Assembly (NCBI GenBank): GCA_030295235.1
Contig: AP026124.1
Location: 1,550,001-1,614,000 of the forward strand
Length of the DNA stretch: 64,000 nt
Direction of reading: 5' to 3'
Source: Fistulifera solaris
Lineage: Eukaryota
How positions within the stretch are numbered: position 1 is the first letter of the stretch; each line of letters starts with the position of its first letter. Below the pieces are notes generated by a model. That model ran no database searches. It was not told the origin of the DNA and was given only the letters and a program-made list of their open reading frames with translations. Below are positions 1 through 64,000 of the stretch, piece by piece. Made by a program: the position numbers and the translations under genes.

Positions 1-298
1 GAGCATTGCAATCATCGGCTTATCTCCGTCTCGGGCGGCACTGGTGACCCCGCAAGTACGGAAGGGATTGTATGCGTTAGGTCTCGCGACCGGTACGCAA
101 TTTTCGTTAGGTGTCGCTACACTGCTTCATTATGTTCCCTTGTCGTTGGCGGCAGCGCATCAGCTGGGGAGTATTGCGGTCTTTACGAGCGGTGTTTATT
201 TGGTGCATGCGCTACGATATGCTCGACCAGCCTTGTTGCGAAGTGCAGGTCGCGTTCTACCTCCGCCGCCATCGGCCTTGAAACAAGCCGCGCACTAG
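1..298 (+). CDS. COX15: Heme A synthase (COX15/CtaA), 3' end only
   Basis: Motifs QFSLGVATLL and VPLSLAAAHQLGSIAVFT (conserved heme-ligand His); gene runs off the window's left edge. Confidence 0.85.
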   Translation, partial: SIAIIGLSPSRAALVTPQVRKGLYALGLATGTQFSLGVATLLHYVPLSLAAAHQLGSIAVFTSGVYLVHALRYARPALLRSAGRVLPPPPSALKQAAH

Positions 299-357
299 AG
301 AAAGAATTAAAATAAATCGTTATACTTTAAACGATTTATAGTTCGTAGCTTTTATGT

Positions 358-1170
358 TCAAATATTCAACAAGACACTGCAACATGTCAGCGCCGCATCT
401 TTCTTGGCCAGTTCCGAAGTGTTTACCCATATCAACTCTTGAACATCGCGTTCACGTGCCGCTTGTTCCAAAATGCGCCTTGAATCCGTACAAGATGTAT
501 CTTGTACTAGAACGGATCCATTGACGGCTACTACATTGCACGCTAGAACATCCGGTACACGGACGACGGAGTAATTATACGCATCGAAAGTCGCCCAAAT
601 GGCATCACCGGCTGGACCGGTCGGAACGACCAATGTATCCGGAGCAAAGAGAGTCACGGCTGATTTAAGATGCAATACTTGGTTCCCCGCCATAGTTGGT
701 GGTATGACGATGGATGGTATGGCAGGAAAGGCTTGTTGCAACAATTGAGCACCAATTCGATTCGTGCGATTCGACAATCCAATGAACAAATGACGGCCCG
801 TATACATGACATCCCCACCATCACAATAGGCATCGGGTGTGTTGTTCCGCAGATCTGCCACAACTTGCATTCCCAATTGTTGCAGTGCCTGGTGCACCGA
901 TTCCACTTCTCCGCGCCGTGACGGGTGTCCCGGCTGCAACAAGGCGACTTGTCGATCAATCGCCACGACGGTATCTTCGACAAAGAGCGAATCGGGATAT
1001 TCTGGTAATGCCGGCAATTGCAGTACGGGAATAATAGATCGAAGGGCTTTTATGTAGGATTCGTGTTGTTGTGTTGCGAGTGTCATGTTCAATGACGCAG
1101 AATGATCGTCCGACTGATGTTCGGAAATGCCTTGTGAAAATGTAGAAGGCAAGGCTCGAGCGAGAGCCAT
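358..1170 (-). CDS. DDAH: Dimethylarginine dimethylaminohydrolase (amidinotransferase family)
   Basis: PDSLFVEDT, SRRGE, DGGDV, LHLKS and C-terminal LTCCS motifs; likely start MALARALP at 1170. Confidence 0.9.
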   Translation of the reverse strand: MALARALPSTFSQGISEHQSDDHSASLNMTLATQQHESYIKALRSIIPVLQLPALPEYPDSLFVEDTVVAIDRQVALLQPGHPSRRGEVESVHQALQQLGMQVVADLRNNTPDAYCDGGDVMYTGRHLFIGLSNRTNRIGAQLLQQAFPAIPSIVIPPTMAGNQVLHLKSAVTLFAPDTLVVPTGPAGDAIWATFDAYNYSVVRVPDVLACNVVAVNGSVLVQDTSCTDSRRILEQAARERDVQELIWVNTSELAKKDAALTCCSVLLNI

Positions 1171-1661
1171 GGTATAAAAGCGCCTTTGGAGAAACAAAAG
1201 TCGTGTGTAGCGAGAGAGCATATTACGGCGGATTTGGAATGCGGTTCAATATGTTGATTGTCTTAATATTGCATCGCATTTGCATGGCACCTTATTCATC
1301 CAAAAGATCGCGTGTCCTGTACGGAGTTTTTTTTTTCATGTTTTCGCCGTATCTTCAGTCAACAGGCGTCGTGAGTCGTGAATCACAGTTCGAGGTTCGA
1401 GTGCTTCCCCTCCTTGTCCTCGTCCGTCCGCCGGTGCCGCTTTTCTGTGCGTTTGCTGCTTACCTGCAATTATTTTCTCTCTTGTGGAATTGCTCTGAAA
1501 CATATCTACAAAGAAGACGCTACTAGTTCAAGTAAGGACGGAAAAATCATCTAACTCCGTACTTTGTATAACTAAGAAACGAGTAAACACAATGAGCCAG
1601 CAATACGACGACTAAAATCGGAAGAAGTTTAACAAGCAATCAACAAACAATATTTAAAAGA

Positions 1662-2240
1662 ATGACACCCGAGGACCGCACCGTCCTCTTACAAAATACC
1701 AAAACCATGATGGAACTGGAACGGTCTCTCACGGCCACGTTGGAAAAAGTAGAACCATGGCTTCCCCAAAACTCCCACCGACAATTACCCAATCAACCTC
1801 GTGTTCGACCCATTCCCACGTCCATGGAAGAAGTCGAACGCATACTCGCCGTCGCCCGTGCTTGGGCGACACGGACATCGGCACCCGTGGGATGGAATCC
1901 ATCCGCACCGGTCGTGGGATTTCGGACACCCAATCCGTTACCGCATCAATTGCGGGGAGGGGCCCTGGCAGCCTTGCAATTGGAGCGAGCGCGACAGACG
2001 GAGCGGTTGCGGAAACGAAAGGCCGAGGCGGTGGAGGCCCCCGTGGAGAAAAACGGAACAAGAAGAAGAGGAAGAGAGAGATCCGAAACGTAAAGAAATT
2101 AATCAGCCGAAAAAGATCTTCCTGTGCGTCCGCTGCAGCAGTCTGCCAGAGCTCCCAGTGGAGCAGTGCCAAATCAAAACCAGAAGATGGAGGTATCGAT
2201 GAACCTGAGTGATAGTAGTAGTGATGATGAGGACGATTAG
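1662..2240 (+). CDS. MED4: Mediator subunit 4-like, with two compensating frameshifts
   Basis: ILAVARAWATRTSAPVGWNP...PNPLPHQLRGGAL resembles the Med4 core. The frame shifts at A-runs ~2049-2053 and ~2110-2114, then returns to end MNLSDSSSDDEDD* at 2240. Confidence 0.65.
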
Positions 2241-2710
2241 GAAGCAACGCAAATAAAGATGCTAAGATAACAGTGTTCATCATATAACTTTCAATGCTTC
2301 ACTGTTACGACACAAGAAAATTGCATCGCTCGATTATGCTTGACCAACGGAACGTCCTAAACATATCAAAGGACAAGTTATAAGAGCAATAAATCTTTTC
2401 GCTCGATGCTGTCATCGAAATCAATAAACAAAACGAGCAGAATAAAGGCTATAAATGAAGCAAAGCAAATCGTAGCTAGCATACTTTCTACTATTTAAAA
2501 ACAGGGAATCGAAAGAGTGGAACTGATTGTTTCTTTTCGCGCCTTGTAGGGTAGCTAGGAACTGATTCTCCGTGCGACCGGATATGTCTGCATGGGTTAA
2601 AATATGACCGGTTACTCGATTCTCGGTGCCGTATAATTTGCCGTTGAGAATGCAGAACAAATTCCTTCGCCGCAATGCAGGACAATCACTTGTGATAGGT
2701 CGCCCCAGTG

Positions 2711-3646
2711 CTATCGTAAGGGTGGCTCTTTGCGAGTGTCATCATTCACACTCGATAGTGAAAACTTCTTCACATTGAGCGTCTCATCTGGATCCGATCC
2801 GACTATTTCCATTAATGCTTCTTTCGTGGTCGCTTCCTGTTGTTGGATGAGCTGTATGATACGAGCATCTTGTGCTAGCCGTATGGCTCGTTCTTCATCC
2901 AAAAGAGCTCGAAGTTTCCCAATTTTTTCTAAAATGATTTCGCCCTTTTGTTGATCCAAGTCTTCCATGGTAGCTATTTGATGGGAGGTACGGGCAATTG
3001 CAGCTTGTAAACTGATCCGCTCTTCCAACAATCGTCGCGCCATGCTTCCGACCAGTTCTTCGAATCGATGAAATAAACTCCCTTCTCTCTTGTTCACTTT
3101 GTATAACTCCAACTTTGCATCAGGCTGGATCTGATATTGCAGCTTGGCTAGCAAATCCTCTAACTTTTCGCCCAGCACATCTTTTATCTCCACCTGGACA
3201 CTCTGTGTCATCTTGGTGTCCAAAGCAGATAATCGGCCTTCCAGTCGGATCCACGACGAAGTAGCCGAAAGACAGTCATTATCAGGACCCAGTTGCAGAT
3301 CAACTATGCCAGCTTGTAAAGGCTGGTAGAGATCGTTCGTCAATACGTCTTGCAGCGCATTCTGTCGGTCCATGCATTCTTCCGCCATTCGTGCGAATAG
3401 TCCTGCCACACGCAGCTCCAATTCATGAATGTTCGATTGAAAATCTTCTTTACGACGCAGTGAGATTTCTTGTAGATTGTAAAGCTTCTGTGGAACTTGT
3501 TTCTCTTCACTCAAAAAGACGAAACCAGGGCTTTTCGGTGGGGGTGTCGACAGTGTTGTGTTTTCTTGGTCGTAAGCAACAACCTCATCCGTGCTATGCG
3601 CCGCGGATACGTTTGCCGACTCGGATGCTATGTCTTGAGACGCCAT
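2711..3646 (-). CDS. Coiled-coil protein, possibly SF-assemblin/beta-giardin-like
   Basis: Pro-rich head followed by a long helical rod ending LDEERAIRLAQDARIIQLIQQ; likely start MASQDI. Confidence 0.5.
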   Translation of the reverse strand: MASQDIASESANVSAAHSTDEVVAYDQENTTLSTPPPKSPGFVFLSEEKQVPQKLYNLQEISLRRKEDFQSNIHELELRVAGLFARMAEECMDRQNALQDVLTNDLYQPLQAGIVDLQLGPDNDCLSATSSWIRLEGRLSALDTKMTQSVQVEIKDVLGEKLEDLLAKLQYQIQPDAKLELYKVNKREGSLFHRFEELVGSMARRLLEERISLQAAIARTSHQIATMEDLDQQKGEIILEKIGKLRALLDEERAIRLAQDARIIQLIQQQEATTKEALMEIVGSDPDETLNVKKFSLSSVNDDTRKEPPLR

Positions 3647-4617
3647 TGTGAAAAAGGAATATAGAATGAAATTGCTAGCTTTCAATGATTTTGACGGTAA
3701 CGACTTACGTATTATTTGTGATTTGTTATTTCTTGATTATTGTGCTGCACGCGCGATGTGCGACCATAATTTATTTTTACTAACGCTTCATGACTGCATT
3801 CCAATCGTGGCTACTGCAAACGATTAGCTCAGGAGACAGTGAAACGATTCTTGCTAGCGCCTCTATGACGGAAAAGTTCTACCATTTTATTGGATACGGT
3901 AGTTAGTCTCTCTTTGGCCATCACCGCTTTCTCCGACAAGAATATTAGTGCCATGAAGCGACAAGTGACATCGATTCGACATCACTACTTGTACGTACAA
4001 AGATCGAAAGATGCAACGCTTCGAATATCTACGTAGATTTCACGTAGGTTCCGTAGGGAAAATATTGTAGCTCCCAACAAACTCCAGCTCTATTAAATGC
4101 AATAGAAAAAACAGCACAAACGTTGAAGACGTTCCCTTCTCTTGCATGTATGTCTCACGACTAAAATCCAATTGCTTTTTCGTTTAACAAACAGTTTGGG
4201 ACACAGTGAAACGGTGAAGGTCAGGTTTTGAGAGATTAACAATCGAACTCGTAATCGAATGCATTGTAAGTGTAGCACCGAAGTAACCCCAGCTTAATTC
4301 AAATGCAATGGGATTTCAACTACGAGGCAAGAGGCAAATCCTGTGCAAAAAATCGATTACGTCTCATGACTGAAATTCAGTCGTGGTATGCAACGCAACG
4401 AAGTCCAACCTCGTTTCAACGGTAAATTGTTTTCCGTTGCATTTTCGAACCACGGAAGATTTCAGAACCCGAAGCACGACCTTTTGTCTCGCGCCGCCGC
4501 GAGCTCGATAGGATCGCGACAACACGAGTCACAGAAAGCAAGGAGTCACAAATCCATTGTTGTCAAACAAATCTCTATTTATAATAGCATACACATTACA
4601 AAGTAGACTTTACGACA

Positions 4618-6196
4618 ATGTCAACTCCGGTGGTAGTGCAAGGCACTCCGGTGGCGAATCCGCACGTGCAAGGGGCAGGTTTCGCCACATCGATTACGAC
4701 GACTCCGCAAGCAGGACAGAAGCAGGCAGCCAGATGCAACGATCCCATCTTTGCTCTCCTTTTCTACGTCACCGTCATTGCGATGGTGGCTGTCTCGATC
4801 ATTTATGGTCCAAGTGCGATGGGGTCCGATGAAAATGGCGAAAGCTACGACTACTCCGGCTATGTGACCGCCACCGTAATCGTGGTGTGCCTTAGTTTTC
4901 TCGCCTCCGGTGGAGCCCTCGCTATTATGATGTGCATCCCTGAGACCCTTATCAAGGTTTCCTTGATTTTTGTCGTTGTTTTGGCAGGCCTCTGGATGGT
5001 CATGGCTTTCTTATCGGGACAGATTTTCGCTGGAGTTATGGGTGCGATTTTCTTCGCCATGTCTCTCTGTTACGCCAAGGTTGTTTGGGGTCGCATTCCG
5101 TTTGCTACGGCCAATCTTGTGACTTCCATGACGGCTATCAAGGCCAATCTGGGTGTCACGCTTTACGCGTACCTCTTTACGATCATTGCTGGCGTGTGGT
5201 CTATCGTTTGGTCTGTTTCATTTGTCGGTATCTACAACGAAAGTGAAACCTGCGATGCAACGGGTGAGAACTGTGAGCCGGGCTACGGAATTCTTTTCGT
5301 TCTGTTCGTTGCCTTTTTCTTTGTTCAGCAGGTTTTGAGTGTAAGTTCGTTCGCGTCTTTTACGGGTTGCTAGGTCGTGTGCACTGTTCCTCACAAGGAT
5401 GTCGTACTTGTTAGAGCTGCGTCCATGCTACTGTTGCTGGAACGGTAGGAAATTGGTGGTTCGAACCAGCTGAAGCGAATTCATGCTGCTCTTCTGCGGT
5501 AAACAATTCGTTTCTTAGAACTGTGACGACTTCCTTCGGATCCATCTGCTTTGGATCACTTATTGTTGCCATTTTAGAAGCTCTACGAATGCTGGCACGT
5601 GCTGCACGGGAAAACGATGACGGAAACGGTATTCTCCTTTGTATTGCGGAGTGCATTTTGGGCTGCCTTTCATCTTTGATGGAGTACTTTAACAAGGTGC
5701 GTAACTCATCAGCACATTCAGAAATTGTGTGACCTGGAATGCAACCTTATGTGGTGCCTGACTCTCTTGTTTGTTGCAGTGGGCCTTCATCTATGTGGGC
5801 TTGTACGGCTACTCTTACTTGGAAGCAGGAAAGAATGTTTTTACCCTTTTCCACAACCGCGGTTGGGAAGCGATTATTGCCGACGACTTGGTACAAAACG
5901 TGCTGTTCTTGATGTCGCTAATGACTGGTGGTGTAATGGGAGGTCTTGCATTGATTTTGGACGTATCTACAGACCTTTTCGAAGAGGCTGGCGGAGATTC
6001 CAAAGCAGTGGCCTTCCTGCTGGGATTTATTGTTGGTTTAGCCATTTCGAGTGTTCTCTTGAGTACCGTCGGTAGCGGCGTGAACGCCGTGATTGTATTG
6101 TTTGCCGAAGCCCCGGCCGACTTTGAGCGAAACCATCCTCAGCTCAGTCAACGCATGCGCACAACTTGGAATGAAGTCTACCCTGGTAGTGTCTAA
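4618..6196 (+). CDS. Choline transporter-like (CTL/SLC44/PNS1) protein, 3 exons
   Basis: CNDPIFALLF, TTSFGSICFGSL and YFNK|WAFIYVGLYG motifs; GT-AG introns 5341-5414 and 5697-5779 restore the frame. Confidence 0.9.
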
Positions 6197-6412
6197 GACT
6201 GACCTAAAAATTATAGTGTTTTTAGTTCTTTATGATGTTGTGAGTTCAAGTTCTCGTTTACGCAGTTGGACTACTAGCACAGTTTTAACGTCAATGACGA
6301 TGTGACGTGTATCATTTTGTAAAATTTTATACACCTTGTCTCTTGGGCTTGTCAACGTTCCACTTTCAATAAAGGATTGCAAAGTTTTGGTTGCTCATCT
6401 CATTTTAGTCCA

Positions 6413-7243
6413 ATGCGCAGCATTAATAAAAATTTGGCTGGCCTTTTTCGCTTTGTACTGGTTCTGCTTGGCTCGTGTACGGTACACAGCTTTCAGCCTT
6501 TTCGTATCGCCACCGCCAATCGGCATCACCATTTTTTTCTCAGAACAAGCGCTCGCACAGAAAAGGACGGCCAAGACGATGAAATGTATCTAGAACGAGT
6601 AAATAACCCAGGGAGGAGAAATTTGATCCTCAATGTCGCGACAGCTGGGGCGCTGAGTGCTTCTTGGGCTTCGTTGTGGTACCTTTTCAATCAGAATCTC
6701 TACACCCCTGAGGGGTTTAGTCGATTTCCTACGACACAATTCATTGCAGCGCTTGGTGACCCCAGCTCTAGTGCAGGAACTGGTGCGAAGTATTGGGGAG
6801 TCTGGAGAAAAGATCCTGGTCCTCGAGGTGTCTGGTTGAAAGATTACGGAAGGGAGCTTGAAAGCAACTACAACTTGGCACCGGCAGGATGGAAATTTGA
6901 TCCCCAAGACTGGTGGCTTGAAGAACATGGACTTATTATGGAGGCTCCACAATTTCCCATTCCAGCAGGAAGGTACTTAGTCACTGGCGGTCGTCAGGTT
7001 ACAACTGGTTTGACCATTTCAGAGGACGGAAGTTGGAAACTTGACAAAGGCACTCTATTCGATGTGACTCATTTACCATGTCGATCTGCTCGTTACACCC
7101 CGGTAGCAGAAGGGAAAGGTTCTCCGAAAGATGCCAGGCTAGCCGACTTTCCAGTCAAGCCAGGATCAATCATGCCATCTGTTCCTGGAACGAACAAACA
7201 AGACTATGCTGTCCTGTTTCTATTGGGAAAGGCCATTAGCTAG
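6413..7243 (+). CDS. Hypothetical plastid-targeted, probably thylakoid, protein
   Basis: Signal peptide ending VHS-F, then a transit peptide, then twin-Arg RRNLILNVATAGAL; Trp/Gly/Pro-rich mature domain. Confidence 0.7.
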   Translation: MRSINKNLAGLFRFVLVLLGSCTVHSFQPFRIATANRHHHFFLRTSARTEKDGQDDEMYLERVNNPGRRNLILNVATAGALSASWASLWYLFNQNLYTPEGFSRFPTTQFIAALGDPSSSAGTGAKYWGVWRKDPGPRGVWLKDYGRELESNYNLAPAGWKFDPQDWWLEEHGLIMEAPQFPIPAGRYLVTGGRQVTTGLTISEDGSWKLDKGTLFDVTHLPCRSARYTPVAEGKGSPKDARLADFPVKPGSIMPSVPGTNKQDYAVLFLLGKAIS

Positions 7244-7434
7244 ATTGAAAAAGTTGGCTTTTTGTAGTGTATAAGAAGAAATTGTAATCACAAAACTTAA
7301 CTTTCTACACGTGCATAGGTGGGTCATTTCTAACCGAATGCTTCCGTAGTTATTGTCGAATGCCGCAACTCGATTATTTCAATGCATGTATGGAGCGAAA
7401 GGAGACATACGAGCAGAGTCGCATCACAGCAGAC

Positions 7435-7920
7435 TCAGTCGTAGTCGTCGTTATCAATAACTAGTTCAGCGTTTGGTGGGCCCTCACGTTTAATAGCTTG
7501 TTCATCCAAATTCACTGCGTCTTGCAGCAAGCCATCAGGCTTTATCCGCCTGTACTTAGCGATTTTAGGATGAGAGGAAGAGATGCTTCGTTTCGATGAT
7601 TGCGCAATTTTATTCATTTGGTAAGGATTCGTGTCATTGACATCGACCACGCCTTCAAAGATTCCGTCGAGTATCGAAGAATAATGTTCAGAGCCGTCCA
7701 CCGCCGCTTTTAAATCTGCAAGTGTAATGAGTGTGCCGTCAGTTTGCTTTGCGTTTTTCACCAGATCATGGATGAAAAGTGCAGAAGCAGCTGAAACAAG
7801 TCTTACGACAGGTTCGCGAAGCTGTCCGACCTCTTTCTGGGCCTGCAGAACTCCCTTTATCTTTGGTGGCGGAAAATGATCACACCATGATTCCTTCGCT
7901 GTTGCAGATGATTGAGACAT
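7435..7920 (-). CDS. Histone-fold protein (NC2-alpha/NF-YC/DPB3-like)
   Basis: FPPPKIKGVLQAQKEVGQL...VSAASALFIHDLV matches the H2A-like histone-fold pattern. Confidence 0.7.
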   Translation of the reverse strand: MSQSSATAKESWCDHFPPPKIKGVLQAQKEVGQLREPVVRLVSAASALFIHDLVKNAKQTDGTLITLADLKAAVDGSEHYSSILDGIFEGVVDVNDTNPYQMNKIAQSSKRSISSSHPKIAKYRRIKPDGLLQDAVNLDEQAIKREGPPNAELVIDNDDYD

Positions 7921-8772
7921 GGTAGCTGCTGTCCTTAGATGCAAGCATGGGTCTAAGGGGATGAAGGTTAATTGGCGAGTTTATCAATAGCAACTTGGCG
8001 ACTGGCGACACTGTTGCACGCACACACCCATTAGGCAATAACACCATGGTTGTCTTCAGTTCCATGGTTTCGAAGGTTGGTCTTAGATGTAAAATCGTGA
8101 ACATTGATAAGGTTACCGGTTACACGTATTTTCGCCCAATATCTGTACACCCAACAGTACCTCTAACTTTACATTAGCTCCGAGTCTCTATGTGAACGAA
8201 GCCTAACATTAAACGCTCAGGTGTACTGACTATAGACTTATGTGTACAAGTATTCCGGTATCGGAACAGAGCATGATCATTGTGCAAAATTTCTGCCTGC
8301 ATACTCTTCTTAGGGCGACTCACGCCGGCACAGCCAGTATTGGGCCCATGCAAGTAAGGTTGATAAAAATCTATGCGTATCACTTAGAAAAGAGGTGTGC
8401 TAAATGTTTCTTTTACTCCGGATTTGAAGTTTTTCCCTTAAGTAATTATTTTCAACGGCAATAATCCTACTGAACAACTATTCCATACGTACTGTGCAGG
8501 CGGAGCGCGCAAGCCTGCATGGCTGCAGGGCACACCAGCAAAAACGAATAGCCGCACTGCGACAGCTTTTCAAAAGGTCGCTTCAGTGCCGTTTTTTTTA
8601 TTGTGAAGGCAAGGTACCTACCTGGTATTGATTGTGGATTGTGGTAAAGCTTTCGTCTTTCCTTTATTAAAAAAAATCTACTTTCAGTTCAGGTAAAAGA
8701 TATTGGGTTGTACTCGCTAAACGGATTTTATCAGGGGCAGAAGAATTGCTTCAGAGGTGTCCGTTGATCAAA

Positions 8773-11700
8773 ATGAGATCGCCATATTCTTCCACTTTGG
8801 CGAAAAGCAAAAGCTCAACCCAACAATCCCCCCCACGAAGCAATTTCTCAACGCTCAATAACGAAACTTTGGGGACAACTCATGTTTGGGTGCGAACAGA
8901 TTTAATTGAAGCAATACACAGACACGGTCAGCTGCCGAAAGGGTGGAGGCCACGGAAGAGGTTACGAGACGAGCGCGATGTTTGGGGATGGTGTCGCGCC
9001 CGCGTGACATCAAACGAAAACAGACAAAGCATTGCTCCGAATAATAGCAGCAATGGCAATAGTGTGACTAGTCCTTTCGGTCAAGTTCAGCTGAGAAGAA
9101 CGCAAAAGTCACCACAATGGAAAGCTATGGAAGTACAACCCAGAACTCTTGCAGTAACTCTCACTGTGGACGATCCGGAATTTGCACCACCTGAACTCGA
9201 TAGGGTGTCGGTTTCTTTTGCTTACAATACCGGTGACAACTCTAAAGTTTGCCCTTCAAACACTTGGTGGCAACAAAATGAAAGTCCCCCAGAGGACTTA
9301 ACGAGCCTCGAACAACTACACGAGCCGGCTGTGGTATTTTGCTTGCAAACACGGTACCAAAATGACTATATCTACACATATACGGGAAAAGTTCTTTTGG
9401 CGTTGAATCCATTTCGCGCGATCGAGTCGCTTTATGGCCCTGATGTCATGGCCCGGTACTGGCAGAATGATTACTCCGGTCAAAGACCTCCTCCTCATAT
9501 TTTCGCTATTGCCGAAGACGCTTATCGCTCTATGGTAAATGCAATGCAAATGGCGGATCGTTCACCGAATCAGTCCATTCTGGTATCAGGAGAGAGTGGA
9601 GCTGGAAAAACGGTGACAACAAAAATTATCATGAGGTACCTGGCTACGCTGTCAGAGCAATCGTCTCATCACTCTAGAGGCAACTCTGGGATCGAGTCGC
9701 AAGTGCTCCTTTCCAATCCGATTTTAGAGTCATTCGGTAACGCACGCACCGCGAGGAACGATAATTCTTCCCGCTTTGGGAAATTCATGGAGATTCTTTT
9801 TGAGCCCAGTGGATGCTTGACTTCGGCCAAGATCGAGACGTACCTTCTCGAAAAGGTTCGGTTAATATCTCAAGCACCTGGAGAGCGCAACTATCACATC
9901 TTTTATGAACTTCTCGCTGGGCTATCACAAAACGAGCGCCGCTGCTTTCAGATTGGAAATAAGTCAGCCCGTGATTTCCGAATGACGTCGATTTCTGGGA
10001 CGTACGACCGAAGAGATGGTGTCAGCGATCGAGCCAAATTTCAAGAGTTGAAGCATGCACTTACTACTGTTGGATTTACTGCTACGGATCAAAGTGATCT
10101 GTTTTCTATTTCTTGTGCATTATTGCACGCGTCAAACTTGACCTTTTTGGAGATTGATTCTCATGAGGACTCAAGCGCCCTCGATCGACGAAACGCGTCT
10201 TTTCGAGCAGCAGTAGAGCTGTTAGGCGTAAATGAAAATACTCTTGACAGTGCTCTCTGTCGACACGAAATTCAAGCTCGACATGAAAGATTGTTCAAGA
10301 ATTTGGACACAGCTAGAGCTCAGAAGGCGTTGGAAGCACTAATTAAGGCAACTTATGGTGCTTTGTTCAACCATATTGTACGCCGGATGAACACTTTCAT
10401 AGCTGGAATGCCAGCTAGCAGAGGTGCTTTTATTGGGGTTTTGGATATATTTGGCTTTGAATCTTTCGAGGTAAACTCGTTCGAGCAGCTTTGCATCAAC
10501 TATTGCAATGAGGCACTTCAACAGCAATTCAATCGTTTCGTATTTAAGTTGGAACAGCAAGAGTATCAGAAAGAAGGAATCGATTGGTCGTTTATATCGT
10601 TTCCGGACAATCAAGACATTCTCGACCTCATCGAAAAGAAGCATGGTGGAATTCTATCCATTCTCGATGAGCAAAGTCGTCTCCCTCGTTGCACAGACTC
10701 GACTTTTGCTCAAGCTATATACGAAAAATGCGGCGGAAATGTACGATTCGAGGCGTCAAAGTCCCAGCAAGCGGTGTGCACTTTCTCGATCGATCACTAC
10801 GCAGGCTTGGTGGAATACGATACGATGAACTTTTTGGAGAAAAATAAGGACGAGTTGCCTAAAGAAACGACCGAGTTGCTTTGTACGTCTTCTCACCCGC
10901 TTCTGGCAAGACTGGGTAGAGATCTTGAATCTGAATCAGACGAGCACTCGTCTTCGTCCGTACCGAAAAGTAGGAGCAAAGTTCTTCAACGCTCATCGAG
11001 CTCAATTCTACGAGAAAGCGTCGGGACACAATTTCGCGCTCAGCTTCTTGCGTTAAGATCCCGCATTGAATCCACTAATCCCCATTACGTTCGCTGTCTT
11101 AAACCAAATGACGATCTGGTGCCGCAGAACTTCAACCCTTTGGTTATAGCCGACCAGCTGAGATGCGCGGGTGTTCTGGAAGCTATCAGAGTTTCTCGTA
11201 TCGGGTTCCCACATCGTTTCGCTCACGATCGATTTGTTCAACGGTATCGCTTACTAGCAAATTCTCAAGTGGGGAAAGCTAAGAGAAGAACGAGCATTGA
11301 CTGTGACGAGTTGGTCCAGACTTTGACGCCCCAGGTGCAGAGTCTAGTAGAAGAGGAGGGAAAAGAACAGAGTAATGACGTATTCTACGGCATTCAAATG
11401 GGTAAAACAAAAGTTTTTCTACGACGGCGTGCGTTTGAAGCCCTTGAATACATGAGAGGAAGAAAACTCGAAAATGCTGCGGCAAAAATTCAAGCTATGG
11501 CCCGAATGCATATATCACGGATTGATTTCGAAGTTGCACGTTATGCAGCGATTATTATTCAAAGATTTGTTCGGCAGATTGAGGCCTATCGAAGAGCACA
11601 AGTACTTCGGGTCGACAATGCTGTTCTAACAATGCAACGGGCGTGGCGATGCTATTTTGCCCGGCGAATACTTGTCGCTGGCCTCACGATTGCATGGTGG

Positions 11701-13811
11701 GGCCAAAGCGCCTACAGAGGTGCGCTTGCACGGCAATATTGTGCTTACATTTTCTTAGATAACAAAGTCTGCATGATCCAACGAGCCTGGAAAAGACATT
11801 TATCCTCTCATGTATTTCGGAAGGTCCGTCGAGCAGTGATCTTTGTACAGAATAGTCATAGGCGCCGATTGGCAAAAAGGAGTTGATACGGCTTCGACAA
11901 TTAGCTCGAGATGTGAAGGCGGTCGCAGCAGAACGCGACAAATTTAGGGAAGAATCCCGTAAGTTAAAGGAAGAACTTGAAAAGGCAAAGAAAGCTGTGG
12001 AGACACCCAAAGTTGTTTACAAGACCGTTCAGGCAAATCCAACGCGTTCTGAAGAGGTAGAGAGGCTGAAGGCTGAGCTGCAGCGTTTGCGAACAGAGCT
12101 TTCTGTCGTGAAAACAAAGCAAACTTCTCCTCGAAATCAGACTGCAGAATTAGCTCGCTTAAGAGAGGAACTTTCTCGCAGGGAAGAACAGCTTGATTTT
12201 CTCCGCCAAGAAGTTAGCTCTCTACGTTCGCACGGAGATTCTTTTTCGATTCAGTCCTTCGTCATCGAAATTAATCCAAAAGATCGAATGAGTCCGCTAC
12301 CCCTCACCTCTTCAAGAAGCCCCATGCATTCGCCTGATGTTAGCCTCCTTGATGAAGTCATTGACAGTGATAACCAAGCTGTGTTTACAAGTCCACTGCC
12401 GGTTAAGGATTCACCGGCTCTTGACGTATTGTCTCCAAATGGATCCAATGGTACTGAACTCAGATATTTATTCAGTGCCATCAGACAAAGGAACACCAGA
12501 CTTTTTGCTCAGATCCTCAAACAGAGTAATGAACCTTGCGCTCTTGTTAACGAGATCGATCACCACGGGAGAAGTGCGATACATGTCGCGACTTTATGCA
12601 ACGTTCCTGAAATCGTTGAGATCCTTCTTCAACAAGGAGCAGCGACAAACGTGCAGGACGTCGATGGAGAAACACCGCTACACCTTGCTGGAAATGCCTC
12701 AATGATTGAATTGCTGCTAAAGAGAGGCAACGCTAATCCCAACATTCCTAACTTGGATGGAATTTGTTCGCTTCATTTAGCTGTCCAACGACGTGACATT
12801 CAATCTGTTAAAACACTTTTGATGTTCAACGCCGATATGAACTCAGCCGATAATATTCGATGGTTCACCTCGCTCCACCTTATAGCCCTTTCGCCTCGAA
12901 GTGACGTGATGCCCAGCAAAGAGGCCGATTTGGGATCTCGGATAGCTCAACTTTTAACCTCAAAGCACGGGAATCATTCTCCGGATCTTGACTATCAAGA
13001 TCGTGAAGGGAATGCACCATTGCATTACGCGGTGCAGCTTGAAAGTGAAGATGCATGCCGTGTCGTTTCAGTTTTCTTGGGCAAAGGTGCTAACCCCAAT
13101 ATATGTAACGAACGTAACCAGAGTCCGCTACACTTGTTGTGTCACAATGAGGAACTCAGAGCATTGAACGTCTTTCACGAAATTTTGCATTCTATGCTGT
13201 TTCACGGTGCTGATCCAAACCAGCAGTCCCTCACGGGGTGCACTCCTTTACATTTAAGTCTCTACCACAAAGATATCGGGAGCGCTGTACAACTTGTCGC
13301 TCGGGGAGCCGAGTTGCATTTACTTTGGAAAAGGTAAGGGCAATGGACGATGAGAGTTTTATTCTGATCGTGTTTCAGACTTGAGCTAATGGGCTGTTCT
13401 ATTACTATTTAGCCAAAGAGATGGAACTGTTTTTGGAAGGACACCGGAGAGCAAGAGATTCTGGCTTTAGATATGCTCGAGGATGATCATTCGCTACATC
13501 GTATTCTTTCAGCCATAAATCGACCTCAGAAGTGGGCGCCTACGCGTTCCTGGTGCATGCATTGCAAAGGCGCATTGGGGACGCGCACTAGGGCGCTCCA
13601 CTGCCGCCACTGCAGTCGATTGGTTTGCGGCGACTGTTCTACTTCGTGCCTTTCGTCGGATTTTTTCCCCAAAAGCTTTAGTGTCAGCGAACCATCGTGG
13701 GTGTGTTGTGCATGTGAGAAGATCCTCAGGGGACGCAAAGAGGATATGAGTAATGAGACTCAACCAGCATCATCGTCGTATGGGGACGACGATGACCAAT
13801 TTTCCTGTTGA
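8773..13811 (+). CDS. Unconventional myosin: motor, IQ, coiled coil, ankyrin repeats, FYVE
   Basis: GESGAGKT, NDNSSRFGK, DIFGFE motifs; IQ repeats; ankyrin repeats (GETPLHLA); FYVE-like HCRHCSRLVC...C. Frameshift ~11875 and intron ~13334-13412 with a one-base phase error. Confidence 0.92.
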
Positions 13812-13953
13812 ATTCTATATAAAAATTTATTTGTTCCAAAAGTTGGTGTTAATAGATAAGCTCTTTTCTTGTAGCTTGAGCTTGTCCGTTGATTGTGTCT
13901 TCGGTGTGACCCAAAGAGCCTTAGACTGAGAGGTCAATAGCTTCTGATCTGAG

Positions 13954-14170
13954 TCATGACTCAAATACAGTCGTGCCGAAAAACGAACAACACAATGGGC
14001 AGAAAGTAAATATGGATAATAACGATTCACAAGTTTTATCGACGTTCCGAGTCGATACGTGCATTGATAATAATACTAATAATAATAATAAGGCCGTAAT
14101 GAAAAGCAATGAAGGTAAGTAGCAGTCTGGCTCGGAAGAATAATAATTCATGACTCAAATGCAGTCGTGC
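13954..14170. repeat. Direct repeat TCATGACTCAAAT(A/G)CAGTCGTGC, two copies
   Basis: Copies at 13954-13976 and 14148-14170, one mismatch. Confidence 0.8.
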
Positions 14171-14588
14171 GCGCCTATCACTTTTTAGAAAAAGGAGCCC
14201 ACACCCCACACAAACTGCTATACTTCTCGCTGCTAGTGACGTGGCCTTCGCAACTCGTTCAGTCGTTGGTTGAGTCCCGTAATCCAAGCTGGTATCTTTG
14301 ATTCATGAGTTCGGATACCACACTTTATCCTATAGAAAATGAAGTGTTGCATCACGTTAATGAATCCCGGATCCTGGTTGAAGTCGAAAGCCTGGATACC
14401 CTCGTGCTTTGCCGTGTCGCGTGGGGTGCACCTCTTTTCGGTCGACCCCAAGCTCAACTTGAAAGATTCAACTTCTTTGGTCGGCTTTTTGCGACAAAGC
14501 GAAAGACGCACCTTGTATTGCAACTCCTTGTGCCGTAGGCTGTTTTCATTGATTATATTGGCTTGTTTGTATGAATAACAGCAACAAC

Positions 14589-15767
14589 ATGAAATTCGTT
14601 TTTGTTAACGCCGTCCTTCTGCTGGCGAATGCTCATGCGTTCACTTGTTCCGGACGCTTTGGTGTAAGCTCCGTTGCTTTGCATTCTACTGTGACAGAGA
14701 AAACGGATGTAGCCACTGAAACGGCTACTCCGCGAACGAAGGAGAAAAGGAAGGTTTTAACAGAACCTAATCTATGGGAATACAACTTCGGCTTACAAGA
14801 CCCCAAAATTCCGCTGCCGCATGGCCTTGTACAAGACGTCTCCCCACCAGAGAAATTCCAAGTTACAGAGGAGCAAATTCGAACTCTCGAAGAGGACGGC
14901 GTCGTGCTCTTGAAAGGCGTATTCGATGAGGAATGGGTTGATTACATGAGAAAAGCAACCACCTTTCAAACAGAAAATCCCCACTTCTGGGCTTTTGCCG
15001 GAACTGCCTCCAAACTTTATGACTATATTCAACGCAACGTTTGGCAAACAAACAGAGCGTTCGCGAACTTTTACTATCACTCGGCCATAGGGGATGTTCT
15101 GCGACAGTGTGGGAGAACGGATGAAATTCGTGTTTCCACTGACCTTCTCATGGTCAATCCGAACAAGGGGTTTAAGTGGCATCAAGATAACCAAAATGGA
15201 CCTATTACAACTGATGAAGGAATCCGGTTTTGGATTACCATGGATGAGACTCCTAAAGACTATGGAGCACCAGTCTATTTAAAGCGATCACACTTCAACA
15301 CGGCCGTCGATCCTGAAGCGGTCTTCGTTGATATCAATCAGGAAGGTCTGGAAGAATACCGTGACCAACAACTTGAATTCCGAACCATGCCAGGTGATAT
15401 GCTCATCTGGCACCCTCGAACGATTCACAAAATCGATGGTCCTGAAGATGGCATCTGGGAATCCTATCGACGCGTTCTGGGTGGAACGGTAGCCAAGGGA
15501 GGTACACTGTACCACGACAAACGAGGAACAGGGGGCGTTCTTTCCGACCTCGGTAAGCACGGATTGGTGGACGGTGACAAATTGGACTCGCCTTTCTTCC
15601 CCATCATCTACCCCCGACCGAATAAGCATGAGATTGCCGAGCGCGATGCGGGGCGTGTGGGGCGAAATTTCAACGACATTGTATCGAAGGTGGGAGGCAT
15701 GATTACCTCTACATCAACAAAGAAATTCGCTAGCTTCTTTGCCGTAATGGGCAGTAGGAGTAAATAA
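14589..15767 (+). CDS. PhyH-family Fe(II)/2-oxoglutarate dioxygenase, plastid-targeted
   Basis: WHQD iron-binding motif and GDMLIWHPRTIH distal His; signal peptide ending AHA-F. Confidence 0.85.
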   Translation: MKFVFVNAVLLLANAHAFTCSGRFGVSSVALHSTVTEKTDVATETATPRTKEKRKVLTEPNLWEYNFGLQDPKIPLPHGLVQDVSPPEKFQVTEEQIRTLEEDGVVLLKGVFDEEWVDYMRKATTFQTENPHFWAFAGTASKLYDYIQRNVWQTNRAFANFYYHSAIGDVLRQCGRTDEIRVSTDLLMVNPNKGFKWHQDNQNGPITTDEGIRFWITMDETPKDYGAPVYLKRSHFNTAVDPEAVFVDINQEGLEEYRDQQLEFRTMPGDMLIWHPRTIHKIDGPEDGIWESYRRVLGGTVAKGGTLYHDKRGTGGVLSDLGKHGLVDGDKLDSPFFPIIYPRPNKHEIAERDAGRVGRNFNDIVSKVGGMITSTSTKKFASFFAVMGSRSK

Positions 15768-15987
15768 GTCATTTCAAAATCTCAGTTTCTTCTTGTCGCA
15801 AGTCGCAAACGCGCATTGTTTGACAGTAATTCTTGCCGGAACTTACCCATAGACGGGGTACAGGCGATTTACATTCTATTAATTAATATCTCTTTGCAAG
15901 TACTTCTTGCCCGTTGGTTTTCTCTTCGATTGAATTTCTACCGATGAAATAGGGGTTCTACAGTCTTACAGGGGAACGGTTTAACTT

Positions 15988-18900
15988 CTATGTGCCAATC
16001 AGGTCCGCTGCCGTCATCCATTGTTGCAGGGACTTTTCGTCGATGCCCATCCTAGTTGCTGCCTCTCTTGTGATTGTACTGATTTCGTTAGAAGATTTCG
16101 GATCCTGCAACAGAACACCTGCTGTTGCTAAAAGTGTAATAGCATTTTGAAAATGCTCATTAAGGAGATCATTCATGGTCTTCTTCAAATGTTTGGAAAT
16201 TGGTCGGTGCTCATCGTCTACAAGCGGCTCATTCCTTTCGGTAAAGAAATCTTCGAGGACTAACAGCACCGATTGCCAAATAGGAGAAATGTTTGAACCG
16301 GAACTAATAACGTCTCGAATGTGATGTCTCAACGGTTTAAAGATTAGTCCAATGCACAGTTCGAATTCAATCATCAACTCATCGGAGCTTGATTTCGCGT
16401 CGTTCCCAAACTGCAACCTTGTAATGCAACGTCCCGCGAGAGGCACGCAAATGTCAGTCAGTACACCGCAGATGTCCGATATGGGGACGAGCCCCACTTG
16501 ACGATCAAGAGTTAAGTTCGTTAACATTGATAGAGCGTGTTGCCTTACATTCTGTGGTAAAGGAGAAAGTCAGTAAATGTGAAATAGTGAATTGATCAAG
16601 CAGCGACAAACTCACCGAATCTGACGATTTTTCGCATGTATCAGCTAAAATTTCGACAACTTTCCGCCAGAAAGTGGCCAGAAACTGATTGTTTTCGGAA
16701 TTGTCCGTAGTTTCAATAGTAGCCATTTTCTTTTGTACGAAATTGCAAAGCAGATCAAGGGTCGCGACACTCAGCTGAGTGTACCTTCGGTTTTCTCCGG
16801 TCCAGATAAGCGTTTCTAAACTGCCAATAACAGACACGGGCACTTTATCGTCGAGCTCTTTGGTATTGAGAATCAAATGCAACGACCTGTAGCACTGAAG
16901 TGCTACGTCGTCTTCAGGGAGACCTGTCTCGTAAAGAGAAGGTGCAATTCGTTTTAGCGATGATCCACGTGTAGCACACCAGTTAAAAAGGGCAATAACG
17001 CCTTCCCATCCATCATTCTTAAGGTTGACTAACTCCTCTACTTGCGCTACAATACGCCACAATCCTTCGCCGATGTGCTTGTCGAGAGCACGGAGAGGAG
17101 AAGATGCGTGCTGTTCTTCATTTACAGGGAGTAGATATTTCCAAGATGAAAGCACCTCATTAGCCAAATCGATTCTTTTCACCGCATAAACACTTAATCT
17201 AATCAGACCAGTCACTCGTTTTTCAAGTCCTGGATCTACGGGTATTTTGGTGGAAACTGATTCGCCAGCAGGGCTGACCAAAATACTTGTCAATCTTCCT
17301 AAATAGTGGTCCTGTAAAGTATCTTTCCACAACTCTCCCAAACGATCTTTATTTTTCAGAGCGATTTCGCAAAGAATAACTTCAGCCAAAGCTTCAGAGG
17401 CCGGGGAAACAGGCACGTTATGAAGCAGTGGAGCCAAGGTGGACAGATTGCTCGATGTGTCACTCACAGAGCGCTCTAGTCCATCCCCCTCTCTTGGGTA
17501 TATCAGGTACATGATCATACGCCGTTTGCGCTGGCTGTGTTACCATCGCCATCAAGGACTTCAAAAGAGTTGTGATGCCAGGATAATCCATGAATCTGCT
17601 ATCGCTCACAAGAGATTCAAACGAACAACTTTGCCGCAATCTCTCACGCACGAGTGACCTTGGCGACATTTGATATTGTCGTGTTTCGTCAACGCGTTCA
17701 AGGCCAGTGACCGGCATATTCATTCTCTGGCTCATGTTTAAACTTTCACGAATCAGCAGGTTCTGAAACGCAGCACCCGGCGTTGCATGCAACAAGTCAT
17801 CGCTTGAAAACGACGGTTCTGTCGATGAATCTGCGTCGGTGTCGCTCGCTCCACTCTCATTCCATACAACAAGATCATTTTTCCCGTGACTGTCGACCTG
17901 GCGGGAGAAGCCGATGGGATCAACGCCTGAATAATCTTCCTCGTGTTTTGGATCGTCTGATCCAAACAGTGCTCTACCAAATGCTCCTAGAACAGATCCA
18001 TAGGACGTCCTGTTTTTCATCTTGCTTGTATTGGCATCATACTCCATGTCACCCTTGACAACGCGTATAATCCATTCCCTACGGGCTTCGTCTGTCAACA
18101 AGTCGGCGTCAGATTCATGAAACAAACTCCCAACATTACTCGAGCTGCTTCGAGCTAACACTTTCAGATCTCTCAATTCAAACAATATAGCCCAGACGTG
18201 CTTCCAGCACTCTTCGTCTAAATCTTCTCCGGCCGAAACTGCAATTTTAAAAACTACAATGATGGCACTTTGTTTTTCAATGGAGTTAGACAGCGCCCAT
18301 GCGCGTTCAACTGCATTTTCTGTGTAGTCATTTATCAATCCTGTGTAGTAGCATACAGAAATGAAGGCCTTTCGAAAAATATCAAGCCTTCCGATCTGCC
18401 GAATTCCATTCAACATTTCCACTGACATGTCCATGGCTAAACGGGCCCCTTGAATGCCCATCATCGCGCCATGTGCAGCATTCTGTGGAAACGACCTTCC
18501 ATTGCTTCCACCAGACGACCTGCGGTTTTGTGTGATTGCGGTCGATCCGTCTCCATACGGTGACGTAACAGTACTCCATAGCCCACCGATGGCCGATAAA
18601 ATAGGCTTCCACGCTTGCTCCAAGACCAGTTCACTCAAATCTTCCACATCGTGGCGACTGGGATGAAAGCAGTCAGTATCGGAGGTCACTTCATTTGATC
18701 GACGAAGCACATCCTTCCATCGCTCCACGGTCATTGCCCCATCTGCCCCCTCTCCTTCTGTTCGAATTTCTTCTTCTTTAATACTATCGTAGATACTAAC
18801 CAGAAACGCACGCGGAAATTCCTTCCCTTCTTCCGTGATGTCACGACCGTAGTCAGTATTATTCTTAACAAAGTCATCAACTGACATTTTCCTGTCTTCC

Positions 18901-21030
18901 CGAATGTTCGTATTATGTTGATCGGTGTTGAGCATGATGATGCTGAACGAGAGTAAGTATGCTGCATCACTGGCCCGTTTGGGGTCTTCCGAAAAGAGGT
19001 TGAGTCTGCACGACTCTTCGCAGACCCTTCCGCATGAATCAGCGAAAGCCTGAAGGATGCGGTCGATTTGCTGAGCTTCGCCAGGAAGACGAAACGATGC
19101 CAAGAACATACGGAGTCCATCTAACAAGCTCTGTCGCTCAAACTGAAATAAATTGCAGTAAGCTTGAAGAACCTCTCTATGAAACCAGTCACGCTCCCAG
19201 GTGGGAGGGGACTTTCCGGCTACAGGTGCCTTTCCAGCTTCACCCAAATAGGCTCCGACAGCTTTTTTATCCAAGCCCACAACAATCCCATCTCGAAGGA
19301 ATGAAGCAACACTAGCCGGAGATATGGGATCTTTGACCAAGCCAGCGTCTAATAAAAATTCAATGCCTCGAGAAGCTTTCACATTGAAAACCCGCGCCGC
19401 TTTTCTCAATAATCGCTTACGGCATTTAAGGCCGCGAAGGAAATGGTCATCTTCCGTGTCGGAGCCAACTTCAGACCCTACTTGACGTGATAAAATAGAG
19501 CGCCTCCTTTGTGACCTTTCCATCATTGTCTGGTCAGATGCCTTGTCATCACGAAATAAACATTTCATTGCGCCTTGAATTGCTTGAGCACATAGTTCCT
19601 TTAAGTGGGCTGGCACATGCCTCCAAGGACGCTGACCCGGCTTTACAACTATTAAAGTATCACCGTCGGTGACAGCCTCTGCAGGCGTTGCGGAAGGAGT
19701 TGACGTGTCTTCTTCGGTATAAACTGCACTAGATGCAGGTGTCAACGCATCTTCACCTTCTACGTCAGCTGACCCACCACAGCAGCGACAAAGCTCAACT
19801 ATTAGACCCATAGCGACATCCGCACGACGCATATGACAATCATAGAATGAAAATATCGTTTCGAGTGCCCCACCATCTCCGTCCGCAATAGAATGCTGAT
19901 GATCGTGAAGACTAAAAAGATCAACTAAAGACTCGAGAATGATTTCTACTTCGGCATCGAAAATCAAATTGGCATTGAAGGAAATAGAATCTTCTGGTTG
20001 TGGTCGCTTCCGTAGGAGCACAAGGGCACGCGTGTAAAAATCCAGTAAAAATTGTTTCAAACTGAGCAACAAGGTGTTGTCTCAACGGGAGGCATGTCCA
20101 TAGAATACCCACCGTGGCGCATATTTCCGACAGCACTTCCATGGAAACGAATCCCGGACTAATATTAGAGCTTTCGTCATGATATGCCCATATTGCCTGG
20201 CCTGTCATCAGCAAAGATAGGCACAAGTCGTCTTGGATAATCTGAATAAGGGTGCGTTCCTTCTCACTCGGTTCCGTTGATGCCTCGTATGTCGTCCAGT
20301 CAACCGACTGCAAAGCCGTTCGAACCAATCTCAGACAAAGAACACGGCTTGCGTCGTGTACAATTTGTGCTTCTTGTATGGTGTCGTCGAGGGCGTTACC
20401 CCCAACCAGAGGGGTGTTCAACAACTGGTTGACAATGAACTCCATGATCGGCACGGAAGCTTTTTCGCGAAAGACGACATGAACTGTTTCCAGCAAAACT
20501 TTCTCGAAATGATAGCACAGCGCTGGTGAATGCACAAAGGTGTTTCGGGTTGACAGAATGGTCGTCAAAGCCTCAACCGTGTCCTTCTGCTGAAGGGCAG
20601 CCACTTCAGTTCGTACCAGCAAACCTAAAACATCAGCGATCGCCATTTCAACGGCCTCGTCCGCGCCTGGATCTGTCTGCTCAAATTTACAGTCCAGCAC
20701 CGCCTTGGCAACTGCGGTGGGAGGAACTTGTAATGTCGCAAATGCAGTAAGCAACAGGCGCTGAATAGATTGTAAAGCGACTAATGTATGAGGTCCAGCT
20801 GCACGGGGATCGACAACCACCTGAAGGAACGGGGCCGCAATATGGTGATTTGTAACGTCATTCTCTTCTTTTGAGTCGACTAAGGTGGTGCACAACACTC
20901 TTAGGTCAATTAAATCTTGCGCCAAGTCACCCCGAGCAACGTGGGGAGGACCCCCTCGCAAAGACGTCAAAACCCAGCTTGCTTCTTGAGAAACCTGGCG
21001 CAAAGCACCAGTTCTTTCCGTTGATGTCAT
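15988..21030 (-). CDS. Large Sec7 ARF guanine-nucleotide exchange factor (GBF1/GNOM-like)
   Basis: FRLPGEAQQIDRI and AYLLSFSIIMLNTDQHN Sec7 motifs; N-terminal CKFEQTD; frameshifts ~20040 and ~17490; intron 16552-16615. Confidence 0.9.
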
Positions 21031-21913
21031 TAAGCTCGATGAAAACTTTGAAATGGTATCAGTGTTAAGGCAAAAGGGATAAAGAAATGATTAATGCAGA
21101 GGGTCTTATTAATGACAATGCAAAATGAGATGCCCGCGACGGCACACGAGACGAGAAAAGTCTTCATTGCCCCAGGCGATGACAGGCGGTGAGCAGTTCA
21201 TGACTGAATGACGACCCATGACTGCAAACTGCGAGATTTTATGCGTTGGGGTTTTGAAAACGGAGCAGTCTAGAGGTCAAAGTGGAACAAGCTATCTCAA
21301 TTGTTGGGAAAAGTGAAAAAAGTGAAGCATTTTCGGTCATTTCGGGGTGAACACAGCTGATATCCAAGAACATATTTGTGATTGAGGACAACAAGACCTT
21401 TACGCGGTGCTGTAAAAAATGACAAGTCATAGGAATGTAATGCTGCCTCTTATGGACTCTTCAATAACGGTACCGATGGATAAATTTACATTCTTCTATC
21501 GTTTTATATTAAATCTGCAAGAATGAGGCAGTAGTTATCCGTATTCGACGTGTTCCGGGACTGAAATTTGCTTCAGTCGTCGAAACCCTTTGTACACTTA
21601 ATCGTATACATAAACACTTCCCGCCATAGAGGCCAATGTGAGGTTTCCGTTGCAATACTAACATTTGCTAATTAGTTGGTACCGCTACGATTTAGACATG
21701 CGGCGCAACTCTGGCGGGAAAAACAAAAAATGAAATGCGCTGCATGCGGAACGCAACAGGTACGGTAACCGCGTACCTCGTAATGAAGTAAAAAAAGAAG
21801 ACCACATCCGCATTTTTGCTTTGAATGTTTGCACCTTGCATTGTGTAATAGAATCACACACTAAAACAAACACTTGATAGAGTTGAAGACAGAGACGACA
21901 CACCGGAACAGCA

Positions 21914-24900
21914 ATGCCGGTTTCTTACTTAGAGTTAGAGAATTTTAAATCGTACGCTGGACGACAGAAGATTGGCCCTTTTAAGTCTTTTTACCGCAGG
22001 TTCGTTTTACAAGGATACTGTATTCGCTTTGATGTTCGTACATACGTTTAACTCTGTTTTCTTTATCAAAGTAATCGGGCCTAATGGATCTGGCAAGTCA
22101 AATCTCATGGACGCAATCTCGTTTGTCTTGGGTGTCCAGTCGCGTGACTTGCGGTCGTCTCAACTGAAGGATTTAATCCACCGCAGTCCCCACAACACCT
22201 CGGGACAGCTTTCTTGCAGAGTGACTCTTGTCTATGAACACGAAGACGATGAAGAGGAGGAAGGTGAAACGCAGTTTGGTCGACGCATTGATCCGAGCGG
22301 GCACGGCACGTATTTCGTCAACCATGAGACCGTCACCTTTGCAAAGTATGTCGAAGCACTATCGAGAATCGGCGTTTTAGTAAAAGCTCGAAACTTTCTA
22401 GTGTTTCAGGGAGACGTAGAAGCTCTGGCACGCAAGACGCCCGCGGAGTTGACGCAATTGTTTGAAACGGTGTCCCGATCGATCGAGTACAAAGACGAAT
22501 ATGAGAAAGCTGCCGAAAAAGCCACTGAAGTGGAGCAGTCCGCGCTCCATTCCCTAAGGCAGCAAAAAGTACTTCGACAAGAACGAAAGCTGCTACAAGA
22601 GCAGAAGAACGAGGCAGAAAAGTTTCAGCGTTTGTTGGAAAAGAAAAGGATGCTACAAACTGATCTCTACTTGTGGCAGCTTTATCATTTGGAGCAAGAG
22701 CGACAAGAGAAGCAAACAGCGGTGGATGAAGCGAAGGAAGAACTCGAGGAACAACTCAAGGCGGAATCAGAGGCATCCAAAGCCTTAGCTGCGGCCAAGA
22801 AAGAAGCGAGTACGGTTCGACGACAGCATCAACAAGCTGAGAAGAAACGGGTTCACTGCTCGGCAACGGTGGATCAACTAGACACGGCGCTGCTGCAAAG
22901 CAAACAGCAGGTCGATTCACTTCAAAAGAAACTGACTCAAGATGAGAAGAATCTAAAATTACAGCACGAAAAGGCCGAAAAACACAATGAGACTCTTCAG
23001 GCTATGAAAGACGAAATAGTAGAGTTCCGATCAACTTTGGAGGAACTGGAGAAGGATTATGCTAGTATCAAGCAGTCCGTGGCTGAGGTTTCCTTGACTT
23101 CAGCGCAAGAAAAAGAGTACGAAAGAGTTCGTGAAGCTGCTGCGGCTGCTAGTTCCGAACCGAAACGTAAGCTAGTTGCTTTACAGCGACAGCTCGAATC
23201 TGCACGCTCCAAGGCGGCCACCCAAGACCAAGAGTATCAAGATGCGCTGAAGCAAGCTCGCGAACTTGAGAAGGATGTTGCTGATTTCACGGAACGTCGA
23301 GACAAACTCGCTGAGGTAAGTCGATAGTCTAATCTTGCAGTGCCTTGCAACTGTCGCTCACTCTATTTCTCATCTTTCTTCTGAAGCATCTTGAAAAAGC
23401 CAAAAACGACGTCCAAGCTACTGAGGAAAAACTCCGTTCGCTCCAGGCCAAGAGCCGCGAGACGCAGACACGTCGCGAAGAAATCGACTTTGAACTTGAA
23501 AAGATAGCACAAAGTCTGCGCACAGCAAGCAATGATAACCGTGCCAATCGCGACGAGGGAGAAGTTGCAGGCAGCTATCGCCTCGTTGCAACGAAACTTT
23601 CCTGGAGTACATGGCCGACTGGTAGATTTGTGTCGACCTGCGCAGAAAAAATTTAACCTTGCGGTGACTGTGGCTGCAGGAAAAGATATGGATGCTGTGG
23701 TTGTTGATACAATGAAAACAGGAAAGGAATGCATAGAATATCTACGGGCGCAACGAGTCGGTACTGCTACTTTCTTGCCGCTGGACAGCTTGGAGACTCC
23801 TAAGCTGCAGTCAACGGAAGCCCTTAGAGCACAGATTAGCGGAGATAACAGGTACCGCCTCGCCATCGACGTCATAAATGCAGACGAAACGTATCGACCA
23901 GCCGTGCACTACGCGGTCGGAAACACTGTCGTGGCAGACGATTTAGACTGTGCCCGTGAGCTTTGCTTCGGTGACAATTCCGGTTCCCAGCAAGGGCAAG
24001 CACGCGTGAAAGCTGTCACTTTAGGCGGCTCAGTTATTAGTAAAGCCGGTACAATGACTGGTGGTGTAACAAGAGATGACGACAAGAAAGCTTCGCGCTG
24101 GAAAGACGAGGAAGTAGAGAGGCTACGTGATATGCAGCAGAAACTTGAAGCCGAGAGGGTGGAACTTGACTCCGCTAGTCGTCGCGGTGAAGGCATGCAA
24201 CCTCAATTGGAAGAACTCCGCAATAATTTGGGACGTCTTCGTAATCTCGATCAGTATTCGACGAGTGATCTGGTTTACACGAAGAACCAACTAGCCGAAA
24301 AGGAGACCTTGTACAAGTCTATGAAGAAGACGCTACCAGCTCTGGAGAAGAAAGCATCCGCATGTGACAAAGTCGTCGAAAAACTGAAGAAAGACGTTGA
24401 GGAAGCGCGTCGCAAAGTTGTTGCTGCAGAAGATGAACATCTTGCTCCCTTCCGACAAGCAACTGGACTGAAGGACTTGAAAGCTTATGAAGACAAGATC
24501 GGCAAAAGCCGTGATGAATTCAACGAAAAGAAAAGAACGATTGTCGAGCACATTACCCAATTGGAGCAGCAGCTGACGTACGAGGAAGGTCGCAACTTTT
24601 CTGATAATGTCAAATCGACCGAGAAGCGAATTGAAAACCGGAAGAAGCAACTTGCGAAGGCAAAGAAGAATCTTGTCGATAAACAGAACGAATTGAAAGC
24701 TGCGCAACAGCTGTTGGCCGAAGCCGAAACGGCGGTAGAGGAGGCTGCTCAGGGTGAGAAGGGTGTCGATGCATCGGTGGAAGCAATCCAGGACCAGTAC
24801 TCGGTGGCTCATTCTAAGCGAACCGACATCGCTAAAGACGTGAGTAATTTAGAAGCGAGTCTCGAAAGGCTCCGTGCTAAGTTGCACGAAACGTTACAAA

Positions 24901-26205
24901 AGGCGCGTGTCGAGGAAGTTGAACTTCCTATCGTTGGTTCACCGAATAACAGGGCTATTGGATCGCGACAAAGTCGGTCTCGTCGTTTCTTGTCCGGCGA
25001 CGACGACGAAGAAGAAGAAGGAAGCGACGATGATGAATCGGGAACGGAGGTGATCACTCAGCCTTCCGCAACTACGGAGATGCTATTTACGCAAGAGAGT
25101 CGAACCCACACCCACTTTTCGCAGCGCAATAACCCGATTGTTGTTCGCGATCAACGTGAAGCATCTAAAGTAGACTTTTCGGAAATGCGGGATGATTTGA
25201 AACATCGTTTGTCGGATCGTGAAGAGAAGAAGATGCGAAAGGAATTCGATGATAGAATTGAGCAAGTTTCAGTGGAAATTGAACGCATAACACCCAACAT
25301 GAAGGTATGAACATTAAGTTGTCGGAGAACTTTAATCGTCTTGCACTAACACTTTTGATTTTTCAAACTTATCACAGGCCAGTGAATCTTTCTCTGCAGC
25401 GACCCAAAAAGTAAAAGAAGGGAACTATGATTACGAAAAGGCCAAGGAAAACGCAAACAAGGCCGCCCAGGAGTTTCAAAAGATCAAGGAAAAGCGCGCT
25501 AAGCGCTTTAACGAAGCTTTGAAGCAATTGATGAGGCCTTGAAGACGATCTACACCGATATGACTCGGAGCAGTAAGCATCCTCTCGGTGGCAATGCATT
25601 TCTGAGCCTTGACGACACTGACGAGCCCTTCAAGAGTGGAATCAAGTTCAATGCAATGCCTCCAATGAAACGATTTCGAGATATGGACCAACTCAGTGGT
25701 GGAGAGAAAACAGTTGCCGCCCTTTCACTGCTTTTTTGCCATTCATTCGTTCCAACCGGCACCATTCTTTGTGATGGATGAGGTGGATGCTGCTCTGGAT
25801 AATGTGAATCTTCGCAAGGTATGCAACTACATTCGTCAGCGAAGTCAAACAGATTTTCAATGCATTGTCATCAGCTTGAAAGATATCTTCTACGAGCAGA
25901 GTGAAAGCCTGGTGGGAATCTGTCGCGATGTTGGGACGAACTCGAGCCGCACACTTACGCTTGATCTCACCAAGTTCGACAATCCCACCGGACATACCGG
26001 TGAGCCCAGCAGCAGCAAGAAACGGTCCAGTGACGCCTCCACACGACAAACCCTCTCTCCTCCGCTTAGCACGGAATCTAAAAAGAAAAAGGTACGCTTG
26101 TTGACTTCCGCCGCTGACGTTCGTCCGCCTCTGCGCAATCGTCGTTCCAGTGAAAATCGACTAAACGAGACTGCTCATGATGACGATATTTCGACTCGCT
26201 CCTGA
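21914..26205 (+). CDS. SMC1: Cohesin subunit SMC1
   Basis: [26 protein letters not shown], hinge, [25 protein letters not shown]; introns ~22000-22071, ~23316-23385, ~25305-25377; several frameshifts; 3' end uncertain. Confidence 0.95.
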
Positions 26206-26292
26206 AAGATATGAACCCCTAGTAGTGTAATTGGACTATATAGTATTCGAAAGACATAGAAACCTAGTCTACTGAGCTCTTACAGCATGTAT

Positions 26293-27003
26293 TTAGCGCC
26301 AAGAGCGACCCGTATCGCGACCTTTCGGTTTCCTCTCCTCTCGCTCTCCCCAAGAACCAGAACGTCGTGTCTCTCCATGTGCCGAAGAACGCGCTTCGGA
26401 AGATTTCGGTTTCCACACCTGCGTGTTCCGGAACGATGATTTGTCTTGAATAGAGTTTTGGTGCGGTTTAAACTCCATGTTGGCGTGATTTGGCAACTGA
26501 AGCACTTTTTTAATCGCATCCCGTATGCGATCTACCATGTCACGATCAGATGCAGTCTTGTTCCAAACGCCGAGAATATCCTCGCCGTAACGGATCGATA
26601 GAACAGCTCCGCAAATCTCACCATCAGGGACTCCAAAGAACTGACCCCCAATCAGAGCCAACATGATCTCTTCCCAGTAGCGACTGGATAGCCCCTTTGG
26701 CAAACGCACAATCCACTTTCCACCTTTCGAATTGCTCGGGTCTTCCCATGTGGGCTTGATACCTCCTCGAAAGAAGTGGTAATCAGTTGTAGTGGGAAGC
26801 TCGCTTGGGCGCTTCAAGAAATCATACGTTTCCCAGAAGTCTTCCACGGTATCAACAGAGGTGATCGTTTTGATGGCGTTTTCGTAAGGATGGGCTGGCT
26901 GCGATTCATGCTTCTGTTCCCCTTCCTCCGTCTTGGGCTTGTTTCCGCCGCGCCTCATGTAAGAGAAGACAAAATTGGTTTGAAGTGGTGTCTTGCCGGT
27001 CAT
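26293..27003 (-). CDS. eIF4E class II (4EHP/nCBP-like)
   Basis: TVEDFW and GIKPTWED...GGKW motifs; Tyr (YENAI) at the first cap-stacking Trp position is typical of class II; start uncertain. Confidence 0.85.
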   Translation of the reverse strand: MTGKTPLQTNFVFSYMRRGGNKPKTEEGEQKHESQPAHPYENAIKTITSVDTVEDFWETYDFLKRPSELPTTTDYHFFRGGIKPTWEDPSNSKGGKWIVRLPKGLSSRYWEEIMLALIGGQFFGVPDGEICGAVLSIRYGEDILGVWNKTASDRDMVDRIRDAIKKVLQLPNHANMEFKPHQNSIQDKSSFRNTQVWKPKSSEARSSAHGETRRSGSWGEREERKPKGRDTGRSWR

Positions 27004-27128
27004 AATATTATCTTGCTTGTGGAGATTCGAATTCAATTGGTCGTCATGGTTGGATCATTTTGCTACACCCAAGGAGGCTACACCCGCCATTGCCCCAGCT
27101 GTACCTGGTAGCCTGTAGCTAGCTGCAA

Positions 27129-27163
27129 GGTACCGGTACCGGTACTTGTACGGTACCGGTACG
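27129..27163. repeat. Short GGTACC/TACCGG tandem tract
   Basis: ggtaccggtaccggtacttgtacggtaccggtacg. Confidence 0.8.
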
Positions 27164-28045
27164 ATATAGTTTGCCGTGTCGCATCGACCTCACATACTTT
27201 TATTCACGGTACGATACGATCATCAAAAACATTATAACGTACAGAGTAGGCGTGACGTTCCCATCTCCCATCTTGACATACGAATCAATCATCAAAAATA
27301 GAATCAGTCCCGTAAACACTATCCGCATTCATGATCTATCTCTTTTGATGAAATATTTCATCTTACGCACTCTATATGCTACAGCAATATTGCATTGTTG
27401 GCTTTGACCAACAAATTACATTCACTATACTCCAAAAAAAACCAAGAAAACTCAAAGGTGTAATAATATAAGACGGTACCCATCTTCTACGTAGGCGGGG
27501 GTGCCCAGAGCCCGGAAATTGTGGATTTCGACAACATTATTTCTCGGGTCAATCTTGTACCAGTGGCAGCGCAACTTTCAACGACATCAATGGGGTGTAT
27601 CGCTTAACAAATGACGGATGCTTGTTTGCGTTTGGAATGAAGACAAGAGAAGAAAGGCAATACTCCACAAGTCTCTAGCAATTTCTTCGTTGGCGCAATG
27701 AGCGATGTAGGGGGTACGGGTACCCGGCTATTGGTTACCCGACCGAAGGAGAGTAATCGATTATTGGAGTGTTTGAACACGAATGTGAGCTTGCCCTGCT
27801 ACTAGTACAAAACAATCGCATTCTTACCTGGAAACAACCTCTGAGATCATTCGATTCCATAAACAGTGCAAATTGAGATGCAATTGCTTTGAAAGTTTCA
27901 TAAGCTGTCGAGTACGGTAGCTGCCTTAGGTTGAGCTGACATGGAACAGGCCACTAGGTTGCGACTCAACTTGCAGCATAAATAATAGCGATGGTAACCC
28001 GGACCCGATAGCAGGATGAATAGAAGAATAATTAGTATATTATCT

Positions 28046-30370
28046 TTACTCTTCGTGTTCGCTCTGCTTCCCGTTTTTCAAAGACATTCGAAGCGAAGCG
28101 GCTAAGGCAGCCTCTTGATTCCGATCTAAGACACACGACTTCCAATGTGCCAATTGAGGCTTTCCCAAAACAGCCGCCAAAATTTCCCGCCCAAATTGTA
28201 ATGGGATTCGTACATCACTATCGGCGTTGTGCTTGTAAAGAAATCTTTTGTAAGTATGACGGCTGTCAGGTACTTCGAGGTAGAAGTACCCAAAGCTATC
28301 GTCATCATCGGTAATAACGGCTTTCAGGTTCAGATCCGATGAGAGCTCCCGCAAATTTACTCCAATCTTTTTGGCTTGTGCCATCATAGTAGCTTGTAGC
28401 TTCGCACCTAGTCCGCGTTCTACAGGAACGCATTGGACGTGCGTGTGATAGCCATGAATGGTTTCGATTGCACGTTCAAAGACAAATAAATTCATGTCAT
28501 ATGCTCTGGATGCGTGTTCTCGTAGCATTCGTTTGGTGGATTCGATCTCTTCTGCCACGGCGGGATCCGCAAATGCTCCTTTACTGCTATGGTGCACGGG
28601 TATTAGGAGCACGTGCCCGGGGTGCACAGGTCCTTTTGGCATGGCTGAATAACACAGATCATAAACACCCGTGATCAGATGCTTTTCGCAGTCTTCAGAT
28701 GCTAAGCAAAACCAGCAATCCTTACGCGAATCCGCTGGGAAATGTTGACGCTCAAAGCGAAACCCTGAAGAGTCTTCAATTATGTCATCCTCCCGTGTAT
28801 CTGCTTTTGCCCAATGCAAGTAGAGGCCGTCCAAGTCTTGTGAAGGCTTAGCTGTTGCGTCTGTAAGAAGTCGACCACCATCGGTACTACCGGTTAATGT
28901 AGCCAACGCCATGCTAGCGGCTGCATGCGAAGCGAAATCCATGAATCCGAAGAATGCTCGGTCTTGCGGTAGCCTTGCTTGAACTCGAAGAGCAGGTTCT
29001 GTTTCGGCAGTCACTTTTTCTGTGTCGTCAGGCCCCGCCAGTGCATCCTCCAAAGTTTTCTCCATCCACTTGCGCAGGATCTCGCATGTTAACTTTACAT
29101 CAGAAACAGACGGAGGCAATTTAAAGTAGACAGTTGATGAATCTTTTGCCTCACTTTCCGTCAAACGCTGCCGCTTGCTGTCCGCATTACTCGTTTTTGC
29201 GCTGCTGCTACCCCATTTCAATGTCAGTTCCACTCCTTCTACTCGTACCTTGCCTCCGCATTGCTCTAAACACCTTTCGGCTTGTTCGTGAGTCGCGAAC
29301 TCTAAAAAGCAGAAACTACTGCTATTTGCTGGTCGCCGAATCGATTGCAGATTAAACTTGGAAAAGGCATTTTGCATCAATGGATCCCCCGATTCGGCAA
29401 GCTGCAGTCTTCCCGATACATCATGATGCAAGCCATGAACAAATAATGTTGTGCAGTTTAAATCCACTTCAACTGGAGTGTCATCATTTCTGGATCGTTT
29501 CGTTGCCCAGCGATGCTGTTGCGGCTGATCTCTAGTCCGTTCTTCGTTCATAATACGTCGGATACTGGCTTCCGACAAGTTAGCACCGGCCGATTTACCG
29601 TTCAGTGGTTCGTTCATTTTCTGATACGACGTGTCCGTGAACGGGCACGGCTGAACGACTGCAGGACGTTGTTCGTTCAGTTCGGCAGTGCTCATGGAGT
29701 GAAGAGGCGCTATTCCAACGGCGTGGACATATTTCGTGTCCTTTGTAGAATTGTTTCGAATCGGCGCAATAGATAAAAATCGTCCCACGTGAAGGGTTTT
29801 TGTAGTATGCGTGATCGAAGGCAAATGATCAAATGCAGTGGATTGCTGAAAGGACTCTCCAACGGATACATGATAACGTGCTCGCGCTTGGAGTGCTACG
29901 TGCGCTACGTCAAATGACATGAGAGTGTTGGTGGCAGCATTCATACAGCTCTCGATTCCTTGAGGCCATTCGTGGCTGAATAATAAGTCACAACCGGTAT
30001 AGGATGCATGCTTGAAATGATTCATCAAGTCTGGTTGTGAGTCGACGCGTATATTCCAAGGTAGCGTCGCAACAATCAGATCCGCTTTGTTGGGGATAGA
30101 TATGCTTTTCACTCCCGTCGAGAGAACGTGCAAATTGGTGGCTAAACTCTCAATATTGTCACATTCTTGCACACCTTTCAAGCCGTGAAGATATACTGGT
30201 AAAGGAAAATTGCTTTCTTTCAAGGAATCAATAGTAGAACGACCGACAACAAATGCAACATCGAAAGGCCCCGCTTTGCTCGAATGCAGAGCGTTTATCT
30301 TTGACACAAACAGTTTTTCGCTCTCCGGATCGGAGATGGGACCAAAGAGCAGTATCTTGATTTTGCTCAT
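28046..30370 (-). CDS. CWF19L1: CWF19L1/Drn1-like protein with two inserted RRM-like domains
   Basis: KAGPFD and DLLFSHEWP N-terminal motifs; CWFCL...KGP...HVLLIPVHH and HTHVQCVP (CwfJ); QFGREILA. Confidence 0.88.
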   Translation of the reverse strand: MSKIKILLFGPISDPESEKLFVSKINALHSSKAGPFDVAFVVGRSTIDSLKESNFPLPVYLHGLKGVQECDNIESLATNLHVLSTGVKSISIPNKADLIVATLPWNIRVDSQPDLMNHFKHASYTGCDLLFSHEWPQGIESCMNAATNTLMSFDVAHVALQARARYHVSVGESFQQSTAFDHLPSITHTTKTLHVGRFLSIAPIRNNSTKDTKYVHAVGIAPLHSMSTAELNEQRPAVVQPCPFTDTSYQKMNEPLNGKSAGANLSEASIRRIMNEERTRDQPQQHRWATKRSRNDDTPVEVDLNCTTLFVHGLHHDVSGRLQLAESGDPLMQNAFSKFNLQSIRRPANSSSFCFLEFATHEQAERCLEQCGGKVRVEGVELTLKWGSSSAKTSNADSKRQRLTESEAKDSSTVYFKLPPSVSDVKLTCEILRKWMEKTLEDALAGPDDTEKVTAETEPALRVQARLPQDRAFFGFMDFASHAAASMALATLTGSTDGGRLLTDATAKPSQDLDGLYLHWAKADTREDDIIEDSSGFRFERQHFPADSRKDCWFCLASEDCEKHLITGVYDLCYSAMPKGPVHPGHVLLIPVHHSSKGAFADPAVAEEIESTKRMLREHASRAYDMNLFVFERAIETIHGYHTHVQCVPVERGLGAKLQATMMAQAKKIGVNLRELSSDLNLKAVITDDDDSFGYFYLEVPDSRHTYKRFLYKHNADSDVRIPLQFGREILAAVLGKPQLAHWKSCVLDRNQEAALAASLRMSLKNGKQSEHEE

Positions 30371-30704
30371 GGTACAAGCAATTTGCAGTTTTTATTTTAA
30401 TACAGGCTAATCAATTGCCGACCTCCTTGCAAAATGGAGCAAGCAAAATTGTTTTTCTTCGTTAACCACTTGCATCCGTGACTGTTACCAAATGAATCAT
30501 GATTCGGATCCGTTTCCAGCACTATGAAGCGAAATGTTGTCGCGTTTCATTTCGGTCTGTAGGTGTGTCCGTCGGACGAGGCATCGCTTTTCACCACCGA
30601 TCCGAAACATTCCAAAAAAGGCGCTTGTTGCTCTCACCATCAACAAGGCGATGAAATTTCTTCTGCTTGTTGGATTTGAGAAACAATTTTCCGATAAACG
30701 AGGA

Positions 30705-32784
30705 TGAAAATATCAAATTGGACCCTCGCTGCGAACAGCGGTAAAAGAGGCCAGTTGCTGCGCGATGGGATGCTAGAGATGATCTGTATATAACGACGGA
30801 ACATCAGATCTCATGCTTGAAAAATGATACTGTTTACTATTCCAAGCGTCCGACGCAAGCTTCTGCCTTTATTACAAAGTCGGCTACTCCCATTGCTGCA
30901 TTATCGACGACAAAGCGTGTATTTGCCTTCTCAAACGGCAACACAAAGCTTGAATGTTGGTCGTCTTCGGATGCTTCTTCCGAAACTCTGATCACACTAC
31001 CCAGCCCGGCGGTAGATATTGAGTTTTGTGCTCCTTATGTCTATGGTAGCTGTGAGGATGGGAAAGCATTTGTAACGATCGGCGGAACGGTGGAGATCAT
31101 TCCTACCGTTGTTGAAGGCGGAACGATGCGCAAGACGGTCATGCTGCCTCATTCCACCGTTTTAATCGGCACGAAGCGAAAAGCAAAGATTGAATCTGCA
31201 AAATTGTACCAGGTTTTCCAAGCGAAGGGTGGGATAGTATTGGTCATACACGAATTACTTGTGGAGGATACAACAATACAAGTGACACGCTCGGATACGA
31301 AAGTGCTACCTGAAGAATACTGCAACATAGAAATTGTCGGTGTTCACCATGACCATGTCGGTTTTTGCTACGATCGCGAAAAACAACGTTATTTTGGGTC
31401 TTTGTCACTCGTGAATGCACGAATTGCATCTTTCGTGTTGCCAGCTGGTGCTCGTAGGGTAGCGCTTATGGGTCCTCTTCTCGTCGTTCTACTGGGAAAC
31501 AGTCTAATGTTTTTGGATTCTATGAGAGGCGGTATCATCGATGAGAAATCGCTCCCTCACACAATGGATAGCTGCGATGAGGATGCAATGCAACTGATAG
31601 TGAAGGAGAGAAAGCTTGCTTTGCTTTTCGGTAATGACGCAGTGCAGGTGGCGACTGCAACGCTGTCTTCAAGTACAGTGGGTAACTTGGCGAGCTTATT
31701 AACCAATTCTCTACAAACGACAACGAAGACCCTTTTTGTCCGACAGTTTGTTCACTCACCAGATGCTTCTCTAGAGGAAAGTGTATCAATGCTTATCGAC
31801 GCTTACGACCTTATTGTATCGAACAAGGCATGCAAGGAGAATTTTTTACTGCGATCATTTGAAAACGCTTTGAAGTGCCTCGTTCCCCCGCACAACGACG
31901 GCGATAACCCCCAGGAGCAAAGTCCAAAAAAGCGGTCTAAAGTATCTTCGAATGGCGTGCACCACAACGGAATGAATGGAAACTTAGCCCCTATTTTAAC
32001 AGATTTTCCAACAGCTGTGGTTGACTGCATGACAGAAATTGTGGTGAGACTTCTTTGCGTAGACAAGCTAGCACTTTCAGACTCCGCTATACTTCTAAGA
32101 CGGCTCACGAGAACGAAGAAGGTCTCGGCGCGGAGACATTTTTCATCACTACCGAGAATTCTTTTAGCGTTGAGACGAAGTGTCGATTACAACTCTACCA
32201 ATTTTCTAACGGACATGTTTCAATACTGTCCTGACATTTCCGAGTCACAGCTGGTGTCTTGTTTAAGATTTGGAATGTGTTATTTCACGGCTGATGATTT
32301 TCTTGAAGGCGCTACAAACGGAGAGAAACAGCCGTCAACGAACGGCAAGAAGGATCAACACGCCGTATTCAAAGTCATTCGCAAATCGCTTTGTCACCTT
32401 TTGGGACAAATTCTCACATACTCTTCTTGCAATGATAGCTTGTTGCGTGCTGCTTTTGTAGACGTTCTGTCTACAGCTGAAATGAAAATTACTTTGACTT
32501 TGTTGGTGGAACGTTTAGAGTCGAACTCCGATGCTAATACGAAGATGGAAGCCTTACAATGGATCTCAAACCTCTGCGATTGCTTGAACAAAAGAAACGA
32601 TCATTCCATCGACATTCATGCAATTCGAAGACGTATCACTTCGTATGTAAAGAACATTCAGGGAACCATTGTGCTTAAGGGCGTGATAGACAGTATAATG
32701 GAATCGATTAAAGGCTCGAGAAACGGCGAGTCCGTGTGGACTGGAAAGCTTCCTCCCTACCAAATTGAACGATTAACCTTTTAA
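30705..32784 (+). CDS. Hypothetical protein, possibly NOL11/Utp8-like
   Basis: 655-aa ORF with a beta-rich N-half and helical C-half, ending YQIERLTF like the NOL11 tail; start at 30705 would need a frameshift or intron. Confidence 0.5.
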
Positions 32785-33022
32785 AATATAATAGACGGTT
32801 ATTTAACTGGCTTTGCTATGGACACGCGCTAGCTGGACATGGATTTGCCAGGGAGACACGGGAACGCACCTCTGCTTGGTACATTTCTCTACGGGGGTCT
32901 ACGTGAAAGTACACAATTTCCCTCACCTTCCAGCTCTCTTTTGTTGATCATTACTCTATTATTTTGTGTTGATCCAATTTGGCAAGTGACTTAATGAAGC
33001 CTAATTTAGCCAATCCAGGCGT

Positions 33023-33110
33023 GCCGAATTAGCTCAGTCGGTAGAGCGCACGACTCTTAGCCTGAACCTTAGTTATCGTGTGGTCGTGGGTTCGACCCCC
33101 ACATTCGGTG
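33023..33110 (+). tRNA. tRNA-Lys(CTT) with 15-nt intron (33060-33074)
   Basis: Acceptor stem GCCGAAT/ATTCGGT; D-arm AGCTCAGTCGGTAGAGC; anticodon stem CACGA/TCGTG; GTTCGA T-loop; TTTT terminator follows. Confidence 0.95.
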
Positions 33111-33247
33111 TTTTCTTTGCTTTTCCTTTCTTGCGCCGCGGTTTTTGCGCATGCTCATGATTGATTGTGATAGACTGTGATATTGTTATTATTTGCTATC
33201 AAAATCTTCTCTTTTTGTTTCGTTTGTGAAAAGCTTTCCGCTAAACA

Positions 33248-34753
33248 ATGTTCGAAGAATTCGGGCAGTGCATATTATCCGCGAAAGACCAGCAAGATGA
33301 AAAGGTTACGAGAAATAGCTACTATTTAGATACAAGTGGTCGAGCTTGTCTATCGGTGCCGTTGGTGCTGTCCTTTCCGACAGAACGATGTCTCAAAGAC
33401 ACTTTCAATGCAAATTGCTTCTATCCACGGCCAAATTATGATGAAACAACCGAAGATGGTATTGCCGGTAATGAAGAAACACCAACATCGAGTAGTATTG
33501 CCATCGAAGCAAAAGTTGCGCTAACCTTCGGCTCTGGAGAAGCTATAATGGCTGTGGTAGAACAAGTTCGAGTTCATTCGACTGAAATTCTTTCCCCAAC
33601 ATCGGTTCTCTTTGAAACGGATATTCATATCCGAGTGTCACTTTTAGAAGGGAATACTCGATGGCGAATGACGGATGTCAAAGTAGCGATTGAAACATCA
33701 GCGGTACTTCGTCAACGACTTCCTGACCAGGGTGATAGTTCAACCGATAGGGCACTGCGGCTGCTGAAACATACAATGACGAAATCACTGGACACGGATG
33801 TTCACAATGTACGAAGCAGTCGAACCGCTCCCATTAGTATCAAAGCCCATTTGACCCAAGCATTGATAATTCACGTGGACAGTGTAAGTGGACCGACTGT
33901 GGGAGAGACTTTCCTTTCGGTCCAAATTCGACATTCCTCCACACACAAGGAACCGGTTACCATTACTCGAATCGCACTACATCCGCTGCAGGATGAATTA
34001 ACACATGCGGCTCCAAGAACGACCAGCAGTTCTATTCGTTGGGGATTCGCCGAACGTTGCGATCCGTGTTTACCCATCACGTTGAACCCAGATGAGAGCT
34101 TCTCGACCATACTTTTAGTGGATGCTTCTCAAGAAAGTGCCTACCAAACATTTAAATGCCCCGTGTCTGTGACCGCAGTTCTCGGAAAGCGTGAGAGCAG
34201 TATCGGCGGTCACAGATATCAAGTCACGGCGAGCGCCAAAGCTGAGTTCACATCGTCACCTATGGCCTCAGAACCGTCGGATGGTTTTGTTCTTGATTTT
34301 CAAGTTATAAACGAAAAAGTACACGTCGGTTCCTTGGTTACAGTCAGAGTGAGCGTGCAAAATTTGAGCAACAACACTAGGCGCAATCTGATGCTTTGGG
34401 TCGGGGACAACAAAACAAGCCGCGAAGAAAAGTTATCCTTAGCTGCAAATGAGGTAGCACGACGACAGGAAGCTTCAAACGAACGAGATGATGGCTATAA
34501 AATCAAGATCACGGGATTGTCTCTGTCCGAACTGATGAAAGCACCTCATCAATCTTTGATATCCCTTGACACACAATATATCTTACCGCCGATAGAAGGC
34601 CACACCGCAACCACTGCAGATTTTAGATTCATTCCTTTGGTCGAAGGATTGGTCACATTCCCACATATCCATGTCGTTGATCGCACGAGGGGTTTTACTT
34701 ATGCAAGCCTTCATGAGTTTCGAGCCGTGGTGGCCCCACCCAGTCCTTGGTGA
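33248..34753 (+). CDS. Ig-like beta-sandwich protein, TRAPP subunit (Trs65/TRAPPC13/14)-like
   Basis: 501-aa ORF; C-terminal FRFIPLVEGLVTFPHIHVVD resembles TRAPP Ig-domain ends. Confidence 0.5.
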   Translation: MFEEFGQCILSAKDQQDEKVTRNSYYLDTSGRACLSVPLVLSFPTERCLKDTFNANCFYPRPNYDETTEDGIAGNEETPTSSSIAIEAKVALTFGSGEAIMAVVEQVRVHSTEILSPTSVLFETDIHIRVSLLEGNTRWRMTDVKVAIETSAVLRQRLPDQGDSSTDRALRLLKHTMTKSLDTDVHNVRSSRTAPISIKAHLTQALIIHVDSVSGPTVGETFLSVQIRHSSTHKEPVTITRIALHPLQDELTHAAPRTTSSSIRWGFAERCDPCLPITLNPDESFSTILLVDASQESAYQTFKCPVSVTAVLGKRESSIGGHRYQVTASAKAEFTSSPMASEPSDGFVLDFQVINEKVHVGSLVTVRVSVQNLSNNTRRNLMLWVGDNKTSREEKLSLAANEVARRQEASNERDDGYKIKITGLSLSELMKAPHQSLISLDTQYILPPIEGHTATTADFRFIPLVEGLVTFPHIHVVDRTRGFTYASLHEFRAVVAPPSPW

Positions 34754-35868
34754 TAGATTTGCGTAACGTTTATGTTTGCAAAGCGCCTCTTAAATCAAAG
34801 AGATGGCTAAATTTTCCTTTCTTTACACCTTAGACTAATGAGCTACTCTAGATGACGCTTTAGGTAAAGCGAGTTTGAAGTACGACGCGCGTAGTTTAAT
34901 TTTTAAACAATTTTGAATGGACTATCTCCTAAAGTTAAGGCTCCCTTTTCTCCGTCTCTATCGATATTCAGTCACGGGATTGTAAACGGCTTTCATTTCT
35001 ATGCCACTACATTCTAAGTAAGAGTACTTTTGGGACCAAGGATGTTAGTTGATGTTTCTCATCATTGAGACACATAGGCACATTAAGTATACTGATATTT
35101 ATTCCTAATTTCATTTTATTTTTCAGAACGTTCGTCAATTTAGGTCAAACTAATATTTATTCCTAATTTTTTCCTCGTCAATTAAATTTCGTAAAATAAT
35201 ACCCCGGACTATCGCATAAAAAGTTAGCGACCTATTCTCCGACTTAATTATATTGCAGTCCCGTGTGACATAACTACTCCAATATCCCGTTCTGGTTTGA
35301 AAGTTCGACTAATCTGAACCATCGATGGCTTACCTGGTTTGACTACACGTAGAAATGTTTCATTATCATCGAGCCTTATAATGCTTTACACGGAAATAGG
35401 TTTATGCATACCAGTTTTAGTAACAACGGATTACCTGGTAAGGTTCCCTTTTCGTTGCAAATCCTCTGTCCGTTGAAAATCGGCGAGATTGGGACGGAGA
35501 ATCTATACCTAACATACACGTTCGATGTATCGTTCTTGTACTTTTTCAGTGTTAGTGTAAAATGATTTAGGAATGCGAAGCCTATGAAGTGAAAGTGTTA
35601 GTAGGATACATAGCATAAATATTTGTTTTATTTAGGTTTTCAATTCACTCTTTGACGTTGACTCAATGAGTGACTATAAAATGCGCGCTAATTTTGCTTC
35701 GCCACACGTCTCACAATTTTCAACCCCATCGCCAGAGCCAAAAAGTCGTTCTTTTATCATCAACAAGTCGTTTTCTTGCTGAATAAGCGACTTCGCGGTA
35801 ACACTTTTGGAACGAACTTGTAGAGTAGCCTGCAGCAAGGTGCTTGTTTCGATATTATAATATACATC

Positions 35869-38800
35869 ATGGCTACCGCTAGTGGTGAACTGGATAATGG
35901 GTCGTTTGGACTCAGCGGCCAAGCATCCTGCTGGCAAACTAATCAACAACCCATTCATCCGTTTAATCGAAATCATCAGAAGGAATCTAGTAACTTCTCT
36001 CAGGATGAGAAATCGGTACAATCATCGCATCAAAAAGTCAATGAAAAACTATTTACCGTTAAAGGCGATTCACTTCCTTTGGAACAAGACTCAAGAGAAG
36101 AAAGGAACCAGATCGGAAACGAAAGCGAGCTTTATCAACTTAGAGCATCTGTCGATCCATATTATGCAAATAATACGTCGCATGTTTCTCCTGCTTCGTC
36201 TCCCACCAATACTGGCGTATTAAGGCAGAAATCGGTTGAACGACAGGACGATACCATCTTACATCACGAGGACACTGCTCCCCCTAGTCCCCGAAACAAT
36301 CCCTTTGAGTCTCGAGCTGCAAGAGTAGCAAGGTTAAAACATGTGCGCCCTAAGGTTACCCATCAATCAAACGATAGCGCTCCAAACGGAACAATCAATG
36401 CTGCCAAGGATGATGAGTCAGACACCATGTCACATAGTTCTTCTGACATCAAAAAGAGACTTGAAAACTCGCCGCTGCATAAAATGATGCAACAAAAACG
36501 CCCTCAGCGAGCAATCTCTGCCTCGCCCCCAAGATCACGAGAGATTTCTCATGTTGGGCAGGAAAAGCCAGAAAGGATAAGCGAAAAACTCAAAAGAATA
36601 GCCCGTTCACAGTCTCCTGCGCCATTAAGAGTTTCTGGCCCATACAAAACCGAGTTACGAGACGCTAGTTGTGAAGAACGAAAAGGTAGTGCCAACAGAA
36701 CAGCTCATCCAGTTTTTGGTTACTCAAAAATACGCTAAAATCGGGTCGCGACAACAAAATTGACGTTTATGACGCTACAACTAAGAACTCACCCCCAAGA
36801 GTTCAGTTGCAAGAACATGCAATGCACCAACAAAATGACTCGAATAATCGAATAAGTCAGTCTCCTCCACGGGTACCACACTCTTCAGCTCCGATGCATC
36901 AGGAAAGAAAAGGACTCGATATCGAAAAGAATAGCCACCAACTGCAGCGAGGTAGTAGTCCAAAGCAAGTAGCTGGGCGGTTCCAGGAACATGATTCTTC
37001 AAACTTTACGACTAGGGGGATGAACCAAAATCACGAGTATCACGTGGTTGATTTGCCAAGCAATTTGCTTGTTCGTCAAGGGAAATCAGAATATTTGGAC
37101 CCGACTTTGCTTGAGGTCGCAATGAGTGATGAAAGCACGATTTCCACGATTTCTCATAAGTATAGTGCAGAGGCCGACCGGAGAGACACTTCCGGCTACC
37201 ATGCACTCGAAAGGTCGCGACCACAGCAAAAACAGGAACTATCAAATATGAAACGACCCGAAGTGGACCCATCACGATCTGATCACGTTTGTGACTCGCA
37301 AAGAACCCGAGTCCAAGAAAGTAATCATGCATCTCGCTACCAGATGGCGAAAGGAAGTAGCGGAAGACAGAATAATGCTCACAACAATGAAAAGCCTCAA
37401 CTACTAGGGGATCACGTAATGGCCAGAGCTGACGATGACATTTTCGAGGGACTAGAGGACGAAACGCTGCTCAATGATACAATCTTTCGTTTTGCAGATG
37501 ATGATGATGGATATGTTCAGAAAGATCAAACGCTTGTCAGGCATGACAATCAAGCGACAAAGAATAGAACTCGAGCACCTTCAAGTTACGTTTCTGGAGG
37601 AGGCAGGTACGGTCGCTCGGGCATGGTCGTGGAAAAAAGTCGAGGAACTAAGTCGGTCATATCAGACATCACCTCTGATGTGAAGTTAAGAAAAAATCGC
37701 GAATATAGGAGGAAAGATTATAGCGGTGCAGAGGTTGCTACTATAGATGAAAAAACTGACGTTGATGCCGAAAGCTATGTCGACGAAACGGACATTGGTG
37801 GTAGCCGCACTGTCGACGACACCGTTGGGTATACTGTGGGAGAAGAGACTGATTACCAAGACAGCTACGAAGACGAGTCTGTCATTGGCATTAACACTCA
37901 AGAATGTACTAAGGAGCTCATCATGGACTCCGCATTTTATAAAATGGGATGTGCCGTTGTCAGTTCTTTGACCAGCGTCTTACCGGGTCAAGATGTGATC
38001 AACCAACTTTGCCAAGATCCGCGCTCTTGTTCTCAAGTGCGAACAGGAAAGAATAGCAATTGCAATTTTCTTAAAGGCGATGCCGGCTTTTCGGAAGGAA
38101 ATACCAGGGCACAAGAGAAGACACTTCAGCGAGTGGTACAGGGTCTTGCGAACTCTTCCGACTCTTCCGATACAGATCCTGCCACAAGAAGAGCTCGACA
38201 GGACGAAGAACGAAAGGAAGCGCAATCAAAGTTACTTGACTATGCGAGTCAGGCTATGGGACGTCTCTCGTCTACAAGACGCCGTCAACCACAAGTACTA
38301 GCTCCAATTTTATCACAGACGTCTCAGAGTGGGCGCGGAGGGGCAGGGACGGCATTCTCCGTTTCAGATGAAAAAACCCATTCTGACCACTCCTCAGTTC
38401 TTTCAGTTGTTCAGACTAAAGCTTTAACTGAAGTCTCTGCATCTTTGAGAAATGAGGGGGTAAAGTGTTTGAAACTTAACCGCCACAAGAAATGGCAAGT
38501 CCGATACCTCAAGGTCTCTCAAGACGGTAATACGAAATGCCCAAAAGCGCTTTTGTGGCTGAAGAATCCATCGGCACCGACCACGAAGCTTCCGGATTTG
38601 AAAACGAATGGTCAGGGTGGTTTTCTGTTTTCTAAATTAACAAACATCGAGACTATGCAAAATACGTCGCTTTTGGACAATCTGCCAAGGAATTTGCGCA
38701 AAGATTTTCCCTCGCTGCAGGTCGCAGCGCTTGACTACGACTGTGATGAAGGACCACGGCAAGTAATTATCAGTTTCAAAAATTCTACAGAAGCTGAAGC

Positions 38801-38900
38801 TTTTCGCTCTGCAGTAAAAGTGATCAAGCTTTGGGCCCAGCGGGAAGGTTCATCCAGTTTGGTTGTTGGCCAAGGCAACAAAGAACTTGCTTCGAATTGA
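35869..38900 (+). CDS. Long disordered protein with C-terminal PH-like domain
   Basis: Two adjacent ORFs of similar composition, split ~36720-36800; KCLKLNRHKKWQVRYLKV...FKNSTEAEAFRSAV is PH-like. Confidence 0.6.
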
Positions 38901-39075
38901 GCACTTAAATGTGAGATTTGTAACAACTGCCATTTACAAGTGACATATCCTTTAACGACCGTAATGATGTGATTATTTATACTTCGATTTTTAGTTATTA
39001 TCCCTTACAACATCATATTGACGCCAGGGGCCAAGCAAGGGGATGCTACGATTGCTTGCAAAAATGAATTAGAGT

Positions 39076-41356
39076 TCAACAGATGCGACGGAATGCAATG
39101 TAGCAGCAAATTGCGGTCGCTAGAAGATTTCGATAATCTGCCAAAAATCGAAGATTGAATCGAAAGGCACTCTTTTCAGAAAAACCAAAATTTTCATTCA
39201 AGTGATCCGATAAGGCCAGCGTCAATCCTACAACAAATGACAATTCGTAAGTTTTCACTGCCACCCGCATTGGATCCCCTTTCAATGGAATTTCAGTAGG
39301 GTTACATTTGACCCAACCGTTCAGTACTTCCTCGCGGCCTTTCATTGAAAGCGTTCCTTCCGACGTCCGCTCGGGCGCATCTTGGGTTAAAGCACTAGTA
39401 ACACTTGGAGATTGGACGAGGTTGAACGTAGAAGCGCCAGGAAAGTCATCCCCCACTGACCCAGGAGACGGGATTGATCCAAGAAAAGCTCAAAAACTTT
39501 CTCATCGTTGTTTCCAGACAACATTCCTTCCACCTTCACGAAAGCACGACCAAGAGCACCGAGTTCTCTAGACCTCTTATTGCGTTCCATGTACACTTCT
39601 TCGAGCAGTTTTTGCAAATCAGGACGTAAGGAAGCCAAAGAGATCGATCGTGGCGGTGCAAACGGCTCTAGGTTCTCCTGATGCTTAGCAATTATCAGTT
39701 CAAGCTCTCCATTCAGTAAACGCTGCAATGATCGAAGAAGTTCCGGTGAATACACGCGCATTATCCGCGCTACTACCATCAACGATGCTTCAAATCGATT
39801 CGCAGAAAAGTCTAGCTCGCGAGCGCGACGCAGGAAGATAGCAAGAGGAACCAAATAAAAGTACAAATTCGCGGCAACGTACGGCTCCCAGTTGGAAGAG
39901 TATTTTGAAGGTTGATTGTACTTTATGACTGGTATCGCTCGTGTCGAGCCGCTCTTTGTGTTTTTGTTGAGTGCGTTCCGCGGTGAGAAATCTCGTTTGG
40001 TGGCTAGAGAAGACGAGTCAGAGACATGTACAAAGTCGAAAAAAGACATAGCAATAATAAGCACTCACCATTCGGTTTGTCCACAACATTCCACGGTTCC
40101 AACCAAATCAGCCACAGATCCAACACACTATGAAAAGGAGAAGACGGAACGTGAATGGATGCGTGGCGAAAGGTGGTTCGAATCATGTTGTAGAATGATT
40201 GTTGCAGGGCAGTGGCGGTGGGCGACAGGCACCAGCTTCTGTCGAGACTATGAGGCAGAGCGGGATCTGCGATCAGACGAACCACCAAAGTCCTTAGGCA
40301 CTTCTGCACTTTACTGCAGGGTGGATTGTAGGTCGCCCGGACCAAGTCCCACGAATCTTCCAAATCCCAAATTTTATTCATGCGACGTGTAAGAGTTGCC
40401 GTTGGATCAATTTTTTGCGTCTCGAGCCAGAGTGCCATCAGAATTCGCAAAAACTCCGGGACCGTCGTATGTTCTTTATCATACGGTAAAAAGTACCTTA
40501 GTGTACTGCCGAAGGCTTGATAATAGAGCGATTCTCCGTACGACTCTTTCTTGACCATCATGGGCGGTTGCCGTCCCCGAAACCCAGGTACACTATTGTT
40601 CCCGATGGGTTCCGCCAGAGGAAATAACAACATCTGGAATGCATAATACTGGATGGTATTCAACATGATATCCGGAGAAGTTGCTTCCTTTCCTTCCGTC
40701 TTGGCAGGGGATGTTGGTTTCGTGTTCATGGTCGGAGAGGTCATGCGTCCGCGATTCGTGGGTGTTGCGGCAAACATGGGAGCAGTGGTCCGTCCCACCC
40801 GAGGGGAAGGGTCCGAGCCCTGTAATTTGTTCCGCCGATACAGCACCAACGAATCTTGTTGACTTGAACGGAACAATGTGATTTGGTTTTCGCTCAGATA
40901 AACAGTGGGTTTAGCACCCAACAGTGACAGTTCCAAGTAAGCCAGCCAGGCTTGTTGCGTTTGCTCCGGGAGCACTAGAAACGGGAATTTGTATGCCGCG
41001 TGAGGAAATTGTTCGGATGTGATGGCTGGTAACAATTCTTGCGTCAATAACACAACGATTGGATCTACCGGCGGTGGAGTCCGATGCAGCGCGGTCGGAG
41101 TATTCGAAGAACTACCCAAAGAAGAAGCCAAGACGGAGGTTCCTGGTTTATTACTCAGAGTCATCCATCCTCCTGTATTGAAACGATGATCTTCCTTGAT
41201 TTTACCAAAGATGCAATCGCAGAGACTGGGGAAGAAACGCAAGAAGCGCAGCTCGGCTGTATGACCACCCGCCGGTAATTCGGAAGTGAGAAAGTTCACT
41301 AGCGCCTGAGCCGTTTCTGTCGGCGAAATGTTTCGTTCGAGAAGGTCTTCTATCAT
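39076..41356 (-). CDS. SMPD4/neutral sphingomyelinase-3-like protein
   Basis: VLDLWLIWLEPW, WEPYVAANLYFY, KGDPMRVAVKTYE and NLRFLADYR motifs plus C-terminal TM; intron 40004-40068; frameshift ~39450. Confidence 0.75.
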
Positions 41357-41922
41357 TTTATTTATTTCTATGTAAAGCGGTCAATAATAGGACTGAGTAA
41401 AAACTGAACAAAGCTTCAATGATCAACCTGTCATTGCGTGTTGCGTGTTGGGTCAAACGTCAAACGTCAAACGGTTAAACGGCCGACGGATGAGCGCATT
41501 CATGACTGACACCATACCAATCTTGCCGAAAAACAGACAACACATTGGGACTATAGTCAGTTGCAAAGATCCAGGGGAGTTTTGATTTTGACATCAATGA
41601 TCAGATATTTGTACGGAGTAACATCAAAAGTATTTCATCATAATGATCAGGCTTCTCGGAAAAGATAGCTTGCATTCTGTTTGAAAAATTGTCCTTCGCC
41701 AAACGAGAACACATGGCTGGCCGACTCGTGACCAAAACCAATCTTGTAGTTTGAACCTTACACCTTACTGCAGGATAAGGTTCGGGTGTAACGAAACGAC
41801 ACCACCTTTCTCACTGACACGCAAAAATAATACGATTGCAACCTCGCGTCAGCAGTCAGCAGAACAAAACACGACATTTGCTACAAACTAGTAACAACTA
41901 CTAGGCATTACAACTAAGAATT

Positions 41923-42580
41923 ATGAAAGCTTTTCTTCTTCTTCTCGCTACGTTTCTTCCGAGGATCGCTGCCTTTCAGGGCTTGGCGGCCACTTCATCG
42001 TCGAGATGTCCCACGGCCTTGGCGATGAGTGACGACGACTTTATGCGCTGGGCACGTGCGTCTCGAAGTGCTCAAGATGGCGATAATGTGGTCGAGCTCG
42101 TACGACCTTTAGGTCTCATCTTGAAGGAAGACGAACAACGCAACGTATACGTCGAAACACTGGCGCCGAAGGGGAATGCGGCGCGTTCTGGAAAGGTGAG
42201 GAATTACAGGGGCTTTGTCGGAGGTTTGTGACGAATTTTGTTTCGAGAATTCTTGTTTCGGCTTACAATTTATACAACAGGTAAAAGAGGGAGACATTAT
42301 TACTATGTGCAGTGCTACGTTTGGAAACGAAATGTGGAGTACTCGGGGAGTTGGCCTGAGCCGTGTGCTGGCCGCCATTCGTCTCCGGGCTGGGTCGACA
42401 GTTAGCCTTGTGTTTGAAACGCCCGGAGAATACAAAAAGAAACAAGCTCTGACCAACAAAGAGATTCAGCAAAGAGAAGAAGCTGCTCGTGCGGCACAGG
42501 CAAAGAAGGATAGTTTGCTACGAGAACTCGAAAATGATGAGAAGAAATTGAATCCGAAGAAATTCTTTGGTTTGTTTTAA
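41923..42580 (+). CDS. Plastid-targeted PDZ-domain protein, 2 exons
   Basis: Signal peptide ending IAA-F; RPLGLIL...GNAARSGK|VKEGDII...SATFGNEMW; intron 42196-42280. Confidence 0.85.
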
Positions 42581-42711
42581 ATGCCGTACATACCAAGTAT
42601 GACACACACAACAAAAACTAGCATAAAAATATCGGGATTATGACGGAATCAATTATACAGCAGTTTATCCTGATAGCTATTTATTAATGAATTGCAGGAA
42701 GTTTACGTCTG

Positions 42712-44008
42712 TCAACGTTCTTTCGAAAATGAGCTAGACGGCTTTTCGTCTGAGTCGACTTTAGATTCAAAGCGTGAATTGCATCTGCTGCATACAGCGT
42801 GATCCAACCACAAAGCGAAATCGCGCTCCGCTTCCGCTATGGCTCCCTTGTAGGCCGCCTCGACCTTTGCATGATTCGCATCGCGGCTGGATTCGAGTAA
42901 TTCGACAGTCGATTCCAGTATTTCCTGACGTTCCGCTTCCAGCATCTCACAGCGCTGGTATAAATTTCTCACAAAAGCCGGTAACTGTTCCCAAGTCATT
43001 GAATCATCGCTTTGTAGTGGGAAGAAGTTCGGATCGATTGCGTCGACATTCGCTGCGACTGGTGCGAGAGAATCGTTTTGGTCCTCCGTGGAAAGTGATT
43101 TTACCCTTTCATTGTCGGCCTTCAGTATCAATTGAACATTCTCTGTTTGTAAATCTAAAATTTGATCCATGTAGGCATCTGCTTGATCATTTAACATTTC
43201 CACCTCCCTCTCAGCGCGTATTCTTTTCTTGATCTCGATATCGAGTTGTTTTTGTAGATTAGTTTCGACTCCAGACTTTCTGTAAGATTGTTTGACATTG
43301 GCTTGCTTTAGCCTACACTCGCATTGTCTTTCTTGGGCGGCCACTGAACCTGGCGGTAAATTTATTTCGGTCAAAGACTTTCTTGTGGCGGTCAGTTTAT
43401 CCTTGAGAGCAGCACTTACTTGTCGCAACTCTCCAAGCGCAAGATTAACACTCGATTGTCGCACACCATTACTTGAAAATTGAGCATGATCGTCCTCGGC
43501 TTGGTTCCTTAATAAGCTGTTAATGGCTTTCTGAGTTGATTGGACTTCTTCTTTCAACTCATAAATCGTTTCGAGTAACTCCGTGTTTATACTGTTGATG
43601 GTAATCAGTTCTTGTTGCCGAGTAAAAGCGACAGTTTCTTCTACGGGAATTGGAGGCGGCGCATTTTCAACTTTGCATTGCTGTTTCTCCTGGTCGTATT
43701 TCTCCTGCGATTCGTGCATTTGCTTCGCTAGTTCTTCCGTGTCATCGGTGATTGCACTTGGATGATCAGCAACACTTCTTATCTCATCAGGCCGACCAGT
43801 GAATTTAGAGCGAGTTTCACACAGAACATCAATTAGACAAGTCAATTCGTCACCGACAAGACCCTTATTTTCCTCGTCCCTTAGAGTTTCGCTTTCCAGA
43901 ATGCCAAGAATATCCATTCTGACATTTTTCAGGAATTGTTGCAATGTGTCCACTGCGGAAAGTGTATCCGAAGATCCGACCTTCATTCTTTTTTGTGGTA
44001 CCACCATG
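42712..44008 (-). CDS. Coiled-coil hypothetical protein
   Basis: ~430-aa open frame rich in E/Q/K/L heptads; start uncertain. Confidence 0.6.
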
Positions 44009-44201
44009 CATAGCAGATAATGAATTATCATTGGATCACAGGACGAACAGCAATGATCATGGTGCGCTTTACTGCGGTTTTGCCGTAATTCCTTTCATTC
44101 CCGAGCAGACGCAGACACACACACAGATTACACATCGAAGCGGTGCGATTGAAAGAACAATAACGCATTGCACATCAAAAAAAATCATTCAAACGCAAAA
44201 A

Positions 44202-44474
44202 TGATTCGAGATTATCGACGAGGATGGACGACTTGACATCCATTATTTCCCCCTTGTTCCAATTAAATTTCAAACGCGTATTTCGCCTGTGAGATACGAG
44301 CAGGCCGGGCTCGCAGCTGCGTTCATCCTTATTGAAAAATATCCAGAGGCGTATGTCGTGACATTCATTCCTGGGTCGTGGGATCCCAACATTTGGAGAA
44401 AACCGTTGCTCGAGACAGAAATACTCCGAGTACTTAGAAAGCTTCTTCTAAATAATTTTAAATTAAGTTTGTGA
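44202..44474 (+). CDS. Possible small ORF or gene fragment (~90 codons)
   Basis: Open stretch FEIIDEDGRLDIHYFPLVP...LRVLRKLLLNNFKLSL*; the nearest ATG (44201) is out of frame. Confidence 0.25.
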
Positions 44475-44564
44475 ACACAAACTGATTTTGATTTTACGAT
44501 AGGAGAAGCATTGCTGAATTTTTGTTCCTCTCTTTTTTCGCTGCGTTCTTCTTCTTCTCACATC

Positions 44565-45094
44565 TCCTCTCAAAGGCGACTGAGAGAGGTTTGATGTCCT
44601 CCCCGTATTCAGTTGTTGCCAAAGCTGTGGCCTGCGATCACAGCTTGGGACCGTATGGTTGAATACAAAGTGGGAGCGAATGAAGGGTTGTGGTGCGTAT
44701 GTCCCGAGGAAGGAGGAGTCGTCTCGCGAAAGGGCAATCTCGTGTCGTCTCGACGATTCGCTTGCCTGTTTGCGAGGCTTCCTGCCTTACCGGAAAACAC
44801 GCAGTTGGAGCATTGTGCTGGGAAAAGTTCTTCACCTGAGTTGTGGGATCCATGAGGCGTGCCGAAGAACTGTGTGCGCCGATGATTGGTGAAGCAATGG
44901 TAACGGTTGAGCGGGGTTTGGGGTTCACCCCTGAGCAGCTTATGAAAGCCACATTCGCCTTTCCGCTCCCAACCGGATACATGGGCGTTTGTGATCGCTT
45001 GTTGACATCTGCTTAACGTCTTCGGAGCTCTTGCGGTGCTTATGAGTTATCCTAGAAATAGGTTAGCGGTTACGGGCACTAGCAAGGGTCCCCC
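44565..45094 (+). other. Highly structured RNA-like element (candidate endogenous RNA-virus 3' end or ncRNA)
   Basis: Five consecutive long stems with G-U pairs, GAAA tetraloop and terminal CCCCC (see findings). Confidence 0.55.
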
Positions 45095-45189
45095 ATATGT
45101 CCCAGCACAATGAAAAATGTATACCACACACCTTTCATGCTAACATTTTCTTCTATTCAAAACCAATTTAACTAAAATAATTATTAATA

Positions 45190-46829
45190 CAACTGATGGA
45201 TGCGCGCGGTGGTTAAGGACAACGGGGAAGCTCCTCCATCTGACACTTTCCAATTTCGTGTGCTCCAGCGGGTTTGTGGTTGTGCGGCCTGCTATTTGCT
45301 CTAGTTTTGTCCGTCCCTTGTTGCGTTTACTTTTAGTTCGATAGCATTCACCTCAATTTCTGTCAACGTAGGATACAGATTCTTTGTTGAAGTATTAAAA
45401 AACGAAAGGATGTACAGCGCAGGCATTCGAAATCAAATGTGAAAGCAAGGCGTGCGTTATGCCACCAAAGATGATAGTAATGTCCCCCAAATCAGTCTCA
45501 TTGATATGTACACCTGCATAGCAGTTGTTCCCGTCGATGGAGAAGGACATATGTACGACCTTTGGACTCGACTGTTGGTGCTTTCATGAATCTTTTTAGC
45601 AATACGTCATGACATTGGCACAAATAACAGATCGCAATACTTTTTTCCCTCCTTTGAGTTGCAAACCGATCTCGTGCATGCTACAAACATTTCCGAATCT
45701 CTGCATTCGAACCCCAGCAAGGAATGGCTAGTTGCTCTTCCTCTCCACCTCCATTCCGTCATCGGGGTGACTAATAATGTTGCACGTCGTCCAGGAAACA
45801 GCAGTTCCTATCCAATCCACTTGCTTCACTACTAGTCCTTTAGATTTCAATATCCGCCGTGCTCTTTCTAGGAGGATAGCCAAAAACTCGTGTGACATCC
45901 GGAAAAGAATATCATCGCCGTCAAATGCTGAGACGATAAACAGGGAATCAACGTTGGCCAACAAAGGTGAAATCCAGCGGCACCTAGACAGTGTAGTGGC
46001 GTCATGTTCGAGCTGGTGTCCGTTATTGTGAGTTGGTCGTGCGAACCTTTGTTTCATCGAGCGAAGTTAAACCATCAGTCTCTTGCTGTTGCGTGCGCTG
46101 AAGGCGATGATTTGCGTGCGAGTCCTTTGACTGTTTTCGTGCGGCGGCGATGAGACAAATATCTTGTGTGTCATGTAATTCGTCAGTTTCTGACCTCAAG
46201 TGAAAGTGTACAGCTGTAGCTAATACAGAATAGATAGTATGCTTCGATTGTCGCTGATTTTGTTGGTGTTTCGCCGATAGCAATATCTCGTATAAAGTGT
46301 TTATTAGCTCAGCGCTTCTGGAGCGGTGTAGACACTTTTCGCAATCGACCTATCTGCCTTTTGGCTTCTTTAGCATGCAGGAAACAACTGCGTCTGGTGG
46401 ATATTCCTCGTTCCAAAACAGCTTGATAGTCTTTCGAAAACTTACAAATAGCATCTTCTTTCGAGGTATTGCTATACTCCCATAACTGAACCGCCTTATC
46501 CTGTCAAACGTTTCGATCCAAGTCGGGTTATAGGAGTTCTCGACCTGAGCCAGCGGCGGCTACGCAAAAGCTATAAGAAGAGAACCCCGTCAGGAATTAA
46601 GTAATTGAATGAGCCGCAACGCGATCGTGACATGTACATGGTGTCACAAAGTGTTTTGCTGCCCTGCGATCTGGTCGGATCTTTCGTTTGAGCATTTCAA
46701 AATATGCGATATGTATCCTGACGAGCCATAATCATAACGGGTGAATTGGGGTAGCATTTCTTTGGTAAGTAATGGCCTACTAGGAGTAATTTGGCGTTTA
46801 AACAATTCATCGAAAACCCATTTTGTCAT
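45190..46829 (-). pseudogene. Possible degenerate coding relic
   Basis: Chain of short protein-like open stretches in changing frames (e.g. IVSAFDGDDILF) with many stops. Confidence 0.3.
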
Positions 46830-46861
46830 TCTTGTTTAGTTGCTGGTTGCACGCTCTGCCA

Positions 46862-46900
46862 GGTACCGGTACCGGTACAGTACCGGTACCAGTGGTACGT
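46862..46900. repeat. Short GGTACC/TACCGG tandem tract
   Basis: ggtaccggtaccggtacagtaccggtaccagtggtacg. Confidence 0.8.
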
Positions 46901-47079
46901 AGTATGAATGTGATGGAGCGACTATGGAGCCCAGTGTAAGCACCGTCACGACCCACGACTGCATGTCAGTCATTAATGCATGCAAAAACCCCAAAATGCA
47001 AAATGCAGAACGAACGAAGCTGCCATAAAATCATTTTGTAACTGTTGTTACTGTGATTTATTCGTATTCGTACTCATTG

Positions 47080-48830
47080 ATGGAAAGCAGGCACAGAAAC
47101 AGCGAGAAGCGTCGTCCTCTGGCCGAAAATGAGGCGCTAGAACAGGCTTCGTTCCTGACGCCGGTCATGTTATCGATTCTGGTGACCGAAACTGGTAAGT
47201 CTCGATACTTGTATCGTTCAAAAAGCCGTTCCACTGTTCTTACTTTATATTTTCCACTAGGAGAACGCTTCGCATACTTTGGCTTTCGTGCGGTGCTGGT
47301 TTTGTATTTCAACCAGGCAGTCGAGTATGACGAAAGTCAATCCGTGGCGAACTATGCTTTTGTTACGTCATTGGCCTATTTCTCCCCGATTGCGGGAGCC
47401 GTTATGGCCGATGGACGCTGGGGGCGATACAATACGATTCTCTACTTCGGGATTGTATACATATTTGGTCTCGCCATTTTGACGGCTGCTTCCGTGTTAC
47501 ACGATCTTTCCTTGAAACGACTTGTCTCATTCGTGGGTTTGTTCTTTGTGTGCCTGGGTACTGGAGGGATCAAGCCATGCGTTTCTTCTTTTGGAGCCGA
47601 TCAAGTAGGGCATGCTCCCAATATTCAAGATGATGATGATAATAAGGATAGTGTGGGGCAAATCGAATTGGCCGCACGGGCAGCGCAAGTGCAAGGCTTC
47701 TTTGCCTACTTTTACTTTTGCATCAATCTCGGAGCATTGACCAGCATATCTACCATTCCTTTATTACGAGCTCATTATGGTTTTCGAGCCGCCTTTTTCA
47801 CGCCTCTGGTGTTCATGATACTCGCAATGGCACTGTTTGTGTCCAAACGCCAAGATTATGTTCATCACCTTCCTGAAAAGACGGGTCTTCGCTACTCACG
47901 ACTTGCCGCTACACGCTTTGGCTCTTTCGGAGAAATATCGCAAACTCGTATCCTTCTCTAACGTCCCGTTTACCATTCTTGACGCCAGGATCCTTGTCTG
48001 AGTATAGCGTGTTGCGAAATTCTCTAGACGACGAGACCAAGACGACTAGGGAAGACGAAGTGATTGTTGATGACGATGGCTCCTCGGACCTACAGCTTGA
48101 AGATGCGGCTCAAGCCTTACATGTCTTACCGATCATGATGATGCTCCCTATCTTTTGGGCTCTCTATGATCAACAAAGCTCTGTGTGGACATTGCAGGCT
48201 CAACGGATGAAGCTGCATGGTCTACAACCAGAACAGCTCAACGTCATTAATCCAATGCAGATCATGGTGTTCATTCCATTCTTTGACAAAATTGTGTATC
48301 CAGCGCTACGACAACGTCATGTGAATATTGAACCGCTGCGGCGTATGTCATGGGGAATGTTGCTGGCGGCGGCCTCTTTCGTGATCAGCGGATTGGTGGA
48401 AAATGCGATACAGAAAGCAACTCCGAATTCGGTCGATGTGTTCTGGCAACTACCCCAAATTACAGTATTGGCGATCGCTGAAATATTTCTTAGTGTAACA
48501 GGCTTGGAGTTTGCATACGCGACGTCATCAGAACGCTTGAAAACATTCCTCATGGGGGTCTTTCTCCTTACAACTGCAGTGGGCGACATGTTCAGTGGTG
48601 TACTTTATTCGACCATTTTCGCCCATCTGAACCAAGCCGTTGTTTTGTATGTTTGCGCTGCCTTGATGCTAGGAAATCTTGCCTTATATCAGAAGGTGGT
48701 CGTGTGGTACAATCGTTGTGATGTTCACACTTTGCGAGAGTCATCGGACGATATCGAGATCCAAGCGTTCAAGAGATCAGCCATCCGCGAAACTACATCT
48801 TCAAATAGCCACGACGTTCAAGTTACATAA
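47080..48830 (+). CDS. POT/PTR proton-dependent oligopeptide transporter
   Basis: ETGERFAYFG (ExxER) after removing intron 47195-47260; GTGGIKPCVSSFGADQ; FYFCINLG; frameshift ~47880. Confidence 0.92.
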
Positions 48831-48950
48831 AGGGAAACTCGACGCATCAATTTTGCACACAACGGAAAATTCATACCAAATGTCGAACAAGCAATAATGG
48901 ATTACTACTCCTTCGCAGCTTACGAGCTAGGCAATATCTTTATAAAGACT

Positions 48951-51900
48951 TCAGTGACGCCAATACAGGCTGTCGGGAACAAATCTTTTCGCCTTCGATA
49001 CGAGAACTTTTATTTCAGAGCATGGGACTAAATAGCACCGTTGTTTTTCAAATGGGTCCGCTCTGCTGAGGATCCCGATTACTCGACCTTCGTCGTTGAC
49101 GCATGGTCCTCCGGAGTGTCCCGGAATCGTTGGGCATATAATAACTATTTCCTCGCGGGGTGAGAACGAATTATGGCTTGTAGAATCGTCTGAGCTACTA
49201 TCATCATCCTGTGGAGGGGAGACGAAGCGTCGGACAATGTATCCCTGCGCAAAATCAGCAGAACGATTAATGTGCTTTCCCTTTTCAAGAATACCGTCAC
49301 CACCCTGATTGAATCCAACAATTCTAACGGTTTCTTCAAGCTCATATTTAGTAGTCATTTTGAGGGGCTTCAAGTCTTCCTCTAGCATCATGTCCATTGC
49401 AATAAGACGCTCCACTTGATAAGCGCAACCCTCGCCTTCGTTGTCAACATCGTTTTCCATCCGTGTCTTTATACGAATGACGCATGCATCAACATAATGT
49501 ATATCATCGGCAATTAACTCTCCAAAGTATCTCCATAAAGCTTTATGTTCGTTTTCGTTGCGGTTACTATCGCTACCGTCACTCTTCTCTGGAATAACAC
49601 CAATCACCACTTTCGCATCAGGGAGTCCAAAGTAAGGGACTCCAAAATTGTTCCCTCCTTCCATGTTAAAAAGCACATGGCCAGCTGTCACAATCAAACC
49701 TAACTTTTTGTCGATGACGAAACCAGATCCCACATTGCGAACTCGTTTTGTATCCGAATCCCACAAACCAACCAACACGACACTCGGAAAAATTTCATCT
49801 ACAGGTTTAGAGCCTTTTAGCGGATTTGCCTCGTGAACAGGAGCCTCTTTACGATCGGCGGCAGTGCCGCAAATGAGATTTGAATCTAGTCTATGCCCTC
49901 GCATGCAGCGAACTACGGAGCTTCCGCTTTGCGCAAGAGCATACACGCTATCCCAACCCCACGTACTAGCACTGAGCGGGTCAGAACGAGCGAGGCATTC
50001 GGGGCAAACAGCCTGAAAGTCCACATTTGCGAACGAATCAAGATTTTTACGCACAGCATCAAGGATAACCTTGTAGCCACCTTGTGAACACAAGAGATGC
50101 TTTCTTGAGTCTCACAGTTGGTCGATACGTGAAAATCAATGAGCATACTTACCTTGCCAAAGTTTCAGACCATGATGACCAACCTGTCCCTTGCCGCTGA
50201 CGATCACTCGTTGCATACTTGCACGCATTGCATCAGCAGCTACGCAGTGACCGGCTGTCTGATCCACAATGGAAACAAATATTTCAACAAAGCTTTCACG
50301 AATTTCTCCGCTTTCATGATCAGCAAACACTGTTCCCATTTTGACTATTAAAGATGAATTCCAGCATGCCACTTGATGAATACGGACTCTCCCGAGCGCT
50401 TGATCATCGTGATCTTCCAAGAACTCGTCCATGGATGCCTTTCGCAGAGGGACTGTATGCGATCGCAGCATTGATTCGCCTAAAACTGGTGCCGCTTTAA
50501 ACGCCTTAGAAAACTTGTACACCTCTCTGAGAACTGTGACAGTTAAGTCCTCCATCAGATGCGACGGCGCACCATCACGGAAAAGCCAGGAATGACAAAG
50601 TGTAGTCATCCATGCTTCTTTTGTCTTATAAGTCCACACCTCACGAGGATCTGCTTGAGCGAGCAAGCTGGGAACAAAAAAAATTTCACCCCGACTATCC
50701 AAAGGAGATGACGACTACGAGAAGGTACTAAAGTAAGGACACGCGACGCCATACAGGTTACATAAGTTGTAGGTCGTAAGACACTTACCACATCGAGAGG
50801 AAGAAAGACTCCAGTATGAACCAATAGTTGAGCCAAAAAGGTGAACATAGTCGGCGTTGATGTAGACGTTTCTGCAACTTGAGAATAGTGATCGGCTGCC
50901 TCCCTCATGAAGCTCATCGATTGCCAAAGCATTTCAGCGTCTTTGTCGCTCAACAAAGGGCAATTGTGTGAGCCAGCGCTCAGAGTTCGAATGACTTCGC
51001 TCTCCGAAAACTTGAATGGGCTATAAATGCATTGCAAGTTCATAAAGCGTCGAGTCTCTTGCAGCTCTCTTTTCAGATCATTTCTCAGAATGCAACTCAA
51101 CGCCGAAACGAGCCATTTGCGACTTAGTACAATATACCGAGAAAGTACTTCGTCCCCAGCTGACCCAAAATATAGAATTTCTCCGATATTTGATAAAAAT
51201 TGCAAAGTTTTAGTGACTTCCTTCATTTCCATTTTGTCACCGATTTCCCCAAGAAGATAATCCAATAATATCAATTTGTGCCCTTCCTTGAACCGACGAA
51301 TGAGTTCCATGACCATCACCGTGCCCTTCGACACTGGAGTGCCAACATGGTCAAAAACTGAACGAGTATCATCGGATGCTATTGCCTGAATCGTATCCTG
51401 TAGACGATCGAACCCTTTACCAGTGGCATAGTCTACAGTAAGAATATCACTTTCAGCACTTGAAATTAACTTCGGAGCTGCACCTTGGCTTTCCAAACGA
51501 TTAACATGCTCCACCAACACGTTTTTCAGCATCGCACACCGTCTAGCAACCTCCTCGTCGGACATAATCTCATTCGGCGTGATGACTACAGGGAGCACAG
51601 CAGAATTGTCTCCTCGTTGCGCAATCATGTCAACCCAAGGAAGGACGCGTTGATTGATGTCAGCAAGTAAGAAGCGATCAGCTTTCCGATTGGCTTCTTC
51701 GAGATGAAATGCATTGGACAATGCATCGATGCCGCCCGAATCACCAGTCTCTTCTTCGTCTTCATTATCTTCGTCTACATCATCTGGTTCACAGCCAGCA
51801 TGGATTCGAAAAGTTCTTCGATTCGTGCAAGCCAAATCCCAAACAAGTAAATACAAGGATTGACCAGAGAAGAAGAGTGACTGGGTTGCTGGATGCGCCC

Positions 51901-53740
51901 CAAAATTGCTCATTTCTTCGCGAACCTCCGGACTTTGAACATCCCAGATCATAAACTTGATGGGCAGGTCATCAGCCAAAACGCTCGTCTCGTCCTTCTT
52001 GCATGGAGTCCAACTATGAACGTCAACCCCAAGGGTGGCTCTACGACGTGGTCGTTTCTGGCTGTCGCGGAGGGAACGCGCCACCCATGATTTATCTACA
52101 CCAGGTGCTGCGACCGTGATCACTTTCAGCATGTCATTGTACACGTGCAAGTCTGCATTGCATGATCTTGAAAGGGGTACTGGACCACCATCTGATTTTC
52201 CTCGCGGCAGAATGCGTGCCGGTGGCAGATCAGCGGAATCCAAGTCGACAGTGGTTTCTTGCGCTGCTCGCATTAACATTGCTTCGACATCCGGTGTATC
52301 GCCTTTGTCAACTTTGTAATCAGCATCACGAGGAAGTGCACTGGCGATCATCGACCCGTCGTCTTTTTTCCAGTATGGATAATCTTCTGTGTCGATGACA
52401 GCAGCAACATCAGCGGCCAATACTCCTGCCTCGAGGACTGAGTCCATAATTTGATCTTCGGTCCCCACATAATTTGCCATCACAGAATTTGATCCAACCC
52501 TTCGATGTCTATGGATCGAACCTTGTAGACTGGATCCGGGAGAAGCGGCTTCAGACAAAAGCGGACGATCATTTAAGGAAGCCGCAGAAAGTGCGGCAGT
52601 TGGCGGTGACAATGGATCCTCGTAACGAGCCGCCGAGTAGTAGCCAGTACGATTTAATGGACCAAATGAAGATTCGAGTCCTGTAATGGCGTTAAATTGA
52701 TTCGCGGGGGCAATGAAATCTTCCGGTTCGGATTGTTGTGACCTTCGAAACAGCTGATCGTCGCTGTGATTAGAAGTGGAAGCGGTGTCGTCAGATCTAC
52801 CCCAAGAAAAGATAGACTTCTTTTTCCCACGCTTCTTTTGCTGTTTGTTTTCTTTTCGGTTAGGCGATGACGGAAGCGACAGATTGGCTTCTGTCAGCGA
52901 TCCAGTCGGCACCGGCGGTTCGTCGGAAAGAGCGAATGGTTCCTGCTCCATAACTTCTGTAGATCCTCCACTTTCATTTCGCGATGAGCCACGAGCGCCT
53001 CTTTTAAGAAATTTCGAGAGACGCCTCACCCCTTTTTTCACTCGATTTGGAGCCTGCGTCACGGTCTGACATTTGCGTTGCTGCGCTTCTCGAATTCGAT
53101 CTTGGATGATATCGCTGGGATGATGTTCATGTCTGGGTAGTTCGACTAGATCCCCATCCACCACGCAATATTCCACTCCACCGACACCTATATCTTGCAC
53201 ATTACGCGTACTGGTAGCAAGCGTCGGCTCTGAATGTATATTGTGAAAATTCCTCATTTGCTCAAAGCTTCGAAGACCGTCTCCTTCACTGCGAATCGAA
53301 AGTGGGATAGTATCTTCATCCTGATGCGCACTAGCTAGACGGCGATGTTCATTGGGAAGCAATGGTGAGGATACCGCCAGTGAAAATTGATCAATCCCCG
53401 TCCGCACCAAGTCTCTCACAAACGTAGCCACGGGATAGGCGTAATTTCCCGAACTCACACGACGACCGTCATCGGAAATGGCTACCACAGGCACAACTGG
53501 AGGAGGAAGCTCGTCAAACTCTCTCCTCAACATTTCTGAGCTCTGGCTATTTAAGCTTCCCATATTTTGCCAATCTCTTAACAGTGCGGAGGATGTGTGG
53601 CTGTTCAAGCTACTGTTGTTGTTGTTTTCGAAGTTCATCGCATGGCTTGGATTTCTGTTGGTGTCAGCGGAAGCCCCTTCCGTTCCCGAAACAGCCGGAT
53701 AAAGTGCATTTGCCTGTTCGTTCCGGTTCGGAGTAGCCAT
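48951..53740 (-). CDS. Roco-like protein (degenerate Roc, COR) fused to a C-terminal trypsin-like serine protease
   Basis: ATLGVDV, IWDV, HPATQSLFF..SLYLLVWDL (Roc); FLSNIGEILYF and FFVPSLL (COR); TAGHV, DACV, GHSGGP (protease); introns 50715-50788 and 50081-50152. Confidence 0.85.
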
Positions 53741-54151
53741 CCTTGAGTTGAGAAGATGATTGTAATGATCTAATGATGTAAGGAAAGAGTGTCGCTGTAT
53801 TGCTTTGACTGCGTTATGCATTCGGAACCTCGAAACTACTCGGAACTGGCGGTCGAAGGCAAAAACGTCGTCGACGCTCATTATTCTTTCTGGGAGGTGG
53901 CTTGCGCGACGCATCTTCTTCATTGGAGATAGTTCACGTGAAGGCGTGAAGAACTATCGTTAAAATGTACTACTGTAGCAACCTTTATCCGGCACCTAAG
54001 GTACGGGAAAAAGTGTACATTCACGTAGGCCCTCGTAGAGAAATGTACCAAGCAGAGGTGCGTTCCCGTGTCTCACTAGTTTGGTTTTTTTGCACCGGCA
54101 ACTGCATTTTTCCTCTTTAACATAAAACAATGAATTCCGAAACAAAAGAGC

Positions 54152-55434
54152 ATGCCAGAAGAATCATCATCTTTGCCCTTTGCGTCTTATCACAGGGCCT
54201 CTCAAGTCGGAGCAGGATCGTTCGGGAGTGTTCTGACAGTCTACAATGACGAAGGAGAACAATTTGCACTCAAGTTATTTTTCAAAGGAGACAATGACAA
54301 CGACGACGACGACGACGAAAGCGCGGTTCCTCTGGAATTGGGTACGCTAAGAGAAATATCTTGCTTACGATTTCTTCGTGGACGAACCGAAGAATCACAT
54401 CATCCCTCATATCATTCGTTTGGTGGATATTCAGCCCGAGTGGTCGGAAGAAGAAGGAGGCGCGGGGACGTCGGGATGTCTCGGCATGGCCATGCCTTGG
54501 TTCCCCCTGTTCGCTGGCGAAAGCGATTGAGCAGAAAAGATTTCAGAGTGACAAGCGCGTCAAAGTTCAAATAGCACACGATCTGTTAGCGGCAGTGGAA
54601 TTCTTGCACAAAAATGGAATCATGCATCGCGACATAAAAAGCGACAATATTCTTCTGCAGCAAGATGAAAATTCTTGGCGTGCGGTTCTCACCGATTTCA
54701 GTCTCGCCAAGGTATTTGTCGACAAAAAGGATAACTACGCGGGTCATACCGGAGAAGTCGGTACGTTAGTGTACTCAGCTCCTGAAATTTTGAACGATGA
54801 AGAGTACGATGCTTCGGTAGATTTGTGGAGCGTTGGCGTCGTCTTGATCGAATTATTGAAGCAGGAAACTACACCCGGACTTAAAGCAAAGCAGATTGTA
54901 CCCCATATTCAAACAATATTGAAAGGATTGTCAGATCAACCGTTTCCTGATTTGATACGAAGCTTACTTAAGGTGGATCCGGCCGAGCGGCTTTCTGCCA
55001 ACGAGGCCTTACAGCACGAACTCTTTTCCAAGTTTCAGCTGGATGTTCCCAATTCTTCGATATTGAATGTGAAAGATGTTTTACCATACGAATATACGAG
55101 TGATTTATCCAAAAACGCGAGGGAGAAACGACTTGCCTTGATCAAAAAGGCATGCGCGTATTTAGAATCCGAGTCACCCCTTACCGCAAAAGCGGCCTTT
55201 GAATACAGCACGCAACTTGATCAACTGGATGACAATGTGAATGAATCGCAAAGTTTACTAGACTGTGTCGTACTCGCGCACCGTTTCTTCGAGGTCGAAC
55301 ACCCTGATCTCGATGCGCTAGACGAAGAAGACAAGGGTATCTTTGCCGAATGGTCGCTGTCGGAATACGTGGAGAATGAATCCACTTTGTTCATGCTGCT
55401 AGATTATTGCTTATATCCACGGTTCTACGAGTAA
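54152..55434 (+). CDS. Ser/Thr protein kinase
   Basis: GAGSFG, FALK, HRDIKSDN, DFS (variant DFG), YSAPE, DLWSVG; frameshift(s) ~54390-54510. Confidence 0.9.
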
Positions 55435-55680
55435 GAAGGAGAAGGTAATAATAAAAACTAGCAACAAAACAAAGTCTACTCTCGCTCAAGCTCAAGGTGC
55501 TTTTTCGTCAGTCGAATTGGGCGTAAAATGGATCACTAACGTGTTTTGCTTGTAGATGAGTCCACATGGGGAAAGTATAAATGCTCAAAATTGCAACCTG
55601 AAAAAGCGGAACGATCACGTAAGGAATACTTGGTAGTCAGTTGTAACAATAACAACCCATTGAGTCGTCATGTTTTTGTA

Positions 55681-55758
55681 CAGAATCAGGTCGTGTATTA
55701 CTCGACACATTAGAAATACTCCGTCAGCAATTGGACATCAGAATCTCGTCATTTTCTA
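55681..55758 (-). ncRNA. Candidate box C/D snoRNA (target unassigned)
   Basis: C box ATGACGA, D' CTGA, D CTGA, terminal stem AGAA/TTCT; inside GT-AG intron 55598-55796. Confidence 0.6.
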
Positions 55759-55915
55759 TCAATACTGAGTAATGGTGCAAACGAGCATAAACTCACATAT
55801 CATAGTGAATCTATTAGTCTTGTGCAGTGAATTGGATCCTGGGAGAAGCTAAATTGAACAGACATGAGAAGTTTGTTAAATAGACGTCAAGGACGTAAAA
55901 TGCTGGAGAGTCGTA

Positions 55916-55991
55916 GAATCAGATAAACCCCTTCGTGTCTCAACACAATTTTCAGACAGCTCCAATAGTAAAAAGTAGTTTCATCATTTTC
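55916..55991 (-). ncRNA. Box C/D snoRNA, double guide for 18S rRNA
   Basis: C ATGATGA; D' guide CTATTGGAGCTG (antisense to 18S CAGCUCCAAUAG); D guide AAGGGGTTTA (antisense to UAAACCCCUU); CTGA boxes; terminal stem GAA/TTC. Confidence 0.85.
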
Positions 55992-56086
55992 ATTTATTCA
56001 AATGTAGTTTGCAGTCGACGCAGAACTTACCATACAATGTGTTAGAAGCGGCATTAGCTCCGATCATTACCTCGAATCAAATAAGA

Positions 56087-56172
56087 ATCCATCATTGCGC
56101 ACATGGAATGCGATAATCAATAGAGTTCATAAACCGTAGTAATATTGAGCTTCCTTTTTGTAATCATCGGAT
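56087..56172 (-). ncRNA. Box C/D snoRNA, 18S guide
   Basis: C ATGATTA; guide ATTACTACGGTT (antisense to 18S AACCGUAGUAAU) before D' ATGA; C' TTGATTA; D ATGA; terminal stem ATCCG/TGGAT. Confidence 0.7.
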
Positions 56173-56205
56173 GCGATCGTCAGGAATTTGGAACGCACAG
56201 CATAT

Positions 56206-57850
56206 TCACCTTACCTCGCCGACGAATGTAATCATAAACCCGAGGGAATTGTTATCCCTTTTCACACGCCACAACGAGTACTCGAGATAAGTAACCCTTC
56301 CATCAATCATTGCTTGTTCATGTAGAAAAGGTAAATAAAGAGTTCGGTGCAATGTACTTGTCCTATCGGTGTCTAGAAAAGGAACTGTATGAATCAACTC
56401 GACACGGAGCGATGAAACACAGTCACTACCCCCAAGATCGACAATCCAGTCACAATCGTTTGGATCAACGTAGCGCTCCGTTTGTTCTAAGTTGCGATCA
56501 TTGAAGAGCTGCAGGTGCTGTATATTTTCTGGACGAGATCCTTTGAACGGCTGCGGCAATTGCCCCTTGAATGAAGACGGCAGGAAACGCAACTCTCCGT
56601 TTAAAAGAACGACCCCGGAAAGCGATACCACTCTCCACATGTGCAAATCAGTTCCCGTGGTTGATCCGAGACTAAGGCATAAAGTAAAAGAGGTGCTCCG
56701 TAATACTTGCTCAAAGCAATCGTGCGACTGACCGAAACCACAACGGAAGTCGTCCATACAATAGTGTGAAGACCGGTTCGCAGTCTCTTGATCAAAGGTA
56801 GGAATTTCTGGGTAATATCCAAAACGATATCCACCGTAACGATGGCGCCAATGATGAGTATGGGGTAAATGGGAAACAGAAATCGCTCTTCCTTGTGCGG
56901 TCGAGGAAAAGTGATGGCCAACCAAAGCACGAGCGGCGATAAAATGCCAAGGATCGTATATCGTCTGCACAAAAGACAGAGCGGTAAAGCCATCATTCCA
57001 AACGGAGCTACAATGTTCAGATTCAATAACAGGTTCTTGATATAATAAGATACTGGCTCGACGCCGTATAACTCATCACCACCTCCAGCTGCATTGTAAC
57101 TGAAGATGTTAACGGTGGGTGAAACCCATTTTCCGTAATATGAATGATCGATCATCATGGTGGTCCCTTGCACGATAATTGTACAAAAGGCGGTCCATCC
57201 GATAGTTGCAAGAAGCTTCCCAGCTCGCCAATTTTTCCAAAGGATGCTTATCCCCAAGGGAAGCAACATGACCGCACCAAATGGCCAGCCGACCATTAAC
57301 GTCGTCGTGACCGCCACCAAAACAAAGGAGTAATGCCGCTTTTCCAAGTATAAAGCAGTTGCTAACATCCACGCCATCATCCATGTCGAAGACGGCAAAA
57401 GGCTGCGGCCGAATGGCTGACACCGGCACTGAGTAGCAGGACGAACGCCACCCAATGGGTATTAGCAAGGTGGCCAGAGAGAGCCCATAAAAAGTACAAC
57501 TCACAAATAGCTGTTATTGCTCCTAGAAAACTTCGGAGAAGCAGAAATATAGCCAATTTCTCATGGGACACATTATGATCGACCAAGAAAGAAGCCCATC
57601 GAAGGGCTACTGGTGTCACGATTTGTGCCACTATTTTGAGCGGGAGCAAGTATGCATACGTCCGAAGCGCATATTGATGCGCATACTCCCACGTTTGCAT
57701 GCCATATCCGTAAAGAATGAAGTGGAGCGGCTCCCAGTAGTTATAAACTTCATCGCAATCTGTGATGGGTAAGCGATTGGCCCAATAGATACGCCAGCCC
57801 ACGTATACTGGAGCTATCGCAAAAACCCAAGTTCTCTCCGTCTTACTCAT
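56206..57850 (-). CDS. ALG9: Alpha-1,2-mannosyltransferase (GT22)
   Basis: DCDEVYNYWEP, QTWEY, PHKEERFLFPIYP and EWYRFPGSFF motifs; frameshifts ~57390-57415 and ~56600; exact 3' end uncertain. Confidence 0.92.
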
Positions 57851-58061
57851 CCTTTCTCCGACCTTCTATAAGAAGATCGAGCTGACATGAAGTCTAAAAT
57901 CAGCAAAACCAGAGACAATGATGACATCGTCGTCCCCAAACGTCGAATCGAATCATTCAAAAAGTGTCGCGTTGACAATTAATGTCCTTTATTGCTTTGC
58001 CTGCAAACATGCGGTTTGAAATTTGTCGAGCATAGGCTGCCGACTGCCAGACGACACAGTT

Positions 58062-58562
58062 CATGTTCTACGTTCTACTTGTACGTGATTTTGCGTCAAC
58101 GAACATGTCCCGGAAAGATTTTCATCCGTTCCAAGTCACGAGTCCGCAAAGCGGGTCCAGTCTGTCCGTGCATCCCAATGAAATTCTCGTCATACCCACT
58201 GGGACATCGTATAACGCTTCGACAAGCACGATACTTTCGATCTTCTGCAAGTTTGTGGACTTGCAGTAAAATCTGCCCATGGGCTCTGTCCATGAAAAAA
58301 TTCTGACCTGCTTCCGCCTAGTCTCGGACGAGGTAGATGAACGACTCGCAACACAGATGTTTTCTGAATGAGAGGTTGTCGTTGCCGAAAAACTATTCAT
58401 CTATCATGCTTGTCGAAGCGGTATACGGTGTCCCAGTGGGTGTGACGAAAATTTCATGAGGACGCATGGACAGACGGGACCCGCTTTGCGGACTCGTGAC
58501 TAAAAACGAACGAAAATCTTTCCGGGACACGTTAGTTGTACGCAAAATTCACGTAAAACATG
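58062..58562. mobile_element. MITE/foldback-like element with ~150-bp inverted arms
   Basis: 58082-58233 is the reverse complement of 58402-58555 with scattered mismatches; non-coding ~170-bp spacer; no clear TSD. Confidence 0.75.
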
Positions 58563-58694
58563 TACGGGGACTTTTTCCATACCATTGAAAAGCCTAAGAC
58601 TGCGTTGCACTGCAAAGACGAAGCGGCGCCTCCATTGCACCTCCTTTTTCCACTGAACCCGACGATAACGACCCATTTTGCGCATACAAAAGGG

Positions 58695-60050
58695 ATGACA
58701 ACGCAACGCAAAAGTCTTCCCGGGTTCCTGCGTCGCAGTTTGCGTCGGAATTACGAAGAAGATGACGAGCAAGATGTCGATTTGCAAGACAGTACGTCAC
58801 ACCGGAGTCAGGACGACGAGTCTTACCCAATCGAAATCGCTCCAATATCAAACAGTAATGGAAAAGGACGAAACGGAGCCACTTTGCTGCAGAATGAGGA
58901 ACAAAAGGATTTAGTAAGAGATGCCTCTGAAAGATCAATTTCATCTCACGGCGGTGCCCCAGTTGCGGATGAATTATCGTCGCCCCAAACGAACTCTCTT
59001 CGTAATTTATCCAGCCCTGCTCCAGAAGAACCTTCTCTTCAACCAAAAACATACAAAGAAATGCAATATGAGCGAACGCTAGAAGCACCGGTTGTCAATC
59101 TAACGGATCTTCGCAAGTTGACATGGAACGGTATACCGTTTCAACATCGCGCTACTTCGTGGAAACTATTGTTAGGATACTTGCCCACCAATGCCGCTCG
59201 ACGCGAACAAACGCTGCGAAGGAGGCGGAATGAATACCGGGATGCGATAGCTCAGCACTACGACATTGATGATGATTCTAGAACACTGCAAGAGCAAGAA
59301 ACACTACGTCAAGTATTGGTCGATGTTCCGCGCACAGCACCGTCTGTGCCTTTATTTCGCAATGAACGCATCAAACGTATTTTGAATCGACTCTTGTACG
59401 TCTGGGCTATGCGTCATCCTGCCAGTAGTTATGTTCAAGGCATCAATGACCTTGCTACACCGCTCTTGGCTGTTTTCTTGGCAGATTATTTTGACGAGAG
59501 TGTAGACGTTCTAGACGGAGAGGTCATGAATCAACTATCGGATGAGCAGCTGGATGAACTAGAAGCTGATATCTACTGGTGTTTGACAAATCTTCTTTCG
59601 AGTATTCAAGATCATTACACTTCCGACCAACCTGGCGTTCAAAGGATGGTGGCCCGCTTAGAGGAACTGGTGAATCGTATCGACGGCGACCTTTGTCGAC
59701 ACCTTCGAGACACGGGCATTGAATTTCTTCAATTTTCCTTCAAATGGATGAATTGTCTCCTACTAAGAGAGTTTCCTTTGAAATGTGTTTTTCGACTCTG
59801 GGATACTTACCTCAGTGAGAAAGCTGGTTTTGAAGATTTTCATGTCTACGTTTGTGCTGCATTTCTTTGTCAGTTTAGCGGTCAGTTACAACAAATGTCA
59901 TTTGATGAACTGTTTGGATTTATGCAGGATATCCCGACAAATGACTGGACGGATACGGAAATCGAAATTCTTTTGAGTCAAGCGTTTGTATTGACATCTT
60001 TATTCGGAGGAAGTGACGCTCATTTGACTAGCGGACAACCAGCTAGGTAA
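58695..60050 (+). CDS. TBC-domain Rab GAP (GYP1/TBC1D22-like)
   Basis: WKLLLGYLP, VLVDVPRT, HPASSYVQGINDL, FKWMNCLLLRE, RLWDTYL. Confidence 0.93.
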   Translation: MTTQRKSLPGFLRRSLRRNYEEDDEQDVDLQDSTSHRSQDDESYPIEIAPISNSNGKGRNGATLLQNEEQKDLVRDASERSISSHGGAPVADELSSPQTNSLRNLSSPAPEEPSLQPKTYKEMQYERTLEAPVVNLTDLRKLTWNGIPFQHRATSWKLLLGYLPTNAARREQTLRRRRNEYRDAIAQHYDIDDDSRTLQEQETLRQVLVDVPRTAPSVPLFRNERIKRILNRLLYVWAMRHPASSYVQGINDLATPLLAVFLADYFDESVDVLDGEVMNQLSDEQLDELEADIYWCLTNLLSSIQDHYTSDQPGVQRMVARLEELVNRIDGDLCRHLRDTGIEFLQFSFKWMNCLLLREFPLKCVFRLWDTYLSEKAGFEDFHVYVCAAFLCQFSGQLQQMSFDELFGFMQDIPTNDWTDTEIEILLSQAFVLTSLFGGSDAHLTSGQPAR

Positions 60051-60147
60051 TTTTTTAACAATGACGGAAAAGGTCGCATGGTTCATTGTAACAGTACTAT
60101 ACTTAAAACTGCGCGGAAGTAACGAGTTTAAGTAAATGGCCATTGCG

Positions 60148-61683
60148 CTATATTATCGTTGTATCGTTCTTGGTCTCCTTGTCTTCTTCATCGGCAACAT
60201 CCGAACCGCCGAATGTTATTTGCGTGATACCCATGAGCGACACTGTTTGTCGACGATAAGCTTGTACTCTTGGGTGATTCAAATCTTGTGACGATTCGGA
60301 AACATCCCCTTGACTTACAGCTAGAAGGCTGGTGCCCTCATGCGCCTCTACTCCGCTTTCGTCCTCGGTACTATGCGGTTCATGTTTCAAACGCAAAAGA
60401 ACAAATCCAACGAGTAAAATCACCGATAGAAAGCCCGCGAACGATGCCAGTGGAGTAAAAGCGCGCTTATCATCACTTCGAGCGACTTCTTCTGGTGTCC
60501 GCAACGCGAACGCTGCCAAGATACCTGGCGCGACGAAGCCTGCTACACTGGCAGACATGGACATGATCGCTTGCATAGTACCCTGCTGATTTTTGAGGGT
60601 GGGATACTTTGCAACACTCTTCGTAAAAATGGACCGCGTTGGCGCACCGAGAAAGGGAAACGAGCCGGCTGCGACGAAAAAGGTGTCACAAACGCGAGTG
60701 GCGTAACTCCATCCTTCCAAAGGAGATAGAGCGCACCGTACCCGACCGACGACATGAGCCAGCCGATCTCGAGCAAATAGAAATCGGAAACGCCCGCTGA
60801 ACTCAATTTAAAAGTCAACGCAATAACAGCCAACATGAGAAAGGCGTTCACACCGAATACAGTCGAGATCTGTACAGGATCCCAGTCTAGAATATCCTTC
60901 GCAGCGGGCGCCAAACCTGTTTCGACCAATTGAAAGTTTGCATTCAAGACGAAAATGCCCAGAATCGGAAGAGTAATGTCGGGTGCCAACACCTCTTTCC
61001 AAAATTGTGAAGATTGATGATTCAAGTGAGTCGGGTTACCATCAGGTTTGGTCTCAATCGGTGGTTCCTCGAGCATAAAGTAAATGACGAGAAATGACAG
61101 AAAGTTGGAAGCCAAGAGAAAAAAGACCCACCGAGTTCAAAGGATTCACATGAAAAGACCCTAGCTTCGTATCTACTTCTGATAAGAAGATATTCAATGC
61201 TGGCGCTATTCCCATTCCCATAATTCGCACCATGCTGAGGAGGGCATTCAACTTTGTTATGTGCTGCTGAGGTATCATTTGTGCGACGTAGGTAAAGCCC
61301 AAAGTGGCGTTCGCGGCCCCCATACCCCCAAACAGACGTCCCAAGAATAGAATGGCGACCGCCAGATAGCCTCGGTAAGCACTTGCTACAAAATACAATA
61401 GACCACCGATCATGGCGGCACCTAATGAGGTAAGGTACGGCGCTCGAAAATTCGATGACTGGTCCACCCAGTATCCCAGCACCGGCTTGAACAGAAAGGA
61501 CGCAAAACTAAAAGCAGAAAGAACGGCACCGTATTGTTCCAATGTGCCTCCTACAGATCGAACGTAAAAGACGACCGAGGGAGCGACGACCATGAAGGAA
61601 ATGGCGTCCACAAAACCGACAAAGGCTTGGGGGAGTAGGAGAAGGTAATACTTTCGCATCGATGAAGACTCTTTGGACGCCAT
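60148..61683 (-). CDS. MFS transporter (MFSD8-like)
   Basis: Multiple TM segments, LFLGRLFGGMG, QGTMQAIMS; frameshifts ~61120 and ~60680. Confidence 0.85.
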
Positions 61684-62143
61684 GTTTGGCAAAAAGTACT
61701 TTGTAGTGTTGTATCAGTGCACGAAAGTCTAAAGGTCAAGATCTGGATTTTGTTGCTGCTATTTCTCTTCCCGTCGACGACATAATGCCTTTCGCGATGA
61801 CAAAAGGTAGTTTACCAGGTACCTGTTATGGCGGAACGGAGAAATAATAATCTTATTTGCGATGTTCTTCGAACGTGCTTCGCACCTCGCACCTCTTTCT
61901 ACGTTGCACTATAGACGCTTATAGTGAAGAAGCGTTTTTAGCTGATGAGGCTGCAAAAAATGACGGACGACGCTTAATTGTCCGTTATCTCGGTCCCTCT
62001 AGTAACACCGAATGATAATAAAAGATCTGCTGGCTTCGTTGCGCATCCGCAGCAGCACCATGATTTCAACCTCCCAAATAACCGCGCCTTTTGTAAAGAA
62101 GCAAAAGAGTATACTTTCAATTTACACTTTTTTTAAATTGACA

Positions 62144-62539
62144 ATGGACTCCAATCCGTCTATTCCTGTACTAGAGAAACCCATCTCCATGATGGAAGTG
62201 GGTCCGAACGGCAACAATTTGGCCTCGCAAGCAATGGCTCGTCATCCCGTCGAAGACTTGCAAAAGAATATTGGAATCGCAAAGTTCAATGATTTATCCT
62301 TTGTTCGAAATGTATACGGTTCCGGGTTAGCCATGCGTTTGGCGACGGAGCAGAAATTTGCCGCACAAGAACGGAGCCGCAACCCATTTCGTTCACAAGG
62401 ACTTTTGTATGGAGAAATTGTCACGGGGCATGATACCAAGTTTGAAATGGCAGATTTCCTTCCACGAGCGGAATTGCGAGCCGATTTGAAACAAGATGTC
62501 AATTTGCATGTTGCTATGGAGCGTCAATTGGGATTGTAA
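62144..62539 (+). CDS. UMP1: Proteasome maturation factor UMP1/POMP
   Basis: HPVE, RNVYGSGLAMRLATE and LHVAMERQLGL motifs. Confidence 0.88.
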   Translation: MDSNPSIPVLEKPISMMEVGPNGNNLASQAMARHPVEDLQKNIGIAKFNDLSFVRNVYGSGLAMRLATEQKFAAQERSRNPFRSQGLLYGEIVTGHDTKFEMADFLPRAELRADLKQDVNLHVAMERQLGL

Positions 62540-62840
62540 TTACCGACTAGAGCGTTTCTTCGCTGTTTCTGAAAGAAATAATTAAAACGGCTTGCCAATG
62601 CAGAGACTCTTTTGCTATTTCTTGCCTTTCCATTTCCACGAACATTTATCGCCGCCCTCTTTTGTGATCCTATGCACTAAATGGCTCGCTAGTGTTTTTT
62701 CATTTTCGTAACAATTTCTAGATCAAACGGCGTCGCTCGTTGATGTGCTCTGTTTGGGCAAGGACATGATGCAGTTCTATGCATGCTTTAACTTGTTGCT
62801 AGAGTTTATCGTGCGGACATAGTAAGCTTAGCGCGACAAG

Positions 62841-64000
62841 TCATCTTGAATTTCTTTCTTGATCTGGTACAACCGATGCTATTTTTAACGATGAAAGAGC
62901 TTCAGCAGCGGCTTCAATAGTTTCGTCCGTCTTGCAAAAAGCGATTCGTATAAATTCATCCGATTTACCGGCTTCGGAGCTTTCTAGTGAAAAGAAGGGA
63001 CTCGCTGGAATGCACAACAACCCTCTTTCTTCCGCTAACCACTGACAGAGCGCCCAGTCTTGTCTCGCAACTCCACCCGGTGCGGCATCGTTCTTCACTG
63101 AAATGCGGGATACGGGAATTTGATCGCGAATTTCTTTGCCGATCCGAGCAAAGATAAAGAAACCGCCACCGGGAGTTCGATCATAGTCCGGGACCGCAAA
63201 ACCGGCAGCCTTTAATGCCGTAGCTAGTTTGTCGCGTTTCTTGGTGTACTTGACGCGAAGATAATCGTAGTATGACTCATGGCCCAAATAGGGTTCATCG
63301 GCTCGAGGAAGAGCGCGCGCCAGCGCTTCCTGCACCACAGTGGACGCACAGAATTGCACGTAGGGTAACAGCTGGTGAATGGGCGCCATGAGCCTTTGCG
63401 GTCCGATGCACCAGCCAATCTGCCACCCCGTCGCCGAGAACGTCTTTCCCGCCGACGATATTGTGATCGTTCGATCCCACATTCCCGGTAACGAAGCAAA
63501 ATGAACATGGCCCCGACAAAACAGTGACTCTTCAGCAGCGCGTTCTTTCGGCGGTGAGTGAACAATGTACTTGTACACTTCATCGGAAAGAACGACACAG
63601 TCCGGATTGGCCAACTCGAGTGCTTCGGCGATGTATTCCATCTCGTCGCGGGTAAAGATTTTTCCGGTGGGGTTGTGAGGTGAATTCAAGATGATGGCTC
63701 TTGTTTTGGTGCTTATGTACTGCTTCAAAGTATGGGGTTCGAGCACCCACTCTCCACCCGAGATGACATTTTCATCTTCATTGTACGGCACAAATCGCAG
63801 CGGAACAAAAACTGGGTTACCTCCCGCCAACTTGATCTGATTCACATATAAATCAAAGAACGGCTCAAACACAATAACATCATCTCCCGGTTTGACCAAT
63901 GTCTGAAGACAGAGATACAGCGCTTGGCTAGCACCCACCGTGACCGAAATTTCCGTCATCGGATCAATGTCTCGACCCAGATGAGTTCGATAACGTCGAG
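62841..64000 (-). CDS. Class I/II PLP aminotransferase (kynurenine aminotransferase-like), 5' truncated by window
   Basis: NSPHNPTG, SDEVY, SAGKTFSATGW (PLP Lys), IRIAFCK. Confidence 0.9.
   Translation of the reverse strand, partial: RRYRTHLGRDIDPMTEISVTVGASQALYLCLQTLVKPGDDVIVFEPFFDLYVNQIKLAGGNPVFVPLRFVPYNEDENVISGGEWVLEPHTLKQYISTKTRAIILNSPHNPTGKIFTRDEMEYIAEALELANPDCVVLSDEVYKYIVHSPPKERAAEESLFCRGHVHFASLPGMWDRTITISSAGKTFSATGWQIGWCIGPQRLMAPIHQLLPYVQFCASTVVQEALARALPRADEPYLGHESYYDYLRVKYTKKRDKLATALKAAGFAVPDYDRTPGGGFFIFARIGKEIRDQIPVSRISVKNDAAPGGVARQDWALCQWLAEERGLLCIPASPFFSLESSEAGKSDEFIRIAFCKTDETIEAAAEALSSLKIASVVPDQERNSR

Follow-up and report, generated by a model that had tools for sequence, protein, structure and literature searches.

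A dispersed, non-coding nuclear repeat with a conserved core and hairpins partly kept by evolution

One copy of a multi-copy host repeat

The element described here belongs to a dispersed, multi-copy, non-coding repeat family of the host nuclear genome, of which it is a single copy, and positions ~44590-45118 form its conserved core. Coordinates refer to the window, the whole 64-kb stretch of DNA that was analysed. A preliminary description, made from the letters at 44565-45094, had noted a series of G-U-rich hairpins followed by a C-run, and had proposed either an integrated fragment of an RNA replicon or an undescribed structured RNA.

Repetition was assessed with four public runs aligned to window positions 42000-47500. 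Run X1 is DNA-like and appears to derive from the same strain: it has long contigs with 0 other letters and an even depth of 15-22, and it is unspliced across an intron at 42196-42280. Runs X2 and X3 contain spliced cDNA (joint 42198/42284), and both match the unique parts of the window with 0 other letters. The fourth run, X7, is a recorded freshwater metatranscriptome, described in its library text as rRNA-depleted. These four were chosen from nine listed runs; the other five (X4, X5, X6, X8 and X9) have small word shares of 0.08-0.18, which carry no weight as evidence.

Unique X1 contigs, those with 0 other letters, end at 44273 and restart at 45099. The 5.5 kb of 42000-47500 recruited 157 X1 contigs (69 at 99% identity or more, 51 at 95-99% and 37 at 90-95%), and within the repeat different contigs are stacked on the same positions (10 at 44328, 7 at 44355 and 12 at 44371). 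Summed X1 contig depth, which is not equivalent to copy number, is 285-939 inside the repeat versus 16-22 in the flanks. Judged from contig ends (31-letter words), the repeat reaches from 44244 or earlier to at least 45128, a span of about 884 bp whose edges are known to approximately 30 nt. Neither a second copy within the 64-kb window nor tandem structure at this copy was found. Six peptide patterns searched against metagenome_contigs for relatives gave 152 raw matches, 0 of which were confirmed, and a degenerate hairpin pattern gave none. Diatom organelle DNA is AT-rich; an organelle-derived copy (NUMT/NUPT), a candidate prompted by the high summed depth, was put aside given 7-12 variant contigs per position and the G+C content of the core.

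The core is distinguished from the remainder of the repeat by its contexts and its uniformity. Contigs of X2 and X3 join 44590 and 44592, respectively, to two different and unrelated upstream sequences (255 and 30 letters), and thus the core from ~44590 onward is also found in other contexts. Contigs lie wholly or mostly inside the core, including one from X2 (44800-45118, with 1 other letter and 1 gap) and one from X3 (44592-44727), while X7 contigs at 90-97% identity span 44573-45115; X7 also has one 156-nt contig identical to the 3' end of the neighbouring gene. A single X1 contig carries the alternative letter at 44679, 44732 and 44738, whereas 7-12 variant contigs represent the upstream part, so that copies vary less in the core than in its flank. 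Depth in X2 is 26-40 in bins of the upstream part and 400-1265 in the core, although contig depth cannot rank parts. Several flank bins are empty, and X7 cover within the repeat is confined to 44573-45115, but uncovered parts prove nothing. The region is not a single insertion, and the core is flanked on either side by sequence that is also repeated.

The G+C content is 53.6% in the core, 41.5% in the upstream part and ~46% in the window, and the element contains two copies of a 17-nt motif, CCTGRGTYGTGGGATCC, spaced by 465 nt (44370-44386 and 44835-44851). The features of the repeat are as follows.

44245-44589 (+): upstream, more heterogeneous part of the repeat, represented by variant contigs; left edge approximate; indels of -1, -1, +2 and +2 at 44339-44392
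44440-44509 (+): AT-rich upstream hairpin (inverted repeat I1), outside the interval of the preliminary description; folds starting at 44431/44441 have z -3.9/-3.8 on + and -1.9/-1.7 on -
44590-45118 (+): conserved core, ~529 nt, non-coding, with a three-domain fold; loose contig ends at 44590 (X2) and 44592 (X3); contigs from X2 and X7
44605-44666 (+): hairpin 1 (inverted repeat I8), outer stem 44605-44616/44655-44666, inner stem 44623-44630/44638-44645; z -1.92 (+), -2.87 (-)
44715-44782 (+): hairpin 2, the strongest, stem 44721-44730/44769-44778; z -3.80 (0/200)
44811-44823 (+): 5' arm of the 13-nt helix, perfect complement of the 3' arm
44826-44871 (+): hairpin 3, stem 44826-44833/44864-44871; in the minimum free energy (MFE) fold, z -0.61 alone
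44905-44974 (+): hairpin 4, stem 44905-44914/44963-44974, with a GGGG/CCCC tip that holds the extra G of other copies; z -1.64
44930-44931 (+): site of a G that contig comparison shows to be absent here and present in most other copies; its absence creates a 58-codon frame
45024-45092 (+): terminal hairpin, 28 pairs (7 G-U), GAAA loop, cap CCTA-GAAA-TAGG; z -2.68 (+), -0.12 (-)
45090-45094 (+): C-run CCCCC, internal to the unit; repeat and contigs continue to 45115-45128
45100-45112 (+): 3' arm of the 13-nt helix, perfect complement of the 5' arm

The repeat is non-coding

No frame runs through the region in the standard code. The protein-like frame of the preliminary description does exist in this copy, where it comprises 58 codons and stops at a TAA (45014-45016), but it is broken in most other copies by an extra G after 44930, which shifts it into an immediate stop (frame +1). 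This G is present throughout X2 (407.9/407.9) and X7 (8.81/8.81), and in about half of X1 (428.9/807.6). More generally, the indels that distinguish copies of the repeat, namely those at 44339-44392 and the +1 at 44930, are not multiples of three. Nine listed substitutions (44284-44387) in an 89-codon frame of the upstream part fall 3/4/2 on codon positions 1/2/3, in contrast to the neighbouring gene, in which nine of the first ten listed substitutions fall on third positions; 37 further differences lie beyond the listing.

Protein searches agree with this assignment. No Pfam family, RdRp families included, passed for eight standard-code and five code-4 translations, and word-index protein searches gave no match for a 145-aa minus-strand ORF, a 102-aa plus-strand ORF or the 58-aa frame. 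Among 1.84 billion representatives, phmmer matched the 89-aa upstream ORF only to P0001, and weakly so (E 3.4e-4). P0001 is itself a tandem-repeat translation, 171 aa long and derived from one ENA contig, in which FVPGQWDP..WR is repeated four times. The motif FxPGxWDP..WR is common to P0001 and the translation of 44362-44400, the stretch that also holds the first CCTGRGTYGTGGGATCC copy.

When TGA is read as tryptophan (code 4), the frame reported in the preliminary description is open for 184 codons, and all three frames of the + strand and two of the - strand are open. This openness of five of the six frames arises because TAA and TAG are rare in the region: the 529 nt contain 2 TAA, 4 TAG and 14 TGA. 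A code-4 or mitochondrial reading was rejected, as - frames are open too, a code-4 frame of at least this length is present in 43% of window tiles of the same size, and Pfam returned nothing.

Hairpins and folding statistics

Every stem named in the preliminary description was recovered in its place, and all are present in the minimum-energy folds. The degree to which they exceed chance differs, however, between the region as a whole and its individual hairpins. For the whole of 44565-45094 the signal is modest, with z -2.26 on the + strand (1 of 100 shuffles as good) and z -1.58 on the - strand (8 of 100), while the core at 44590-45118 folds with z -2.76 (0 of 100). Single hairpins were compared with 200 shuffles each. 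The fold of 44715-44785 (-33.7 kcal/mol) was reached by 0 of 200 shuffles on the + strand (z -3.80) and by 29 of 200 on the - strand (z -1.05), and that of 45016-45096 by 4 and 81 of 200 (z -2.68 and -0.12), respectively. Hairpin 1, in contrast, folds as well or better on the - strand (44600-44670: z -1.92 and 7/200 on +, z -2.87 and 2/200 on -). Taken alone, neither hairpin 3 (44820-44875, + z -0.61, 51/200) nor hairpin 4 (44900-44978, + z -1.64, 17/200) is better than chance.

Of the five hairpins, the two at 44715-44785 and 45016-45096 thus clearly exceed chance and do so on one strand only; a third is symmetric, and the remaining two are at chance level by themselves. The proposal that folding is specific to the + strand accordingly stands for these two and fails for hairpin 1, and folding in excess of shuffles is clear for the same two hairpins but modest for the region and absent for hairpins 3 and 4. 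It is the G-U asymmetry, and this only, that points to + as the RNA strand, since the contigs show neither RNA ends, strand nor level.

A background for the entire window was obtained from 12,786 composition-regressed folds of 80 nt, taken at a step of 10 on both strands. Twenty-three distinct loci have z of -3.5 or lower, and 3 of them, at 44431-41, 44711-21 and 45021, lie on the + strand of the 884-bp repeat, where 0.32 are expected (Poisson P about 0.004). Hairpin 2 is the second most extreme of all 12,786 window-strands. The first of the three loci is the AT-rich upstream hairpin, whose 5' arm has different letters at 44444 and 44446 in other copies (loose end 44425).

Pair-preserving changes in the terminal hairpin

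The terminal hairpin offers evidence that pairing, rather than sequence, is retained. At 45035 one X7 contig departs from the alignment, and its next 30 letters were compared by eye with 45037-45066 at a 1-nt offset. All six substitutions that this variant carries in 45037-45066, the upper half of the hairpin, keep the pairing. They include two double compensations, in which the A-U pair 45049/45064 becomes U-A and the A-U pair 45054/45059 becomes C-G, and single changes at 45041 and 45066 that each convert a G-U pair to a Watson-Crick pair. Among 200,000 random sets of six changes, all pairs were kept in 0.4%, and in 0.04% this was accompanied by two or more double changes. The covariation is good but thin evidence, coming from a single contig aligned by eye, that at least one hairpin is under selection for pairing on the + strand. 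We conclude that the hairpins are real and partly kept by evolution.

The C-run is not an end, and there is no sign of a viral fossil

The preliminary description had the element ending in CCCCC, a feature that contributed to its comparison with RNA replicons. The repeated unit instead goes on to at least 45128. Positions 44811-44823 pair perfectly over 13 nt with 45100-45112 (inverted repeat I3), a length reached by 0 of 150 dinucleotide shuffles, and in the MFE and centroid structures of 44590-45118 alike it is this helix that closes the 3' domain. With one arm of the helix located beyond it, the CCCCC run is not an end.

The element is very unlikely to be the endogenised 3' terminus of a narna-, mito- or ourmia-like RNA replicon, even though its terminal hairpin precedes a C-run, one strand is dense in hairpins and a code-4 frame is open for 184 codons. 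The narnavirus signature is 5'-GGGGC...GCCCC-OH with a terminal stem (PMC10293807). The element resembles such a 3' end in its long hairpin preceding a run of C and in its pervasive hairpins on one strand, but differs from the signature in that its C-run lies 24-34 nt inside the unit and that there is no G-run on the 5' side near 44590. Unlike a narnavirus, moreover, the element has no RdRp frame and occurs in many DNA copies in the host genome. Further points against a viral origin are that code-4 open frames of this length are common on both strands of the window, that no Pfam family was found in either code, and that the extra G interrupts the frame in most copies. Scans of viral_contigs and a phage blastn search gave no match. 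The proposed integrated cDNA is therefore replaced by a dispersed host repeat with no RdRp-related frame, no viral match and a C-run that is not terminal, and we find no sign of an RNA-virus fossil: the hairpin-plus-C-run appearance and the open frame are accidents of one repeat copy.

Comparison with transposon classes and RNA families

With the tempting call of a viral fossil removed, what remains is a dispersed non-coding repeat with constraint at the RNA level (compensations in the 28-pair hairpin and a 13-bp helix) that matches no transposon class or RNA family tested. A target-site duplication (TSD) was not detected beyond chance, since the flanks share five 6-mers where 4.2 are expected and one 7-mer where 1.1 are expected. 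Ends of an LTR, solo LTR or TRIM element were absent, with no TG..CA pair bearing a duplication of at least 4 bp and a longest direct repeat of 17 nt. There are no terminal inverted repeats (TIRs) of the kind that a MITE or DNA transposon would have, and the only inverted repeat that reaches significance (13 nt, 44811/45100) lies inside the unit and lacks a flanking duplication. A Pol III head was not found either: ARAGORN reported 0 genes even at an 80% threshold, no A or B box was seen using the familiar consensus motifs, and Rfam at E of 10 or lower gave no tRNA, 5S or 7SL match. The only tail is AAAAA at 45113-45117, with no further A-rich or simple-repeat tail, and the window contains no partner reverse-transcriptase gene or other transposon protein. 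The preliminary description had allowed for a known retroelement, but we could assign the repeat to no known element class, and we found no described diatom element of such a kind in the open-access literature that was searched.

At the Rfam gathering score there is no match in the element, and the only one in the window is a tRNA at 33023-33110. The best scores in 44000-45600 are 11.8-21.2 bits against thresholds of 38-60, with no convincing match below threshold. The suggestion of an undescribed structured RNA survives in part: the lack of an Rfam match, the strand-specific hairpins, the presence of the core in RNA-containing runs and the six of six pair-preserving changes all favour it, and this support is partial.

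The closest parallels in organisation are found among elements with a stringent 3' tail. The eel UnaL2/UnaSINE1 pair exemplifies a non-LTR retrotransposon with such a tail and a SINE mobilised by it. For the R2 non-LTR element, the 3' RNA is reported to be needed for protein binding and for the start of target-primed reverse transcription (PMC3414825). Like these tails (R2 3' UTR, UnaL2/UnaSINE1), the element is multi-copy and transcribed, its copies are joined to different upstream sequences, and it has a non-coding 3' stem-loop in which pairing rather than sequence is conserved. It is unlike them in having no TSD, no 3' microsatellite or poly(A) beyond five A residues, no Pol III (tRNA, 5S or 7SL) head, no visible partner LINE and no sequence match.

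Among diatoms, the part of the Phaeodactylum Phatr3 account drawn on here lists 873 unclassified repeats, 13 putative SINEs (first reported there), 235 MITEs and 27 TRIM/LARD elements (PMC5859163). These resemble the element, by description and not by sequence, in that both are short, non-coding and dispersed in a gene-dense genome, and they differ in that a covarying hairpin is not reported for them in the same part of that account (PMC5859163). Multicopy gene families of the snRNA type likewise have a uniform transcribed core, more variable flanks and compensatory variants. The element is nevertheless long for such a gene at ~0.5 kb, it has no Rfam match and no recognised promoter or 3' box, and many of its copies are diverged.

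Possible origins of the repeat

Our tentative explanation, which has a real but not yet even prospect of being correct, is a mobile element of non-autonomous, retroposon-like type, with a structured 3' domain that the copying machinery would recognise; we infer both that it moves through RNA and what its 3' domain does. The element would be copied through an RNA intermediate, and the 3' domain, consisting of the 13-bp closing helix and the terminal hairpin, would be the part that the copying machinery must recognise. We propose that such recognition explains the compensatory changes, which preserve the stem even as its sequence diverges. Consistent with this proposal are the dispersal of the repeat, the copies with other upstream contexts, the 90-100% spectrum of identity, a 3' hairpin that keeps its shape and not its letters, and the precedent of the R2 3' RNA (PMC3414825). 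Set against it are ends that bear no hallmark of a transposon class (no TSD, TIR, LTR ends or Pol III head), the five-A tail as the only tail, and a window in which no partner reverse-transcriptase gene is found. Because both flanks of the core are repeated, the data fit duplicated genes with their flanks equally well.

Those duplicated genes might form a family for an undescribed structured ncRNA of ~0.5 kb, the core being the mature RNA under purifying selection and the flanks duplicated promoter and terminator regions. We regard this as rather doubtful, although it would account for a core more uniform than its flank, for the pair-preserving changes in the terminal hairpin, for the strand-specific hairpins and occurrence of the core in RNA-containing runs, and for the lack of transposon ends. 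It would also suit the finding that the 529-nt core has no run of four or more T residues, compared with five such runs upstream and the next at 45146, which is not significant, having a chance of about 1 in 6 (P about 0.17). The many diverged copies (37 of 157 X1 contigs at 90-95% identity) are less easily reconciled with a gene family, as is the failure to find an Rfam family at gathering score or to identify a promoter. In addition, contigs of the RNA-containing runs extend upstream of the core into sequences that are unrelated (255 and 30 letters), so that at those copies the core is no clean transcription unit. An orphon of an rDNA spacer or external transcribed spacer, or some other segmentally or tandemly duplicated block, is improbable. 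Its hairpins would then be of the kind typical of pre-rRNA spacers. In favour of such a block, the element is multi-copy and hairpin-rich, the G+C content of its core is above that of the upstream part and the window, it is present in rRNA-depleted RNA (X7), and the only protein-database match, P0001, is a tandem-repeat translation. The 64-kb window, however, holds no rRNA, the copy lies between single-copy protein genes with no tandem structure, and a homogenised array would be hard to square with 7-12 variant contigs per position.

A broader possibility, somewhat unlikely in our estimation, is that the core represents the gene, or retroposed copies of the gene, for an undescribed structured RNA of ~0.5 kb whose three-domain fold is under selection. 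If true, this RNA would be a new cellular RNP scaffold or else stand at the origin of a new SINE-like kind without a Pol III head, in a lineage in which SINEs are barely known. Non-autonomous retroposons and long structured RNAs of diatoms are poorly catalogued, and the family could thus define a new type of mobile element or RNA gene; if it is merely an unclassified repeat, the finding is an ordinary one.

Genomic setting

The window is gene-dense eukaryotic nuclear DNA, probably of a diatom, and its long ORFs encode myosin, Sec7, POT transporter, SMC, eIF4E, protein kinase and RabGAP domains, among others of this sort. The nearest Atlas cluster of its myosin is mostly diatom, which we treat only as a lead. 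The element sits in a 1.6-kb spacer between a minus-strand coiled-coil gene (ORF 42712-44094) and a small minus-strand ORF at 45728-46066. A short repeat, CAGACA x3.7, occupies 44106-44127, just upstream of the start region of the coiled-coil gene. More distantly, a tRNA-Ala(AGC) at 33022-33111 (+) measures 88-90 nt (ARAGORN; Rfam 58.8 bits), which exceeds the standard tRNA length, and it is probably intron-bearing.

On the other side of the coiled-coil gene, a small gene at 42025-42580 (+) has one GT-AG intron (42196-42280), and two public runs contain it in spliced form. In the RNA-like runs X2 and X3 the gene is seen only in a version that differs by 6.8%, with 33 other letters in 486 nt, mostly at third codon positions, while X1 contains both versions, each covered to a similar depth. 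The expressed version would accordingly be a diverged allele or a paralogue.

Strong folds are also present elsewhere in the window. Comparable 80-nt outliers lie at 35881-35970 (-), 28411-28490 (+) and 27091-27200 (both strands), with z of -3.8 to -4.6. A GGTACC-like palindromic run, GGTACCGGTACCGGTACAGTACCGGTACC, at 46862-46897 folds very strongly into hairpins on either strand (z about -4), and there X1 summed depth is raised (117.6 at 46878) with loose ends at 46862; this short palindromic microsatellite has further copies elsewhere. Immediately beyond it, the POT/PTR2 transporter is split over overlapping + frames (47029-47961 and 47877-48830) that cover profile positions 1-132 and 190-379, a division that probably reflects an intron or a frame change.

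Follow-up and report, generated by a model that had tools for sequence, protein, structure and literature searches.

A spliced diatom gene joining a degenerate, LRR-less Roc-COR module to an HtrA-like serine protease domain, and its LRR-bearing paralogue

Fusions of Roco proteins to peptidases are already in print: the survey of Roc-COR-trypsin architectures called for by the original prediction on this locus leads to two reports (PMC11378527, PMC8195603), in whose accessible text the fusion stands uncharacterized. Brown-algal group 3 ROCOs carry a C-terminal peptidase and sit amid further SAR ROCOs, of which some share this domain. Group 3 shows none of the exon shuffling of LRRs that marks the immune-type groups, and brown-algal ROCOs are considered candidate immune receptors (PMC11378527). 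The accessible portions of that report give no function for the peptidase-bearing group 3 proteins. Bacterial LRR-AP-GTPase-COR proteins, which are predicted conflict systems, include trypsin among their effectors (PMC8195603, section 15). The available text of PMC3341825 and PMC7159879 adds nothing on proteases in Rocos. By title and abstract, the literature searched, which included few subscription papers, held no description of a pseudo-Roc or G-motif-degenerate Roco and no studied diatom Roco-protease; figures and tables of PMC11378527 may name diatom members. Nor did that literature yield the LRR-less branch with an acidic P-loop, paired with a canonical sister, that we describe here.

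The window, the 64,000-nucleotide stretch of Fistulifera solaris contig AP026124.1 that was analysed, carries a Roco-protease gene (B) on its minus strand. As read from the window letters, three exons (53740-50789, 50714-50153 and 50080-48951) join into a 1547-aa frame without an internal stop. Exon 1 (50789..53740) encodes aa 1-984, comprising the N-terminal region, a pseudo-Roc and most of COR-A; exon 2 (50153..50714) encodes the end of COR-A and most of COR-B; and exon 3 (48940..50080) encodes the end of COR-B, a C3H site and the protease, with its stop at 48940 once a missing base is restored. Between them lie intron 1 (50715..50788, 74 nt, phase 0) and intron 2 (50081..50152, 72 nt, phase 1), both on the minus strand with GT..AG boundaries.

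Splicing was checked against contigs of four public runs (X1-X4) from one study, for which the RNA label is a guess; none of the four is on record as RNA, and the splicing evidence comes from contigs alone. Intron 50715-50788 is skipped in contigs of two of the four runs (X2, X4) and intron 50081-50152 in contigs of three (X2, X3, X4), and X1 contigs are unspliced at both. The original prediction of one transcript across these introns is thus borne out by spliced contigs in three of four runs. The four records with splice joints among those listed have zero mismatches to this gene copy, and a single X3 contig leads from exon 2 over the intron 2 joint to beyond the catalytic His codon. The contigs of the four runs include no record spanning the whole gene. 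Because both introns are spliced in public runs, Roc-COR and protease are parts of one spliced chain. A separate protease gene was rejected on the strength of these joints and of fused homologues; in most homologues, transcript-derived ones included, a single alignment block extends from aa ~530 to ~1537. All four runs have an extra base behind 48985, and the corrected frame, which stops at 48940, ends in a C-terminus that agrees with those of homologues. The window therefore carries a one-base error near the stop, a missing base, and the C-terminus as read from its letters was rejected.

A search with aa 530-984 retrieved 122 proteins among 8000 scored candidates, of which the best 120 were used. 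Every named protein among these clade-B matches is from a diatom, and the core is 42-62% identical across named diatoms. Phaeodactylum tricornutum has a clade-B orthologue (XP_002178309.1). Trypsin_2 was found in 83 of the 120; the remaining 37 are cut short, presumably by introns or by the ends of contigs. No LRR family was matched among the 120, and a simple LRR pattern was absent from 90 of the 91 clade-B N-termini long enough to test.

The first 530 residues of B (52151..53740, minus strand) are rich in Ser, Ala, Arg and Pro, and a Pfam scan of this region matched no family. The region had been described as a disordered N-terminus without LRRs; the lack of LRRs holds and the region is of low complexity, but short conserved islands are present, near aa 55-58, 80-86, 102-113, 193-202, 232-245, 423-495 and 515-526. 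Pfam matches to Roc (E 5.7e-4) and COR-A were weak and under curated cut-offs, and that to Trypsin_2 reached E 2.6e-15. The Roc domain, with degenerate G motifs, spans about aa 536-792 (51365..52135, minus strand). When a profile of 93 homologues was compared with PDB, LRRK2 Roc was the best match (E 1e-7), followed by HTRA1. Evidence for the fold comes from a homologue, P0011, that is 58% identical to B over the core and whose AlphaFold2 model has a pLDDT of 85.6 and a pTM of 0.73; a single-sequence model of the gene's own Roc-COR-A (pLDDT 38.7) was set aside. Foldseek with the P0011 model ranked LRRK1 (E 1e-19), LRRK2 and C. tepidum Roco first, and VIA-align superposed it on M. barkeri Roco2 (Z 26.7, rmsd 3.2 A, 312 residues), on LRRK2 (Z 24.2) and, in the protease, on DegP (Z 23.6, rmsd 3.2 A, 197 residues). 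The Roc-COR fold originally proposed is thus supported by profile and model alike, and in the modelled homologue Roc is directly followed by COR, the arrangement of a Roco protein.

CPEC at aa 1197 and C..GH at aa 1230 make up a putative zinc site, Cys-x2-Cys ... Cys-x3-His (49893..50006, minus strand), and all 89 clade-B rows that have letters in this stretch preserve it. Since the alignments to LRRK1/2 run beyond this motif, we read it as the end of COR-B, where it may bind zinc. An independent zinc-finger domain was rejected, because the stretch aligned to LRRK COR-B includes the site.

The C-terminal HtrA/DegP-like serine protease domain (48990..49802, minus strand) has its predicted catalytic residues at His1306 (49677-49679), Asp1369 (49488-49490) and Ser1494 (49113-49115), all on the minus strand. 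Pfam, the homologue model and the alignment agree on the chymotrypsin fold and triad of HtrA/Deg (S1C) proteases, and a C-terminal PA-clan peptidase also marks brown-algal group 3. The complete triad that had been claimed is intact in all 83 clade-B rows. Decay to a pseudogene was rejected on this conservation and on a family-wide change in G1. Most HtrA/Deg members have a C-terminal PDZ domain; here no PDZ match was obtained, and the protein ends about 15 aa past the protease. By inspection no signal peptide is evident. Classical trypsin zymogens have Asp before the catalytic Ser, and HtrA-type domains are usually allosteric. The residue in this position is His in 83 of 84 rows, which suggests activation of the allosteric, HtrA type.

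A second locus with the same protease (A) lies at C2:1661510, about 53 kb from the start of this gene. One further copy each of A and B is found on C1, where the copy of this gene is ~93% identical, and a second genome search disclosed no further genomic locus with the Roc-COR-protease core; each sub-genome thus has one A and one B locus. Scanning the genome with Pfam Roc yielded 59 matches, of no use for counting Rocos, 40-odd of them stronger than this gene; these are presumably ordinary small GTPases. Paralogue A has LRRs, G1 GMAMAGKTS, the G2 Thr, G3 WDFAGQ, the G4 Asp (within a G4 that is itself atypical), the C3H site and the triad. The original prediction was silent on this canonical paralogue and on the loss of G4 in B.

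A search limited to proteins >1551 aa found 36 clade-A relatives, among them those of the centric diatoms Thalassiosira and Odontella, all with LRR, Roc and Trypsin_2; the simple LRR pattern matched 3-7 times in each of the 36. Across the 33 rows that were aligned, three having been dropped by trimming, there is no variation in the Gly-Lys-Thr of G1, in G3 or in the triad. An unrooted tree computed with FastTree separated the 36 rows of A from the 29 of B as distinct clades with support of 100; B is a paralogue of the LRR-Roc-COR-protease gene. These trees were drawn at the midpoint, and the order of events lies outside their reach; the LRRs of published relatives lead us to take A as the ancestral design. 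Besides this genome, those of Mayamaea, Epithemia, Nitzschia Nitz4, a member of the Bacillariaceae and Cylindrotheca also carry both genes, and the remaining named species had only one of the two among the matches of these limited searches. Locus tags of A and B are close in Mayamaea, and the contigs that bear them there are equal in length; in Epithemia and Nitzschia Nitz4 the genes are on different contigs. Named diatoms group alike within the two clades.

The G motifs separate B from A. Counting rows with a letter in the given column, the residue before the P-loop Lys in clade B is Asp in 78, Glu in 21, Ala in 4, Gly in 2 and another residue in 4 (n=109), an acid thus occupying this position in 99 of 109 rows compared with Gly in 33 of 33 clade-A rows. 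In B itself the P-loop reads AAPGVDKS (aa 544; 52088..52111, minus strand), with Asp549 (codon 52094-52096, minus strand) in place of the Gly, and it departs from the GxxxxGK[S/T] of active Roco proteins. The degenerate P-loop noted earlier is therefore a family trait. The Lys that follows is kept in 107 of 109 clade-B rows and Ser/Thr in 95 of 109. At G2/switch I (52028..52042, minus strand) the Thr of active Roco proteins is retained as Thr569, as in 85 of 108 clade-B rows. The guanine-binding Asp of G4 is present in 33 of 33 clade-A rows versus 18 of 115 clade-B rows; in this copy the region reads VVITPN (51572..51589, minus strand), with Asn at the Asp position and the alignment register shifted by Pro, and although active Roco proteins have this Asp, G4 varies in Rocs, as does G5 among active ones (PMC6337361).

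G3 tells a different story from that first proposed, in which WDVQS (aa 599; 51932..51946, minus strand) stood among the signs of a possible loss of GTP control. The family consensus is WDVQG, with an insertion after G3 relative to clade A, and clade B mostly keeps DxxG (Asp in 94 of 110 rows, Gly in 82 of 107). The alignment marks the Gly-to-Ser change giving DVQS as local to this copy, not family-wide, and the G1 acid as an old, kept change of clade B accompanied by loss of G4. Through G1 and G4, B qualifies at the sequence level as a pseudo-GTPase, and normal GTP binding is probably lost in the clade-B Roc; of the earlier case for lost GTP control, the conclusion stands as probable and the G3 argument falls.

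On balance we lean towards a cytosolic HtrA-like protease borne by a Roco scaffold that is uncoupled from nucleotide, with COR pairing as the gate and with input from A or from the N-terminal islands. Uncoupling is supported by drops in conservation at G1 (0.59 in B versus 0.90 in A) and G4 (0.60 versus 0.88), while the region after switch II, which is the Roc-COR contact (PMC6337361), holds (0.86 versus 0.92). Part of the drop is general, since conservation across the entire Roc is also lower in B (0.62 versus 0.78). The P-loop Gly concerned corresponds to H-Ras G15 and RhoA G17 (PMC12969783). Changing this Gly to Val lowers GTP binding in RhoA and makes it dominant negative, which further supports uncoupling, and G17E is a listed tumour allele (PMC5927519). 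Against uncoupling, Lys, Ser/Thr, the switch I Thr and the G3 Asp are kept beyond what is described for p190RhoGAP pG1 (PMC5593906), and two clade-B rows have the canonical P-loop Gly.

Because B keeps Lys, Thr and DxxG, the main rival is a retuned Roc site, in which a phosphate ligand with Mg (another nucleotide, or a guanine nucleotide held weakly) would gate the protease. The retained residues, now including the G3 Gly, fit such a site, as do the restriction of broad loss to the guanine motif and the P-loop of the P0011 model, which is of normal length and confidently predicted (pLDDT about 95 at residues 41-60). An acid in 99 of 109 rows should nevertheless repel phosphate, the middle of the clade-B P-loop varies in letters and has gaps, and structural residues can persist without a ligand; we consider retuning unlikely.

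In the favoured scheme of an uncoupled scaffold, the P-loop acid would block or mimic phosphate and hold Roc in a nucleotide-free-like state, as a structural part packed on COR. COR-B, which drives pairing in C. tepidum Roco (PMC6337361), would pair two chains and so switch the PDZ-less protease allosterically; we infer this gating by analogy with other Roco proteins. Input would have to come from outside the dead pocket. It may tentatively be sought in the GTP/LRR cycle of paralogue A within a mixed dimer; partners or modifications at the N-terminal islands of a self-dimer are a somewhat more doubtful source. In favour of the scheme, A and B form separate clades yet are found side by side in this genome and in five other named diatoms. 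Arguing against it, B has its own intact protease and would need no A for catalysis, and A and B sit on different contigs in Epithemia and Nitzschia Nitz4. A complex prediction for the COR regions of Mayamaea A and B, run without alignments or controls, scored 0.20 and 0.00, the mark being 0.34, and speaks neither for nor against a mixed dimer. The output would be limited cleavage of cytosolic targets, serving housekeeping or signalling.

A constitutive protease, with Roc-COR as a frame for stability or localization only and gating absent, would also accommodate the intact triad alongside loss of both LRR input and GTP motifs. Yet diatoms keep about 650 aa of Roc-COR along with its inner contact region and the N-terminal islands, and the usual allostery of HtrA-type domains fits such a protease poorly. 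We regard it as highly improbable.

The reach of the family beyond diatoms rests on a phmmer search with one protein against a representative library, which gave 461 matches. From the best 150 of these, 44 new relatives of at least 800 aa were aligned and 32 were scanned with Pfam. A third branch of 8 rows (support 100) has an N-terminal WWE in 7 of 8 and a U-box in 6 of 8; the P-loop Lys is absent from all 8, and Arg replaces the catalytic His in 5. Additional LRR-less rows with decayed G1 fall between A and B, as does LRR-less P0231, in which the Gly of G1 and an Asp at G4 are retained. Another degenerate row without LRRs falls in with A, where it clusters beside a Leptocylindrus danicus protein, so G-motif decay may have occurred more than once. 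The aligned rows present the Roc-COR-protease chassis as modular and able to persist with both active sites apparently dead, which would fit a role in pairing.

The WWE/U-box branch also bears on an immune or cell-death role, in which A would sense an invader through its LRRs and B would be the helper or executioner protease. By analogy, the trypsin effectors of the bacterial predicted conflict systems (PMC8195603) and the candidate immune receptors among brown-algal ROCOs (PMC11378527) point the same way. However, each sub-genome carries a single A and a single B locus, the two clades show the same grouping of the named diatoms, whose core is 42-62% identical, and group 3 is without the LRR exon shuffling of immune-type groups (PMC11378527). 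Such copy number and conservation speak against a fast-evolving receptor, and we judge this role improbable. The earlier suggestion of a stress, immune or cell-death module is accordingly unsupported, B being one conserved copy per sub-genome.

A more speculative extension of the pairing scheme, which we hold to be doubtful, is an asymmetric switch. GTP-cycling A would pair through COR with B, locked by its P-loop acid in a nucleotide-free state, one GTP site would control two proteases, and the chassis would accept different sensors (WWE/U-box, in some cases with a protease that is dead). If true, this would be a natural pseudo-Roc in which control of an effector by Roc-COR pairing could be tested directly, within a mix-and-match family of signalling proteases. 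Control of Roco effectors such as LRRK2 by nucleotide state and COR pairing is still debated (PMC6337361), and a pair of one active and one pseudo-Roc, both with the same readily assayed protease as output, would separate the two inputs. The P. tricornutum orthologue puts knock-outs and assays within reach. The findings point to intracellular signalling proteases that form an unstudied family within a major group of phytoplankton.

Compared with known systems, B resembles group 3 and other SAR ROCOs in having Roc-COR followed by a peptidase (IPR009003) at low copy in SAR genomes. It differs in that brown-algal group 3 has LRRs and, in the accessible text, no degenerate G motifs are described (PMC11378527); clade B is without LRRs and has an acid in the P-loop. 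Clade A, which has the N-terminal LRRs, is the likely counterpart of group 3. Bacterial LRR-AP-GTPase-COR-trypsin proteins have the same order of GTPase, COR and protease, but those systems have fast-evolving LRRs, many paralogues and variable effectors (PMC8195603), whereas B is a conserved low-copy eukaryotic gene. With p190RhoGAP pG1/pG2 and CENP-M (PMC5593906) as the comparison, decay in B is selective, Lys, Thr and DxxG mostly staying. HtrA, DegP and DegS share its protease fold and triad, HTRA1 being the best protease match by sequence; B is PDZ-less, is without an evident signal peptide and has its protease fused behind COR. Finally, LRRK1, LRRK2, C. tepidum Roco and M. barkeri Roco2 have the Roc-COR fold in common with B, as judged from the homologue model, whereas in B a protease replaces the kinase, LRRs are absent, and the G1 Gly and G4 Asp are lost.

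Head-to-head with the LRR-less pseudo-Roc-COR-protease gene, on the plus strand, is a protein kinase gene (54134-55434) broken across two frames, a split that reflects either an intron or an assembly error. A POT-family peptide transporter (47029-48830, plus strand) and an Alg9-like mannosyltransferase (56206-57865, minus strand) are each split over several frames. Within the pseudo-Roc-COR-protease gene, the window is short by one base at position 48985 relative to all four public sequencing runs compared. Frame breaks also occur in the homeologous and paralogous loci L006-L008, at sites that differ from copy to copy, and are probably assembly errors. L006 is an LRR-Roc-COR-protease paralogue with canonical motifs, located in the same genome at about 1657200-1662647 of contig G000:C2 (plus strand), roughly 53 kb from the pseudo-Roc-COR-protease gene and in divergent orientation; a second copy of this canonical paralogue, L007, resides on C1.

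Upstream of the gene, at a distance of about 250 bp from its start codon, a dispersed repeat of approximately 80 bp (53998-54077) contains short internal inverted repeats and has at least 39 further copies with 92-96% identity (155 candidates). This element may be MITE-like or regulatory. Within the coding region, a basic, amphipathic-looking stretch (residues 232-247; window 53000-53050) is conserved in the N-termini of clade B, the diatom family lacking LRRs, and is possibly a helix that binds membrane or a partner.

Among homologous proteins, the first protease-like repeat of P0160 is apparently followed by another, degenerate one, and P0354 contains two Trypsin_2 stretches. A further branch, absent from the F. 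solaris genome, comprises P0244, P0249, P0253, P0263, P0272, P0279, P0286 and P0325; a literature search found no paper combining roco, WWE and U-box. In these eight proteins, WWE and/or U-box domains precede a degenerate Roc-COR-protease, with the catalytic triad broken in five.
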